A DNA stretch of 63,258 bases, the filler included, from Klebsormidium nitens (Eukaryota; Plantae; Klebsormidiophyceae): NCBI GenBank assembly GCA_000708835.1. It is 4 parts of 4 records of this genome, joined end to end, with 100 filler letters (N's around TTAATTAATTAA, not from the genome) between each part and the next. Parts side by side here need not be neighbours in the genome. Positions count along the whole stretch, not along the records: positions 27,139 to 50,543 come from DF237843.1; 3 more parts are not named here. The stretch is one strand, 5' to 3'. Position 1 is the first letter of the stretch; each line of letters begins with the position of its first letter. Made by a program: the position numbers and the translations under genes. This document shows positions 1 to 63,258 of the stretch, piece by piece. Below the pieces are notes generated by a model. The model had not been told where the DNA came from and did not search any database. It saw nothing but the letters and a program-made list of their open reading frames with translations.

Positions 1-361
1 GGCTACTGCGGCGTAAAGCTTTCGTGTCGCTGCGGATGAACGTGATTCGAACTCGTGATGTTCTCTTCTCAGAAGCCCGTACCCATCAAAGGCATGGGGC
101 TGCTACGACACTGTAACCAATGTCGTGATCAATAAAGTGAAAATTGGCAGGCTCTGCCTGCGTTGCCTGCAGCCAATCGACCGAGCGACCAGACCCAATC
201 GAACTCGTCTCGATACGCTGCGAGGGGTTTGCGAAACCCGCATAAGTATGCGCTGTATAAGCGGGGAGTTAGTGCGAGGTAGTGTGCGACGGGTAACGTC
301 GGTCGGTATCAGGTTTGACGCAATCACCAGTATGTAAAAACTTCACGCAAATTTGTGCACA

Positions 362-1951
362 ATGGACGCAGCGCAATTGACGAGAGCTAGTCATCTGCGG
401 TGCGCTTTCCAAGGAAAGCCTGAAACAAGTGTTGCTGAAGTTCAAAGAGGAGGCAGGTCAGCCGAACAGCGAGCTCATTTCACGAAAGGTTGCTCTTCTC
501 CCGCTGGACAACAGAAAGCAATCCAATTATGTAGCAGGCGGATTTCTTGTCAGCAGAATTCGAGTTGTCACAAAAGCTGGACTCCCCAGCGGCCAACATG
601 CGAGAGGGCCCGGTTTCGAAATGCAGCTACCGCTTCCTCAGCAGAAACTCTTGACAGCAACTTACTTGATATCAAAAAGGAACTGTTGTCCGCAGTAGAG
701 GGACTGGAGCGGGGCACAAAGAATGCTCAGATGCCAGAGAAGACAGCCAAGGTCCTGCAGATTCTGCGGAACATAGATGCGAAATCCTGCTGTCCGGAGA
801 TCTCGGCAGAAAGTCTAACTGCTGATTGGAAGTTGCTATGGACGACCGAGAAGGAGACTCTGTTCATACTGCAACGGGCTGGTGTGTTTGGCACTACAGC
901 CGGTGATGTGTGGCAGGTGATTTGCGTGCAAACGCTTGGCCATTTGAAAGCCTAAGTCTCTGTCAAGTGTTCTCACCATCTCTTCATTGCATTCATTCGG
1001 TCCTTGTCACTGTGGAGCTGATGCACAAGACAAGACTGTTCCAATCCCCATCGATTTGCCAATCTCCTTCATCACCTGCCATTCTCTGGCCTGACAGACT
1101 CCTAGAATCTGGCCTGATGCACCACGTGATTACTGTCAAGCACTCCACCAAAAGCTTCATTATTCCTTCTATGTTTCATTTCACTAGGTGATCAATGCCA
1201 AAGAACAGACGTTGAACAACATCATCGAGTTTCCTCCAAGCGGCCGGTTCGCGGTTGCGGCAAGCATTCAACCGGCCACTAATGGAAACTACAACACCGT
1301 CAACTTCAAGTAAGAGTGACTTCCGCAGCTTACAGGCCGAAGCTGATCAATGGTAATGCTAGTCCACACGTTGCTTATGACTGAATTCACAAATTTCTTC
1401 TCTTTTGGCAATCAAGGTGCAGTATGCGGAGAGCAAGAGGCATGTCTGAGTGGATGGTTGCTGAATTTTCTCTAGCCCTGTGTTCATGAGCATTAATTGA
1501 GATGTGCAGATTTGAGTCGGCCGAACTTGTGACTCCAAAATGGGCCATCCCGGTCCCTCCCTTTGGCCAAGGATGGTAAGAGTTATTCATCCTCTCTGCA
1601 TTGCACTGACTGTCTGACAGATGTCGACTTGGTCTGGTGATGAAAATGGATAGCTGTTCAACCTTGTTCGTTCAACTTTTTTCAGCATTTTCCCAGTGCT
1701 TGGATCCGAGAGCCCTGCCGGACTTCAGCTCGTTGTCCAAAGTCCGAAGCCTTCTCAAAGGTTCTGTCTTTCGACTGTTGGTTTAGGAGCTTCTCGGATA
1801 TGCCAACTCTCATCTATTTGTCTCTAAGTCGTACTGAAGAGTCTGCGCCTTGTGCAGGTTCCAAACCGTGTATATAGACAACGAGATACGCATTGCAAAG
1901 GACAGCCGAAAGGACTGGTTGATAGTAGAGCGATCAACAAGATGTCCATAA
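362..1951 (+). CDS. FBN9: Plastid lipid-associated protein / fibrillin (PAP_fibrillin), FBN9-like, 4 exons, ~278 aa
   Basis: Exons 362-916, 1188-1309, 1510-1575, 1858-1951, all GT-AG and phase-consistent. Motifs WKLLWTTEKETLFILQRAGVFGTTAGDVWQVI..LNNIIEFPP..PVPPFGQGWFQTVYIDNEIRIAKDSRKDWLIVER match the fibrillin-9 type as recalled. The Ser/Arg/Ala-rich N-terminus resembles a transit peptide. Confidence 0.88.
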
Positions 1952-3096
1952 TTGGCTCTTGAGGTTTTCCTTGGAAACTTGAAACGTACTCCGGTTCGAA
2001 TAAAGTTTTAAGCCTGCTAATCATGCATTCGAGAGGCGCCCAAACGCATGCAAAATAGGGCCCTCTTGCAATAGCATCCTTTGATTCTGAACAGCTGACA
2101 TGAGCAGCATTCATCAGCTTGGTGTCTTGCCATGATGGCGAGAGGCACGTGTGCTTATATCGCAGCGGCCTAGGGTCAACGCTGCCTGCCGCCATCCCGT
2201 GCCGGTCAGTCCGACTCGATTGAACGGATCGAGCTTGGGATATTGATACACTCACATTGCATCTTTCAGCGCAGGCGGGCGCGCGGCTCAGTGTGCGAGT
2301 GACTTAGGCTGACATTCATTCGAACTGATCTACAGATCAAGCTCGCACACACTGACGGTCTCGCCATGTTATAAAGCATGTTTGACTGTGGCGCGGGGCG
2401 CCGGGTGAGACGCGGCCTGCCCGCTGGGTAGTAACCCAGCAAGTATTGCTTGATGTGGTCAGCGGCCGCGCCCTGAATTCCAGTTGAAATAGCATGGACA
2501 CTGTATATAACCTGCAGCTAGGAGCTATAGATTATATATAGATCACAATCAGTATAGCCTGCGCGCGTGCCGCCCGGCCGCGGCCACCCGCCCATATAGT
2601 AAAGCCTCAGTGCAATGTACATAACTCATGCTTCGAAGTGGTACACGTATCTATGATCCTCCGCGACAGTCTTAGCGATCATGTGCATGCACATGTAACA
2701 TCTCATGATCTGATCAAACATGCCACATCCGATCGTGCGCAATAGCATGATAATTCTGCATTTCGGTTAGAACTAAGTTGGATGTACACAAGCTACAATA
2801 ATATATACAATATAATACAACTTTGTACAGAACCGACTGCATGCACTCTGCAAGTGATCCATGACAGAGATTCAGTGAACCCCGTCGGCAGGCTTGCACT
2901 CGCCGAACGGACTCCTTAAACAATTGTCTTGTAACACTGAGTGCCCACGACCTTTACTGATTTGCGCTGCCAGCAGCCACCTGAACAACCGACCACGTTT
3001 CTGCCTGGGCCACTCGCTCAAACTGTCGACCATCTATATACATTTACACGGCTCTCGCCCTCGCCATTAAGAGGCAAGCTCAGTCCTCATGCAAGC

Positions 3097-6000
3097 TCAG
3101 TCCTCATCAAAGTACTTCTCCTGCGCGTCCCGGTCCACTTGCCCCAGCCAGTCGTCGTCGAGCTTCGCATCGCTGTCAACCGCCCGGTAGTCCACGTGTT
3201 CTCCGTCCTGGCCCTCCAGGAACCGCTCCCGCATTATCCGCCGGAAGTCGTCGATCTGCACAATGAATAAGAGCTGTGAGAATAGGAGCTGTGATTCAAA
3301 ATCTACACAGAAGATGAATCCTACCCATTGCACCATCAATGTAAAACATACTGAGCACCCAAGATTCAGAATACTTGACTTTCCTGAAGCTTCAAGCAAC
3401 CAACAATCTAATAAAACTCCACGGCTATTTTGCCTTTGGATGGTGTCAACGGTGTCAAATCTAATGTCTGAAGCGGACCAGGACTCGACAAGGTTCAATT
3501 GCTGCAGCTGACAACACGGCAAACAGGCTGGAACGCTAGCACTGCACCGGACATCGACTTTCTTCCCCTGACACGCAAGTTCTTCGTCTCGCTCGCGCGA
3601 ACACACTCTTCTACAAAAAGTGAACGGCAGCCGTACCAAAACTTTTCGCGGTGGCTACAGCGCACACTTATTGCAATCATTCCATTACGAGGGGACAACT
3701 CTTTTCCGTTGGGCCTGCTATCAGGAAATGCCTTCCCCTCTTCCTCACATTTGCATAGCCGCTGGCATCAGAAAGACGGAGCACCAAACACAGAATCTTA
3801 GATTGGAGCGGAACCGGGACCAGAAAAGCTCTCCAGCTAAATCCAGACTGTGCTTGAAGCCATCCCAAGCAACTGGCCGTCGCTCTGTCTAGAACAAGTT
3901 CAAGCAGACGAACCCGACTGCCAAAACAGCAAGGAACTTAGAAGGACAGCTTGCGAGACTCCCATGAGAAGTAGGATGTCGACCATCAAATCCTCAGCAG
4001 GTTCCTTCTCGAAACGGTTACAAGAAAGTGCTGTCAATTTGACCGGAAAGGCTCTCAAAGTAATATCGCAGAATCAACCGGAAATAGACTCACAAATGTG
4101 CACGTGAAGGAGTGAAATATATGTTCAACGAATGTCAGTACCTAAAATTACCCGTCAACAACTTCGAAGGCGTTATAAAGAAAACCCTCCGTCTTTCGGC
4201 ACTGTCCTCACCTGCCCCTTCGGGCCAGAGTCCACATCGAGTGTGTCCCCACCCTGCAGTGCGACAATGCTTCTATCAGACACGACTTCTCAGTCCACAC
4301 TGAAAGACGTGCAAGAAGTCACAGCGACCGAACCTTTGTCCCTAGACGCGCTGATGTGCTACGTACCGGATCCAATCGGTTCTTTGCGGACCTTCCCCAG
4401 ATACTGAGGCAGTATGGCAACTGCATTGATCATACGTACTCTTCGGTCAAAAGAAGTACGCTTTGATGCTGTGATTTCCAGTCTTCTTGTTTGGCACCCA
4501 TTGGGTGTACCTGACCACCAAAATCACCATCAGACAAGTCCGCACAACGGTTCCTTTTCTAGCCAACTTCATCAGGTTTGCTGGTCATGATTTTGAAAGC
4601 GACTCATATACCTGAAATCTTGAAACGGTTTTTAACAGTTTTGACCTCAGCTTGCTATCTTCTGAGATGGGAATTACCTTCGTAACCGGAAAAAGGGAAG
4701 AAGCGGGCGGAGGAGTGGAATATCCAAAAGCACACCAAAAGGAACCAATCTTTGACGTCATCAGCGAACGCCCTCTCACCAGCTCTGACATGCCCGTATG
4801 AGTCCGGCTGCCCAGCTCCTCCTCGTCCGTGTCCATCTCCTCATCGCCTCCATCTCCTATCCCCCTGCCGCCATCTCGTAGCCCCGCACCGCCACTGCTC
4901 CCGACCGCTGCACCTCCCCGTTCCTCCGCGTCCGGAGGAAGCTCCGCTGCTGCCTGCGCACGCTGTTCTAAACTGGGAACCGCCCCCGCGCCTAGTTGTT
5001 GAACATTCCGCGACGCACGGTCCGACGCCCCGGCACGCGTCCGCGCATCCGCGCTCCCGCTAAACGGCCCGTCTCGGACTTCCCCGTAACGGGTGACGGG
5101 GTGCCGTGACCCGGCGCCCGCGCCCGCGCTCTCCAGAACGCTGCGCACGACCTGACTCGCGATGCGCGACGCGCTGACGGGCTCGGGGGTGGTGAACTCG
5201 CCAAAGCGAGCGTGCGACACTTCCTCTTCAGCCTCTCCGCTGCCGCTCACACTGCGCCCATTCACGCTACGGGCGTTCACACTGTGCCCGTTCACACTGT
5301 GCCCGTTCGCATTCGCGGGACCTCCACTCACCCGGCTCGCCCCATTAGACGGCTCCCGTCTGTTGCCGCCGCCGCCGGCAAAAGAACTGCTCGGATCATG
5401 CTCCCCGCTTGACCCGGCTATCGCCTCGTTCGATTCGACCGCTGCCCGCATGGGCTCGTCTGACGTCAGCAGACTGATGCCTTTTCCCACTTCGTTCACC
5501 CCCAGGGTGCTTCCCGCAGGCTGAGCATCCGTTGGCCCGACCGTCACCGCCGCACCTGCAACCGAAGCCCCGGAAATGGTGCCAAACCGTAGCTGGCCCG
5601 TCTTTTGATGCACACCGCCGCGAGCTTTTGCGCCGGTGCTCGGGCCTCGACTTGGAGGGCTTTCCAAACTGGGCATCGCAACAGGTTCCACTTGCTTATC
5701 TCCGGGTGAGTCTGCCACGTTTGCTTCTTCCTCTCTTTCTGCCTGGTTTCCATTGTGTAGGCCTGACGCTGCGGCTGCGTCCTGTAATGAAAGGGACACG
5801 TCAGCAGCCGAAGCAGCCCAAGCCAAAACCATTGATGAATCTTCGAAAACCAGACGTTGCTGGGGGGAGCCTGGATGTTTGTCAATCTTTCCCATCGCCT
5901 AGTACAAATGTGACCAATACAAGTTGAGAGACACGCAGTATGTCTGATGCAGCTTACTGGCATTAATCTGAACAACTCTTCCGATTATTGGTTACCTCCA

Positions 6001-8101
6001 CTTGACAAGGAGAAATGCATGCCCTGAGAAGGGCAAGGGCGAATCTGATCAACACGAAGATGTCTCAACCAACAAATGGATACTCGGACAGGAGGACCCG
6101 CAAAAACAGACGACCCGAACGTCTCACCTGTTACTACGAGCTCCTTTTGAAAGACCTACAGCTCGTGCCCCCCAAAGAGGACGTCCTGAGCCTGTTCAAT
6201 ATCTGAGGTAATCATGCATTCTTTTTTGTTTTAGAGCCTTTGCCTTTCATGCAAAAACATCGAAACAGACAGGAAGCACATTGACAACTCTGAAGCGCCT
6301 CACGTCTAGATCTTGTTGCAACGTGGCGGCCTGCTTCTCAAAGTCCTGCCGCTCCTGCTTGAGCCGCGCCGCGATGTGGTCCTCTTTGGCCTGCCGAATG
6401 ATGAGCTCCGAGAGGCCCTCGCCTGGGCGCGGAACGACGGGCTGCCTCCCACTCCTAGTTTCACTGGCGTCAGTTTGGGGACCCATGAACTGCTCGTGGA
6501 GAAGGGGGGCGCGCTCGCGCATGGCGTCCTCGGAGAAGTAGGTGCCCTCATCTTCCAGGCGCTGCATGTAGGCTGCACATCAAAAGTTGGGAGACCGTCA
6601 AGGAGAAGGAAGATAGGCCGAATCTAATCGTCACGAGGCTACGATATATTAAGATTGACACTGCTGAGGAGCCACATAGCGCCAGCAAACGGAATGAATC
6701 GCACTGAACAGTATGGATCGCGCTGATGCAACCTCGTCAAGTAGACTGCAACGATCTGGTGAACTGTCTAAGGACACAACTTTTTGAAGAGCCCATATCA
6801 GAAAACCTCAAACTTCGGAACCATGGGAGTCGAGCTCGTTTCAGCCCAAGCACCGTTGTCTCTTACGCCAATCGGTCTGCTGATCAGGTGAAGAGCCAAC
6901 CAAGTTGGCCTCGTCTGAGCAGTGACTTCGTACATCAATATCAGCGCTTCTCTGCCCAGGTCGAGAATTCTCGCACACAAAGGATACGATGGGCCGCTTA
7001 CCTAGCCTGCGATTCTTCACCTGCGCTGCGCGCGCCTTCTCCCGCTGGGGGCTGGGGCTCAGACTGTCATTCAGCCGGTTGAGGTGCCAATTGACTTCGT
7101 AATCACCTGCAGGCACAGGAAGATATGAGGTTTGAGGAACAACTCTAGGCAGGAGTTTGAAATTACTCTGAAGGAGGTTCTGCGCCAGTCTTGAGAGACT
7201 TCCGGGAGCAGTTCGATTTTTTTTTCGAGATAACGTCTACAAATGGAGCAGCCGCATACTTTCACAATAGGAGAGATTAGTGACCTCGGTGCAAGGCAGA
7301 AAAAGTTCGGTTGAAAAGTTCGACATAGACTCAGCTTGTCTTCATCTGATATGCAGGCAGGCATCAGCTCAAGACAACCAGGGCTGACGTGTGACCACTA
7401 TGTCCTGCCAAACAAAGCCCGAAGGGTGGTGAGCAAAAACCTTGCTGGAACAAGAACAAACATTGCAAAGTCTCCTGCTCGAATGATCATGTGGGGTCCT
7501 GTGACTCCTATGGAGAATTGGTGGCAGTGTGCAGGTGGAAACACTGAGCCAAATAGACTCCGCCCAAGACAGCAAAATTGTCAGCATGCTGCTGACGTAG
7601 CACCTTTTGCCACCTTCAATCGACGCGCAGCCAGCAGAAAAGTCAAACATTACTCCAAGCTGCAACAGCGACAAACAAATTTTACATCACCCCTTCATGT
7701 TACACAAGACAACTCCACATCGATTCCAGCACCACCATCTTTCAGATGAGACCACAATCCATCTTAGAATTCCAAATAAAACTAAATAAGAATGCCGCCA
7801 TTTTAAGAGCTGCTATTGATCATCAAGTTGTGCCAGCCACACGGAGTCTTTCAATGCTGAAGCTGGTGCCACAGTCACCTTTCAGACCCTCAAACTGCAA
7901 CAGCTCATCGCCGCTCAGGCTTTCTCCATACTTCTCAAGAAAAAGCGCAGCGTCCCGCTCGAGCAGGCCCTGCAAGTGCGCCCGCTTCTCGTCTTGCGTC
8001 GCGCCTTCCTCCCCGCTTCTCAACTTCCAGGGCAGCTTCTCCTCGACGTCAGGTGCCACGCTGAGACGATCGCACACCGTACGGGCGGCAGCGGCGTCCA
8101 T
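3097..8101 (-). CDS. CCDC97: CCDC97-like protein (CCD97-like C-terminal domain), 5 exons, ~585 aa
   Basis: Exons 8101-7879, 7106-7002, 6572-6304, 5781-4780, 3255-3097 are phase-consistent. Motifs LLERDAALFLEKYG, DYEVNWHL, VKNRRLAYMQRL..YFSEDAMRERAPLLHEQFMG and FRRIMRERFLEGQDGEHVDYRAVDSDAKLDDDW..DAQEKYFDED. Confidence 0.88.
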
Positions 8102-8689
8102 ACCTAGTTGCTCCCTCAGGTCCTAGGGGCAACCGGGCTCCACTGCCACCATACAAGATGGTTTTCCAACGTACTGATTGCTCAACTTCAAGCCTCAGCT
8201 CACTAGGCTCGAGACAGAAAGACTTGGAAGAGCCATCCCCTTCCAACAAGTTTTAACCCTTGGCCAAACCCAAAGCCAAATAGCCAAACCCACTGTAATA
8301 TGTCGCTTGAAAAATTGGACACTCTTATTCGATACCCCTTCACAACGGTATGATAGCCCATCTCTTGCGACTTCTTGCCTTCCTTCTCGACAATGCAAGT
8401 AAACCGACCACTACTGCCATTTCCTGGTTATCCGAAGTCTTCCAATTCAGCAAGGCAAATGAACTTCGGCATTAAATTTTGGCCACTGAGAGGGCGCCAC
8501 GTCAGCCCCCCGGCCCAGAAAGGTTGCAGGTGGCTGGCGAAGGGGGCCATCCCGGTACGGTCGAAAGCTCTCCGGATTCACGGTACGGTTGACTTGGGAC
8601 CACCCGAGCACTCACTTAGGAACAAAAGCGAATATTTTGCCTTTTGTTCCTAAGTGGGTAACATACATGTAATACATATTTACTAAAAG

Positions 8690-9100
8690 TCCCAAAAGAA
8701 AACAAACTGTACTGTTATCTGTTATAATTTTCTTCTGAAAAGTCGCATATAATGTACATGGATTAATGTATGGTATGGCCTTACTACATACATATTCGCA
8801 ACACGCCCCAAAGGGAAAATTTTTGTACTGCTAATCTGTTATGTTTCTCTTCTGAAAAGTCGCATGTAATGTTAGATGAAATAATCTATGGTATGGCCTT
8901 ACTACATACATATTCGCAACACGCCCCAAAGGGGAAAGTTTTGTACTGCTAATCTGTTACAATTTTCTACTGAAAAGTCGATTATAATATTTACTATTCC
9001 TTTTGGGTATGGCCTTACTACATACATATTTGCACTGAATGCCAAAGGGAGGAAAGTCGTACTGCTTATCCGATATAATTATTTTCCTCTGGACAGAAGA
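8690..9100. repeat. AT-rich tandem repeat, ~117 bp unit, ~3.5 copies
   Basis: TATGGCCTTACTACATACATATT starts at 8774, 8892 and 9008. The flanking CTGAAAAGTCG and GTACTGCT segments also recur. Confidence 0.9.
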
Positions 9101-9334
9101 AAAATATAACAGATAACAGTATAAGATTGTCGAAACCTCCTGGATCTTGCCAATATGTATGTAAGTAGTGTTGCTTTCGTGACTCGTCGGCTCAGTGGGG
9201 CATGCATATATTGTCCGGCATGAGCGCAGTAAAATTTCGACGCAGCTGTCGGGCCTCGCAACCTCCTGTCTGTTAGCTGTCTAGCTGTCTGCAGGCACCG
9301 GAAATCATAGTATTTTAGCATAATACCAGGCCGA

Positions 9335-9510
9335 GGTATGGTCGAGGTATAGGCCGGGAGACTTGGACCGAACTCCCGTCTGTCCTGTCTTCCTGTCTGT
9401 TCGCTTTGAAAATTATAAAACGATCTACAGATTGACTGGGATGGTCAGGCTACCTATATGCCGGTAGACTTGAACCAAACCCCTGTCTGTCATGTCTTCC
9501 TGTCTGGTCG
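9335..9510. repeat. Dispersed repeat (GGTATGGTC..GCCGGGAGACTTGGACC..TGTCTGTCCTGTCT), two tandem copies
   Basis: Copies at ~9335 and ~9440; homologous to copies at ~17407 and ~17827. Confidence 0.8.
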
Positions 9511-10446
9511 CACCGTAAAATACGGTATCTTATATCATATGAACCGCGTTGCAATCGTCCGATGCTCGGTAGCACATTCCGGATTTTTAGGAGGCCCGAC
9601 CCCCCCGTAGCTTTTTTGCTCAGTAGCAGCCGTTGCACGAATAGCAGCTACCTCATGTGAACAGGGCATAACTGGCCGTAACCCTAGTATTACCTTAAGG
9701 TGGCCATTCTCTTTGCTTCAGGGGAAGTTCATACAGGTTTGTTCAAGTTGAAGAAGCTGATTTGTGATCAACACCAAATGTTTGGAGAGTTGCTTCTCAA
9801 GTCGCCCAAGCACGTCTGTTTTCGCCGGTGGAATCTAATTCGAAGGCCCCAGCCAGCACGATGTTGAGGAGACCTGAAATTTCTGTATCTGGAATAAGGA
9901 GACATGTTGAAAAGGCCACCTGTGATGAGCTTAACGGAAGAGGAAATGCAGGAGTTTTCCCAGTTAGTTATATCGGGGGGGTGCACGTGGATGTGCAATT
10001 TGAGCCCAACTTTGGACATGATGCTGGCAGTCCTCGGGCGACGCTCCGCAGCAACATTGGGAAGGCAGATGTTTTGGTGAGAGGCAACTCGTGTACTCCA
10101 TCTGAAAGCTGCATCTGTAACCAATAAAACCCTAAAACTATAGGTTTGGTCTGTTGCACCGTCTATCTGCCTTTCTGTGGGAGTCATGAATCGCAGTGTA
10201 GGAATTGCACTTTTTTTCTGCATGGCAGTTTAGTACTGGCAGTGACCATGCCAGCACTCGGCACCAAAGTTGAAGAACCAGAAGAAGCAGGATCCAGCAG
10301 GGGGCAAAGCAACTGTCTACGATTGCAGGCTTGCTGACGGATGCATGGCTTTCTCTTGAAAGGTTGCTTCCAGTGCTGTATTTTCGATTGCTTATGTCTG
10401 TAGAGTAATCACGTTTATCGACCCTGCTGTACAGGCACAAGGCTCC

Positions 10447-13400
10447 ATGCGCATAGAGGCCTCAGAACCGTCGAGTGAAGCTCAGGAGATAATCAGTGGT
10501 TCTGGTTCTAGAATGGCGAATAGCGCCACTTCTGCTGGCCATGTGTCTGTGGACGACAACCTTACCACATACCAGATGATCGTTGGGGCTCAGAGAAGAA
10601 CCTGCTCAGAAATTGATATGAGGGAGATGAAGTATGACCCAAGTGACACAAGAATGTAAGTCTCTGCCTTGCCACTCGGCAGAAAATCAGAATCTTGCAA
10701 ATCGTTGAAGACAGTTTGCTCTTCCTTTTCTTTCTTCGGATTGTTTGGTCGCCGGCTGCTGTCATTCTTGCAGCACCTTCTTTTTAATCATCGCCTCTTG
10801 TTCCACGGCAAGTGACCTGATTGTCATGCTTCTTTTACGCTTGCAGAGTTTCCCTGACATATAGCAACCTCATGCGGCAGGGTCATGCTCGGTTGCGGCA
10901 GCAGCCTGATGACTTAGCCAGAAGAAGGACCCCTTTCCTATCCCAGTCAGTTCCCCTAATGCTGGATCCATTAACTGAACGGTTATATGGAGGCGCACTC
11001 AGTGTGGCCGGTAATCCAGATCTAGCGGTTCTGCCCGGGAAGTTTACTGGAGCTGCCAAAGAGATCCGGAAAATGGTTCCTTCGTCTGCGAAAGTGTACC
11101 TGAACAGTCTTAGCGACACAGAGTTGCGGCAGAAGATTGTGCTGGGAGGAGCTGGATATCCGAGTGAGTGAAGGCAGTTGATTCTGTATGGGGAATTGGA
11201 AAAGATCGTAAAATTAACTGCACTGCTGCGTCATTTGTGGTCATACATGTTTGCAGGTGTACTGGCACATGGATTCTTACATGCTTGTTCTGGCAAAGGG
11301 AGTGAAACGGTCTACTTTTGCTGAAGGCACAAGAACAATAAAGAGTACCACGAAAGAGGAGATGTTGGAGGCCTACCCCGAGGCCATTCTAAAAAGCGCA
11401 TGCACGTAAGTGACCTGTGGAAAACAAGGCACCCTAGATTGCTTGTGAGTTCGTGTACTTATCAAGTTGCTTGGGATCCCGTCATGTTATGTGTAGAATT
11501 AGAATTCAGTGCTTTTGGTTCTTCAAGGATATACCATTTGCTCGTTGGTCTTCAGCAGAATAACGTGAAACTTGAAGGTGATGGAGAAGCAGTCCATATT
11601 GACCTCATTTTTCTCTGTACCTTCTGCAGTCGGCAGCAGACCCTGACAGGAATTGCAGACCTTGTTGGCAAGATCAATACCATTTTCACCGCAGCTGATG
11701 GAGACACGCATGTATTTTCAGTCGGTCGTGTCCTTGGTTCGAATGGTACAGTGGCAGCACATACTGCCAACGGTCTCCGTCGCTTCTCGGGGGCAGGTCT
11801 GGTGAGTTTGGTAGCCCCAGCTCTGCCAGATTGTCTTGGTTGAATCTGACCATATTGCACCACTCTTTCGTTCTCTTATCTTGGCATGAGGCAAGCATGA
11901 AGCACCTTTTTGAACCACTTGTGAGACCAAGCTGAGTATTCCTTTGATTCCACCAATTGTAGGGCTTCCTGGGGCCACTTGCTACGACTGGCGGAATTTC
12001 CTTTGTGCATGTGGCACCAGCGCAAGGCATTTCGGTAGGTCTTCTCATACTTCCTTCAATCTGAGCAACCGATGTGGCTTCTCTATTAACTGGGTGCAGT
12101 TTGAAGACTCTCATCTTTGCTTGCGAACCACTTAGTAAGCCTCTCCCTGTGTTTCTGGTCAGGCCCGTACTAGGCCTGTCCTTGATGAAGCTTGCATGCC
12201 TTGTGTTGCAGGGGGAGTACAACTTGGCTCTGGATGTGGACGGTCTCGGGGTCGTAATCCTATTCTTCGGAGATGTGCTCCCTGAGGAGGACGATCCAGA
12301 TGACAACAGGTGGAACGAGCCGGTGGGACGCGAGCAGAAGACGAGCTGGATTATGTACATCGTAAGCCTGTTTCCTTGGAGCAGCTGCATTGTGGTTTGA
12401 AGCCACCTCTCCTGTCCAAAAGCAGTTGTTTAACAGAGTTCATTGCAATGTGCCAACATGTTTTCGAGATGAATGATGAAGAGCAATGATTCTTAAGAGC
12501 AATTTCGTGAACAGGGATCATGGAAGGGGATACAGGGACCGGGTGATATGATCTGGAAACAGAGCTGGCTCGTTTCTTCTTACAGAGGGCCTGGTCAGTA
12601 GTTCATCTGAACACTTTCCCATGTTACTTCTGCAGCTTGCGAATTTGCCGCAGCTTCTCGGCGCTCCCGCTGATGTACGAGCGCAGGCGTTTTCGGTCGA
12701 CAGGCAAGAGAAGAGGAACGTCTGGCTGCAGGCTGCAATAGAGGAGGCAGAGATCATCTACAAGAGCTCAAGGATTAGGGGCGAGGCAACGCTAATGTCA
12801 GAGGTGCGGCAAGTGTTTGAAGTTCCAAGTGCTGTTAACCTGTGCTACCGTTTCAATCGGTTTTTTGATCATCCTGGACAGTACGTGAGACAGCAGCATC
12901 AAGTCCATGATTTCATGCTGACTTTTTGCCATCTGGTCCTCAGGCGGCACGAGCTCTGGTGCAGAAGGAGGAGGTGTGGCGGGGGCTGGAGGAGTACATG
13001 CCGGTGACCTGCAAAGTAAGTGACTACTCGGAAAAAGTGTTTCCCAATTCTGCAGTCTGTTCGCCCTTTCAAACAAATATACGTTGCCTCACATGAAGGA
13101 TGTTGCCTCCAACAGGATCGTCCCGCTTTTCTGCTTCAGCCAACTCAGCCTCTGTCGCACCTAGTACTCCTTTTCAACCTCGCTCATGTTCGGAACTGCT
13201 TGCTCCTGCTGTGTTTAGTGGCTCAAAAGGCTTGTGTGAGAGTCGGATGAGACAGGGAATTGGGATTTCCAATGACAGCCGTGCAGCCCGGATACTGCAG
13301 TCCTTCCGTGTTCTCTCGTTTATCGTGCAAAAAGTTTTTTTCCACGATCTGAGCTACGCAAGCGTTCAGATTGTCCCGTTTGGACCGCAGGAGTTTGTGC

Positions 13401-16044
13401 AGATTGCAGCAATGGACGCACAAACAGAGCAGGTCGACGACCTGTGCAAGGCGATGCGCAAGGCGTTCTCATCCAAGGGGCCCCTGCAACTGAGTTTCCT
13501 GTACCTGCCAACCGGAGTCTTTGCCAAGACCTGGGAGGAGCTGTTCGGACTACTCGAAATGCTGACCAAGAACTGGGACGGGTGGAGTCGTTTCGAGAAG
13601 GTCCGCAAATCACCCTTAGCCGGCGTCTCTTGCATCTTGCTATGAAGGAACGGGTTACCTTGTGTGGACTTTCTCGACCACTTACGCTTTTCAGTCGTTT
13701 GTGAGCCTTGGATGGTTGCGTTGTGCGCAACATGACGGCTTATGATTTCTGGTCGCCAGTCCTGATCGCGAACTGATTGGTCTGGACTGGCCCCGCTTGC
13801 TGTGAGGTTTTCTTTGATTACCAGTGCCCTTGCTGTCTGTGGTGACTGCTTGTGCTTCTCGCTTCACCTAGTTATCTGCAGATTGTTTTGGTACGGCCTC
13901 CTCAATTGCAACGTGTCTCAATGATTGTATTGTGGGAGTGACTGGCTCCAAAAAGAATGTTGACGTTCCCAGCATATGGAATCTAAGGAGGGACATGTTT
14001 CTTACTTCGGACATCTCATGGAGGTCCTCTGTTGTCATGATACTTATATTTACGATTGTCTGGATGCTCTCTCTCGTTTGCAGCTGAAGCCTGATTGGAC
14101 AGCTGAGTCCGTGAAGGATATGCAGCTGGGAATCTACGGCATGGAAGCGGCGCTTTACTCGAAGAAGAAACGGGAGGCCGAGAGATGCGAGGCCATGCAG
14201 CAGCTGAAGGATGCGTTGAGAGCACGCGGGATTGCGGAAGAGAATGTCGAGGTGCTGGCGAAGTCTGTGGAGGCCACGGAGCCCCCATGGAATGCTTGGG
14301 AGGGTATCGATAGGCGGAAGGCGTTTGATGCGGCAAAGCGAGCCGTGCTTGCTGCTGGTGAGCTCGGACTACTTTTTCGGTTAGATGACGATGTCGAAAA
14401 GCGTGTGATGCAGGATGTTGGCCAGCGTAGGCACCACACGATAATGACAGTGTTGGATCCGTCATGGCGACTTGTACGTCTTCAAATGGAGGCTGTGAGC
14501 AACCGAATTGAAGGCGCTATGTGGGCCTGCTTGCTTCTTGCTGCTCTTCAGTTCGAGGTTTGCAATCAAGGAGTGTTCACTAAGCTGGCGGACATCTCCG
14601 CTTGGTCAAGGTTTTATGATTTTTTCCTCTGGTCTCCTTCTCTTCTGCAGTCCCCTTCTCTTCTGCAGTCCCCTTCTCGTCTGTCGTCTCTTCGCTTCCG
14701 AGTCTTTCTAAACCGGCTCCTCTCCTGCCCCCCATCTCTTCCGACCCGTTTCTGCCGGCGTCTCGCCTGCAATGCTCTCTGCCGTTTCGTCGACCTTCTC
14801 TTTCTTGCCCCTTTTCGTAGGCGCTGCTTCTGTTTCGACAACCCCCTTTGCTGTTGCGTTCCGCTTCCTTTCCCCTTTTGCCCCGGTCCTCCTTGGGCTC
14901 CCCCCCTCAGATACCCCCTTCCCTACACCCCCTCCCCTGTCTCTTTTCTGAAATTTCCCGTTTGTCAATTTTCAGGCGACCAATTCCTCGAAGCCAAAGA
15001 GACCTTCGTGCCCCTAGAGCCAGTGCCTCCAACCTGGGACCTGGGACTGGACGGGACGTGTGTCCAAGCTGCAGAGACGGACCCCGCGTCGAGCCAGCAG
15101 CTCGTGAGGGCACGGGTCATTTTCAAACAGGCGATCAACCTGGTGGCGCAAGTGCTCAGAGGCGACTTCACCATTGAGGAGCTGCAGACACTGGCACTGA
15201 AGCAGCTGCCCCGCCGGCCGTTCCTTATCGACCTCGTCGAGCACCCAATCAATAGGCAATGTAAGTCAGTCTGCAGAGTCAGTCTGCTTTCAGAGGCATG
15301 ATTCTTCTTCACCGACTGATTTCTGCAACCGTGAGACGCCTTTACAGGTATGAACTTCCAGTTACCTGCTCGAAAACTGGTTTCGCCGTGATTCTACGAA
15401 CCTGCAGATGAGCTCTCTTTCTTTTTCCTGTTTCCGGTGACAGACCTTCACCATGCAAATACTTTATCCACTTCCTGGGCAGCCGGGCTTGCTGTGTTCG
15501 TTTCTTTGATGGAGATCATTCAGTAATGTATGCAGGGCAATTTATAGCAATCGGTTCCGGGGAAGATTTGAGTATTCGGTTATGAAATGGCCAACTTGGT
15601 TTTTTTTTGTAGGCGAAGCGGAGATGTACGAGCTTGCGCGGCAGCAGAACACGGCTCGCTGCCAAATCGGACCAATCGGTAAGGGTCTGTTCCTCTGAGC
15701 AAGTTGCATGCAGAGTTTCTGCAAAGTCGTACTTGGTGAATTGAAGATGCCTGAAAGCGCATTATTCACGTGGAAGGCTTCACGTTGCCGGGACAGCCAT
15801 CTCATGATCTGCCTAACCCTTCTGTCTGTTGCATTTTGCGAATGCAGTCGACCTCTTTGAGACTTACAACATCGGCGGACCGTTCCCCAACCTCGACGGC
15901 AGAAAATTACATGTGCTCAGGGTAGAGTGTGTCGTCCCCGACGTCTCAAAAAAGAAGATTGCCGAACTTGCCGTAGCTGAACTCGTGACCAAATTAGAGG
16001 ACTGTGGTGCATTTGGCCGAGTCGCTTTGACAGACGACTTGTAG
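10447..16044 (+). CDS. Uncharacterised multi-exon protein, ~12 exons, ~750 aa
   Basis: Exons 10447-10655, 10847-~11163, 11257-11405, 11630-11801, 12212-12361, 12654-12803, 12944-13015, 13370-13600, 14084-14357, 14976-15260, 15613-15678, 15848-16044. Exons 3-12 are all GT-AG, open and phase-consistent. The exon 2/3 junction is off by one base. No domain recognised. Confidence 0.72.
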
Positions 16045-17404
16045 TGAACACATCGCTTGGGTCAAGATTTCAGCTGGTAGTTCTTCTTGATATCACAAGT
16101 AGCTCATGATCGGCTTTCAAGAAGTCTGACGTGCTTCGAGACTGACCTTGATCATGGGCAGCAAGTTGCAAAACTGACTGTTCTTCCTTGGGCCAGAATT
16201 GAGCAGGGATGAGAAACCCGTCGTTTGTATGAAGGTTGTCAGCTGTGTTTTGTCATCGTGTTCTCTTACTCGTTTTACTCGTTGACAGTGAAGTAAAGTG
16301 CAGCTGCCTGCCCTCGCCTCGGATTCTGTCCCACTGAAAATTCGGTTTTAATGATCTGGGGTGTGCATACATAAGCCCGCAGGCCGGCCATTCAGATTCA
16401 GGCGGGAACTGCAGTACATACTTTGAACATTGCATCCAATACTCATTGTACCCCGGTCTCACCGAAGCGTTGCCCGATGGCTCAGTGGGGCTCGGGGTTT
16501 ATAACAATAAGTGACCATCTGGGGCGCCAGACCTGTCTTTGTTATCGATGGTCCATTCTCAAAGAGGGTGTCGTGGTGGCGTGCACGCTGCAGCGACCAA
16601 CTGTAGATAACGCTTGACTCTGAAATGGAATCGATGGTCGCTTCTTCAGGTTTCATGACGTCGAAAGGCCGATTGTACGCAGGAATAGTCACTATTGTGA
16701 CATTAGAACGTATGCAACCGCCAACGCCCACTTTGAATACGCCCAACATGGGCCGTGAGCTTTTGAAGGCAGTGAAGCATCTGAGGACATTGTGTTTCTT
16801 TATCGTTCAATTTAGTTTCACATGGCGCTGGCGCTTAGTTAGTGAGTATTCGACCGTAAGTCGGCAGGAACTTCTGCTCGGTCGGACAGTAAAAAACCAA
16901 TTGGCGGCCATCTGTAGGCGCGTAGTACATAGATTTGAACGCAATCATTGAATTAGTGAAGGAAAGCTACGACTCGCTGAGCCTTTGAATACATGTACTG
17001 CGTATATGTAGTGCTCACGAAGTTGCATTGAGCTGGTTTTGTTGAACTGCTGCATTGTCATCCATGAATATGATCGTATGTAAATCAACATGGCAGTACA
17101 CAATTAACATTCTTGTCAAACATGCAATCATTGCTTGCAACATAGAAATCGCCTTTTATAAGCACTTGAAATCCTGATGGCACATTTGTTTGATTCGCAA
17201 GCAGGGACGGCCATCCCACCCATTATCCTGAAAATGTTGTAAGTGACAGTGCCAACCAGTCAAAACCTGCCTCGAAATACAAGCGTACCAAGTGACAATG
17301 GCACAACTTCTGGCTCGCGAGCAAGAAGCATTGTAGACCAGTAGTTCTGAAATTCGACTCTCCTTTGTAAGGCTCCAGCCTCTACAATAGCCAAACATAT
17401 TGAC

Positions 17405-17470
17405 AGGTATGGTCAGGGATAAGCCGGGAGACTTGGACCAAACTCCTGTCTGTCCTGTCTTAACCTGTCC
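17405..17470. repeat. Copy of the 9335-type dispersed repeat
   Basis: GGTATGGTCAGGGATAAGCCGGGAGACTTGGACCAAACTCCTGTCTGTCCTGTCT is nearly identical to 9335-9400. Confidence 0.8.
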
Positions 17471-17824
17471 GGATACCCGTAAATGAAAATGGAAACCTTA
17501 CATTGGTCGAAGTAGGCTACGTGGTTTGCATAGAAGTTCAAGGGTTTGTAAGTTCAAGTCTGGAGTCTGGACTGCATGGTATTCCAATGGGTCTAGGGTT
17601 TGGTCTGGGTTTGGGTTTGCAGTAAACTATCAATTCGAGTTTTCACTTGATAGTAACTAGTTGCGGAATCTCCTGAGATAAGTTGTTCGGTCGACTTGGT
17701 ACCCCCGGTAATGGTCATGCTGGGGTACGTGGCGCGATGCGATTCGAGGACTAAAAGCGGATCATTACCGGCCTACATCGTTTAGTAATAAGGTTTCAAA
17801 TCACAAAATATTCTCATATTTCCA

Positions 17825-17900
17825 AGGATGGTCGGGATAGGTCGGGACTCGGGAGACCGGCACAATTCTTCTGTCTGTCCTGTCTACCTGTCTGTGGGCT
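17825..17900. repeat. Diverged copy of the 9335-type dispersed repeat
   Basis: GGATGGTCGGGATAGGTCGGGACTCGGGAGACC...TGTCTGTCCTGTCTACCTGTCTG. Confidence 0.65.
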
Positions 17901-20109
17901 CAGTAAATTACAACTCAACTGATATATTTGCTGAGATGATACGTAACAAACCAGGCCGAAACTTCGTATATATTGACCCAGATGGTCGAGACTCGAAGCT
18001 CACGGGAAGCTCAGGCTTGCCATGGAGCCCCAACTTCAGCTCTAGATAGCTCCCAAAGCAGGTATGTTGCCATTAGTGATATCTAGCAGGTTAGAGCAGA
18101 TCGGCTAGAAGCTGCTGTTATATAAGGCAGCTCAAACTCAGGACCGAGTGCAATGGCGCAGCGCGGCATTCTGCTGCGAGTGTGGGGCATCGGGCCCGCT
18201 AGCTGCTGGCGGGTGCAGGGAATGGCGCAGCGCGTGGGGCAGCGCAGCAATTTGCAGCTGCCTTTTGGGATGTTTGTGCAAGGTCGCATTGGCGGGGAGT
18301 TACGAGCGGCGGCAATCTGTGGCACATGGCCAGGCGAGCTGCAGCAGACTGTGGCTGGTTTGGTGAGCTGGCAGTGGCAGGCGGCGGCATGGGCGGGCAA
18401 GCTGCGGCGGGTGCCAGGGGTGAGCTGGCGATGGCAAGCGGTGGCGCAAAGCGGCGCGCATTGAATGGCGCCCCAAGCCACCTGCATGTTTGCCAAGTGG
18501 CAAGGATCCTATTCAGCTTCCAGGAACTTTCAAGACTCTTCTGCTTAGGAGAAGAGAGGAGCTTAGGGCAGCTGCAGAACATCTTCAAGGTGTGAAGCAT
18601 GCAAGAAGAGCGCCGCACTCTTGCAAGTGGCAGGTGGTAGGTGAGTCCATAAACCCTCCCCCACTGTTTTGTTTTGGGTGCGCATGTGCTCGTTTTGATA
18701 TGTCTGATTTGACACAGCACACGCGCAAAGAAGTGCTGGTGATTCCCAGCCCTGTTGCAGTGGTGCGTGGTGAGTTTTCTTGAGCAGCGGCGTTGCTCGC
18801 TCATGCATGTATCGATGAGCCGCTTGCAGGATAAGCCTGACTTGATGCTTCTTTTTTTTCACCTTGCAAACGGTTCGGGAATTCACCAGACAAGAAACTT
18901 TAGTCCAGAGCCTCTGTGCATCTTGATCATTCTTAGACATCCCCAGCTGACAAAATTTTGATGGTCATTCTTGTTTTGTGTGAGTATCGGAGACAGAAGC
19001 CATGATTCCCAGGGGCAGCAGCTGTGTACTGGCGCTCATGACTAGATGCTCAGATCGTGCACACACGATTGGGAGCTAATCAATGTCAACTCAAAGACTC
19101 AGTCTGAACTTGCAGCATTCGACCTCTCCACATCCTCTTGACATCATCGGAGCTGGAGTGATCGGAGAGTCGCGCAAGAGGACCTGATGAAGCAATCAAC
19201 GCAGAAGGGTACTCCCGGTTGCTCCGCAGCAAGTCCTGCTGACTACCGAGGTATGGCCCCCTGAGTCCCTCGCTTCTGTAATGACAAGAAGGTTTCAAGT
19301 GGCCGCTCTTCCCCTGCAATTTCCTTCCTGGAAAATCTTGCAGATGCGCCTCTTTCAGTTTCTCTTGCCATACAGCGCTTCAAGGTCTACTCACGGCATC
19401 TTGCGTAAGCTTCTGCTTGTGCAGAGTCTGGCTTTATCACAAAAAAGTGGAGGTTGACCTCTGCAACCACCCTGCAACTGTTCGGCTTTCTGTACTTCTA
19501 TTGATGCTCATTGCAGCGGCTGCAGTTCCAACATGAAAGCCTCCAGATACCTATGCCGATCACCGACGCACATGTTCGTGCTGCATTATTGAGCAAGAGT
19601 CTGCGGTCAGCCAAAGCTGGTGCGTCTTTGGTGAGCTTGCTTGGTTAACTGACGGTATGTGCAAACTTCCCGTGCATGCAACAAGTAAAACTCAGGCCCC
19701 GCATTTCGCTCCTCAGGGACTCGTTCCAGTGTGACGGGGACTCGTTCGATTGCGACGGGGACTCCCGGGACTCGTTCCAGTGTGACGGCAGGATGACTTG
19801 CCGCACGCTCTCATCAGTGAGTAGCCCCTGCTTGAGCTGGACTCATGAGCAACCTGCCGACTCTAGTGTCAAGTTCGACTGGATTCTGTTGTCAATAGTC
19901 TCTGAAGCAATCAACTCACCAAGTTTAGCTCTGTCTCATTCCAGATAGGATGTAAAGAAGAGAGTTGACAATGAAGCAAGCCTGATGGCTGCGATGGTTC
20001 ATGTCACTGGGCTTTTCATCTCTTATGAGGAAGTTGGATCAATGAACTTGAGAAAGTGATGCATGCATGCCTAGATCATTAAAGCTAATCAGCGCACTTG
20101 CTGTTTGCA

Positions 20110-21990
20110 GGTCAGGAGGGAGGGCAGCATGCAGGATTTGAACAGAGACGGTGCCGCTGCAGAGCATGAGCAGTCAGTGTGGAAAAAGGGGGGCACTGGA
20201 AGACCAGACTTTGCAGAAGAGCTGCTTCCTACTGATGAAGAGATGCTCGAGAAGGATCTGTCTGAGTCGGACACCCTTGGCCTTGTGAGTCCCAAGCTAG
20301 GATGAAATTTTAGTTGCAAACTAGGATGAAATTTTAGTTGTGTGAGTTGCTCTCATGAAGCGCACTCCCTCATTGCTGCTTTTACTCAACTCTCACTCTT
20401 TGCAAGAAGGGGGTTCAGGCTTCAGGATGAATGCTTCAGTCGATGCAGCGCTTACATGCATGTTGCGCAAGTCTCGAGCATCGTTGGCGCTGTCAACTTA
20501 GGGCTCCCATGATGCGACTTTTGCAGGAATTAGAGGAAGGGGGCAATGCTGCAGGATTGCTTGATGCTGTAGCTGGTTTACCATCCAGCGACGAAATGAT
20601 GGTGAGGACAAACAAAACCCTAGTGAAGAAAGCTTTAAGCTTCAGTGATCGAATTGCATGGCTTGCCTTCTGGGTGTAGACATGCAACGCTCTTCCTCAA
20701 CTTCAAAATCTGGCTCTTCGAAACGAGTTTGTGGGCTTGCACTTTATCTATCGACGGCAGCGTGTGCACTTTCATTCTTGTGCTCACTCCAAATGTTCCT
20801 GCTCTCTTGGGCACCCACTCATCACGTCTGATTTGTCGGTGAGCAGCTGAGGGAGGAATATAGGCCAACAAGCCCAGTCTACTCCAGCATAGCCTTGCCC
20901 GAGGAAGATGAAGTTCGGGCACCCAACAAGAAGCGGCCGCACGCTGTAGCTTCTAGTGACGCCGTTCCTGAGCCCGAGGAGCAGCGAAGCACATCAAGAG
21001 GGCAGCGCCGCACCAAAATGTCTTTACAGCCGGTCACAAGCTTATAACCAATAATCACCCTCAACAACCAAGCTCTATGGAAGAAGGCAACCCAGACTTG
21101 GCATGTCCCTTCATGCCACCACCTCTCTGCAGGCATCTCTTTGGTATGGATCGCGGGAGCCAGCTGGACGAGGACACCTATCTCAAGAGGTGTCGCTTTG
21201 TTTCAGGTGTTGTCATGGGAAGTGGTCGGGAGTTGAAGCATCACATAGACCGCCTACAGTTCAATCAAACCTTTTGGCCTGACTGGCAAGCTCTCTATGC
21301 GGAGTTCCACAGAAACGGAGGCTTTGAAGACCCTGAGTGACCCGTGTACGACTCTCTTTGACGGCGCGCTCAGCTTCATAAGATTCAACAAGGACGGGAG
21401 ACAGGTGAGGCAAATGGAGACATCAAAGGCGTTTTACAAGCCAGGCCGGCCGCAGTTGCTTGGGAGGGACGCTCGTAAGGCGCGGGGTAAGCCTAGAAAG
21501 AGGCAAAGGAGTCTTGAGGAGTAGTGCACATATTCCAAAATTGCTCAAGAACCCACCGATCAGCAAGCAGGAGTCGTAGAGCTCCTGTCCATAAAAAAAT
21601 TACCGCACCTGAGATGCACCAAAACTGGTTGCTCGAGGCCGTTCGTTGACCTCCAGGGGCTGGCCAGGGAAAGTAGGGCAGCTCTGTTTCGTTCCCACTG
21701 CCGCTGGCTCATCGACCGGCATGGGGCTTGGAAGGGTGTCGCACGTCGCTGGTTGCTGCAGCGAGCAGACAATATTGGCGGAGTCAGTTCGAAGAACTTT
21801 GTAAAGCTGCGCAAGAAAGCATTGAAGGCTTGCCAGCATTATCCAGTACTCAGTCACACACACATGTGCCTGCTGCTCGAGAGATGCACATGTCTGCAAT
21901 GTCTCTCATGTCAAACAAGGAAGTTGATGCAATAAGATTTAGGGGAAACGATTTTTGCATGGGCGCTGCTCAACCACATGCTGCAGCGGT
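20110..21990 (+). pseudogene. Series of exon-like segments of an unknown, probably decayed gene
   Basis: Open segments flanked by tgcag acceptors and gtgag/gtaag donors at ~20110-20283, ~20527-20601, ~21132-21404 (frame break near 21335) and ~21760-21988. No family recognised. Confidence 0.3.
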
Positions 21991-22128
21991 AAGCGATCAA
22001 CGAACTTGAAGAATTACAGCAAAATCCTACTGCTCACCACATGGATACGTGTCTGTCCTGTCTGTCCTGTCAATTAAGCTAGGTGCTGCGCGGGTCGATT
22101 AAAGCCCTCCCCTAAATATGATCGATCC

Positions 22129-25100
22129 ATGAGGCCACGCGGCTTGCAGGAAGGGGGGTTACACGGCCTCCACGACCCGAGTCAATTCGACGCCTTCCTC
22201 CGTAAGCGTAGGGCAGAGGAGGCAGCGAGGTCGGAGAGAGGCGCCTCTCAATCCGTGCAACCGCTTGAAGTGGCGCCCCCCAGCGATGCTTTAATGGAGA
22301 GCCCCACACCTCTTCCGGCTGCAGCGGAATCCCCTCCCAGCATGGGAGACGCTGCGAGCGGTGAGCGCTGTGTCCAGAGGTCGGAGGAACCTCGGACGGA
22401 CCAGAATACAGGGGGCGGTGCCGCGAACTCGGGTGGCGCCGATGTCTCGATGCGCGACCCCCCGCTGCAGCATGCCAACGAGCAGTGGGAGTGGGAGATG
22501 TTCGGGCCTCCACTGCCGCCTGACGATGATGGTGACCTGGGTTGGGACTTGGAGGACGAGTTCGAGGACAAGTGTACGATCACAGTGTATCCCGGAAGGA
22601 AGTCCGACCCGGTGAGCAGAATCTGGCACAGATACGACTTTCGCTTCTTTTTGAGAGCTCGGATACATTGTGCAGCAGAGGTCCTTGGGAGAAACATAAC
22701 TTGACTGTCGAATCGCCCTGCCTCGATTTGCGGCCGTCTTTTTTCCAACACAGCATTGCTCCTCTCCTGGCCGAGAAGACAGGAGGACATGACAGACAGG
22801 AGAACATGCTGCTTGACGAAACACCCGGTTGTTGTTGCGATCAATTTCAACCCTGCTCATCAGAACCCCCAGCTTGTGAATGTAGTGTGAACACTGCCCA
22901 TCGAACTTTTGTTTCCTATCAGGTGCAAGACGAGGGTGTGGAGGGAGAGGTCCAGCCTGGACGACCTACATCACCAGAAGCGGGGTCATGCAACAGGGGA
23001 GCAAACGGGGAGGTTTCTGGCGGCAATAGAGAAGAGGTGAGACATATTTCTCTTGTGCTCATGGCAGACAGGAGCGACAGGACAGACACGTGTTCCTTCC
23101 GTCGCCGTGCAACTAGCTCCAGATGGCGCGCCCCAACAATTGCTTGAATGCAACAATTTCTGAGCCGGTTCATTTCGAGCCGATTGTAGGCAAAGTGCTT
23201 CAGTTGAAAAGGTTTGAAACGGAAAAGACTATTGGTCCAATCATTTGACCAGGTGTAGGCCGGGTAGACCAGGTCTACCACTAAAAATCTAAAGAACGTG
23301 TTGAGGCTAGGCAGCCCTACCACTGTTCTTTTTCTTCGTTTAGATCGAAAGAAGGACGACCAGGCATGGCGCAACGTTGTTTGTTGCCACATGGGTAAGC
23401 AAATACAGGTTATGTATTTACTCCTGGACCGACAATATTCTTTTGAGCCATTCCCGCTTCATCCAACAGGAGGACGGATCAAGCAACGTTCCCCCTGCAA
23501 CAAAGAAGGTCCGGGCCGCGTCTGTTAAATCCGACGAGTGCAGCAACACGTCATGCGGTTCTGCGCCCATCACCATCACGGTGAGAACGAAATGCTGCCA
23601 GTGTATGATCACAGTTGGTCGTGACCACCGAGATTGCTGGCCAGGTCGGAGGGCCTTCAAAGCCTGTTGGTCAATGTACACGTTTCGATATCCTTCATTG
23701 ACTAATCACCCTTTTAAAAATGTGTACTGAAATTGATATTCTGTTCTGAACCGCTGTGGCAAGGCTGCCAAATTGGAGATTCTTTTGACATGTTGATTTC
23801 TGTACACGTTTTGATAGCGACCATTGGGTAATAAGCTGAGAATCAGCCCCTTCCAAAACGTGTACAGTGATCAATAAAGAGTTTTCGGTTGGTGTACATC
23901 TACCTTCACATCGTATTTGTTTTTTGCACTAGAGCGTTAGCAGATTGAAAGTGTCCCCTCGACGGCTTGCTTGCGGATGATTCCTAAATTGTTTTGTCGT
24001 TTAGGCTCGTGGCAGAACCTGGCCTTTTTATAAGCAACCCTGACAGACTCCTCTTCTCTTTTGATCAGATGGCAGCCGGCCAACTCCGTGCGCAGGGGTA
24101 CCTGGTCTTTTCGGTTGACATCACGTGGGATGAGGGCAAGCGCAAGAAGGCCGTCAGTTGGCCGTCCGGCTGGCCATCCACCACCTTGAACAGCGGCACC
24201 GTGCGCAACAGCGACAACGGCCTGGCGATCAACACGACCGCCTGCGATCTGCTTGGGTTGGACATTGATGTCCAGGACTCTGGCCTGGAGTCGTGGGAGG
24301 CGCTTCAGCGTGCGCATGGCACCAAAGACGCGCCCACCGTTCGGACCGGCAGTGGGGGGCTGCACTTGTACTACTCCCACAGCAAGAGCATTGCTGCCGG
24401 CCTCTCGGACAGTACACCTACCTCTTTCGTGAAGCTCTACCTGGAGCAAGAGGGCGGGGCGGTGTCAATGATTGGGGTCGACATGAGGGGCAAGGGGAAG
24501 TCGTCTTGTCTGATAGCTCCCGGGAGCAGTTACATGGACGCAACCGGTGCAAGGGTGGGGTACGAATTGACCAACGGGTCCGAGCTCCCCCCCGTGACCG
24601 ACCTGCCGCCCCTCCCAAGCTGGCTTATTGACCTCGTGAACCGGCGGGCGAGCTTAGAGGCGCTCTGGAAAGAACAAGAGCGTTGGCAGGCGGAGGGGAA
24701 GAAACGGGCGGTTGGGGCACGGGGCGGGGGGGCATCTGAGCCGGCCTCTGCATCCTCTGAGCCGGACCTGGCGTCCACCGAGCTCCAGCAAGAGGTGGTG
24801 AGAGCGCTCAAGGCGATGTTGTCGAAGTGGGGCGACAACACCTCCATCTTCCACGGTGCCAAGCCATCCTCGACTGGGGCAGGGGTCATCTACGACTTCA
24901 GGAATGCGCCTGGGGGGCGCAAGGCGTGCCCCTACTTTGCAGCAATGTGCGGGGGCGTGCACGACAGCAACAACTTTGGGCTTTGGCGGCGGGGCGCTGA
25001 AATCACCTACCTGTGCTATGGGGAGAGCTGCAAGACGGTCTCTAGGACGAGCGCCATCCGTCTTGGCATGCTCCCCCTTCCAATCGCAGCAGCTTTTGGG

Positions 25101-26871
25101 GACAGCCAGCCGCTGAACAGCAAGAGGAACCATCTGTACTTGGACCGGACGTTGTTCCCGCTGTCATTCCTGCGAGACAACCTAAGCGTCATGAAAGGTA
25201 AGAAGACAGAGTAAGGTCGACAGCTTGCATTGAGGGTGCTGTCCTTGTTCAAGAATCACAAAGCATCTAGCAAGGCTTCAAGGCGTTTTTTTAACTGATG
25301 CTAAAGCCGTTGCCTTGTGTCTCATCGATCCTTTTTAGAATCTCGTGGAATATGCGCTAAGGTGGTGTCTCATGTCACGGACGTGTGTCGGCCCCCTTTT
25401 TTTGACAGAAAGTTTGACAACTTGTGGAAGTCCTAACTTTTTGGACACAATGTCAATTCCAACGGGTAGAGTTTTCCAACGGACTTCTCAAGGATTGCAT
25501 CTGCCGAGTGACTTGGTCATGTGCAGCATTCTGAAATTTCAGGACTTCTCCCGCTGTGCCGCATCCCTGGTTGAGTCTAATTTGAATCCAAAAACAATGA
25601 TCCAATTGTACGGAACTTTTCTTGTTTCAGACCATTGTGTGCAAACCAGGGCCTCACAAGCTGTGACTTTCAGTGTTAGCCAAAGCTGCATGGGACCAAG
25701 TAGCTCGGCATTTGGTCGTGCCTCTCCTGTTTTTTGCCGTCTGCTTTGTGCTCATTCATCCCCAGTATGGTTGCAGGAGACGTGGGATGCGCCATCATCC
25801 TTGAGCGGCTCTACTTCCGAACCGGACTGAAGTTTGCATTTACTGCTTCGGGCTCCTACTACTGGAACGGCCGCTGCTGGGCAAAGGATGAGAGTGGGGG
25901 CCGAATCATGCGCGTGCTCCGAGAGGAGCTAGCCAAAATTCAGACTGCGTATGTGCGCGACTCTCAGAGGGGGAGCGAAAAGAAGGGGTCTGTAGGCGGC
26001 TTGGAGATTGGCGAGTTTGATTCTGAGGAGGGGGGCGAGGATGCGGAGGGGGATCTCCCAACCATCTCGGATATGTTGGGGGTTGGGTTGAAGAGGGGAG
26101 GGAAGGAGAAGCTCGTGAACGTGAACTTCAATGCAAAAATGTCGAACGTTGTGAGCACGTGCAAGGAGTACTTCTTTCAGGCCGACTTCAAGGCCCTGTT
26201 GGACGTGCAGAAGGACTTTTGGGCTACTGCGAATGGCGTCATTGACCTTCGTTCCGGGGCATTGCTCCCCCATCATCCTCGGGTGAGCACTCTCTAACCA
26301 GAATGCTTGCTTGCAGCTCGAGAAAGCCCAAAAGCAAGAAGTGGTGTATGTGCTGTCTGTCGTGTCTGCTGGTCAGGTGCGGCTCCCACGCACCTCACTT
26401 GCAGCTCGAGAATGTTTGAGTCAAGCATTGGTGTCTGTTGTGTTTAGCAGTCAAGTGCGGTCCCCACCTCTCACTTGCAACTCAAGAATGACCACATGCA
26501 AGAATTGGTGTCTGTCCTATCTGTTGTGTCTGGCGGTTGGGCACGGCTTTCTTCCGCCTCGCTTGCGGCTTGAGAATGCCCAAAGCGAGACTTGGTGTCT
26601 GTCGTGTCTGTTGTGTCAGACGGTTGTTTCTAAGCTGCAATGCTCTACTGCATACTTGGCATCTGAGTCTCTCCTCTCTCCTTTTTTGCAGTTTATGAAC
26701 AGCCAAGTGATTGACTGGCCATATCCTGCATGTGGGGTGTCCCATCCAAGGGGCGCGATGGTCCAGTTCCTCGAGGACATCATGCATCTTGCCGGCGAGG
26801 ATGGGCCGAGCGCGCTGGAGCATCTGCAGGTTCTACTGGGATATGGCTTGACAGGGCATACGAGCAATCAG
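22129..26871 (+). CDS. Spliced primase-helicase: Prim-Pol (AEP) domain, UL52/PrimPol-type Zn finger, D5_N. The SF3 helicase core is expected in the gap; the 3' end is incomplete.
   Basis: Core exons 24069-25197, 25777-26282, 26692-26871 are phase-consistent. AEP motifs LLGLDID, RTGSGGLHLYY, GVDMRG..LIAPGS. Zn motif CP..HDSNN..YLC..C. D5_N motifs LLDVQKDFWATANGVIDLRSGALLPH and LQVLLGYGLTGHTSNQ. Putative upstream phase-0 exons 22129-22611, 22923-23036, 23344-23394, 23470-23580 are less certain. Confidence 0.85.
26305..26625. repeat. Intronic tandem repeat, ~85 bp unit x4
   Basis: CTTGC(A/G)(G/A)CT(C/T)(G/A)AGAA...TGGTGTCTGT..TGTCTG recurs four times within the helicase intron. Confidence 0.75.
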
Positions 26872-27038
26872 GTATGCGTTCCCTGCCATAGAGGTCGCGC
26901 ATTTAAGGACAACCGAATGTTTGTGTGTCAAGTGAAGCACTTTGGCACAGGTGCGACCCGAAGTTGTCCTGCTTGCCGCAGTAGATGCACCCTCTGCAGC
27001 ACTTTGAGATGCACTTCTTTTCAAAACTCCGTCCCTTT

Positions 27039-27138
27039 NNNNNNNNNNNNNNNNNNNNNNNNNNNNNNNNNNNNNNNNNNNNTTAATTAATTAANNNNNN
27101 NNNNNNNNNNNNNNNNNNNNNNNNNNNNNNNNNNNNNN
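27039..27138. other. Assembly gap with artificial TTAATTAATTAA spacer
   Basis: N-run with a central six-frame stop linker. The same structure occurs at 50544-50643 and 61022-61121; 48131-48362 is a plain N gap. Confidence 0.95.
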
Positions 27139-27487
27139 TTGAGGGCGAGCAGGCCCAGCATTGCAAGGTGGCGCACGATACTGACCGGCCATTGCCATTT
27201 AAACGGTCCATTCATACCGTGCACGTACAGATGATCGATGGTATGCGGTCATAATTCACTACTTTCATAAACATGAATCGCATACATGACGCCATGATAC
27301 GTACATGATATACCCTCAATATACATACACGCAAATGAAATATGGAATTTACTATAATTGCTGGCTAGCGGCAGCTAGGCCCGGCGGCCGCGCGCCGGCG
27401 AGCCTGTCCCGGGTCGCGGCCGGATAACCACAAAGTTCAAACCCTTCAGGCTTGCAGTGGGGTTCGGAATATTCGGAGGGTTTATCC

Positions 27488-27682
27488 CATGTTGACTATT
27501 AAAGGGCCATGTTGACTAAGAAGAGTGCCCAGGGGACGGGTAGGTTTGGTGTGTGGGTTAGGGTGGGTACGGGTGCGGAGCGCGTCATTTCTTGGTTTAG
27601 GTTTCTTAGTAGTTCTTTACGATCCCCCGAGCACTATCCTAATACTACTTAGTCAAGACTCAACATGCTTTTAGTCAACATG
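27488..27682. mobile_element. MITE-like element with CATGTTGACTA terminal inverted repeats
   Basis: CATGTTGACTA at 27488 and TAGTCAACATG ending at 27682. The core GGGTGGGTACGGGTGCG is shared with 45481-45718 (reverse) and ~33835-33915. No TSD seen. Confidence 0.6.
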
Positions 27683-28367
27683 ACATCGAGAAGTACAGCC
27701 ATCATTGCGTCGACAATTTGATTCGCTTTTATGCCGTCTTGGATGAAAATGGCAACACACTCGGAACTCGGAAAATTGGAAATCTGTGCGAATACTGCCA
27801 AGTGTCGTGCCATCATTGGGTCGCAACATTCTCTTTACTACTGCAAATTATTGTCGCTCGCCGGCGCGCATCTGATTGGATGATAGGGGATCTTTGCCAT
27901 TTGGGTGTCTAGTCCTACCTGGCACAAAAATGCTGGCGGTAAACAGCGCCGAAACAGCACGCCTTACGGGAATATTGCTCGTAGAATCATTTGATGCTGG
28001 CGTGATGATCTGGGCCAACTGGTTCAAACTTGTTCCATTAACCACCATCTCATTTGCAGTGTCGCGGTTGCACCCTCAAGGCGCCCTTGCCTGGATGTCC
28101 AGCTGAAAAGTCAAGACGACTTTGTCTTCAGTACTACTATGGTATCATCCACTGTAAGTAACGCCTACTGGTGTGCGAAAGGGAAAGGGTTCCCTTAAAT
28201 CGTCATAGCAGCTTGGCAGTGACGTAGGGAAAAAGCTTCAGTACCAGTAGAAAAGTTGTACGTAGCTACAAGAATTCACAGCTCAAAGTTTCACTTTGAT
28301 CCATCAATTTTGATCACTTTTCCATTCTAGTGATTCCGAAAAGAGCCCTCCTCCTATTTCCTGAGCG

Positions 28368-31300
28368 ATGGAGTCCTCTCTGCGCATCCTCGTCCTGCTC
28401 GGGCTTTGCGCTCTCGTGGCTGCTGGCGGCCTGATCATCAACGAGGTGGACTACGACAATGTGAGTGGCCCCTCAAGTTATGCAGATTTTGATTACACAT
28501 CACTCAAGGCATCTGGGAAGGAATCCCTGCATAGAAATTTCGATCATCATCGCTGCTGCATGCAGACATTCTTCAAAGGCTCGCCTGTCAATCTTTTGAT
28601 TGTTCGTGCATCAGAGAGCTGTGTTTGGATAGGTTCTGATCAAACTGTTCCAACTGGGCTCTGCGTTGATCAGTTCCTATCGAATTGAGAATGAGCAGGG
28701 AGGGAATAAGGAAGTTGACTTGGTTTTGACTCCTGGAGGGCTTAATACTTTTTGCTCAAGAAGTGAATGCCAGCTGCGGCGCAGATTGATGATCAGTGTA
28801 TGATTTGATGTGCCCTCAAGGCATTGCCAAAGATTTGTCAGAATATGGTCTAGTGATTGTCTATTCCTACAGTCTTGCAACGTTCAGACGAGTTAAATGG
28901 CGCAGACCAAACCGAGCTTCCGAAAGCAATATTTGCTCACCCACAAACTTTTACTGCGCCTAGTGCGGCTTTTTCTCAAAGTGTCCTCTAAGGCCGATTC
29001 ATCTCAAATGTACAGACTGCTATCTATTTCCCAACCATCCACAATGCACAGATTGCCATCAATTGCCCCCAGCCAGCTGGATTGAGCAAGATTTACAATG
29101 TTGATGATCTGTGTGGCTGTATCAGGGTCCACTTTTGGTCAGCTCATTAGGAACTGATTGGACAAAATGATTCTCATCTTGGGGGTGTCCAAGACAATCA
29201 GATGGTTTGAGTTCTCATTTCTCTGTCTCCTCAAACCCACTCACCTAGCTTCAAGCTAGTTTACCCACAACTTGTCACACCCCTTGAACCTCTCTCTCTG
29301 AGCTTTCAATCACCTTTACCCCATACCTAAGAAATCCAACCAGCTGTAAAATAGGAGGAAGTATGATGCCATGCTTTGCCGGTAGTGAGAAGTAAGCTAG
29401 CTGGCAATCTGTGCCAAGGAAAGAACTCTCCCAACAGTTAACCCAAATGCTCACACGTCTTTATCATTTCCCCAGTTGAGCAGCCCTGCGACTGCCCATC
29501 TCTTGATGATACGAGACCCATATCCCAGACCCCTTCTTCCAAAACCGTTACCCCCCATCCTTTCTTTCTTGTCTTCCTACATTGACTGCAGGTTGCCCGC
29601 TCCTTCCCTAACAACGAAGTGACCTACCTCTTTCTTTTCCCTTCCATTCCCGCCATTTTCAGCCCCTTCTGAACAATTTGGTTGGGACCCACAGCGCCGA
29701 CTTGGCTGAGCCCTCAGTTTGTCAAATCGCACGATTGCTCCTTTCATATCTGACTTCTGAGTGAGCACCAAGTTTCAACTTCAACAGACTTAACTCGAGA
29801 CATGAGTTGCAAAAAGTTCTCAGTCCTTCCTCATGTATGTCAGAAGAGTCATTCATGATCGAAGAAGATTACAGGCTAAGGACGTCACTACTGAACATTC
29901 CTCCTAACCCCAATGTTTAGGTGGGCACCGATGCAGCCAACTTCGTTGAGCTGGGCAACATGGGCTGCAAGTCGCTGTTCCTTCCTAATCAGTCTCAAGG
30001 GACCATTGATACTTCCTAACCAGTCCCAAACCCGTTCTAACCCCTCCCTTAACCTCCCTGCCCAGGCCAGCATCAATGTCACCAATTCTGTTTAAGCGCG
30101 CAACATGGGCTGCAAGTTCGTTCCCTTCCTCAATGCAGGCAAAACTGAAGCCAGCACACTCAAAAACCCGCTGCCGGAGCAGTCATTAACCCTCCCTAAC
30201 CCTCTCTTAACTTCCCCCGCCCAGTTCGGCACCAATGCCACTGACTTTGTCAAGCTGACAATGTGGGCTGCAAATCACCTCTATCCCTCAAACGATCCAT
30301 TAGCATGACGTTAACGCTCTCTCGAACCCGCCACTTAACCCTTCCTAAACCCTCTCTAAAACCTCCCCCACCCAGGTCGGCCCTGACGCCGCTGAATTCG
30401 TCGAGCTGTGCATCTTGGGCTGCAGCATCTTCCCCCCTCGCCACTGGCAGATGAACCTCTGATACCCCTTTAGCGCACTAAGGAACCCGCTTCTATACCC
30501 GCATCTTAACCTTCCCTAACCCCTCTCTTAACCCTCCCCCCCAGGTCGGCAACGATGCCGCTGAGTTCGTCGAGCTGCGCAATATGGGCTGCACGACCCT
30601 GTCCCTCACGGGCTACAAGCTCGAGCTAGTGCGCAACACAAACGTAGTCTACCAGACGATCACTCTTTCCGGCAGCGTCGCCTCTGGAGCTTACTTCGTG
30701 ATCTGCGCTACTAGCTCCACCATTGCTGGGTGCAACCTGAAGGTTACCCCCGCCGCCGGCTGCGGGGTGTCCTCCGGTAGGTCTGTTTTCTCGCGGTTTT
30801 AGCGGTTGCGTGGTTGTGGTGCTTGGTGGACCCGTGGGCTGTGTCTGGTTCGAATACAAGTGTTCAGTGTTGAGGAGTTGTTGTAAGCTGTTTTCGCAGA
30901 AAGGAAGGGTAAATGGGTCTTTCGTCTCCCATTTTACAGTAGAAGCGTCCTCGAAAGTTGCGCAAATTGGGTCTCGCCGTCCCTAGCATTGCTCGTGCAG
31001 GCTACTAGTTTCGTTTCTAAAATGAAGCACACTGAAGTTCCTCTAGATGCAGTTGCCCTTCGAATCTCACTCTCCCCCTTCTAATTGACATTAGCAAAAT
31101 TTCCGCCCCCTTGCCTTCTCGCACCTCGAAATACCCACGGGCTCCCCTTTCAGGTTCCCTTCTTAGAAGCTCTCCCATGACATGCCTCGATTTCACAATC
31201 TCTGCCCTCCCTTCTTCCTGACGTGCTTCTTGCCCCTCCAAAAGTTCTTTTTCGCCCTCGCTCTTGCACTGCCTTCCCGCTCTAGCTCTTCTCATCCTCC

Positions 31301-34300
31301 ACTTGCCCCCACATCAAACCGTTGTTTCGTCGCAGCCTCCCCCGTTACGGTCAAGTCCAACTCAAGCGGCTAAAGGCAGCCGTTAGGTTCGTTCGCCCTT
31401 CGCCATTCATTCCCAAAAGACTGACCCATTGAATCTCCATCGCATCAAACTCGTTCTACCGTGAGCTCTGGCCCTCACCCTCAGATCTGATGTAAAGTCA
31501 ACAGGCGCTTTAGACTCCGTTGCCCTTTACTAACCTGTCCCCTAACCCCGGCTCAAACTCCCCCGCAGGCCCCTGCATCAACCTGCTCTTACAACACTGC
31601 CGGAACTGGTGTTCGCCTGGTTTTCCTCGTCTTTTCAACTTCGTCTGCTCTTAAGCTGTCCCCTAACCCTGGGTTTTACCTCCCTCAGGCCCTTGCCTCA
31701 ACCTGCTCTTCAACACTGCCGGAACTGGTGTTCCCCTGGTTTTCCTCGTCTTTTCAACTTCGTTCGCCCTTAACCTGTCCCCTAACCCTGGGTTTTCTCC
31801 CCCGCAGGCCCTTGCCTCAACCTGCTCTTTAACACTGCCGGAACTGGTGTTCCCCTGGTTTCCTCGCCTTTTCAACTTCGTTCGCTCTTAACCCGTCCCC
31901 TAAACCTGGGTTTTACCCCCCGCAGGCCCCTGCATAAACCTGCTTTTCAACACTGCCGGAACTGGCGTCCGCTTGAAGAACTCCGGAGGGACGACCCTCG
32001 ACCAGATGTCGTACGGTGCCGTCACGTCCGGACTCACCGAGGGGTCGAGCGCCGCTCCCGCCGACAGCAACAGCGCGCAGGCAAGTGCTTCGTTTCCTGA
32101 AGTCCGAACTTTTGGGCTTAATTTTGTGCTAATTACGAGGCCGGGTCGATTGCCTGACGTCAGCAGCGTGCAGACAAGTACTTCGGTTGTCTCTTTTCTG
32201 AGGGTTTCTGCTTGTGCTGGGGATGTGAGTTCACGTCGGCAGTTTACCGAGGGGTCGAGCGCCGCACCCGGCGACAGCAACAACGCGCAGGCAAGCGGTT
32301 TTTCTTTTCCTTGGCAACCCTGATTGTCCAAGACATTGCTTTGAATCATCAGATCAAGGGAATTACCAAGGGATCCGTTCAACGAACCGGCCAAAGCGGC
32401 ACTGCGCTTATCGTACGCCCTCTCCTACTGCATCTTCAGATTCTCGAGAGATCGAGATGACTTGCTCTGAAGTATGGCCGCCAGGAGAATTAGAGATTGC
32501 ACGAATATTCAAAACAGTCCGAGTCCAGCTAAGAAGTGTCATACTTCGACTCGTTTGCTGGCCTCAGTGGTCTGCTCGTTTCAATCCTTTCCGGTAGATG
32601 CAATTGGAATGGCCGAACGCTGTATGGTTCTCTATATGAAATGAACTACAACGGCTAGAGTTGGAATGAGCCAAGGAAGACAGCCCCAATTTTACTCACC
32701 GAAAACGGGCCAATCTGAACCAAATATCCTGTTATCCCCGTATCCCCGAACGTTCATTTCAACAAGTTCTGCACGTTTCCGCTGAAGGGCTCCGTCTCCC
32801 GCTGCCCCGACGGCGGGGACACCAACTCCAACGGCAACGACTTCGCCTTCCGCTCAACCGTTACTGCGGGATCCCCCAACTCGTGCACCCAGGCCGCGGC
32901 TACCGTTACCGGCTGCTCCGGAGCAACCCCCGCCCCCACGTCAGCCGCGGCCGGGTTCGACTTTTTCTTCATGGTGAACCAGTGGCCCGGGGGCTGGAAC
33001 CAGGCGTTCTGCGCCGAGCCTAGTTGGCCACGTGGCCCCTTCTGGACGCTCCACGGGATGTGGCCCAACTACAACACGGGCGGCTACCCGTCCAACTGCG
33101 GCAACGAGGCGTTCCAGCAGAGCCAGGTGGGTAGTGTTACTCCGAACGAAAACTCACTGGTATGACAAACCTGATTATCGGCACACTGCGCGATTCGATT
33201 TTTCGTAATCCAGGTTGATTGGGATTGAGTATGAGTTGAGACAGTGGGAACTAGCTTGCTGTCGAGAGGACATGCAAGAAAGACCTCAGCGATACTTCAA
33301 GAGGGCGTTACTCCACGTGGCTCTCTGGCGACACCCACCTCTTATTTCATGTGGCATGTGTCGCTGCAATGGGTGCGCCTGTGGCTTTTCGAACGGACGT
33401 TCTTCGAGTCTTAGGCCGATCGGCCGCCTGGGGGTACGCTCTCTTTCACAAACCCGCACACCTCATCGTTCCGCTCTATCTTCCCCGGTTTGCTTAACCG
33501 GCGGATCTCGAGCATCATCACGGACATGGGGCCAGCACTTGCTCTCTCCTCCTCCTTCGCTAACCCTCGACGGTTTGCTAACCCGCCCGCAGATCTCGAG
33601 CATCGTCACGGATATGGACCGGTACTGGCCGTCCTTCAAGTGCGCTTCCGACAACGTCACCCCCAACGGTGACGCCACCTTCTGGGGCTACGAGTGGGGT
33701 GAGCGACACGTGTCCGTCCGCTAATTTGAACACTCATGTGGAAACCGCTTCTATTTCTGCTCGGTTTCCGTTGTGGCGTGACGCTCGCCGACAACCCGAA
33801 CGATGTGAACAACAACCAGGCAGTGACCAGTAACGGAGACGGGTATGGTTAGTTGGGGGGTTATGTTGGGTGCGGGTGCGAAGCGGGTGATCTTTTGGGT
33901 TGGGGTTTTTAGTAACCCCGAAATGCTTACTGTTCACTGGGCTTACTGTTTACTGGATTGAGTGGGGTGAGCGACACGTGTCCGTCCGCTAGCTCTAACT
34001 TCCGTGTGGATTCCGGTTGGATTTCTGCTTGTTCTCCGTTGTGGCGTGACGCTCGCCGGCGTCGAACCACGCGCGGCGTGAGCGATACGGTCTATTTTGC
34101 TAGTTTACCAGCGATAGAGCGGATGACACCCGTCCGCGTTTCGTCCGGATTTGTCGAAGTCTGTCCGAATCGTGTCCGTTTGCCGTCCGAAACTTTCGTC
34201 CCTCTCGAAGTCTACCATTGGTGGCGACAGCTGTCCACCTCTCACTTGAATCTATCCAAATTGCGTCCGCATGCCTTTGTGCCCGGACTTCTATTGCCGG

Positions 34301-36944
34301 TATGATGGGAGCATTTGTAGAAAATATCAAACTTTTTGGAACGGGTTTCTGCTAACAGCTCTGGGACCACCATTGTTCGCTTCTCTCAGGTTTCTGCCAA
34401 CCTCTCTGAGACCATTCTTCGCTTCTCTCCGTTGTGCAGGCAAGCACGGCACGTGCTCTCAGACCGTGCTGCCCTCTCAGTTGTCCTACTTCTCTGGCAT
34501 CATCAACCTCCGCAAGAACGTCATCGGTGACATGGCGGTACGTACCGGAACCTGACCGATTGGCTCTTTGTCTCTTCTCTTGTTTCGGAGCAGCACTCAC
34601 AGTCGAAGCAATCCGAGACAGACAGTCCGGCCTCGGACTGTGATTTCGAAACGTCTCCGGGGCAAACGGCCAACGATAAAACCAAACGAGATGTGCTTCC
34701 AAGAACCTAATATCCCGAGAAAGCGGCATGGTCCTAAGAGTCTTCAAATGGGTTGACACGCGAGAGCCCTACTATTGAGTTTCTCATAGGATATTTTGCA
34801 AGATCGTTTCGCAGGGAAAAACACGCCAGAATAGGCTAGAGCCGGGTACCTTGGAATTACGGATTTACTGGGCAGATAAAAACCCCTTTCCCCGACCTCA
34901 AAAGAGATCTGAAGCCAGGAAACGTCTGATGTGGCTGCATCTGTTCCTCTTCTTCGGTCTTTTTGTTCTTTTCTCTTGGTACGTCTTCGGACTCCAAACA
35001 GACTTCCAACGCAGATTCGACCGCCTTGCCTGCACAGCGACCGTCCGAAAACAAAGCTACTGCGACGAGAATCGAAGGCTCGGTTGGCTTTCTCTGAACC
35101 TGCCTCAAGGGCAGATCTCGAAGCTTTTCGCACAGAGTCTCGCTGGTCTTAACCACAATAGATTGCTTCGAACACATTCAACTTTCAAAGAGAGCTTCCA
35201 GTGAATGGTTCATCAAGTGGCACGATTCACGTGCCCGGTTCTAACGCCCCGACTACTTCCGCAGACCATTTTTTCTGCCGCTGGGATCAATCCTGGGGGG
35301 CAGATACGCCCATTCGTGACTTGTGCCCGTGTTTAGATCCCCGACCCCCTTTCTTTGCTTCCCGCAGACCATTCTGTCTGCCGCGGGGATCAACTCCAGG
35401 GGCAATCAACACAAATACCTACATACAGAATGCAGTCTGCGGTTCCGACTCCGACAAAACCCCAGAACCTCAACAATCTAAAAATGCTTGGTTACAACGC
35501 CCCGACCGCCTTTTTCTTGTCCTTTCAGACCATTCTGTCTGCCGCGGGGATCAACCCCGGGGGCACATACACCATCACCTCGATCAGGAACGCCGTCTCC
35601 GCGGCCATCGGGTACTTGCCGTACGTCAACTGCAACCCGGGCACCAACGTCATGACCGAGATCTGGGTCTGCGTGTCGAACACCGCCAGCCTCAACGTGA
35701 GTGTGACCTCTTTCGACTTCGAAAACAGGCTGACACTTTGTTTGTGTTATTCTTCGAAATGTCTGCGTTTCACACGAGTTTTGGCTCTTAACCAAGGACG
35801 GTTCTGGGCTGGTTAGAAACTGGTTATTTGACCAGTAACCAAACCTGGGCGTTGACCAGCCGCTGAACATGATTAAACTCCGGTTAATTGTCCAATAACC
35901 CGAGCGTCATCTCTGGTAGTCAGCCTGGTTAGCAGCCAAAACTTCCTGTGTTTGTTTTGTCAAAGAGGGCTCCCTCAAGCGACCTTTTCAGCCGAGGCTC
36001 CGCTCTGGGGTCGTGCCTTTCAGCACTTGCACCATGCGCCTATATGGTGAGAGTGTTTCACCGATTCTAAGAACTTATATAGAGAAAGGTTTGCCGCTTA
36101 TATGCTTTCACAATTTCGTATCGAAGTAAGGCAAGCAAACCATCGTCCATCTCTTTGTTTTTTTTGCTAATATTTGAAATCTTATTTTTGAAATATTTTG
36201 AAGAAAGCCCACAGAGCACGTGCTCACAACTCACACCGCGCACGGTCTGTGTGTCGCTGGAGAGCCACGTGGGCGAACGCCCTCTATGAAAGGCCATGTA
36301 GCATAGACGTAAGTTCCGACCTTGGATTACCTGAAACTCCGTGTCTGGATCCTGTTCTCCCGTCTGTTCTCCTGACCGATTCGGATCGATTGACGCCCTT
36401 TGATTCAGATGCCTTGTGTCTTCAAACCTTTGACTCAAGATTATTAGTGTCCTTATCCGAAGGGAACCTTCGCCGTGACTGCGTGCCCCTTACTCAGCTT
36501 AAATGGGCGTTGAGATTTGACGACCGTCACCCGTAGCTGCTGACGGCGGCATCTTTTTGACGCCCACGATTTTGGACGTCAGTTTGATGATGGTCTGAGC
36601 ACCGTGCGATCTTGACAGGACGTGCACGTCATACGCCCACTTTAAGATGGCACGTGACGCACATTTCGTCCGTTTCCCCTAGCGCCGCTTCACCGACTCA
36701 TATCGACTTATCTCATAGCTCGATAGGCTAGAGTCTGGATGTTCTGTGTGCTGCGTTGGTAGGGTCCCTTGGAACATTGACTCTGCGTTGCTGGTGGGTG
36801 GACCGCCTGTTGTATTGCCCGTTTGTTGGTATATAGCACTTACCTATTCGTTTCTTCTCCTTTCCGCTCTAGTTGATCGTCTGCCCCGTCATCCCCGCCG
36901 CGTCCTGCTCCAGCACTTCCGTCCAATACAAGACCTTCGCTTAG
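28368..36944 (+). CDS. Secreted lamin-tail-domain (LTD)-RNase T2 fusion protein, 8 exons, ~420 aa
   Basis: Exons 28368-28460, 30545-30776, 31926-32080 (GC donor), 32788-33126, 33593-33698, 34440-34537, 35529-35696, 36873-36944, all phase-consistent. Signal peptide MESSLRILVLLGLCALVAA. LTD motifs IINEVDYDN..AEFVELRNMG..SLTGYKL and SVSRCPDGGDTNSNGNDF..TAGSPN. RNase T2 CAS I FWTLHGMWP and CAS II FWGYEWGKHGTC. Confidence 0.9.
29880..30590 (+). repeat. Five tandem copies of branch point, polypyrimidine tract, AG and exon-2 start
   Basis: Exon-like starts at 29921, 30066, 30225, ~30376 and 30545 (the complete exon). Each is preceded by CCTAAC and a pyrimidine tract and contains GGGCTGCA. Confidence 0.88.
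31530..31970 (+). repeat. Four ~119 bp tandem copies of acceptor and exon-3 start
   Basis: CAG|GCCC(C/T)TGC..AACCTGCT..AACACTGCCGGAACTGG at 31569, 31689, 31808 and 31926 (the complete exon). Confidence 0.92.
33690..34070 (+). repeat. Duplicated exon-5 end, donor and ~100 bp of intron
   Basis: GAGTGGG|GTGAGCGACACGTGTCCGTCCGCTA at ~33692 and ~33960. The downstream CCGTTGTGGCGTGACGCTCGCCG also appears in both copies. Confidence 0.85.
35240..35570 (+). repeat. Three copies of acceptor and exon-7 start
   Basis: CAG|ACCATT(T/C)T(T/G)TCTGCCGC.GGGATCAA at ~35265, ~35368 and 35529 (the complete exon). Confidence 0.85.
35768..35950. mobile_element. Intronic MITE-like repeat, family A, copy 1
   Basis: Imperfect TIRs TTTTGGCTCTTAACCAAGG ... 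CCTGGTTAGCAGCCAAAA. Homologous copies at ~39337-39515 and ~46555-46750 (reverse). Confidence 0.65.
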
Positions 36945-37980
36945 AGGTTGGGTTAATCTTAACCCTCCATTGGAATCTAACCACCGCTTGGTGGTTCGGT
37001 TAATATCAACCCTCTGGGTATCTAACCAGTATTCGGTAGAAAGCCGAAGAGCCAAAATAAGTCGGTTTAGACTGGCCGAAATTCGGAGGCATCGGCGTGA
37101 GGTTTTGTAGCTAGTGAGTTGTCAAGCTCCTGATTATATAAGGAGCAGGGACCGTATGAGAGTGGCCAATGAACTCCACGAGGAAGAAACGAGTCCCCTA
37201 TAAGTCAAATATTTATACGAGGTAGAGAATTGAGTCGGTCACCGTCCGCTAAGATTTGTCTCTGTCGGCTCGAGCTTGCACAGATCGACGTACCGTCCGA
37301 AGAAGAGCGACACAATCAGGTATCCTTTCGCAAAAAACGTCCATCAGCGTATGCATATCCCAAATAAACGCTCTCGGTACGTCCCGAGCACTTCCAATGG
37401 TGTCAGAGTGTAAGCCCGGGTTTGCCCAGAACAAAAAGGACCTGATACCTCCTCGCGATGTGATTTGCATCAGGTATGCAAATCAACTTGACTAACAGAA
37501 AATGAGACGGCTTGCAACTCAGTCTCTTTTACTAGCACGTTCACATTTGCCATCATGTTAATCACTAACTTTACGCCGGCTTTTATGCACTTTTCATGCG
37601 CATGGATGCAATGATGGCGTGACACCTGACGGACGCATATGGTCATCCCGTGGCAGCTTTACACTGGAGCACTTTCAACAAGAACGTATCCAGCTTTCCG
37701 TTTCCTGCGTTGCGCTTGGAGTTCCCGACACATGAACCATCACACATCACCCCCAGTCGAGGCCGGTGCTAGCTTCAAGCATGTGACAAATCAACGCGAC
37801 GTGACTTTTCACTAGGTAGTAGCTGTTTTACGGCGAAGCATGTCTCCAGGCTATTAAAGTTGTCAACAAGGCAATCTGAGATTCACGCACATGCGCCATT
37901 GTCTCTCCCTATCGTCGTATATAATCTTACAGACCCTCTGGTCTTCAATTACCCGCTTAGTAACCTACCTGTCTTACTAA

Positions 37981-40900
37981 TTACGAGTCGGACTGAGACG
38001 AAACGCTGTGACGCTCTCGCCATTCTCTTATCTCGATCATCAGGGACAGATCGGTGACTAGCATGCAATGCTCGAGCCGTAAGTTTGTCAATGGAGACGT
38101 CTTGCGCGTCAACAGCCATCTTGATATGAATTGCCGGTCATAGTGATGGCCGTCTGCGGCCAACACAGGCTCTTCCATGAAGTCCTGCAAAGGAACCAAT
38201 GAATGGGTGCAGATATTCACTGTTTACCAGTCTCGAAGCAGATTTCTGACAGGAAACGTTAACAATCAAATTAACCTCGAGGAAGTATGGCGGGCAGAAT
38301 CGACACGAGAAGGCAACCAGTCAATCAGAGTCTGTTTAACTCAATCGTTAACTATTCTCCTGAAGCGAGCATACCCAAAGCTAGCCCTGTACAGAATGTA
38401 ACGAGCACCGCGCCGAGATTGGCCAGGATCAAACCGCGACACCGGGTGCTTATAGAAGATTTAAAATTGAGCGACGTCCTTCGTCAAAGTGAAACAAGGC
38501 CGGCCTCGGAATCGAATTCACGACTCGAGCCTTTCCAGTGATGCGCAAGAATCGCGTTTCCTCATGTGGCGGGAGCGATTCGATTTTCCGGAAGAGGCGA
38601 GTTTTGAAAAAATTCAACGTGGCAAGGAACCTTTCCGGCCGGTTTCTGTATCCAAGATCCAACTAACACGCTCTCGGTTGCCTTTTACCTTTCTTTCAGA
38701 AAAATCTGGCGATTCGAAACCCCGCCAGAAGTCTCATGTCTCTGAAACCCGCCCGGGCCTATCGACCAACGGTCGAGCCGGCAAGATTCATGGGCACATG
38801 TTTGAATCGAGTCGCGCCCCGGAACCGCGTGCACCACTCATAGAGCTGATGTTAACGGACAAGTCGGACTTGAGAGGGGACAAGCTGAGAGCACGCAAAC
38901 ATTAGACCAAGCAGAATTCTAACGCGCAAACGTTTCAACAGAAAGCATAAAAACAAAACCGTTAGCGGAAAGAAAGAGAAGAAGCGGTGATCAAACCTTC
39001 ACCTGAGAGATCGGACACCTGAATTTGTGGGGCACCTCTGGCCCCCCCTCTCGTTCCGACGCCGCGAGCGCGCGCGCTTTCATGGCGGTCAGCACCGGCA
39101 CGATCTGCCTCTCGAGGCTCGGCCGGTCTTTGCGCGCGGTCTCCGTGCAGGCGATCGCGAGACGCGCGAGCGCGGCCGCGTCCTCCGCGGGCCAGCTCCC
39201 CGCGGCCGCGTCTAGAACCGTGCGCAGCCGGCCCGCGGAAACGGCCTCCGACACCACGCGCCGCAGCCCGACGGGCGGCTTGCCGGTCAGCAGCTGCAAC
39301 GTTCAGGCAGAAAAGGTTTCACTACATCTGATAAGTTCACACGAACTTTTGGCCCTTAACCACGGATGGTTATCAGCTGGTCCAGAAGTGGTTGACTATC
39401 CCATAACTGGACTCGGACGATAACCATCTGTGAAAAAAGGTGAACCATCGGTTACTTGTCCAATAACCCAAGCCTCGAGTCTCGTAACCAGCCTGGTTAA
39501 AAGCCAAAATCTTTTGTGGTCAAACGCAAGGGTAAAAAGTGTGCGGGTGAGATGGGACTTCACTCCAACGCGCAGCCCTTTCAAGAAGCTCAGAATGATT
39601 CGTACGTCTCTACCCGAGCGCTCAGAGTTGGAACGGATGATGAAGCAACTAGTGAAGCGTGAGATCTCAATGCTATGTCGATTATTCCCGGCTTGGCAGA
39701 AAACTCAAACCCGGCCACCCTTGAGCCAACGTCGCTGCGCATGTTGTGTCCGGTTTGCTTGTTTCGCACGTTAACGCGTTCTCGTGCGTCGCGGATCCGA
39801 GCATCTGTTCCCCAGTGCAATGCAAAGGTTGGAACTGCAATCCTGGACGGATTTGAATGCAGTGTCGATCTCGAGCGGCCTACCTGCAAGAGGACGACGC
39901 CAAAAGCGAAGACGTCGGAAGCTGGCCCGTACTCGCCCTCGTTCGCGTATTGGGGGTCCATGTATGCGAACGTGCCAACGGCAGAGCCCCCACGGGAGGA
40001 CACGTGGCTGGCCGCCCGGAGGTTTGCCCCGGGCGCGAGCTGAGGTGCGATCTCCGCCAGGCCGACGTCACACAGCTTGCTGACGAGATTACGGTCTAGG
40101 AGGATGTTCGCGGGTTTGACGTCGCTGTAAAAGCGGAGATGGCACAGATTATAAGGCGACGTTTTTTGCACCAGTTTCACGTCGCCGTTCGCAAACCACA
40201 CATTACTTTCTGTGTGATTGTCATCTTTAAAGAACCTTTCTTGATCCAGTTTACAGCCCCTGGATGAGCGACATCCACTCCGGTGATCGTTTTAGCCAGA
40301 GTTCCCTTCATCCGCCTATCAGAAGGACATTCAAGCAAGGAACCATCAACGTTGGATGACGGCACAACTTTTCTCTGTTATATCTTCAAAAAACGCCCCG
40401 CCAGCCCCCTCACCGGTGAATGATGGGGGCGGGCCGGGCGGAGTGCAGCGCCAGCAGCACGACCGCGACCTCGGCCGCGATGCGCGCGCGCGCCTGCCAC
40501 GTCAGCGCGGCGCTGCCGCCCGCGCGGTTCAGCCGGTCATCCAGACTGCCGTTCGGCATGAGGTCGTATACCAGGCAAGCGCGCGGTTCGAGGCACGTGC
40601 CTAGGAGCATCGTGACGTGGGGGTGACGCACGCGGCAGTGCACTTCGACCTCGCGCTGAAACTCCGCGGGGCCTTGTTGGCCGTGCTCGGACAGGACCTT
40701 CGGGAAAACAGTGAAGTTTGGTTAACAGCAAGTTTCAGACAACCCGCCGCTTTTGGTTAGAAAAGTTAGCCGGAGTTACAGTAGTTGCTGCTATCATGGG
40801 AGACTTGAAGAAGTGACTTGTGTGGCCTTCAGGTTTTCCGTGTCTCGCAAAATCGACAAAGTGCTCGCAAAGCGCTGTGGTGATAACGTCTGAAAGCAAG

Positions 40901-43900
40901 AAGGACTTCGCCGAGAACGGATGGGGTTAGTGTGGGGGCAAGAGTCAATATGTGCGGATAATGTCACGTTTTGATTACGCTTTCTCATGTCGGGTGCATG
41001 AGGAAAGTCCTATGCGCTTCCCTATCATATCCTAATATTACTATCAAAGTTTAGTGGTACGGACCTTCACGGCGACCTCGATATGGTCGACCACGCCCTT
41101 ATACACCGTCCCAAACCCCCCGGTTCCGATTATGTTCGCCTCCGCGAAGCCCGCGGTCGCGGCCGCGAGATCCGCGTACGCGTATCGCTTCAACGGCGCG
41201 TGGTCCAGTAAGCGGCCGGCGCTGCGGCACGCCGCCTTGGCCACCTTTTCCAGCTCCCACACCTTCGACTGCTCCACGTGAAGCGCCGCCTCTAGTTGTT
41301 CCGCTCGCTCCCGTTCCGCCGCGAGCGCAGCGCGGAGTCCGCCGATCTCGCGCCGCTTGGCGCCAAGCGCCTCCTCGGAGCGGAGCCAGGAAGAGAGAAC
41401 CGCTTTTTCCGCTGCAGAGAAGACGAGTCCCGGACCGGAATTCCGGTTGGCGGATCCGTCGGTCCTTGGCGAGATCGGAGCGCGTTGTATGCTTGATGAG
41501 GCGTCCGTTACACCGCCACGTGGCGCTTCGGTACCAACCCCAGATCCGATCGTTATCGACGAAGAAAAACGGGTGCTTCCGGCAGGAGACGAGGGAGCGG
41601 AATGAACAAGGAGGATAGGATCGGCCCCGTAATCACCAGAAGCCGCGGAATGAGGGGGATTCGTTTCGAGGCGGTGAACCTGGATGAGGCACTCGCGCGC
41701 GCGCTGCCCATGAGGGGCGGTGCTCGCGCGGGAAGTGGACTCGATCGGAACAAGGTCGGGGGTGCTCGCTCTGAGAGTCGCGGTGCTTGCGGGCGCCGCA
41801 GTTATCGTAGTCTCTGCCACGTTGTCTTCATCGGACAGTGACTGGCCGGAAGACGAGGCGGCTTGCGAACCGACGGCGCGCAGACCAGGCCCTGGGTCAG
41901 CTGCCTCGCTGCTCGCGCGCGTTGCCGGGCTGCTCGCGCGCGGTACTGGACGGCTTGGGCTTCCAGTAAGGGCGTTTGATGGGCCAGCAATAGTGGATGC
42001 CGCAGAGGGTGGTGCTTCGGATATGTAAGACGTCCTAGCCGCAGGCCGTCTTGGAATTGCGGCCTGAGCGAAAGTACTGAGAGGCGCATAGGTGGTGCGA
42101 GGAGCCGATACGAGGTTGGGAACCGGCAATGCGTCCCGCCTGCACAGGTACGTCCGAGATGCGTTTTTGTGTTCCCATATACGGCTTCAATGACCCAGAT
42201 TATTTTGAAAGAGCGTTTTGAGGAAAATCCTGGATCTGAAACATGCAGGGGGCTTCACTTGCGGATGACGGCCTAAGAATCTGAATAGTATTGTAGTACT
42301 CTCCAGCTGAACCGGGGCTCGGCGGAGGTGCTCAAAAACAAAAGTTCAAGGATCCTGATCTGATGATTGAATTCTCAATTTTCACCACGATGACGATGGA
42401 AGAAGAAAAATTCATTGAAGTCCTTTGATGCGGGCGGTCCGACTTGCAAGTTGACATGCCATACCCTCCCCGTGCTAATTCTTTTCACAGAGTGGAATTT
42501 GTTTCACCTATCCAGGTCTCTACCGGTTGCTTTGGATCCTCCAAAGAAATTAATGTCAACTTCGCTTACCTAGCAATGGCATAGGCGCCAAGTATGCCGT
42601 TGGATGTCAGGTATAGCATAATGGGTAGTGGGGAAGGCCTACGGTGCCCGCTCGGGAATCTCGGGTCCTCCCACAGAATTTGCGAGGAGGTTATGTCGAC
42701 GGCTAGTCCAACCACGAAATCTCGCTCCTCTAAAGCTGGACAAACAACAGAGTCACACTCATACAAACTAATAAGTACATTGGTTGTCCTCCAGGATACA
42801 CAGAGAAGACTGACTGACGTGGCAGCGTTTGTTGGCGACAGCGCAGCAGCGCCCGAGCACGGGAAAGTCTGCGCCTCATGTCGCGCGAAAACTCGAGACA
42901 GACGCACAATTTGATAAGCTCCGCATTGCCGAAACTCGTGTCGCTAGTCACATGACGTGTGTACCGCAAACACAAATTCGAAGAGTTATGAGGACTTTTA
43001 ACGGCTTACTCGGAGAGCCCACCCACTGAAGCCATTCGTCTGGCGCACTCCCCCATTTCAACTGTCGCAGCGACTCGAGTTCATAGCCAGCGTTTTCGGC
43101 GCTGGGAAGATCCCAACCCAGCAGATTGATTTGCTCGGAAGCGCTCTTCCGATTAGCAACGAGTATGAAGTTCCTGCAAGCCGCTTCTATCAGATAGTCA
43201 ACCAACTCAGGTCTGTCAAGAGACATTTCAAGCATAGAATCACCCTCTCTGAAGTTGAGTTTTGAACCGCCTCAGATTGAGTTGTCACTACTTCAAGGCA
43301 CGTACCTAGTGAAGCTGTGCTCTGTTTTCTTACCAAACAATCTTTTCATGGCGTAGGAGACGTTCTCCTCTGCGCTTCGTACAAAGGGCAACCGCTCTTC
43401 GATTATACAAATGAACATTCGAAGACGACTGGACCTCTGCTCAAAGCAAAGCAGAGCTGACTTTCGACTGTTGGAAATATTGAAGCGGTTTCCCAAGTTC
43501 ATCTGGTTGAACCGCACAAATCTTTCTAATCATTCCCAAACGAATCACGTAAAGAACTGCCGTACTTCGAGAAGGCGGCGGCTTGTGCTGTTCCTACTCT
43601 AAAGCGATCGCCCTCGCTGGAAGTAGGCAGATGTGTCACTGTCGGGAGCCTGATATATACTACTAAAAGGCATTTGGCAAACCCAAAAACCAGATAACCC
43701 GCTCGTGATCGACGTGAAATATGGTGCCTTCTCTTCCTCAGATTTTGACAAGAACTCTGCCCCTTTGTGATTGGGTGCCTATAGGGTGCGGAGCTTGCAT
43801 TTCTAGGTTTTGATTTCCATGTTGCTTTCCCCCGAGCACGATCCTGTGGATCGAGAAGGATGTTCGCGAAGATTGCAAACTCACCAAGCGCTGATGACAG

Positions 43901-46900
43901 CTGTGTGCAAGTTCGGTCCCGTGTCTGCTCTTGTTGCTCCGGGAAGGATGTGCGGGCAGAGGCCGGTGAACAGGATCTGGCTCAGACTGCCGGTTCTGTC
44001 CGCAAAATCCGAACCAGTGAATCTCAGGGCGACCAGAGGGCTTGTGCCGGATCCGGACGCTTGGATTGGGTCCGATTGCACCAGGCCAAGGAGGAGAAGA
44101 TCAGGGTGAACCCATTCCAGACTGTCGACTGCAAGAAGTGACGTAGTTCTGATGTAAGACAAGTTGAGATGCTTATCCGTGACGTGGGTCCATCGCTTGC
44201 ACAGTTTTGCGAGTGCCCTTAGCCTTCGTCTTACCAGGAAAAAAGGAGACCTTCCAACACAAGGTGATCTAAGGTTGCTAAGAGCGTCAATACTCAGATT
44301 AAATGACGAACAGTGCAGGAGAGATGCTTGGTCGTAAGGCAGGCATCCCCCGTCAAGGTCCCTTTTCTGGTTCACTTATCAGGACAATTCTTTCAGCACC
44401 AGCTTCTGAAGTACCCCAGATAAAGTGAGGGGAGAATTGCGGTTCAGGACGCGGAAAGATTGATCTGTAAGGAAGGTATTCTTGAGTTTCTTGAGTTGCT
44501 TGTGCGAGAGGAAAGAATTGCATGGGCCCTATGGTGATGCCTTTTACGCGCCCGTGGATAGATACCTGCAACAACCGACTCCGGCCGCCAAACAACATTA
44601 CCGAATCTGTGGTTCTGCGGGTTTCGCGGTTATCTGAGAAGCTCGGCGGCGCTCAAAAATGGATAAGAAGGACGACTGGGCGTTCTCACTCCTCTGTTTG
44701 ATGTCATTGTTCGTCCGGTAGTCTCGAGCTCGCAACCCAACCGGCAGCTCAAGTTTGGTAGTAGCAATGAACGCCTTAAGATCTGACGTCTTGATGTAGA
44801 TTGTACCGTCTGTGGATACGTAGGCCACGTGGCGTCCATCGGGGCTCCAAGAAGCTGTAAGAAGTAAGAGGTTAACTGCGTCAGTCACGGCAAAGGAACG
44901 CGTGCACAGATTGGCCAGAGCAGGTGCGGTGCACTATGGTCCGAAGAGGGAATCCGTGTCACGGACGTATCTCCAACTTGAGGTCGATGTCAAGAGCGCA
45001 CGATCTCAGTCGAAACTGATTGGCTGATTATCTTTGGAATGGTCTCTGTCCAGGCCTTGATTTGAGATTTGAGCCTCAGACTCCGACGAGCATGATAAGC
45101 GAAGCGAGGTACTCACTACCTGCTGACTATTATCGGTGCGATGATGGCCTCACGTATCTAGAAAATTGGAAAGACCGCCTTTGGAAAGCGTTGCGCGAAG
45201 AAAGCTCAAAACAAGTCCAGCCCAAGAGTATGCTTTGAGAAACCGGAAGTGGAATGAATGTACCACTTGAAAATGCACGGTAACGCACACGAGATGTTCA
45301 AGGTCTGCTCTGTAAGTCAAGACTTACTCTAATCACAGCTGAAACAAGCACGCCTGAGAGACAGAGGCGAACGCACCAAGTTTCTACAGCCCGTTTGCGA
45401 ATGCTGGCATTAAACCTCTCCAAAGGTGAAATTGACTCTTGCCATTCACGTGTTTTGAAGCCCATCAGTCTGCCACACTAAGTCTTGATTCCTTGTGGAG
45501 TCAGGCCTATGTTGAGTTGGACCAGTTGCCCGGGCTCCTACAAACGAAAACCTTAAACCCAAAGTTTACATGCTACGCACCCGTACCCACCCTTAAAACC
45601 CCAGACCAATCCCACCCGTTCCGTAGGCATGACCTAGGTCCGTACTCAAGATAGCTCACCGTAATTCCATATAAAGTCAAGACTACTTCCGCCAGAGACT
45701 CTGAAGGAAATCAAGACTCGTTTCATCGATGTCTTACCTGCCACCGCTATGAGGACTTCCGGCGAAGGAATAGCGCCCTCGGTCACGTCGGGAATCAGCA
45801 GCAGAATGTTGTTTTCTAAGAGAGCGAGCAGAGTGCAGGGGCCGGTTGGTGACCACGCCAGAGACCGCACGCAACGTCGTGCGAAGGTCCTCAAAGCGGT
45901 GGGGTTCGGCTGAAGTGGAGTAAACGAGAATCAGTACGATCCAGTGTTTCGTCAAAAGCTCCCAACAATCGAGGAGACAGACAACTCTTTATTCTCAGAA
46001 GGCGAGCGCCGGGAGTTGTCACAGTGCCCAGAACGGATGGAGGCGGGGAAGTGTGAAAAAGAGCACTGATCAAAAGATGGGGACACGTGTCCACCGCTAA
46101 ACTCAAGTAGGGTGGGACGGTCCAAAAGCGGGGAAGTCAGGACTCTTGTTCCGTGCGTAGCAGGTCCGGACTCCCTACTTGCCTGCCGGATCATGTCCGT
46201 CTCAGGAATCAAAGACACCATCGAACCAACTCGCGCTGCGCAAGCTTCGAAACGCAGAACGAAGTAGCGGTATCGTTTGAATTAAGTCCGTTCCTTCAAG
46301 TTGAAGCCTTCACCTGTTCCAGAAGCTCCTGCGTTGAGTAGATCGTCAAGTTCCTTTTCGTGCAGACCGCGAGACGCAGCTCGTCGGCTGAGAGGCTGAG
46401 GATGTGAACACTCTCTTCGAACGACACCCGCTTGAATTGTTCTCCTACTCCGTTGGAAGCAGAGGACTCGCGATCGCCCAGTTGGGCGAGCTCAATCAGC
46501 CGAGCCGTGGGGGCAGCATAGACGCCTACAGATGAGTTAGGGAATTTCAGAAGTAAAGGAAGTTTTGGCTGCTAACCAGGCTGATTTACAGAATTTATTT
46601 TCACGTTATTGGACGAATAGCCGGGCTTTGACCTCGGTTCAAGGCGGGCGACCCGCCCAAGTCTAGTTATTGGACATAAAACCACTTAAAACCGTGCCCG
46701 TAAGCAGCCCATAACCGTCCGTGGTCAAGGGCCCAAACCTCATGTGAACGTCAGCGCTTAGATTTAATGGATAAACGAGTTGGGCTCCGCTTTTACAACC
46801 TGGCCAATCCGTCTCTTGCAATCCTTGAGCATCCCAAAGAGAAACTTCTGAAAGAGGCGGTTCACGGGAATGCCGGGTTCCTGAATCTGGCCCAGTGAGT

Positions 46901-47228
46901 CACAATTGCACTGAGGAATTCTCTGATCCTCCATGTGAGTCGAGAAACGAGGAGGACAAGTACACGTGATGGTGTGTTAGGATCCCTCACCGTTTGCATG
47001 CGCAAAGAAAGTCACCCCATAAATGTTGGACACAACCAACAGACGTGCTTTCCCTGGGAGGCTCGACTCCGCAGACCCTTGCTCATTGTCCGTCCAAAGT
47101 CTCAAGGGCCGCCCTAGTTGCTTGAATGAAGCAGAGGAGGTCAACCTCGGACCCTGTTCCGATGTATTCCGGACTCTGGTGGCGATATCAGGGACGGGCC
47201 CCCTTCGAGCTGAACCTGCCGCCGACAT
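37981..47228 (-). CDS. Chimeric protein: Nup214-like N-terminal beta-propeller, Ser/Ala/Pro linker, coiled coil, RLCK-IX-type Ser/Thr kinase, U-box; 12 exons, ~1151 aa
   Basis: Exons 47228-46991, 46525-46314, 45909-45738, 44854-44690, 44128-43885, 43173-43010, 42735-42570, 42139-41065, 40697-40414, 40124-39884, 39293-39003, 38184-37981, all GT-AG and phase-consistent. Propeller motifs LLVVSNIYGVTFFAH, VHILSLSADE, IDSLEWV, LVANRKS, VVGLAVD, MLYLTSNGIL. Kinase motifs IGTGGFGTVYKG, VAVK, HRDVKPANILLD, DVGLA, GTFAYMDP. U-box motifs FRCPISQDFMEEPVLAADG..SPLTN. Kinase and U-box are near certain; the fusion itself is inferred. Confidence 0.8.
39337..39515. mobile_element. Intronic MITE-like repeat, family A, copy 2
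   Basis: TTTTGGCCCTTAACCACGGATGGTT ... TTGTCCAATAACCC ... CAGCCTGGTTAAAAGCCAAAA. Confidence 0.6.
45481..45718. mobile_element. Intronic MITE-like element, family B core
   Basis: TIRs AGTCTTGATTCCTT / AAGGAAATCAAGACT. The core CGCACCCGTACCCACCC is the reverse complement of the 27488 element core. Confidence 0.55.
46555..46750. mobile_element. Intronic MITE-like repeat, family A, copy 3 (reverse orientation)
   Basis: GGAAGTTTTGGCTGCTAACCAGGCTG ... CCATAACCGTCCGTGGTCAAGGGCCCAAACC. Confidence 0.6.
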
Positions 47229-48571
47229 TTCCGTTGCCGTCGATCCCTTGTGTATGGATAAAACACGCCGTCTACTGCTGCACGGACCAAGCATGCACTC
47301 TCTGATCGATCGCCAGAGCGGACTAGGTTTCCATATTACTGGCAAAGCACCGTTAGCAGACGACTCAAACTGGCCTCAGTGGCAAGTGCTTACAATGTTT
47401 GTGCACTAGCTTAGTCGCGTCAGCACGTGCCGGGCATGGAACGCCACAAGATGCGCGAGCTTTTTCTTTTTCAGAACCGATGTCCAAATCCAAACCAGGG
47501 TGAGAATTGACCATAATTGGCCGCAAATGATCGATTCAGATACGGTAGTGCTTTTGCAACTTGCAGGCACCCGCCACTGCCTGCAAGCCACCAACCATGA
47601 TGCAAGAACTGGTCAAACTTGCCGATTCCCTGGACATGAAAAGGACATGAATATAGCTGTGCAAGCAATAGAGGCCGCCTCGCAGGATTGGTCACTTGTA
47701 CCGATGATGTCAGGAATCTACTCGAGAATTTGTCCAGATTAGTCACTGTACGAAAGCTTCGGAACGTCGGAAGGCAGTCAACAATCTGCTTCCTCATACA
47801 ACCAGGACTACAGTCTTCCACCAGGACTACCTACGTCGATCTTCGATCCGACAGCGAAGCCAGGCAAATCAAGGCGGTGAGTTGTACTAAGGCATCCGAA
47901 GAACCAATCATGCACAATGATCCGCGCGCGACCTTGGTGCTCGGGCCATCATATTTGCATGGCGACTTTTGGACTTCCGCCGTCCGGCCCTGCGGTAACG
48001 TACACGTGTCCCGTCCGAGTACTTCAACTGACTACTCGACCGCGCACGCCGACCGGCACCTATTACCACCTCAGTGACATTTGTACCGGCCGTGCACGCG
48101 CAGATACTCGGTACGTTGAGGTGGTAGGACNNNNNNNNNNNNNNNNNNNNNNNNNNNNNNNNNNNNNNNNNNNNNNNNNNNNNNNNNNNNNNNNNNNNNN
48201 NNNNNNNNNNNNNNNNNNNNNNNNNNNNNNNNNNNNNNNNNNNNNNNNNNNNNNNNNNNNNNNNNNNNNNNNNNNNNNNNNNNNNNNNNNNNNNNNNNNN
48301 NNNNNNNNNNNNNNNNNNNNNNNNNNNNNNNNNNNNNNNNNNNNNNNNNNNNNNNNNNNNNNTATGAATATTTGCGAACGACTTGGGGGTAATAGGCAGA
48401 GTCCGCCTTTGAATTATTCAGTGACGGGGGGTGATGGTACAAGGTCACCGCGCCCCCCGGAAAGTTCACAAAGGACTAGCCTACCCTCCAAGGACCCGAG
48501 CGGTCTTACAGCTAGCGTTATCTACCGGTCTCTAATCTGGGTCTTCGAGAATGGTACTTGAGCCTTGGTCT

Positions 48572-49540
48572 TCAGGCCGGGGGATGACGCTGGGGGAAAG
48601 GGTGATCGGGGGACCGCCAAGTCGACAGCAGAATAGAAGAGGCCATAAGCGCGGCGACCCGCGCCCGCGCAGGGTCGTCGAACTCGAGGTAGAGGAGATA
48701 AGCGGAGGATTTCCAATCCCCCTGTTCTTTGATCTGCGCCGGGGAGGCGCCACACTGGAAGGCAAAGGAAGCGCCGCCTCGGCGGAAGGAGTGCCCGGCA
48801 TACCGGGCAGAATCGAAACCAATATGAGACAATTCAGATTTAAATTGGGCCACGAAAGATTTGTGGGTTAAAGTAGTCAGGCGACCAGATTGGTCGGGAA
48901 AAGAAAAGGCAAAGTCCTCAGGGCCACTTGCCACGGCCGAAAATAAGCGGCTTAGAGCATTAACCGGGCACAGAATAGAACCGGGAATAGCCGGCAGAGG
49001 AACTCGGAGGGTCCTTTGACCAAATTGGATGGTTTTTGTCCGGCGAAGGTTTATCCAAACCAGGGACATATCCGGGGCAAATTCAAAATCACCCCTCCTC
49101 ACTGGGGACTGATCTGTGACCGGGTTGGAGCCCTCCTGGGCCGGGCACACGTTAGCCTTCCGAAAAAAACCAAAAAATGCCACCAACATAGCGGCGACGA
49201 AGGCCATAGCCGACGGGGAATACAAATCAAGTCGACGAATGATGCGAGACAAAATGTCCGGAGTGACCGCTAATTTGCGGTTTGGTTGGGCATCTCCCTT
49301 AACCCGTTTTATACCCCGCAAGGTGCGTTCCAGATTGAACATGGCGGGCAGCGGGTTCATTAACCCAGCTTCAAGGTGTAAAACGCGAATCCCATTGAGA
49401 TAGGTTTTAATCGTGCGATAAGAGCAGGTCTCTGCAAGCTTCGTAACATATAAGCAAACAGTCACTTCGTCCGGCTGCATAGGCCGCAGATCATAAGTAG
49501 AGCAGAAGGTGATATAATACGGGCCTGACATGGGCGCCAT
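48572..49540 (-). CDS. Tyrosine recombinase of a DIRS/Ngaro element
   Basis: SAM-like N-terminus (YITFC..YRTIKTYLNGIRVLH). Catalytic residues FFGFFRKAN (R), RRTKT (K), GHSFRRGG (HxxR), GDW, SSAYLLY (Y). Confidence 0.92.
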   Translation of the reverse strand: MAPMSGPYYITFCSTYDLRPMQPDEVTVCLYVTKLAETCSYRTIKTYLNGIRVLHLEAGLMNPLPAMFNLERTLRGIKRVKGDAQPNRKLAVTPDILSRIIRRLDLYSPSAMAFVAAMLVAFFGFFRKANVCPAQEGSNPVTDQSPVRRGDFEFAPDMSLVWINLRRTKTIQFGQRTLRVPLPAIPGSILCPVNALSRLFSAVASGPEDFAFSFPDQSGRLTTLTHKSFVAQFKSELSHIGFDSARYAGHSFRRGGASFAFQCGASPAQIKEQGDWKSSAYLLYLEFDDPARARVAALMASSILLSTWRSPDHPFPQRHPPA

Positions 49541-50520
49541 AGTTGCGCTGAGACGATGTGGCCAGCCACTGGGTTATGTACGCGGCCATCTTGTCCATAA
49601 GCACCGGGAGGGGCGGATCTGTAAAATGAAGCTCGGGATTTTAGTGCCAAATGACGCCCATTTTTCCAATCTGCGAGGAGAGCCGAAAAACGAGAAGAGT
49701 CACCCCGTGAGAGCGCGTCAGCTGAAGAATTGTCTTTGGAGGCGATATATTTGCTGGTCAACCGGAAATTGTAACGAGCAGAAAGCCAGAAGATGTGGCG
49801 GACATATTCCATCATGCGTGGGCCAGTTTCGCCCTTTGCCGTACCCTTATTGATTACTGCGACGACTATCGTATTGTCAATATGCAAACGAACATGTTGT
49901 CCGCTCAAGGCAGCCGAAAATAATCGGCACAAAATAAGTACTGCAAATAATTCATGGACGTGGATAGGTTCTGTGCGATCAGGGGCATCAAGAAATTGTG
50001 ATGCAGCTTGAGCAAATGACAGCGAGAAATAACCGCCCAAGAGAAACGCCCCATAGCCATAGCTCGAAGAGGCGTCAGTGGAAAAATCATCCAATGAGAG
50101 AGGTGTACTAGGAATCAGCTCAGTTTGGCCGTTAAATTGTGGCAAAAATTGGTGCCACCATTCGAGATCGAGGCGCATTGCCGCCGAGATGCGGATATGA
50201 TGCTGCGGCCGTTTCACGCTCCATTGAGCATCGATTAAGCGGCGCAAAAATGTGCGGCCGCCATATACGACCTTGCAAACCCATTTTAGTTTGCCGTTTA
50301 ATTTATCCAACTCCTTACGAGTTATACTAGTACGGCCGAGAGTGGTTGTAATCAGTGCGGAAATTACCGCAAGCTTCTCAGGACTCAAACGAGCCTGCAT
50401 GGCGACCGAATCCAATGTGACGCCAAGAAAATCAATTACCTGGCAAGGGGCGATGCATTTGTGCGCCCGCATATTAACCTTAAAACCCAGTTGTGACGAT
50501 TCGAGTCTATGAATCTTCAT
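49462..50520 (-). CDS. Reverse transcriptase C-terminus and DIRS-type RNase H (5' part lost in the gap)
   Basis: LGFKVN..K..PCQVIDFLGVTLD; DLEWW; STDASS.YGYGA; IHVHELFAV; HIDNTIVV..INKG; KYIASKDNSSADALSR. Confidence 0.9.
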   Translation of the reverse strand: MKIHRLESSQLGFKVNMRAHKCIAPCQVIDFLGVTLDSVAMQARLSPEKLAVISALITTTLGRTSITRKELDKLNGKLKWVCKVVYGGRTFLRRLIDAQWSVKRPQHHIRISAAMRLDLEWWHQFLPQFNGQTELIPSTPLSLDDFSTDASSSYGYGAFLLGGYFSLSFAQAASQFLDAPDRTEPIHVHELFAVLILCRLFSAALSGQHVRLHIDNTIVVAVINKGTAKGETGPRMMEYVRHIFWLSARYNFRLTSKYIASKDNSSADALSRGDSSRFSALLADWKNGRHLALKSRASFYRSAPPGAYGQDGRVHNPVAGHIVSAQLWRPCQARIISPSALLMICGLCSRTK

Positions 50521-50842
50521 ATCGAACTCGTACCCAGTATATTNNNNNNNNNNNNNNNNNNNNNNNNNNNNNNNNNNNNNNNNNNNNTTAATTAATTAAN
50601 NNNNNNNNNNNNNNNNNNNNNNNNNNNNNNNNNNNNNNNNNNNATACCGTCCGCTGAGTCTTATCGCGACGGTACCACTCGAAACACTGGGCAGAAACCG
50701 TCCGCGTCCGAAATTTCGAAAGGAGTTCACAAGTTGTGTACGTTTTGCGTCGGGGACCCACCAAACCCCTATATGATATGTCGGAGGGTTCGCCGGTGAT
50801 ATCATCTGTACAACTTCTCATTTCATTGCAATCCTCGGTTTT

Positions 50843-51338
50843 TAGGCGCTTTTGGTTTTACATTACGGTGTAATTACCGTACCGTAAATTACCCGGTAAT
50901 TTACGCCGTAATTACGGTCAGGCCTGGTAAAGCAATAGTAATTACGGTTTGGGCGTTACGGTGTAATGACGGTCCGATTTTTGATTTACAAGTGGTAAGG
51001 CGCAAGTGTAAAGCGTAAAGCAAAGCTACATCTGGGTTAAGAGAAGTTTTGGGTTACCCGCGCTTCTAAACAAGTTCATTGTTTTTCTTGATTTTTGCTA
51101 TATTTACTATATATTTGGGTGGTTATGAATGGGCTATTACTTTATTGCCATTTATGCTTTGAAAATGCAATTTTTTGGTCGGTAACGCTCTGCATGAGGC
51201 ATCTCTTTGCTTTACGGTGCCATTGCTTTACCAAAGTGGAATCATAACCGCAAAATTACGGCGTACCGTAAAGCGACCGTAAATGACGCCGTAAAGCACA
51301 ACAGTCAACCTGTGTTACGCCGTAAATTAAAACGCCTA
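50843..51338. repeat. TTAC/GTAA-rich foldback or MITE-like element
   Basis: Ends TAGGCG(C)TTTT ... AAAACGCCTA. Many subterminal TTACGG/CCGTAA motifs. Followed by an A-run at ~51348-51365. No TSD seen. Confidence 0.45.
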
Positions 51339-51563
51339 GTTCAACTTTAAAAAAAAAAAAAAAAATAGAATCAGGAGGCTCTCATAACACATATCTATTA
51401 TACAGTAGTCCTATACCGGAATCCTTCCGCTGCGAATCTTCAATTGAATTTATTCTTCCTGTCTGCCAAAGGCAAACCAGCAAATATCGCAACCACTTCG
51501 GTAAAGGCACAATACAACTCTTCAGGGTTGTGGTCCTGCCAGGTCGCTGTCCATCGCGACACA

Positions 51564-54500
51564 ATGCCTCGCTACCTCAAAGCGCCATTTCTGATCGGTT
51601 TGCCAAATATGGCCGCAAGTGCCTGGTGCTACCAAATAGTACGCTTATTCGGGATCGCTTTGGGGCTGCTAGTCGTACTCTCTTTCTATACCACCAGCAG
51701 CTACAACTCTAAGCAATTTCTGGATGTGGGCATTGGAAGCCACCATAGAGTGTCCGCAAGCATTTCCACATGCCAAGCATGGTTCGAGGGCAAAGATCAG
51801 GCCTCAAGCTTGCACAATCCGATGGGCAGGGACTTCGAAATTGACCCAGTTAACATCTACGAAGTTGGCTTCCCATATTGGTTCAGGGCAACAGATAAAG
51901 ACTTGCAGGCATGTGACATTCCTTGTAGGTAAGCTTCAGCGTCAACTGGCTCAGTATGTCAGTAGAGCCTTATCTTTACAGTGCTTACTAAGAGCTAGTA
52001 CATGTTCACCCCTACAGCCTTGTCTAGCTTGTTATATGAGATCTTGAGGATCTTCAAAAGGACCAAATGGGGCACACACAAGGAGAGCTTGGTTGGGGCA
52101 AGACTAGCTACAAACACAGTACTTGGGTTTTAGCAGTGCCCTCAGCCATCTATCTAGGAGCAACCGTTGGATCTGTTGGCTTGTTTTGAGTTTTGTGCCT
52201 TCCACGCCAGCAGGCTCTTTTTCTATGCAAACCTCCTGTTTTAGATGCCAGACCCACAATTTATTAAGATACTGCGTGTGTAGAATGCTGGAAGCATATC
52301 GTCACACTATCCTGCTTACAGGTCAATCTTTCACAAAGCGGTCGAGAGTGCAACCGTTACACATTGGGATGCCCGAACTGAACAGTGGCCGTCATCCCCC
52401 TTAGACAACAAGGATTACTCGCACGGCTTTTTGGTCCTTCGCAATACTGAATCCCCCGTCCGGTTCGGCGGCCTTGCTATTGAAAGAGCGCACCGTGCAG
52501 GTTACAACATTGTCATGACCTCAGAGCTGGCATCGGATGTACCAATACCCTATGTGGGCCGCGGTTCCGCATTAGATATTGACATTTTTGCGCCTGCGTT
52601 GCCATTTGAAAAAAAGCGGAAGGCAGCAATGGCGGTTATCAGCAACTGTGGTGGAAAGACCTTCCGATTGCAGGCTGTGGCAAAAATGCAGGAATTGGGT
52701 ATCCAGGTGGACATGTATGGTCGCTGCATGCACAACAAGGATTTTCAAGGTTTGACAGCTTCACCACACTGTTTGGATCCGTGTTGTGAAAGTCCTTATG
52801 AGAATTCTGTCTGGGGATTGGATTGGACTGGTGCATACTCGAAGCCTTCACGATCAGCAGCAAATGATGGACGTCTTGCCATTAACACCACATCCTTGGC
52901 GTTTCTGCTAAATCTTGCCATTTGGCTAGGTATACACCGTTAATGGCGCTTGTTGTCCAGCATGAAATCAAGCCATGGTCTGCCGGTTGGAATGGCACAT
53001 CCTTTGAAAGGCACTGCCGCATTTGTGGCGCTATAGCATGCCGGAGCACCTAAATCCCTTGCAGAGCAAATTGCGGTCAAAGTTCTCGGTTGTAACCTTT
53101 GTTCTGAGAAATACAAAAGTCTTCAGAGTGCTTCCTTCTGACTGGTAGGTCTCTTCAGTACTTAGAAATTGTCGGAAGTTGACAGTTCTGCTGATTCATG
53201 CCCACTATGAAACATAGCTCGTGAGAAGCAAGAGGGGCTGGGTTTCCACGCCAGCCTCCTACTTGTTTCAGCACAATCCTTTTGCAGCCTCTTAGCTGCG
53301 TCTTTTGCACACTGGTTTAGGGGATAATATCGATCATTCGGACTTGAAAGCAACATTCTCCCTGCGCCTTCAAGTTTCTCACTAAAATGGTTGGCTCGTT
53401 TACAAAAGGCTGAGGGTTCACAAGTCATGTGTTTTAAGAGGGAGAATTTCTGGACAGGCCAGTTGGCAGTGATCAAATAATGTGTAGTTGTGCACAGCTT
53501 TTATAAATTCACGGTACAATGGTCATGCTTCTCTTTTACTGTTTGCGGCTTTTGTTTTTGTTCCAGCCTCCCTAAGAGCAAGTAGCTCAGCGTTTGTGAC
53601 CAAGGTTCTTCGAATTAGGATCTCAGCCAATCAAAATGGATTCCGTGGCTGCCATAATGTGGCCGACGTTGCGGGACGAGCCCAATACCAGTCAAAGTCG
53701 GAATTTTCTCAACAATGAGGTTTCAGATTGGACTGCTTCCTGCTCATTGCAGTAGTCGCTTTTACATAAATTCCTCTGTGTGGTGGCAGACATGCGAATT
53801 CAATTGGAACTCCAAGGTCACGTCGTTTTCTTTCTCTGCTATGACTCCTCTTGGGCCTGTCTCAATATTGTCAAGCATTCATTGATCTTAACTTTCGCGC
53901 ACGTCTGGTCTTTTCAGTGTTTTTTGCATCATTTCAGTACCCATAGAGCATTTTTAATATTAGAAGTTTCTATAGGCGGCGATACTGTTTCCGGGTGTCT
54001 CATGTTGGAGTTCAGGGTTGGTCAAATCTGGTTAATGCCCTTGAGACCACGATCCATCTTCACAAATTGATTGGGAACACTTTTCCTCACACAGTTTCTT
54101 TCTATTGCCATTTCAGACGACGTCGAAAGCACTGATCCCTGGTGGAATCAGAAGATTGTAACTGCACGAACATACATGTTCTACTTAACCTTTGAGAACA
54201 GTCGGTGGCCTGACTATGTTACGGAAAAGCTGTATCATGTACTGACCGCGGGCAGTGTACCGGTTGTCATTGGTGCTCCAAATATTGCCGACTATATGCC
54301 AAGCCCAAAGTCGTACCTCTACCTGGATAGCTTAGAGGATGTTCCAGCAGTTGTGGAGAGGATGAAGTTCTTGATGCAGAACCGGTCTGCCTACGAGGTA
54401 AGGCTCCTGTTGCCTTTGTAGCATTCGGATCCAGTCGTCCGACCCTTCAAGATTCACAGGGGGCACCCTGGCATGCTGTGCCAATGGGATTGGACTCAGG

Positions 54501-55822
54501 TCCTCCGCCGGTTTGGAATGTGCAAAGTTTAGAAGCAGGTTTGCTTTCAATGCATGTTTTTCTGATGAAAGTTCTTTCTCCTCTGACCTTGAGTCAAGCA
54601 GGTTCCAATTATATTCTTAAACCTAACTGCAAGGCTGACAACTATGCCATACCTCTCTGAAATCTTTTGGTAATTGCATTTGCGTCCTGTATCAACAAGT
54701 CTTCACTTAAGTCTGCTACCCACCGGCATGTCTGTTTTTCCGTACCTTTGTAAGATTAGTAAATTCGCAGCTGCGATGCACCTCCATCTCATTGCGGCCC
54801 AGGAGCAACTAGATTAGAATCTGAAACTCGTTCTGCTACTGTGCAATCCAATCATTGTCTCAAAAGGTAGGGCTGTCTTGGTTCCAAGAGGATGCATCCG
54901 CATGATGTCGGCCGCGTACGGCAGATTTAATTCGCGAGGCGATTTTGCACGTGTAACATCGAATCTCAAAACCGGTGTGAGACTGGTCTGCGCGGCGTGC
55001 GGAAAAACGAGAAAAGTTGGCTCGACCGAGTTCCGATAGCTTGATTTCACGGGTGGTAGTCGGGCCCGCTTGCCTAGGCATCTCTATTCGTCCAAGTTGG
55101 AGCCAACATTTCGCCAGTGGGGATGGTATATCAAGTCCGACGTGCTCTTTAAAACTCAGGTTTTACGTGCTCTGCAGGCAATGCTTGCCTGGAAACAGCG
55201 AGAGGCCCCCAACAGTTTCAAGGCTATCGCTGATATTTCAGGCGTCCACCACACTTGCCGTCTCTGCATTCACATTGCAACCAGACTCGAAGCACAAGAG
55301 GACCAACGGAAGCGTCCGGGCACAAAATCAGAAGCTTCTTTGGAAACACTCAGTGCTTGGAATCATGTAAGTGGTTCCAACGTGGACTACTCTGCAAGAG
55401 CCCAATCAAGAAGTATGGTGCAAAAGTTTCCTTGCACGTGTAAAGCCGGGAGGATTCGACCTCCTTCAAGCTGGTTCCGTATGTCGAGCTGGGGAGACAT
55501 TGAAGACGATGTGCACCTTTTGTACGTACGTGAGACTGGCAGGTTCTACTATCGCTCGGTCTTCTTAATTGACCTTACCATACAAGCAGTCTATGCTGCC
55601 GTCTATGCAACATTCGATAAGGACCAGTATAAACCGACATGGGTAGAGAAACGGCAAGAGCTAGGTGTTGCTTGGACAAAGTGGAATATATACAAACTCT
55701 ATCCTGTTGGCACAACGTTAATGGACGCCCTCAAGGGAAATGCATCATTCACATCAGATAGTCAATTTCGAGAGTTCTTGGAAGCACATCCTTGTCCTAA
55801 ACTCGAGGTCATATTTGTATAA
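51564..55822 (+). CDS. GT10 core alpha-1,3-fucosyltransferase (plant FucT/FUT11-12-like), 4 exons, ~572 aa
   Basis: Exons 51564-51928, 52322-52749, 54117-54397, 55178-55822 are phase-consistent. N-terminal TM segment. Motifs GYNIVMTSELASDVPIPY, AVISNCGG..FRLQA, YMFYLTFENSRWPDYVTEK, GSVPVVIGAPNI, HHTCRLCIHIAT and the plant-type C-terminal HLLYVRETGRF. Confidence 0.93.
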
Positions 55823-56349
55823 CGGGAAAATGTGGCTCTAATTGTGCCCGCCAGTTTGAAATGAAGGCTTGGGAGAAAAGTAGGGTGATGTAGGTTGAAC
55901 TTGAATGCAATTCTGACCCCGCCACTTTTGCAGTCTGTTCGTTCAGATGCTTTGGTCATTACCTTTTAGACAAAGATATGTTAGCATCTTTGCGGCTGTC
56001 TGCAAGAGTGGAGGAACCTTCATTTGTACGACCAAATCAACAACCTTTCTCTTTTTTTGAAAGTGAAAAGGTTTTGTCTTCATTTTTAAAAGTTCAGCCA
56101 CATAGGCCGTAGGCTTCTCATGACATGATACATGGTCACTTCTTTTTAAACACGCTTAGGCACCTGGGCCCATGGCGCAGAAACAAGCAATTTCGGAGTT
56201 CAGGCTTCATCAAAAAATGTTTCTATAGCTAGTTACCAAGCAGTTACTAACAACGAAGCAACGTGACTAATATGACATGCTACCTCATCATGGCGCAACT
56301 ACTGGGTATAAAAGTCACTTAGCAATACCAATCGGAGGCAAAGGGTTTA

Positions 56350-57881
56350 TCAAATGTCTCTGATTAAATGCTGGGTTCTACGGCAAGCTAGTTTCCCTTC
56401 TTCTCCCCGCCCTTGTTGGCCTGCCGCAAGTTCTGGAGCAGCAGCAGGAGCGCCTGCACAACTGGAGCGGGCACTGCGGACGCGAAGGCTTGCGCCGCGG
56501 CTGCGCTCCCCCCATCTAGCGGCCGCATGCCCCGTGGCGGCAGTAGCCGCCTGGACCGCCTGAGTCGCGGAGGCTCCAACCCCCACCCCAAATGTGTTCG
56601 CCCCAGCGGCGAATTTGCTCCCCCCGCCTCCCGACTGCGCTGAGCTGAACCTCTCGACAACGAGGCCAAGACGCGCTAGCTTCTCCGCATAGTCCCCAAG
56701 AAAACGCTCCCCGGCGCAGAGGCTTCCCATGTCGGGGAAACACATGGCCCACGTTTTGAGCGACACACCAACGCGCGACATCGGCCACCAGTGATGCGTG
56801 AGCACTCCAAGGACGGCACTCGCAATGCCAGCCTCCATTATGACATCCTTGATGTCACGCTGGAGATCAGGGAGGGGGCGGCCGACCGGGGTGGTCTTGA
56901 CAATCAGCATAAGCTCGGGGGGATAAATCTTCGAGTGTTCAAGCTCGTTGGGGCCGTTTGTGGAAGGGGGTTTGGAAGTTTGCACCTCATCCGGTTTCAT
57001 GCGCTTTGGGGCGGGGTTGGGGCCGTCCGATCAGCGCCTCGGGTCAAAGATAGGCTGTTGGCCCGGAGAGGGCCCGCCCGGAGGGGGAGGGGGGAGGATG
57101 GGATGGGTGGTTGCGGCCGGTTCCGCCACGGCGGCTATCTGAGTTTCGATCTGGGCAACCGGGGGGCCTTGTTGGGGACCGGGGGCGTGGTTTGGCTGAG
57201 GTGCACCTCAATACTGCATTGGCGGGGCTCCGCTATACCCATATATGGGATGGGGTGGGGGTTACTGCAGCCCTGGCCCAGCCGTGCTCTTATCTGAGCA
57301 GGTCGTTCAACAGGGCTATGATTTGATTGGCTCGGTTAGCCAAGTGGGCCATCCCCTCCGTGTTTTGGGCTACCGTGCGTTCGAGGTAGTCCAGCTTTTG
57401 GTTGCCATTTTCCTTCCACACGTTCAGTTTGTGGAGGGTGATTGACGAGGTTTTGATGAAGTGATCGGATTGATCGCATTTGAAGTCGTATGCCCCCATC
57501 TGCAAGTCAATGGAGTGGGTTCTTGTCCGGATTTCTTGGATTCGTTGAGGACCGCCGTGCTAAAAATGCGTTCCGAAGGCCCCTTCTCAGCGGCGATCTT
57601 ACTGAATCTATTGAACCCCGCGTTTAGGAGGGTTGTTAGGGACTGGGCGGCCACTTACGCGAGGTTTGTGCTTTTTCCGGGTTGCAAGCTGCTTCCCAGA
57701 CCCGTTTCAAGGTTGGGGGTTTTTCCGAGCCGGAGGCGACTATTGTGACTGTGGGGGATTCGGTGCTTTCAGGGCCAGCGCCACCCGCTTTGACAACCGC
57801 GGCCATTGAGGGGCCCCCATTAGGCCCCTCCGGGGTATTCAAGTTGCCAGTTGGAGCTTTGCCATTGTTAGGTGCATCCAT
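56350..57881 (-). pseudogene. Fragmented ORF, possibly decayed retroelement ORF1/gag
   Basis: Successive minus-strand ORFs in shifting frames (57881-57636, 57654-57424, 57505-57290, 57000-56350) with coiled-coil-like and Pro-rich segments. No RT or endonuclease seen. Confidence 0.3.
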
Positions 57882-58386
57882 GAGTACCTGCGGGTTTATG
57901 TGAGTTTGTTGAGTCAGAGTTGCTGGTTATGTTTAACTCCTTACAATGTTGCTTATACTAGGACAGGTTAAAACAACCGGGCACTGATATGCAGACGAGA
58001 AAGGACTCGGTAGGCTGGATTGATGGGCCATAGGCACCAAGTTATTCAATTGTTAGATTTTACGATTCAACGAAGTTGAGTGGCTTCGCCGCAAACTTGG
58101 GTTGCGCAGCCGTCGATGCAGATACCGTACCAGATCGGTACAATCACGCGACCAGATTGGGTACGGTAGGTACCGGCGGTATTGTTGCAGTGTCCTTTCT
58201 TATTATTTAAGTGTGTGCCGTATAAGGTACCGTACCTTTTTGCAGTACGGTATGTCCTTAGTACCGTTATAGCTACCGGTCTACCGTGCCACAGTACTGG
58301 TAGGTCGTGGTGAAACGTTCTTACTCCTGGTGAGCATGGGAGAGGCGCGAAGGCGCCTGGTGATAAACTTCTCAGAGAGAAGGTGG

Positions 58387-58656
58387 TGTAAAGGTTACAC
58401 CTTTGGTGGAATCCGGAGACTACATGTCTCATTCCTGCTCCCTCTTGGGAGTTGCATGCATAATGAGTCGCAGACTTGCAGTACGTGCACATGCATAGAC
58501 TCAGACAGTATGTCCGTTTTGAATTCAACCGGATCCGGCCATCTGACGGCGGATCTGGCTCGGGGTTTAACAAGCGGCCGCACTGCGCGTTAATGAAACA
58601 AGTTCGCGCGACCCGGGGGATCCCCGCAAAGGGCTCGGAAAGCTAGCGCCGTTACA
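58387..58656 (-). repeat. 3' LTR (~270 bp)
   Basis: On the minus strand it begins TGTAA directly after the PPT and ends TTACA (5 bp terminal inverted repeat). The partner LTR is not visible, so the outer boundary is inferred. Confidence 0.7.
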
Positions 58657-58670
58657 ATCCTCCCCCCTTA
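58657..58670 (-). promoter_or_regulatory. Polypurine tract
   Basis: TAAGGGGGGAGGAT on the minus strand, immediately 5' of the LTR TG. Confidence 0.8.
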
Positions 58671-59804
58671 AGAGCGAAACTCCGAGAGCTGCAAAAGGTA
58701 CAAGTCAATGAGAGGCGGGGCCCGGCGTTGAGTGAGGGCTGTAGCAGACTGCCTAGCCCATCACTCAGCACCGGGCTTGCTTCTGGTCACCCTGTACCAT
58801 GAAACAAGTCAGTAAATTTTACCTTATAAACACTGGAACCAGTGGATATAATTTCTGTGGGTCCGATCGTACGGTGGACAGTGACCGCCGGTTTAATTCC
58901 GGTTCCGCGCGACGCATCGAGCGACGCAGACTTGACCGCGGAACTTAAAAGATCATCGACGGCAAAAAGTCAACCTCACGAGGTTTGAACTTTGCCGTGT
59001 TGGTATCCGATGAAATCACGCTGAGTTCAGCAGACTTATGCAACGTCAACTAGGGCATTGTTTGGCGGTGTAACCCTATTTTTAACTAAATTGGTTACAG
59101 CCAAACAATACGAGTTAGACATAAAAAACTTATGATGTCTGCAAAAAGAGTCGACGAACTCAGCGTTGAGCGGTTTGCCCAGATGCTTTGTTAAGCCGAC
59201 CCTGACACTTGTCTCGTTAAAATAAACATATAGATTAACGTTAGCAAAAGGGGCTGCGTGGAGTGCGGGTGTCTGGTGCGTTGAGTATACTGCTCAGGCC
59301 ACCCTTTAGTCCACATTTGCCCTGCCCCAAACGTTCCGAAATAAACTTATATTTCGTAACTGAACGTTAGTTAAAAGGGGCACTACTTGCCGACCTCAGC
59401 AAAAGTGTGTGTGCCATTGGGGAGGAGAAAGATGGTTCAAGTTTTTGACCCAACTTCCTACTCACCAATGGTTGATAAGTCTTGTGCAAACAAAACTTTC
59501 AACCCAATTACTGACCTCAGCAAAAGTTTGACGCCATTGGTCAGGAAAAGGATGGCTTTAGACCATCCTTCTACTGACCGATGACGGGCAGGTTTTGTTC
59601 TCAACAATCTTATAATCGGGAATCAACGTAGTCCCCTTACGACAGCAAAAGTGCAGGGCGTAGTTCATCCTGAACTTCGTCCTATGTCGAGGCTAATCAA
59701 GTTTAAGCTTATAACCCGGAATCGACGTTACTTAGCTGATTACAGACTGCATTATCACAGCCATGCACCCTTTGACGAACGCACATGCGTACGGAACAAG
59801 AGAT

Positions 59805-59877
59805 TGGGTGCCCCGGGATTCGAACCCGGTAATCTGAGCTTGGATCCGAGTATCATCTTACACCCCGGTGGTCCCCC
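59805..59877 (-). ncRNA. Degenerate tRNA-like sequence (pseudo-tRNA or SINE head)
   Basis: 73 nt. Perfect T-arm CCGGG-TTCGAAT-CCCGG (B-box GGTTCGAATCC), anticodon-like arm TCGGA/TCAGA with one mismatch, acceptor stem 5/7 paired, disrupted D-arm. Confidence 0.5.
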
Positions 59878-60639
59878 TTACGGCACGAAGCCTGCCGCAA
59901 TACTCTGCGCCCTACTAGGCCAGCCCGTACAGCTGGAGCCTTTCAGGTCGGCTTATGAGCGTCAGCGGGCGAGTGGGGTACTAACCGGTGATGCAAGCCG
60001 GAAGCATGGTAACCCGCTAGGTCATCCAAACTGACCAACACCCTGGTCGATACTCTGATCCTCTTACAATCTGGTATTTAAAGTCCGACAACTTCATCCA
60101 GAAAGTTTGTGGGTCCACTTGGATCTCCACCGTCGATTCTTTGACTGTTCCGTCCTGGTTCCGCTTACGCTTCGTTCCAAAAGGAATCGAGCTCAGATTG
60201 TCCCACTTGGGAGTGTGCGTGGTGGCTAGCAACTTCAAGTTGCCGGTGCCAGTTATCTTCTTTGCCCGTGCTGACTACGAAGCACTAACGCAAATATATA
60301 AAGACAACTTTCTGACTTCTGTGACATTGTGGGTCCAAGAACACAGCAGAGGAGCCCACCTGATCATGACACGTGGCAGATCGACGGTGGTAGGCAGCTC
60401 GTAGAAGGTCGGCGGGACGGCTGACGCGGCCGCGCGAACTTCGTAGTCACAGAGCCTGCAAAACTTTAAACAATATTTCTGTCAGAAACCAATTGAGAGT
60501 TGGTTTACAAGAACTCTCAGGTCGTTCGTGCCCTCTTGGCAGCCTTACGAACTGACCTGGTGACAACCTTCTGCTTCGGCTTCTTAGCCTTAGCAGGTTT
60601 CACCTGAGCTTGGGCGGGCTCGGGTACACCTTTCCGAAA

Positions 60640-61021
60640 CTAACCCACATAAACCCAATACTCTTCGAGAATATCCTTACAGTTAGTAAGGTTCTTCTCT
60701 GGTTCCCAGGTATTGTGCTCGGGCCCATAACCTAATCATTTGACCAGGAACTCTGTCTTGGTGCTTTTTCCGCGTTTAATCTTGCGGTCGTCGAGTACTC
60801 TTTCGACCTCATACTCCAATTGAGTCATCGATTTCGATGGGTGGTGGAGGCGGCTGCACTTTGCCATCATTTCTGTAGGGTTTCACAAGATTAACGTGAA
60901 ACACGTTATGCATCTTGAGATTTGGTGGAAGCTTCAACTTATAAGCGACCTTGCCCACCAGTTCGATCACTTCGAACGGTCCTACCCACTTGGGCAGAAG
61001 CTTGCGAGTCCTTGGATTCGC
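60640..61021 (-). pseudogene. Integrase C-terminus and chromodomain with inactivating lesions
   Basis: Frameshift near 60820 (IEIDD/LEYEV) and TGA at 60738-60736 replacing the conserved Trp of LVKWxGY. Confidence 0.88.
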
Positions 61022-61159
61022 NNNNNNNNNNNNNNNNNNNNNNNNNNNNNNNNNNNNNNNNNNNNTTAATTAATTAANNNNNNNNNNNNNNNNNNNNNNN
61101 NNNNNNNNNNNNNNNNNNNNNCCCGGTCGTGGGATAAGAATGATCATCGCTCTGAGAGT

Positions 61160-62020
61160 CCTTCAGTTAGGTACCGAGTACGTACCTTGAAGGCTTGAAC
61201 CTTCAACTTCACGTAGGTACCTAGATTGGTAGCAGGCCACTGATCCAACCACTGAGTAGTAAGTACGGTACCCAATACGGAATCCGACCAGCTCTACTGT
61301 AGTACAGTGTACTGTACGTACGTACCGTATACCGGTACCGTAGGTAGGTGTGGTAGGTACGTACATATAGGTAGTACCTGAATATTGACTGACCCTGGTC
61401 CTGATGCTGTAGTAGCGGTACCTACCTATTCACAGGGGTATCCTGACTGACATGCCCGAAGACAAAGCAGAACTGCCACATGCGTGCTTGGTGCGAATGC
61501 AGGGCAACTCGAGCGAGTGTACCTAACCGCATATAGCTGGCCTAACTTATTCGCGCCGGCCAGGCACGTTCCGATGCTGCCATTCAAATGTGGTGTGCCG
61601 AATCATCAAATTGTGCCATGTATCAAAATTCTACTAGGGTATCTTACTAGGTAGGTATCTTTGCTGTGCAACTCGTCACTCTTCACTGTGAGTGGCTGAG
61701 CCTGAGTATGCGTCATGAGTAGGTATTGTACCGGTACCTGATACCGGTAATACCGTACTGCCCAAATAGGTACATAGGTACATAGGTACGGTAGGTAAGT
61801 GCCTATTACGCGGTGCAAGCAGCTCCGTGCTGCCGTGCACTGGGCCAGCGGCGCAGCGCGCAATGAACACTGTGAATTGGATGAACAGAAGTACGGTACT
61901 GTACTGGAATTAATTCAACACAGGCGGCCCCAACAACACGGCACCATAGGTATCCAATTCATACCTATACCGGTAGGTACAGAAACTGAGAGTACCTACA
62001 TAGGTACCTACCTATAAGTA
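61160..62020. repeat. GTAC-rich low-complexity tract
   Basis: About 29 GTAC by manual count in ~850 bp, versus ~3 expected at random. Confidence 0.8.
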
Positions 62021-62441
62021 GAGCGACACCACTCAGCCTATATGCTGCACAGACCCGACTAAGGCTCCCAAAAGTCCATGCAACTGCTACTGCATGACTC
62101 CTGAGCAGTCGCGATTTCGTGGTGTACCTAGTTGGTTTAATCAAGAGCTACTGACTCCTGAGCTGACCAGTTGCGTATACCGTATGTTGACTTCTCAAAA
62201 GCCCGTGCACCGGTATCATGCAAAGGCTGGGGCTATGGGGCTACAATGCTGATGGTTAGAACCCCGGGGCGTATCCTCTGCTTCTAGTGTTATCAGCTAG
62301 CCCGACGTTGCTTCTGTAGCAGGTCTTCAGGTCTTGAAGACACGGCGTCTTGGAAACCGAGAAGGACCTGATAATTGCAGACAAAACCTGTGAGCAGAAG
62401 CAGGAGAGCGCGTCATTGACCCTTCCCCCCAAGTGGCAGCC

Positions 62442-63036
62442 ATGGCTTCCATCAGCACCGAGAGCAAGAGCGGCATCTCAGTAATGAGCGAAGGGCCCAG
62501 GGAGGGCCCAGGGTTGAAGTCCTACCAGCCCCACGGAGCAAACACACGGAGCCTGCCTGCGGACCCTGTGGGGAAAGGCCGGGTCAAGATCGGATCAATG
62601 AACCATAAGGGGTACGCCGCAGAGGAAACCCGAGGACTTCTACAAGCACTTTGTCATCGAGCTGGTCCCCAACTATGTGCATTCTGCCAATGGGTATGGT
62701 AATGGGCTTAATAACTGTGTTGGCAAGCACCCCCGCATGGAGAATGCCAACATGATCTGGAACATGTTCTACGACATGTACCAGCTGCCACATAACTTCG
62801 GCGTTATGTACACCGGCACTAAGGACGGGTCTGGCAGAGTTACTCAGCGCGAGACACTCGTCCTGGATCGTAACAGCGGGTCGGACTTCGACATGGTGCG
62901 CTGGAACTACAACCGCAAGCCCGCCACAGACATGCCTTTCTTCGTGGCCTTCCCCTTCCCCACGTCCGGGGTGGAGGACCACATTTGGATCGACCTCAAC
63001 TGGCCTATCCGTTGCATCTACATCACAAAGTTCTGA
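62442..63036 (+). pseudogene. Unknown protein; two frames joined by a frameshift or short intron near 62620
   Basis: MASISTESK..KGRVKIG in one frame, then RKPEDFYKHFVIELVPNYV..HIWIDLNWPIRCIYITKF* in the +1 frame, with coding-like C/G-ending codons. Confidence 0.45.
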
Positions 63037-63258
63037 CCCCGAATCCGGAGTGCCTCGGATTCGATTCCGTGGTGTTAACGCATCGTGGGGAGAGAGGTGG
63101 GTATTTCCGAGACGCCCCCGAGTCGATGCAGATTTCCGCAACGTATCCGAGTCACCCGACTGAAAATTACGCCCGCGCGGACCAAAAGATGAAAAGTTCG
63201 ATTCGGCGGAATGCCGGCAACCAGAATCGAACCCATGCCGCTCGAGCGCTAACATACT

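Follow-up and report, generated by a model that had tools for sequence, protein, structure and literature searches.

The locus was analysed within a window of 63,258 nucleotides of Klebsormidium nitens DNA, the whole stretch along which all positions are counted. A minus-strand gene was modelled from 47228 to 37981, comprising 12 exons with GT-AG borders at all 11 introns (22 canonical splice sites). The spliced model is a single 3456-nt ORF encoding 1151 aa without stop or frameshift, running from an ATG at 47228 (-) to a stop codon at 37983-37981. A second in-frame ATG is available 22 codons upstream of the 47228 start. Splice sites were picked so as to preserve the frame, and the continuous frame is therefore not an independent test of the gene model. 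Outside support was obtained at two junctions: a paralogous transcript is spliced at the same boundary as E3/E4, and E5/E6 is bridged by a Nup214 homology block. GC was higher in exons throughout (0.52-0.74 versus 0.45-0.52 in introns), and exon GC3 was 0.58-0.88, as expected for genuine coding exons. The first-pass annotation of this DNA had given the gene coordinates, a 430-nt intron and a 1075-nt exon; all were reproduced, and its structural observation is confirmed. A retroelement ORF neighbours the gene.

Exons 1 to 7, on the minus strand like all features described here, encode a predicted beta-propeller. Exon 1 (46991..47228; aa 1-80) contains the start codon, the first propeller strands and the motif LLVVSNIYGVTFFAHANG. 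Exon 2 (46314..46525; aa 80-150) encodes a blade with VHILSLSADELRLAVC. Exon 3 (45738..45909; aa 151-208) encodes a blade of the form LAWSPTGP...VTE, matched by eye to a vertebrate WNPTVP...VTE block. Exon 4 (44690..44854; aa 208-263) encodes a blade with SWSPDGRHVAY that gives generic PD40/WD40 matches. Exon 5 (43885..44128; aa 263-344) encodes further blades (IDSLEWV..., LVALRF, GPNL...). In exon 6 (43010..43173; aa 344-399), a blade with ILVANRKS...LLGW is followed by a divergent loop. Exon 7 (42570..42735; aa 399-454) encodes the last blade (VVGLAVD, IMLYLTSNGILGAYAIA) and ends in the donor AG|GTAAGC.

The propeller family was assessed by ungapped block matching against a published alignment of Nup214 from Arabidopsis, rice and human (PMC2951903, supplementary file 47). 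Scores were compared with those of 2000 shuffles; the blocks were selected after the similarity had been noticed. Best matches of the five alignment blocks were colinear, at aa 63 (block A, in exon 1), 119, 261 (block E), 333 (block G) and 435/436. For each block, at least one version outscored all 2000 shuffles, and in six of the nine block comparisons no shuffle out of 2000 reached the observed score. Exon 2 was identical to the Arabidopsis NUP214 block at 11 of 16 positions (0/2000 shuffles as high). Block G (32 aa), starting at aa 333 and lying across the E5/E6 junction, reached scores of 61 with the Arabidopsis version and 76 with the rice version, the shuffle maxima being 35 and 33 respectively. 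The rice version of block I matched at aa 436 with 0/2000 shuffles as high, whereas the score of its Arabidopsis counterpart (I_At) was not significant.

The motifs that the first-pass annotation had ascribed to the Nup214 family were found in the published alignment, are colinear in the model and score above shuffles. The family order LLxVSNxYG...F.AH..G, ILSLSAD, WSP.G, DS..WV, GP.L...ANRKS..E.I.LL.W, VxGLxxD and LYLT..G.L is shared with the model. The N-terminal domain has a length of approximately 450 aa, as in NUP214 (Arabidopsis NUP214/LNO1, rice and human; yeast Nup159), and exon 7 terminates where the propellers of the Arabidopsis, rice and human proteins terminate. By these block and motif matches, the predicted domain at aa 1-454 belongs to the NUP214-type N-terminal propellers. 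Single propeller exons searched in Pfam and by phmmer against PDB returned generic PD40/WD40 blade matches or nothing. Atlas features of exon 2 pointed generically to coat/NPC-type beta-propellers, and those of exon 5 gave no usable match. In a metagenome scan with exon 4, matches extended over query residues ~1-39 only, where the generic WSPDG blade motif lies, and no NUP214-like sequence was among them.

NUP214 propellers bind the DDX19/Dbp5/LOS4-type mRNA-export helicase. When the exon 6 region was aligned by eye with the helicase-binding loop of the yeast and human proteins, the model diverged from both and the loop was not visibly conserved. Canonical NUP214 also has FG repeats, in addition to a pore-anchoring coiled coil, and the model differs in being without the repeats, as the first-pass annotation had reported. 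No FG repeats follow the propeller: just two FG dipeptides occur in 1151 aa, both within the kinase, and no FG-rich frame was found downstream of the gene as far as the piece edge at 27139. A kinase gene nested in a NUP214 intron was considered and rejected, with no FG or other NUP214 exons downstream to 27139.

Exon 8 (42139-41065; 1075 nt) is followed by four further exons. Its 5' part (41404..42139; aa 454-699) encodes a flexible linker of approximately 245 aa, rich in Ser/Pro/Ala and containing neither Met nor FG repeats; no Pfam domain, and no USP domain, was detected in it. The middle part (41221..41403; about aa 700-760) encodes a charged Ala/Glu/Arg/Leu-rich stretch of approximately 60 aa, a putative coiled coil. 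The kinase domain begins in the 3' end (41065..41220) with the Gly loop GTGGFGTVYKG and the VAVK lysine. Exon 9 (40414..40697; aa 813-907) covers the kinase N-lobe/hinge to IIHR (PK_Tyr_Ser-Thr, 2.7e-07). Exon 10 (39884..40124; aa 907-987) contains the catalytic loop HRDVKPANILLD, DVG in place of DFG, and the activation segment (Pkinase, 4.2e-12). Exon 11 (39003..39293; aa 988-1084) encodes the kinase C-lobe and the first U-box residues (FRCPISQ), and exon 12 (37981..38184; aa 1085-1151 plus stop) encodes the U-box (Pfam, 1.5e-12).

The Gly loop, VAVK, HRD and DVG motifs are all kept. Best PDB matches of the kinase were CERK1, LysM receptor kinases, PBL2, SymRK, IRAK4, FERONIA and BIK1; that of the U-box was plant PUB12 (6.9e-06). 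The predicted kinase is of the plant RLK/Pelle type with a U-box C-terminal to it, and the intact kinase followed by a U-box noted in the first pass was borne out by these Pfam and PDB matches. RLCK-IXb proteins are laid out as USP, flexible region, long helix, kinase and C-terminal U-box, and an N-terminal USP domain is usual in the kinase-U-box class (PMC12803775). SlRLCK-IXb-1 and AtPUB33 (RLCK-IXb / PUB class VI) have the order flexible region, helical region, RLK/Pelle kinase, U-box, which the model would share, the charged stretch of exon 8 occupying the place of the long helix (PMC12803775). With its HRD motif the model kinase is RD; SlRLCK-IXb-1, by contrast, is described as non-RD (PMC12803775). 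Judged from domain order, aa 455-1151 is predicted to be arranged like an RLCK-IXb / PUB class VI protein minus the USP, in whose stead the model has a NUP214 propeller. This replacement had been proposed in the first pass, and Pfam searches agreed with it: neither exon 8 nor the propeller exons gave a USP match, and none came from 10 further frames taken from the introns and 5' flank.

The two halves meet at intron 7 (42140..42569; 430 nt, GC 0.45), the proposed fusion junction. The donor GCT AG|GTAAGC at 42570 and the acceptor TGTGCAG|G at 42139 join in phase 2. The donor is a perfect consensus, four of the gene's other acceptors resemble this one in their TGCAG|G form, and the intron resembles the gene's other introns in GC and length. 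An assembly artefact joining unrelated loci is highly improbable. Although this short scaffold contains a gap of Ns, that run falls outside the gene, at around 48130-48360. No gap interrupts the stretch 37981 to 47228, and intron 7 is like the gene's other introns in length and GC.

Not one of the 380 codons in the open frame spanning exon 8 (42186-41047) encodes Met; the first in-frame Met to follow is aa 842, by which point both the Gly loop and the lysine needed for catalysis have been passed. Intron 7 has no usable first exon; its sole phase-compatible ATG mini-exon spans just 14 nt and has a poor donor. An intact kinase thus needs the propeller exons, because the exon 8 frame is without a Met and intron 7 without a usable start exon. 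The earlier claim that the kinase frame requires an upstream exon therefore stands, as does the identification of the last propeller exon as the nearest in-phase one, exon 7 having the only good in-phase donor nearby. The anatomy of the locus, the family of each module and this dependence on an upstream exon were established. A hidden USP or other first exon was sought and rejected, with no usable start exon in intron 7 and no USP or other domain in the further frames of the introns and 5' flank.

If the exon 7 donor is left unused, the frame reads AGG TAA, with a stop at 42568-42566, and a propeller-only protein produced by read-through is possible. The locus might accordingly be divided into two adjacent genes: a short NUP214-propeller gene ending at the read-through TAA, and a separate kinase-U-box gene whose first exon was missed or which has a non-AUG start. 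The immediate AGG TAA at the read-through suits such an arrangement, as does the GC3 of the halves, about 0.58-0.69 in the propeller exons and 0.79-0.88 in kinase exons 9-11; this gap fits a chimeric origin and equally fits two genes. No transcript in the contig sets or listed runs described below joins the halves. Two genes are nevertheless considered unlikely, if quite conceivable, given the missing Met in the exon 8 frame, the single 14-nt mini-exon with its poor donor, the lack of another domain-coding frame in the introns and 5' flank, the perfect-consensus exon 7 donor and the acceptor at 42139 sharing the gene's TGCAG|G form.

Four transcriptome-sized contig sets under the same species label were searched, and none contained a contig from any exon between 40400 and 46399. 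Only islands of 32-40 nt matched this interval. Those at 44320-44351 and 45554-45593 are intronic and look like small repeats. The first 31 nt of exon 4 matched, with 1 mismatch, within contigs of 6.5-6.8 kb from a diverged paralogue whose splice boundary coincides with that of the locus, present at a depth of 35-98 in three of the four sets. None of the listed sequencing runs contains this stretch. RNA support for the junction 42570^42139, proposed as a check by the first-pass annotation, was therefore not obtained from either source. As to its proposed check for a separate NUP214, the 6.5-6.8 kb paralogous transcript is probably canonical NUP214. A transcript of canonical size thus occurs under the same species label beside this copy, which would leave the copy free for a new role. 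Outside the 32-nt island the paralogue is approximately 60% identical to the locus in nucleotides, an estimate from only about 60 nt. At this level of identity the duplication is taken to be old, and an intact 454-codon propeller frame after an old duplication argues for selection.

Database relatives were sought for individual exons. An exhaustive search of 1.84 billion protein representatives returned no relative of exon 5; matches to a crinoid LRR/NACHT protein and a scallop VWA collagen were leucine-rich and rejected as spurious. Exons 2, 4 and 8 had no relatives among length-matched proteins, a length range outside which full-length NUP214 and any fusion fall. No relatives of the queried exons having been found, the architecture has no conservation support.

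These results bear on whether the locus is a silent relic, formed by a NUP214 duplicate and a kinase-U-box gene, the first truncated and the second missing its 5' part, that are unexpressed, decaying and only coincidentally in phase. Such a relic would account for the lack of any locus contig in four sets where the paralogue is well covered, and for the queried exons being without database relatives. Decay is hard to reconcile with 3456 nt free of stops and frameshifts and 22 canonical splice sites, with preserved catalytic and U-box motifs, with propeller positions typical of the family surviving although the nucleotide sequence has diverged strongly from the paralogue, and with GC3 enriched in exons over introns. 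A silent relic is accordingly regarded as unlikely.

The most economical reading, held with somewhat better than even confidence and resting on an in-silico model, is that the locus is a chimeric gene encoding one fused propeller-kinase-U-box protein. A partial copy of NUP214, consisting of its promoter side and the seven propeller exons and cut exactly at the propeller end, would have been placed upstream of a kinase-U-box gene of RLCK-IXb / PUB class VI type. Exons for the N-terminal USP domain normal in that class would have disappeared from the latter gene. Splicing from the strong exon 7 donor to the large exon of linker and kinase would then preserve the phase, and we infer that a fused mRNA is made. 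The predicted product of 1151 aa would comprise a propeller, a flexible linker, a helical stretch, an active-looking RD kinase and a U-box.

In such a fused protein the propeller could serve for recruitment, with the DDX19/Dbp5/LOS4-type helicase as its most plausible target, and the helicase or its partners might be brought to the kinase and E3 ligase. Action away from the pore would be expected because the nucleoporin FG repeats are absent. Both the binding of DDX19/LOS4 and a role as decoy are offered purely as conjecture. That the fused protein is made, that its propeller captures the LOS4/DDX19 orthologue or mimics, and that the helicase is phosphorylated and/or ubiquitinated off the pore is, taken as a whole, distinctly unlikely. 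If true, it would tie ubiquitin signalling to mRNA export in a new regulatory connection, or provide a decoy against pathogens that target NUP214. Integrated decoys of plant immune receptors likewise combine a host-target-like domain with a signalling module, by analogy only; the model has no NLR module. The interpretation given in the first pass is, overall, partly supported.

Both modules are well known. Their combination appears not to have been described before, a full-text literature search having yielded no paper in which Nup214, U-box, kinase and beta-propeller all occur. If unexpressed, the locus would be an ordinary chimeric relic. If the fused protein exists, it would be a natural case of a nucleoporin helicase-docking domain turned to a second use, that of directing a kinase/E3 enzyme to its targets. 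Such a protein would provide a testable handle on the control of mRNA-export factors by phosphorylation and ubiquitination in green-lineage cells, and a clean case of gene birth via partial duplication and exon shuffling.

Exons were predicted on the minus strand from stop-to-stop frames and a scan for phase-compatible GT/AG pairs, and were then assembled. The splice model comprised E1 (47228-46991), E2 (46525-46314), E3 (45909-45738), E4 (44854-44690), E5 (44128-43885), E6 (43173-43010), E7 (42735-42570), E8 (42139-41065), E9 (40697-40414), E10 (40124-39884), E11 (39293-39003) and E12 (38184-37981). The assembled 12 exons gave 3456 nt and 1151 amino acids with a single stop at the end, and 11/11 introns were GT-AG. 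Exons were richer in GC (0.52-0.74; GC3 0.58-0.88) than introns (0.45-0.52) throughout. The gene anatomy described in the first-pass annotation is confirmed: the assembled model recovered its start and end, 430-nt intron, 1075-nt exon and junction GCT AG/gtaagc...tgtgcag/G, and the kinase-exon frame described as lacking Met contained none in the 380 stop-free codons around E8.

Individual propeller exons (E1-E7, aa 1-454) gave nothing family-specific against PDB and Pfam; E4 carried a generic PD40/WD40 blade signal and E2 coat-type propeller features. The Nup214 motifs claimed for this half (e.g. ILSLSAD, ANRKS) were present, in the same order as in the predicted protein, in the Arabidopsis, rice and vertebrate rows excerpted from a published alignment (supplementary file 47 of Neumann et al. 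2010, PMC2951903). Short blocks taken from these rows were given ungapped scores on the complete 1151-aa model and on 2000 shuffled versions of it. Block A matched best at aa 63 (human, 8/14 identical, score reached by 0/2000 shuffles; rice, 2/2000; Arabidopsis, 5/2000), block B at aa 119 (11/16 identical; 0/2000) and block E at aa 261 (0/2000). Block G (32 aa, aa 333) bridged the E5/E6 splice junction and scored 61 (Arabidopsis) and 76 (rice) against top shuffles of 35 and 33. Block I matched at aa 435/436 (rice, 9/18 identical, 0/2000; the Arabidopsis version was not significant). Blocks were picked after the similarity had been seen, and significance is somewhat inflated as a result, but five matches in the same order at such scores are still not chance; on these excerpted rows the predicted propeller is NUP214-type, closest to the plant rows. 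In the same rows, the end of E7 coincided exactly with the propeller end of the canonical proteins, and the residues of the predicted protein that align with the helicase-binding loop of yeast and human were, by eye, divergent. As had been reported, FG repeats were absent, both from the model and from every minus-strand frame down to the edge of the DF237843.1 piece at 27139.

In three of four transcriptome-sized contig sets with the same species label, a 6.5-6.8 kb contig (depth 35-98) matched, with one mismatch, the interval 44824-44855, which covers the initial 31 nt of E4 and one further base; the fourth set had the same match within a 218-nt fragment. The flanking contig letters did not fit the window's intron and translated as a diverged homologue of the E3 end and E4 continuation; the contig is therefore read as the spliced mRNA of a paralogue sharing the E3/E4 boundary. 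With the match at around position 780 of the contig record, some 6 kb of transcript lies beyond it, the size expected for canonical NUP214. Whether a separate full-length NUP214 gene exists is thus answered only as far as the contig data allow, by a paralogous transcript of expected size. Outside the 32-nt island, identity between the two fell to about 60% across about 60 nt, which suggests an old duplication on that short span. The 454-codon frame is intact after such divergence, which would argue for selection on the propeller, with very little sequence behind the estimate. For the island itself (31/32 identical versus about 60% in flanking coding sequence), possible causes are gene conversion or a strong constraint acting locally on the SWSPDGRHVA blade motif.

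The C-terminal half (E8-E12, aa 455-1151) bore out the claimed kinase and U-box. Pfam matched E9 and E10 to Pkinase/PK_Tyr_Ser-Thr and E12 to the U-box (1.5e-12). The top PDB sequence matches of E10 were plant receptor-like and cytoplasmic kinases and IRAK4 (CERK1, 6e-11, followed by PBL2, SymRK, FERONIA, Pto and BIK1); that of E12 was plant PUB12. The predicted kinase looks catalytically competent, since the Gly loop, VAVK lysine, HRDVKPANILLD, DVG and C-lobe motifs are all there. Ahead of it in E8 comes a Ser-, Pro- and Ala-rich segment of about 245 aa, and then a charged, helical-looking segment of about 60 aa. SlRLCK-IXb-1 is ordered USP (1-208), flexible region (209-360), long helix (361-520), kinase and U-box (PMC12803775); the modules of the predicted protein appear to follow this order, but without a USP domain. 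The lack of this usual domain held for E8, the propeller exons and ten more frames from the introns and 5' flank. For each of the three modules the family assignment is supported.

The locus is read most economically as encoding a single fused protein, which we give somewhat better than even weight: the E7 donor would be spliced in phase to the 42139 acceptor and the Met-less E8 read from the propeller exons. Two separate genes seem rather unlikely. If the E7 donor is read through, AGG TAA follows, and a product of the propeller alone could result; GC3 is unequal between the halves; and RNA support for the junction 42570^42139 was nil, with no listed run covering the stretch and 0 contigs from the four sets on any of the exons within 40400-46399. 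However, that donor is a perfect AG/GTAAG in phase 2, and the acceptor has the TGCAG/G form common to four others of the gene. A start at the next in-frame Met, aa 842, would drop the Gly loop and catalytic lysine, the sole candidate start in intron 7 is an ATG mini-exon of 14 nt whose donor is poor, and no other coding frame was found in the ten intron and 5'-flank frames. That the locus is a silent relic is unlikely, and a misassembly very improbable.

Upstream, on the far side of a run of N at about 48130-48360, two long overlapping minus-strand ORFs (322 and 352 aa; 48572-50520) have the look of a retroelement. A weak RT RNase H-like match (PF17917, 0.0026) falls in one; the other resembles a tyrosine recombinase by eye only, and the element would be DIRS-like if that likeness holds. 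Downstream, the plus strand carries exons of the Ribonuclease T2 family at about 33215-35816 (PF00445, 3.4e-08 on 35355-35816; weak on 33215-33724). At 31531-31965, where GC skew is strongly negative (29-32 kb), a 119-bp tandem repeat has 3.6 copies (89% matches), and its minus-strand frames had no Pfam match. Islands of 32-40 nt in intron 4 (44320-44351) and intron 3 (45554-45593) are near-identical to unrelated contigs with the same species label, one of 17.9 kb at depth 149, and are probably small dispersed repeats.

An exhaustive protein search with E5 gave only spurious leucine-rich matches, word-indexed searches with E8, E2 and E4 gave none, and a metagenome scan matched only within the generic WSPDG blade motif, long or distant relatives being beyond the reach of all three; the architecture is therefore without comparative support. 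Propeller, kinase and U-box form a new combination of known domains, not yet a discovery. As to its role, it is by inference only that the propeller would recruit a LOS4/DDX19-type helicase to the kinase/E3, away from the pore, or that the fused protein may instead serve as a decoy.
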